A stretch of DNA of 1,380 nucleotides from Naegleria gruberi. Its lineage: Eukaryota. Within the stretch, counting starts at the first letter, position 1. Every line of letters starts with the position of its first letter. Positions 1 through 1,380 of this stretch are shown here, piece by piece. Location of the stretch: NCBI GenBank assembly GCA_000004985.1, contig GG739433.1, one strand, 5' to 3'. The notes under the pieces were generated by a model. It had not been told where the DNA came from. It worked only from the letters and a program-made list of their open reading frames with translations, and searched no databases. A program made the position numbers and the translations under genes.

Positions 1-683
1 TTGAATAGAACAAGTTTACCCTTACTAGGTTTCACAGTATGAACGAGATTATAGTAGGAGTAATTATTTCCATCCATCATCTCTGGATCATTGTAAAATC
101 GCGTCTCTCCTCCTTTAAAATCATCATTCAAATAAATTAGTAAGGTATAGATACTTCTTTCATTATTGTTTCTTTTGAATTGACCATCAGTGTGAATTTT
201 GAAATATTCTCCGATTTGGTACTTGTTAAATCGCATCATTTCATTGACTCCACAAGCTTTCCAAGTTCCTGCACTATCCACACCGAAAGGAGTTACCATT
301 TTACTAATAGCATCCAAATCAATCCTAGTTTTCAACTTATCAAATATTAAACTTGCAAGATCGGCATCAATGATCAACTCTCGGGTTGAATTTCTATACT
401 CTTTTGGATATTCATCTTGAATTTCCTTAAAGTTCTTACATCTCTTAATTAAGTCCTCGCATTCGTGATGTGAGAAGAAGTTAGGAATGGCCATTAATCG
501 ATTCCAACACCTTTCCTTTAGTGGAGGAGTCGTGACTAGTGGTGAATCATCTGTTTGAAATGATGAGTGCACTTGGACAATACGTTCCTTCACGATCACC
601 TCATCCCCTGGCTCCACAATGGTTTGTACTTGTTGTTGGGCGGCATGAATTTCATGTCCCTTGTGATGTACAATATTTCCCAT
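1..683 (-). CDS. Prolyl 4-hydroxylase-like 2-oxoglutarate/Fe(II)-dependent oxygenase (P4Hc-type). N-terminal 227 codons; the 3' end of the gene runs off the left edge of the window (partial).
   Basis: Hand translation of the minus strand, from the ATG at complement(681-683) through the codon at complement(3-5), gives 227 sense codons with no stop: MGNIVHHKGHEIHAAQQQVQTIVEPGDEVIVKERIVQVHSSFQTDDSPLVTTPPLKERCWNRLMAIPNFFSHHECEDLIKRCKNFKEIQDEYPKEYRNSTRELIIDADLASLIFDKLKTRIDLDAISKMVTPFGVDSAGTWKACGVNEMMRFNKYQIGEYFKIHTDGQFKRNNNERSIYTLLIYLNDDFKGGETRFYNDPEMMDGNNYSYYNLVHTVKPSKGKLVLF... The segment 'IPNFFSHHECEDLI' resembles the start of the P4Hc domain ('xNFLSxEECDxLI' in known P4Hs). 'KIHTDG' is the HxD iron-binding motif. 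'RSIYTLLIYLNDDFKGGETRFY' matches the P4H signature R..T.L.YLN...GGET.F. The second His and the 2OG-binding Arg/Lys would lie beyond the window. Upstream in frame there is a stop (complement of 738-740) and no other ATG, so 683 is the first available start. The start context is ACATAATGG (A at -3), preceded by an A8 tract, which is a typical yeast leader. Confidence 0.8.
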   Translation of the reverse strand, partial: MGNIVHHKGHEIHAAQQQVQTIVEPGDEVIVKERIVQVHSSFQTDDSPLVTTPPLKERCWNRLMAIPNFFSHHECEDLIKRCKNFKEIQDEYPKEYRNSTRELIIDADLASLIFDKLKTRIDLDAISKMVTPFGVDSAGTWKACGVNEMMRFNKYQIGEYFKIHTDGQFKRNNNERSIYTLLIYLNDDFKGGETRFYNDPEMMDGNNYSYYNLVHTVKPSKGKLVLF

Positions 684-760
684 TATGTTGTTGATTGTTT
701 TTTTTGTGTTGCTACTAAGGCAGTATGAGGCAACACTTCATATATACTGCTCCTCGGAGT
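684..760 (-). promoter_or_regulatory. 5' leader and core promoter of the oxygenase gene: A-rich leader (T8 on the plus strand at 698-705, which is A8 on the coding strand 15-22 nt upstream of the ATG) and a TATATA element at 741-746, about 60 bp upstream of the ATG. There is a second TATATT at 761-766.
   Basis: Read directly from the sequence: ttgtttttttttgtg at 696-708 and cttcaTATATActgc at 736-750. The spacing is compatible with yeast-type TATA-to-ATG distances. The TSS is not determinable from sequence alone. Confidence 0.35.
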
Positions 761-822
761 TATATTGTAAGATAGAGATTTAGAAATTTCCTTGCAAGAA
801 CCAGTATGTAAGCTTAAGCAAA

Positions 823-856
823 AGGATTGTTCCAATTTGCTACTTGGAGGATTGTT
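823..856. repeat. Direct repeat of the 9-mer AGGATTGTT (823-831 and 848-856), with 25-bp periodicity.
   Basis: aaAGGATTGTTcc at 821-833 and ggAGGATTGTTgc at 846-858, read directly. Both copies contain the ATTGTT core that also occurs at 694-699 and 1002-1007 in the same intergenic region. Confidence 0.8.
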
Positions 857-913
857 GCGATGATATGTCTAATAGTTAAGGTGTAAGGAATTTACTAAAT
901 TCTTCGTCTCTAT

Positions 914-982
914 GGAAGATTGTCATAATTACGACCCTCACTTTTTGACCCACCCACCCCCACATAATTATGACAATCTTCC
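914..982. repeat. Perfect 18-bp inverted repeat (GGAAGATTGTCATAATTA at 914-931 / TAATTATGACAATCTTCC at 965-982) around a 33-bp C-rich spacer (932-964). The 69-bp unit is flanked by TAT on both sides (911-913 and 983-985).
   Basis: Base-by-base check: position i pairs with position 1896-i for i=914..931, all 18 Watson-Crick. Pairs 913/983 (T/T) and 932/964 (C/A) are mismatched, so the arms are sharply bounded. The spacer reads cgaccctcactttttgacccacccacccccaca. Confidence 0.9.
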
Positions 983-1030
983 TATCAGCTGAGATTCGGA
1001 TATTGTTGTTAATGAAGTATCTGGGTTATT

Positions 1031-1038
1031 TAATAAAT
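1031..1038 (+). promoter_or_regulatory. TATA-like element TAATAAAT at -35 to -28 relative to the tRNA 5' end. Possible upstream Pol III promoter element.
   Basis: Position relative to tRNA start 1066. Some yeasts (e.g. fission yeast) require a TATA at about -30 on tRNA genes. The match here is AT-rich and could be chance. Confidence 0.25.
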
Positions 1039-1065
1039 GAGGAATATTTTCAAAGTGAATGAGAT

Positions 1066-1137
1066 TCCCGTGTAGTCCAATGGCTAGGATACCTGGCTTT
1101 CACCCAGGAGGTCCGGGTTCAATTCCCGGCATGGGAG
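1066..1137 (+). tRNA. tRNA-Glu (anticodon UUC, at 1099-1101). 72 nt, no intron, CCA not encoded.
   Basis: Cloverleaf folded by hand. Acceptor stem TCCCGTG (1066-1072) pairs with CATGGGA (1130-1136), 6 Watson-Crick pairs plus one G.U, and discriminator G1137. D stem GTCC/GGAT with D loop AATGGCTA. Anticodon stem CCTGG/CCAGG (1092-1096 / 1104-1108) with loop CTTTCAC. Variable loop AGGT. T stem CCGGG/CCCGG with T loop TTCAATT. Internal Pol III promoter: A box TAGTCCAATGG (1073-1083) and B box GGTTCAATTCC (1116-1126), matching GGTTCGANTCC. The overall sequence is close to known eukaryotic cytosolic tRNA-Glu sequences, with the same D-arm and CCCGGGTTCGATTCCCGG-like T-arm. Confidence 0.92.
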
Positions 1138-1142
1138 AATCA

Positions 1143-1173
1143 TTTTGTTCATATGGGTTTTATGCCAATTTTT
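1143..1173 (+). terminator. Candidate Pol III termination zone for the tRNA: T4 at 1143-1146, T4 at 1158-1161 and T5 at 1169-1173.
   Basis: Oligo-T runs on the coding strand 6-36 nt past the tRNA 3' end. Which run is used depends on the species-specific minimum T length. Confidence 0.4.
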
Positions 1174-1328
1174 CCTTTATGAAGATGATGTTAATTTGTT
1201 TGAATGAGCAATCTTTAAAAAACCCACTCCAATACAAAGCACTGCTCAAGAGTGTGGCATATCGATATACTTCACATGTTACTAACAGAATTGATCAAGT
1301 TGATATCTGGCATTTTATGATAATAGAT

Positions 1329-1380
1329 GGCTACGGCCATATCACGATGAATACACCTCATCCCGTCCGATTGAGAAGTA
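1329..1380 (+). rRNA. 5S ribosomal RNA gene, 5' portion (first 52 nt). Truncated by the right edge of the window.
   Basis: GGCTACGGCCATATCACGATGAATACACCTCATCCCGTCCGATTGAGAAGTA aligns without gaps to the 5' end of budding-yeast 5S rRNA (GGTTGCGGCCATATCTACCAGAAAGCACCGTTTCCCGTCCGATCAACTG...). Helix I start G(G)YTRCGGCCATA and the invariant loop B/helix II segment CCCGTCCGAT sit at the correct spacing (29 nt between CATATC and GATY in both). The start coordinate is uncertain by about 1 nt. Confidence 0.8.

Follow-up and report, generated by a model that had tools for sequence, protein, structure and literature searches.

MADE1, a Tc1/mariner-derived MITE mobilised by Hsmar1, is a tiny non-coding unit in which terminal inverted repeats (TIRs) enclose a short core and a short T/A-rich direct repeat flanks the whole. 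Its repeats are 37 bp long, its core is 6 bp, its target duplication is strictly TA, and it is present in thousands of copies. The 69-bp palindromic unit from Naegleria gruberi described here has the same general build, but its repeats are 18 bp, its core is 33 bp and C-rich, and its flank is TAT. At 69 bp the unit still falls within the size range of the smallest MITEs on record, among them the 80-bp MADE1. Tourist-type MITEs of the PIF/Harbinger group have a 3-bp target duplication, for which TAT would be the candidate counterpart in the unit, and share with it termini starting with GG and a place in gene-proximal AT-rich DNA; they differ from it in typically measuring 100-500 bp and in canonically duplicating TWA (TAA/TTA) rather than TAT. 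Ty3 in yeast and TRE5-A and DGLT-A in Dictyostelium resemble the unit only in where they lie, a few tens of bases 5' to a Pol III gene. As retroelements they measure kilobases or occur as solo LTRs, and they have no terminal hairpin; nothing of that kind occurs at this locus.

Hairpins can also be made by template switching, which produces perfect stems in a single event; more than 6,000 such hairpins have been described in primates, from events that include a 28-base one (PMC10710096). Short template-switch mutations that create hairpins are also the subject of two further papers (PMC5453318, PMC8794818). Like the Naegleria unit, the hairpins of these sources (PMC5453318, PMC8794818, PMC10710096) consist of a perfect, adjacent reverse-complement copy with sharp ends, the arms and the spacer each taking up tens of bases. 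In contrast to it, they were proven by ancestral reconstruction, and a flanking direct repeat is not predicted for them.

The locus and its genes

The window, by which we mean the whole stretch of DNA analysed, is 1,380 nt long and constitutes one complete Naegleria gruberi contig. Along it lie a 2OG-oxygenase ORF on the minus strand, a 381-bp spacer (684-1064), a tRNA-Glu(UUC) gene and the 5' half of a 5S rRNA gene (Table 1). A preliminary description of this DNA had drawn on fungi and Dictyostelium for its setting; the DNA instead belongs to N. gruberi, the translation of the oxygenase ORF being 100% identical to the NCBI entry "predicted protein, partial [Naegleria gruberi]". The same description had proposed a divergent oxygenase gene, and indeed the minus-strand protein matches the 2OG-Fe(II) oxygenase domain PF13640 with an E-value of 1.4e-9. 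Only one relative was found among 5.8 billion proteins, an N. gruberi paralogue (41%), and the gene appears to be lineage-restricted. A match to poxvirus C4/C10 stayed below threshold (24.7 bits, with a cut-off of 25 bits).

Table 1. Positions of genes and palindrome components in the 1,380-nt window
Feature	Position	Strand	Remarks
2OG-Fe(II) oxygenase ORF	about 3..683	minus	ATG at 683; open at the left contig end; divergent from the tRNA gene
TGGAGGATTGT	845..855	plus	partial direct copy (10/11) of T913 and the ten left-arm bases that follow it; weak evidence
Left flank TAT	911..913		candidate target-site duplication
Left arm GGAAGATTGTCATAATTA	914..931	plus	18 nt, 28% GC
Loop CGACCCTCACTTTTTGACCCACCCACCCCCACA	932..964	plus	33 nt, 18/33 C; T5 run at 942-946
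Right arm TAATTATGACAATCTTCC	965..982	plus	exact reverse complement of the left arm
Right flank TAT	983..985		candidate target-site duplication
tRNA-Glu(UUC) gene	1065/6-1137/8	plus	TTTT at 1143-1146 shortly 3'
5S rRNA gene, 5' half	1329..1380	plus	29.1 bits, E 0.0014, model positions 1-54; 3' truncated by the contig end

On the other side of the spacer, the tRNA-Glu gene that had been placed 84 bp downstream of the palindromic element was recovered with a UUC anticodon, about 83 nt past the right arm. A 37-mer from this gene had no match in viral contigs. The 5S rRNA gene, of which the first 52 nt are present, follows on the same strand, 190 nt from tRNA-Glu. As many as 924 tRNA genes have been reported for N. 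gruberi (PMC2888827), and repeated tRNA/5S units are therefore plausible in this genome. The contig ends inside the 5S gene at one side and inside the oxygenase ORF at the other, which suggests an assembly break at repeated Pol III gene units. Two boxes common to the tRNA and 5S flanks (TATCTGG and ACCCAC), compared by eye, were set aside, being short enough for chance and lying at differing distances from the two genes. A small palindrome, ATATCGATAT, is located at 1259-1268, some 60 nt before the start of the 5S gene.

A sharply bounded palindrome in the spacer

Direct reading and an inverted-repeat search both gave a 69-bp unit whose arms are complementary at 18/18 positions (100%) around a 33-nt loop, and the perfect arms, the C-rich loop and the TAT/TAT flanks are exactly as the preliminary description had set them out. 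The arms were also said to stop abruptly, and this holds on both sides, the three adjoining pairs of positions (T913/T983, A912/A984 and T911/T985) all being non-complementary. On its inner side each arm ends in the self-complementary hexamer TAATTA. The unit sits 231-299 nt from the oxygenase ATG and at least 83 nt from the tRNA gene, and is thereby upstream of both genes.

We examined how often such a structure would be expected by chance. Across 200 Markov-1 shuffles of the window, perfect inverted repeats with a loop of up to 200 nt reached at most 12 nt, against the 18 nt observed. The analytic expectation of such repeats is 2e-6 to 9e-6 per window, or 0.06-0.25 in a 41-Mb genome of the same composition. 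The palindrome is real and non-random, and it is of a common kind. The flanks are much weaker evidence than the arms: identical 3-mers on both sides have a chance of about 0.02, and any identical flank of at least 2 nt has one of about 0.07, so that TAT/TAT is only suggestive as a non-chance feature. Folding energies were -14.2 kcal/mol for the region as single-stranded DNA (z = -7.7) and, for RNA, -22 kcal/mol on the plus strand and -26.8 kcal/mol on the minus strand, in each case far better than those of shuffled sequences. A spacer of 33 nt would be expected to disfavour a cruciform. A covariance-model search against Rfam 15 found no family in the spacer (684-1064) at E <= 1.

The loop differs strongly in composition from its surroundings. 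It is 55% C within DNA of 34-37% GC, which marks a break between the core and the AT-rich spacer, and it forms the sole strong negative GC-skew excursion in the window. Its minus strand, GGGGGTGGGTGGGTCAAAAAGTGAGGG, has a G4Hunter score of 1.48 across the loop, rising to 1.68 for the best 25 nt; nowhere else in the window does |G4Hunter| reach 1.2. A canonical G-quadruplex motif (four G3+ tracts separated by N1-7) is absent from this strand, which reads G5-T-G3-T-G3-N11-G3; the strict pattern is missed because the third loop is 11 nt, and the relaxed N1-12 pattern matches. Since both the strong skew and the G4-prone stretch are confined to the loop, we argue that arms and core are one unit and not two accidents.

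The unit lacks coding capacity. Frame 2 runs through it without a stop codon on either strand (EDCHNY…NYDNL), and 69 + 3 = 72 is a multiple of three. The only ORF across it has 26 codons (912-992, with its ATG at 912). None of 5.8 billion proteins has words in common with the translations of the unit, searched as a 44-aa concatenation of both, and the ORF was given no weight because no protein shares words with it.

The arms were also compared with the rest of the spacer. The motif GATTGTC, which had been thought to be repeated elsewhere in the spacer, proved to be confined to the two arms. What recurs is only its first six bases, GATTGT, which are found at 693, 825 and 850 and each time continue as GATTGTT. 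Together with the arms this gives five copies, all in the spacer (693-978), against an expectation of 1.2 for the window; a count of five was reached in 2 of 200 shuffles. The fixed pattern TGGARGATTGT, with an expectation of 0.06, looks enriched through its extra copy at 845, 68 nt upstream of the arm. In an unbiased test, a partial copy as good as that of the arm lay within 200 nt for 25% of the window's other 21-mers, and the argument from a repeated arm motif accordingly has little weight either way. Two neighbouring repeats were assigned to chance. An imperfect inverted repeat adjoining the palindrome (772-796 / 882-913), with the best local score in 684-913 (25), was equalled in 56 of 300 shuffles, and the palindrome GAATTTACTAAATTC at 888-902, 12 nt to the left of the main one, was not above chance for 684-913.

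Competing origins of the unit

Our leading reading, which we hold tentatively, is that the 69-bp unit is a copy of a very small non-autonomous MITE or fold-back TIR element, or what an internal deletion has left of such a copy. Its anatomy of perfect TIRs, sharp ends and a 3-bp direct flank is what a minimal MITE would look like. Terminal inverted repeats are present at both ends, complementary at 18/18 positions and sharply bounded, and the unit is short and non-coding, as expected of a MITE. The candidate element would have landed in the spacer common to the divergent oxygenase and tRNA-Glu genes. A transposase encoded elsewhere would bind the two 18-bp ends, excise the unit and paste it into a staggered cut, the repair of which would duplicate TAT; alternatively, the duplication could be parsed as TA with a 1-nt asymmetry of the ends. 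The C-rich core would be cargo, for which no host function is needed.

Several features bear on this MITE-like reading, in both directions. The abrupt 18/18 arms far beyond chance, the TAT/TAT flanks and the enclosure of the C-rich core within the arms speak for it. Against it, 69 bp lies at the extreme low end of MITE sizes and a C-rich core is atypical. As a target-site duplication, TAT/TAT (chance about 0.02-0.07) fits neither TWA nor a clean TA, and the need for either an unusual triplet or a 1-nt asymmetry is a further reason for caution. In addition, the recurrence of T913 and the 10-nt arm start 68 nt upstream hints that the arm is native spacer DNA, and this too counts tentatively against an insertion, although a match of that quality is not unusual. 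Template switching also yields such arms in one step (PMC10710096), which counts against the MITE-like reading as well. The ranking of the readings depends mainly on how the TAT flank is weighed against the unusual size. A Helitron 3' terminus, which would have a short-loop hairpin 10-12 nt ahead of a CTRR end and be inserted between A and T, was not found: the loop is 33 nt long, and the base after the CTGA at 989-992 is G instead of T.

Local inverted duplication by a one-step replication template switch is a rather unlikely but serious alternative. The nascent strand would fold back or jump strand, copy 18 nt of the spacer as its reverse complement and return; the result would be single-copy and never mobile, and the C-rich tract would be spacer DNA that was already there. 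Such an event yields perfect, sharply bounded and closely spaced arms and explains them as well as the MITE-like reading does, and one arm is indeed the exact reverse-complement copy of a sequence 33 nt away. The left arm also resembles native spacer in sharing TGGARGATTGT with position 845, but this recurrence is statistically weak. The identical TAT flanks are not predicted by a template switch and must then be chance (p 0.02-0.07). Moreover, that the sole C-rich tract of the window lies inside the loop needs either a coincidence (about 0.1) or putative fork stalling. The minus strand of the loop is G4-prone, and the G-rich strand of the tract may have stalled the fork and provoked the switch.

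It is improbable, in our judgement, that the palindrome is a selected cis-regulatory module of a shared Pol II/Pol III upstream region. In such a module, a CACCC-like, G4-prone box would lie between two inverted binding sites (GATTGTCA plus TAATTA, which we take to be akin to sites of the homeodomain type). Working in double-stranded form, it could influence the oxygenase promoter, form a boundary toward the tRNA unit, or do both. The position upstream of both genes, the clustering of five GATTGT copies in the spacer and the uniqueness of the C-rich tract in the window are consistent with such a role. T5 on the plus strand is a Pol III stop signal, and the T5 run of the loop would halt Pol III read-through on that strand. 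However, the arms account for two of the five GATTGT copies, the motif was picked with the result in view, and a second, partial copy like that of the arm is nothing unusual. Binding sites need about 6-12 conserved bases rather than 18/18 identity, and a spacing of 33 nt is too long for a simple dimer and would be expected to disfavour cruciform extrusion.

The excised-transposon footprint that the preliminary description had also entertained is very improbable. It would consist of the residual ends of both terminal repeats of a larger transposon plus filler between the copies of the target duplication. TAT on both sides is in keeping with this, and the inverted ends would be the transposon termini, but two complete and equal 18-nt arms around a highly structured, C-rich 33-nt filler form a different pattern from that of known footprints, which comprise a few bases or, for P elements, two abutted ends of up to about 17 nt each. 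Read in this way, a footprint also cannot be told apart from an element with an internal deletion, and such an element is by definition a MITE. Least probable of all is an assembly, cloning or sequencing artefact: the contig is very small and probably of low coverage, the whole scaffold being 1380 bp with both ends broken inside genes, but fold-back cloning inverts whole read segments rather than placing an 18-nt copy within colinear sequence with intact flanking genes, and the lack of similarity between the element and plasmids, vectors or E. coli genomes argues against vector or host contamination.

Search for further copies, and significance

A mobile element is defined by additional copies between different flanks, or by an empty site in a relative, and further copies were sought in sequence collections and in the literature. 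The 18-nt arm gave single-arm hits only, 9 of them in viral contigs and 24 in prokaryotic genomes, numbers of the order expected for an AT-rich 18-mer and at chance level; within 300 nt of these hits, no inverted partner had fewer than 5 mismatches. The failure to find another copy in the viral, prokaryotic and metagenome collections weighs little because these omit the Naegleria genome. The arm sequence was absent from the searchable literature, and no MITE was described there for Naegleria.

If the unit is multi-copy, it would offer a handle on DNA-transposon activity in Naegleria, whose transposon-borne RNA-guided nucleases have been of recent interest. It might then also show a DNA element landing beside Pol III genes, which, retroelements aside, is to our knowledge rare. 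A single-copy unit would be another template-switch hairpin or a small promoter palindrome, of local significance only. Neither outcome opens a long-standing question. It would be a long shot, but the unit could represent the first described ultra-short (69-bp) MITE family of Naegleria (Heterolobosea), with a TAT duplication and a preference for sites upstream of Pol III genes, or else a G-quadruplex box framed by a hairpin and selected in the host, which would keep a Pol II promoter and a Pol III unit apart.

A two-arm pattern (14 + 14 nt with a gap of 15-45) was matched by one metagenome contig, L010 (Ga0255058_10004030). This contig has 53% GC and represents a circular element of about 7.5 kb, with a terminal repeat (1-300 = 7548-7847) and a tyrosine integrase. 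Between 440 and 1070 it carries three copies of a 132-bp tandem repeat and a palindrome of its own with 38-nt arms, which has only AGATTGTCATAATTA (15-18 nt) in common with the arms in the window. We regard L010 as an unrelated prokaryote-type circular element and the shared 15-18 nt as a coincidence, though an odd one. About 100 nt upstream of its palindrome, L010 also contains CCCACCCACCACCCCC, an odd echo of the loop in the window.

Follow-up and report, generated by a model that had tools for sequence, protein, structure and literature searches.

The question raised by this locus is whether a tRNA gene and a 5S rRNA gene that follow each other on the same strand form one transcription unit, members of a coupled cluster, or simply two neighboring genes of RNA polymerase III (Pol III). 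The window, by which we mean the whole stretch of DNA that was analyzed, is 1,380 bp long and represents one entire small unplaced scaffold of the Naegleria gruberi nuclear assembly. Three features were identified on it: an oxygenase open reading frame on the minus strand and, on the plus strand, a tRNA-Glu gene followed by the 5' part of a 5S gene (Table 1). At this one locus the tRNA-Glu gene comes first and the 5S gene second, co-oriented and 191 nt apart. The coordinates of the pair and of its spacer agreed with those given in the first-pass annotation, which had been made from the sequence alone.

Table 1. Coordinates of the features located on the 1,380-bp N. gruberi scaffold
Feature	Position	Strand	Sequence	Remarks
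2OG-Fe(II) oxygenase gene, N-terminal 227 codons	683..1	(-)		ATG at 683-681; stop-free; exits the left contig end
tRNA-Glu(UUC) gene	1066..1137	(+)		72 nt, intronless, CCA not encoded; ARAGORN and Rfam
Box A, tRNA internal promoter	1073..1083	(+)	TAGTCCAATGG	Read from sequence
Box B, tRNA internal promoter	1116..1126	(+)	GGTTCAATTCC	Read from sequence
Spacer	1138..1328	(+)		191 nt, AT-rich; between tRNA-Glu end and 5S start
Three T-runs	1143-1146 (T4); 1158-1161 (T4); 1169-1173 (T5)	(+)		Candidate tRNA terminators
AT-rich stretch	1312..1325	(+)	ATTTTATGATAATA	4-17 nt upstream of 5S start; includes the fourth T-run
Fourth T-run (T4)	1313-1316	(+)		Within the AT-rich stretch before 5S
5S rRNA gene, nuclear type, first 52 nt	1329..1380	(+)		RF00001; cut by contig end

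The identity of the tRNA gene was assessed with ARAGORN and Rfam. ARAGORN called a tRNA-Glu with the anticodon TTC at 1065-1138 on the plus strand, and RF00005 matched across its full model at 1066-1137 with a score of 67 bits (E = 4.6e-14). When the gene was read from 1066 to 1137, an acceptor stem of 7 bp and a discriminator G were obtained, which indicates that the start at position 1066, as proposed in the first-pass annotation, is correct. The minimum free energy (MFE) fold was a partial cloverleaf (z = -2.18) that contained the acceptor stem and the D, anticodon, and T hairpins, with a T stem of only 3 bp; the unconstrained MFE fold included an additional non-canonical helix and thus gave no canonical cloverleaf. 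In Pol III type-2 promoters, the consensus sequences of the internal elements are TRGCNNAGTGG for box A and GGTTCGANTCC for box B. The features of a nuclear type-2 tRNA gene were all present here, namely a model-based cloverleaf and anticodon, A and B boxes, and downstream oligo-T. A 43-mer of the gene gave no matches in prokaryote genomes and viral contigs.

The 5S gene is represented only by its first 52 nt. RF00001 matched this fragment on the plus strand over positions 1-54 of the 120-position model, with a score of 29.1 bits and an E value of 0.0014, and the match was flagged as cut at the 3' side. The score is below the gathering score of RF00001 (38 bits) only because 55% of the 5S gene falls outside the contig. 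To calibrate this value, a 5S gene from a metagenome (L040, 1876-1994) with a full-length score of 105.8 bits was cut at nucleotide 52, and its score decreased to 35 bits. A real 5S gene interrupted at this point is therefore expected to score slightly below 38 bits, and the value of 29.1 bits fits this range. The visible part comprises the 5' strand of helix I, loop A, the 5' strand of helix II, loop B, helix III, and loop C. In the RF00001 alignment, the conserved 5' half was intact, with CCAUA in loop A, GAA.ACACC in loop B, and AUCCCGUCCGAU in loop C, and the motif GAANACACCNNATCCCGTCCGAT of the fragment was common to 115 eukaryotic 5S loci from metagenomes. The internal control region of 5S genes, which consists of box A, IE, and box C, is located at about +50 to +97; in the window, this region, the three-way junction, and the closure of helix I all fall past base 1380. 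The earlier assignment of 1329-1380 to a 5S gene was upheld by these results; the call is sound, and the fragment is taken to be the 5' portion of a 5S gene of the nuclear type.

Sequence searches with the fragment were also carried out. A strict 25-mer from the 5S sequence gave no matches in metagenomes, and a second strict 25-mer gave none in viral contigs and none in prokaryote genomes. With a relaxed 5S pattern, 115 metagenome loci were recovered; none of these was from Naegleria, and the best agreed with the fragment at 39 of 52 positions in an ungapped comparison.

Positions 1371-1380 of the window read CCGATTGAGAAGTA, compared with CCGATTTGAGAAGTT in related recovered 5S genes; helix III is one T shorter, and the final base of the contig is A, not T. 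The change in helix III corresponds to a one-base deletion relative both to the Rfam consensus and to the 5S genes that bear GATTTG, and the fragment ends in ...GAAGTA instead of the GAAGTT of most 5S genes. These differences may be genuine for Naegleria, may mark a variant copy, or may stem from poor sequence quality where the contig ends. The deletion and the unusual end would also suit a dead relic that does not work as a gene, whether a copy damaged by truncation or mutation or a repeat derived from 5S, as would the visible length of only 52 nt and the fact that 15 of the 279 N. gruberi 5S copies listed in Table S1 of PMC3369914 are shorter than 110 nt. However, the score of the visible part is in line with that of a true 5S 5' end, the motifs of loops A, B, and C are intact, and the truncation lies exactly at the contig end, which indicates that it is a limit of the assembly and not a biological one. 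We consider a relic highly improbable. The contig probably stops within the 5S gene because the assembler was unable to cross this repeat, and a small scaffold that ends in a 5S copy is typical of assembly breakage by the 5S repeats of N. gruberi.

A search of the N. gruberi genome had identified 279 putative 5S genes, apart from the rDNA (PLoS One 2012, PMC3369914). We re-analyzed the coordinates of these 279 copies as given in Table S1 of that paper. The copies were spread over 117 scaffolds, and 40 of them were located on 39 of the small scaffolds numbered above 100. The gaps between neighboring copies had a median of 34 kb, the smallest being 462 bp and the next 1.1 kb, and the spacing was irregular. 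On this evidence, the 5S family of N. gruberi is dispersed and not tandem. Table 1 of the same paper lists 'tandem arrangement: yes' for the N. gruberi 5S genes, an entry that is contradicted by the coordinates in its Table S1. The rDNA plasmids of Naegleria carry only the 18S, 5.8S, and 28S genes, without 5S. The scattered copies and the 5S-less plasmids together indicate that a location of 5S outside the rDNA is the rule in N. gruberi.

These results bear on two statements of the first-pass annotation, which had remarked on the absence of an rDNA context and had discussed it in terms of yeasts and other fungi. The former was confirmed: no rRNA other than 5S was detected with Rfam in the 1,380-bp window, and no 18S/28S repeat surrounds the 5S gene, the flank of which is a protein-coding gene, so that an rDNA linkage of the Saccharomyces type does not apply. 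There was likewise no tandem repeat in the window, and the region upstream of the 5S gene consists of the tRNA gene and unique spacer, not of a tandem 5S array. The fungal framing has to be dropped, since a protein match of 100% identity shows that the DNA is from N. gruberi, in which 279 dispersed 5S copies are normal. The window 5S is one more member of this known dispersed family, adjoining an ordinary tRNA gene; it shares with the family described in PMC3369914 the organism, the kind of gene, and the location of many copies on small unplaced scaffolds. None of the entries in Table S1 had coordinates that fit the 52-nt fragment.

The protein-coding flank is formed by the oxygenase gene, which is oriented divergently from the tRNA gene. 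Its open reading frame matched PF13640 of Pfam (E = 1.4e-9), and its translation was 100% identical to the NCBI entry 'predicted protein, partial [Naegleria gruberi]'. Between the start codon of the oxygenase gene and the tRNA gene, a perfect 18-bp inverted repeat was observed (914-931, GGAAGATTGTCATAATTA; 965-982, TAATTATGACAATCTTCC), with a C-rich loop of 33 nt and the trinucleotide TAT on either flank. The hairpin formed by 914-982 was far more stable than shuffled sequences (z = -7.96), none of 200 of which was equally stable. This element may have arisen as a very small MITE-like insertion that duplicated a 3-bp target; alternatively, it may be a promoter element. In addition, an exact 11-nt direct repeat, CACCTCATCCC, is present at 597-607 in the oxygenase coding sequence and at 1354-1364 in the 5S fragment, and this is most likely a chance match.

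We examined the spacer for signals that would separate or connect the two Pol III genes. As a general rule, Pol III transcription stops at oligo-T, and T4 is a weak terminator for Pol III in some yeasts. The series of T-runs in the spacer (T4, T4, T5, and T4) was as described in the first-pass annotation, with the first three at slightly different coordinates. The first T4 begins 6 nt past the tRNA 3' end, and the first three runs are all located within 36 nt of it. Judging from the general oligo-T rule, these three runs are likely the terminators of the tRNA gene, one primary and the others back-ups. According to PMC3369914, N. gruberi 5S genes are about 117 nt long, contain an internal control region, and are preceded by a TATA box and followed by T-runs. 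The AT-rich stretch that includes the fourth T-run may correspond to this TATA-like element and not to a terminator. The RNA structure of the spacer was not unusual (z = +0.64; 148 of 200 shuffled sequences were equally or more stable), and the Rfam search of the spacer returned only snoRNA-like matches at chance level (snoZ165, E = 1.6). A hidden RNA in the spacer was rejected on the basis of this fold value and of Rfam E values of at least 1.6.

Co-transcription of the pair, as known from the yeast Yarrowia lipolytica, had been raised as a possibility. The dicistronic tRNA-5S genes of Y. lipolytica have a spacer of 4-7 nt and are made as one RNA, and the genome contains 108 full-length dispersed 5S copies and 9 fusions with tRNA-Glu (CTC) (2008, PMC2566860). 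The N. gruberi locus resembles this system in the tRNA-then-5S order on the same strand, in the dispersed 5S family, and in having tRNA-Glu among the leaders. It differs in that the leader is Glu(UUC) in an amoeba and not Glu(CTC) in a fungus, and in that the 5S gene does not follow the tRNA gene after 4-7 nt but after a spacer of 191 nt with four T-runs. If the arrangement worked as in Yarrowia, Pol III would leak from the tRNA promoter through the T-runs into the 5S gene, which would provide TFIIIA-independent expression. In favor of this, TFIIIA was undetected in N. gruberi (PMC3369914), the T-runs are short (T5 at most), the tRNA precedes the 5S on the same strand, and the principle works in Yarrowia, also with tRNA-Glu as the leader. 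Against it stand the length of the spacer, the four runs of at least T4 of which the first follows the tRNA so closely, and the report in PMC3369914 that N. gruberi 5S genes possess a TATA box and an internal control region of their own. We attach very little probability to read-through or a dicistron at this locus. Between the two possibilities that the first-pass annotation had left side by side, independent units or a leaky read-through unit, independent units were better supported by the three T-runs near the tRNA end; Yarrowia-like co-transcription was not borne out by the spacer length and the succession of T4, T4, and T5 behind the tRNA.

Sharing of transcription factors between the two genes had also been suggested. 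In the type-2 mechanism, a tRNA gene is occupied by TFIIIC, which positions TFIIIB upstream of that same gene. TFIIIB would accordingly sit upstream of the tRNA and not 200 bp downstream, and therefore shared TFIIIC/TFIIIB loading of tRNA and 5S does not follow from the known geometry. A partial precedent is offered by the snRNA genes of trypanosomatids, whose promoters use A and B boxes within an upstream tRNA-like region; TFIIIA has not been found in trypanosomatids. The tRNA or tRNA-like promoter element in these organisms is divergent, lies about 100 bp upstream, and also drives 7SL RNA. The N. gruberi locus is similar in that tRNA A and B boxes are located a short distance upstream of a small-RNA gene, in a member of Discoba without a known TFIIIA. 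It differs in that the tRNA is co-oriented, the B box lies ~200 bp upstream, and the target is 5S and not an snRNA or 7SL gene. That Naegleria systematically parks 5S genes downstream of tRNA genes and expresses them through tRNA-bound TFIIIC/TFIIIB or through low read-through seems quite improbable to us.

Among the known systems, the Pol III gene clusters of Leishmania major, a member of Euglenozoa, are the best analogue. In L. major, each of the 11 5S genes has a dispersed location and is found with tRNA genes (Padilla-Mejia et al. 2009, PMC2695483), and the mean intergenic distance between the Pol III genes of this organism is 202 bp (PMC2695483), as against 191 bp at the N. gruberi locus, where the 5S gene is likewise within a few hundred bp of a tRNA gene. 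In both cases 5S is dispersed beside tRNA genes and is neither tandem nor carried by the rDNA, both hosts belong to Discoba, and TFIIIA was not found in either lineage. The two differ in that Leishmania has 11 5S genes, all linked to tRNAs, and Naegleria ~279, and in that the Leishmania clusters contain 2-10 tRNAs together with snRNA genes, whereas one tRNA is visible in the Naegleria window. In the Leishmania relatives Trypanosoma brucei and T. cruzi, 5S genes are in tandem arrays without tRNA linkage (PMC2695483), which indicates that the Leishmania arrangement is not a fixed or general trait of Discoba. No report of a tRNA-5S linkage in Naegleria was found in the literature covered, and PMC3369914 does not mention tRNA neighbors of the 5S genes.

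The N. gruberi genome is about 41 Mb in size. It contains 924 tDNAs (PMC2888827). From the 924 tDNAs, the 279 5S genes, and this genome size, we estimated how often a co-oriented tRNA gene ends within 300 bp upstream of a 5S gene at random. The expectation was 0.9 pairs genome-wide, and ~2.4 pairs if both classes of genes are restricted to 40% of the genome; a single tRNA-5S pair is therefore unsurprising at the genome scale. In the re-analyzed coordinates, 32 gaps between 5S genes were shorter than 5 kb, compared with ~9.5 expected at random, and neighbors at 1.5-5 kb, a distance of about one protein-coding gene, were in roughly threefold excess over random. Given this excess, the distribution of Pol III genes may be clustered, and chance would then not fully account for the adjacency.

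As a rough outside comparison, 109 5S copies from metagenomes were scored, 99 of which had at least 372 nt of upstream sequence. Among these 99 copies, a co-oriented tRNA gene within 300 bp upstream was present at only 5 loci, all from one lineage. These are freshwater metagenome contigs of a GC-rich eukaryote, represented by L108 350-6027 (also L080, L040, L057, and L077). They carry ~45 tRNA genes on both strands within ~5.5 kb, separated by spacers of a short simple repeat that is translated as KTRQD.../LSCLV..., and were without a protein-coding gene. The last tRNA gene of the array, tRNA-Asp(GTC), is followed after 161 bp by a full-length 5S gene in the same orientation, which scored 105.8 bits. 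In no other lineage of the 115 5S loci was a tRNA gene located a short distance upstream. Thirteen other contigs, labeled VFQM/VFQO and derived from one organism (L037, L042, L045-L047, L049, L062, L065, L068, L070, L072, L084, and L090), carry one 5S gene each. Helix III of these genes (CACCTCATCCCGTCCGATTTGAGAAG) differs from that of the window solely by an extra T. ARAGORN detected no tRNA on any of the 13 contigs, and this set seems to be a further dispersed 5S family, one not linked to tRNA genes.

A cluster of the Leishmania type would mean that Naegleria 5S genes lie non-randomly beside tRNA genes at ~200 bp, each gene with its own start and stop, and that what they share is chromatin, nuclear position, or Pol III recycling. 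The tRNA association of every L. major 5S gene at a similar mean distance, the excess of short gaps between N. gruberi 5S genes, and the 5S gene behind the last co-oriented tRNA of the 45-tRNA array in the L108-type lineage are in line with such a cluster. On the other hand, the Naegleria evidence comes from a single locus, although chance would give ~1-2 such pairs in the genome, the 5S genes in both T. brucei and T. cruzi occur in tandem and unlinked to tRNAs, and tRNA-5S proximity among the metagenome copies was limited to one lineage. We regard this arrangement as possible but unlikely.

The locus is best explained as two ordinary, most likely independent Pol III genes in one intergenic region of an N. 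gruberi scaffold, a reading that we consider probable. The A and B boxes within the tRNA-Glu(UUC) gene would drive it via TFIIIC, which would then place TFIIIB upstream, and transcription of this gene would most likely terminate at the T4/T4/T5 series, 6-36 nt past the 3' end. The 5S gene, as one of ~280 dispersed copies, would most likely have its own start, directed by the internal control region and the AT-rich upstream element. Their adjacency could be attributed to a compact genome in which ~1200 Pol III genes share limited intergenic regions, perhaps with some regional clustering. The weakness of T4 as a terminator in some yeasts, the undetected TFIIIA, and the excess of 5S neighbors at 1.5-5 kb weigh against this reading.

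The gain from this locus is the annotation of a single tRNA gene and of one more copy of 5S on a small unplaced Naegleria scaffold, which as it stands matters little. RNA genes that are not seen by tracks of open reading frames can nevertheless account for 'empty' intergenic DNA and for contig breaks. If the 5S genes of Naegleria were habitually tied to tRNA genes, this, together with Leishmania and with the lack of a recognizable TFIIIA in both, would hint at an ancient alternative in how 5S transcription is organized or driven in Discoba. Were it true that 5S genes are parked behind tRNA genes, the arrangement would suggest a Discoba-wide, TFIIIA-free synthesis of 5S rRNA that links the Leishmania clusters with the snRNA promoters of trypanosomatids.
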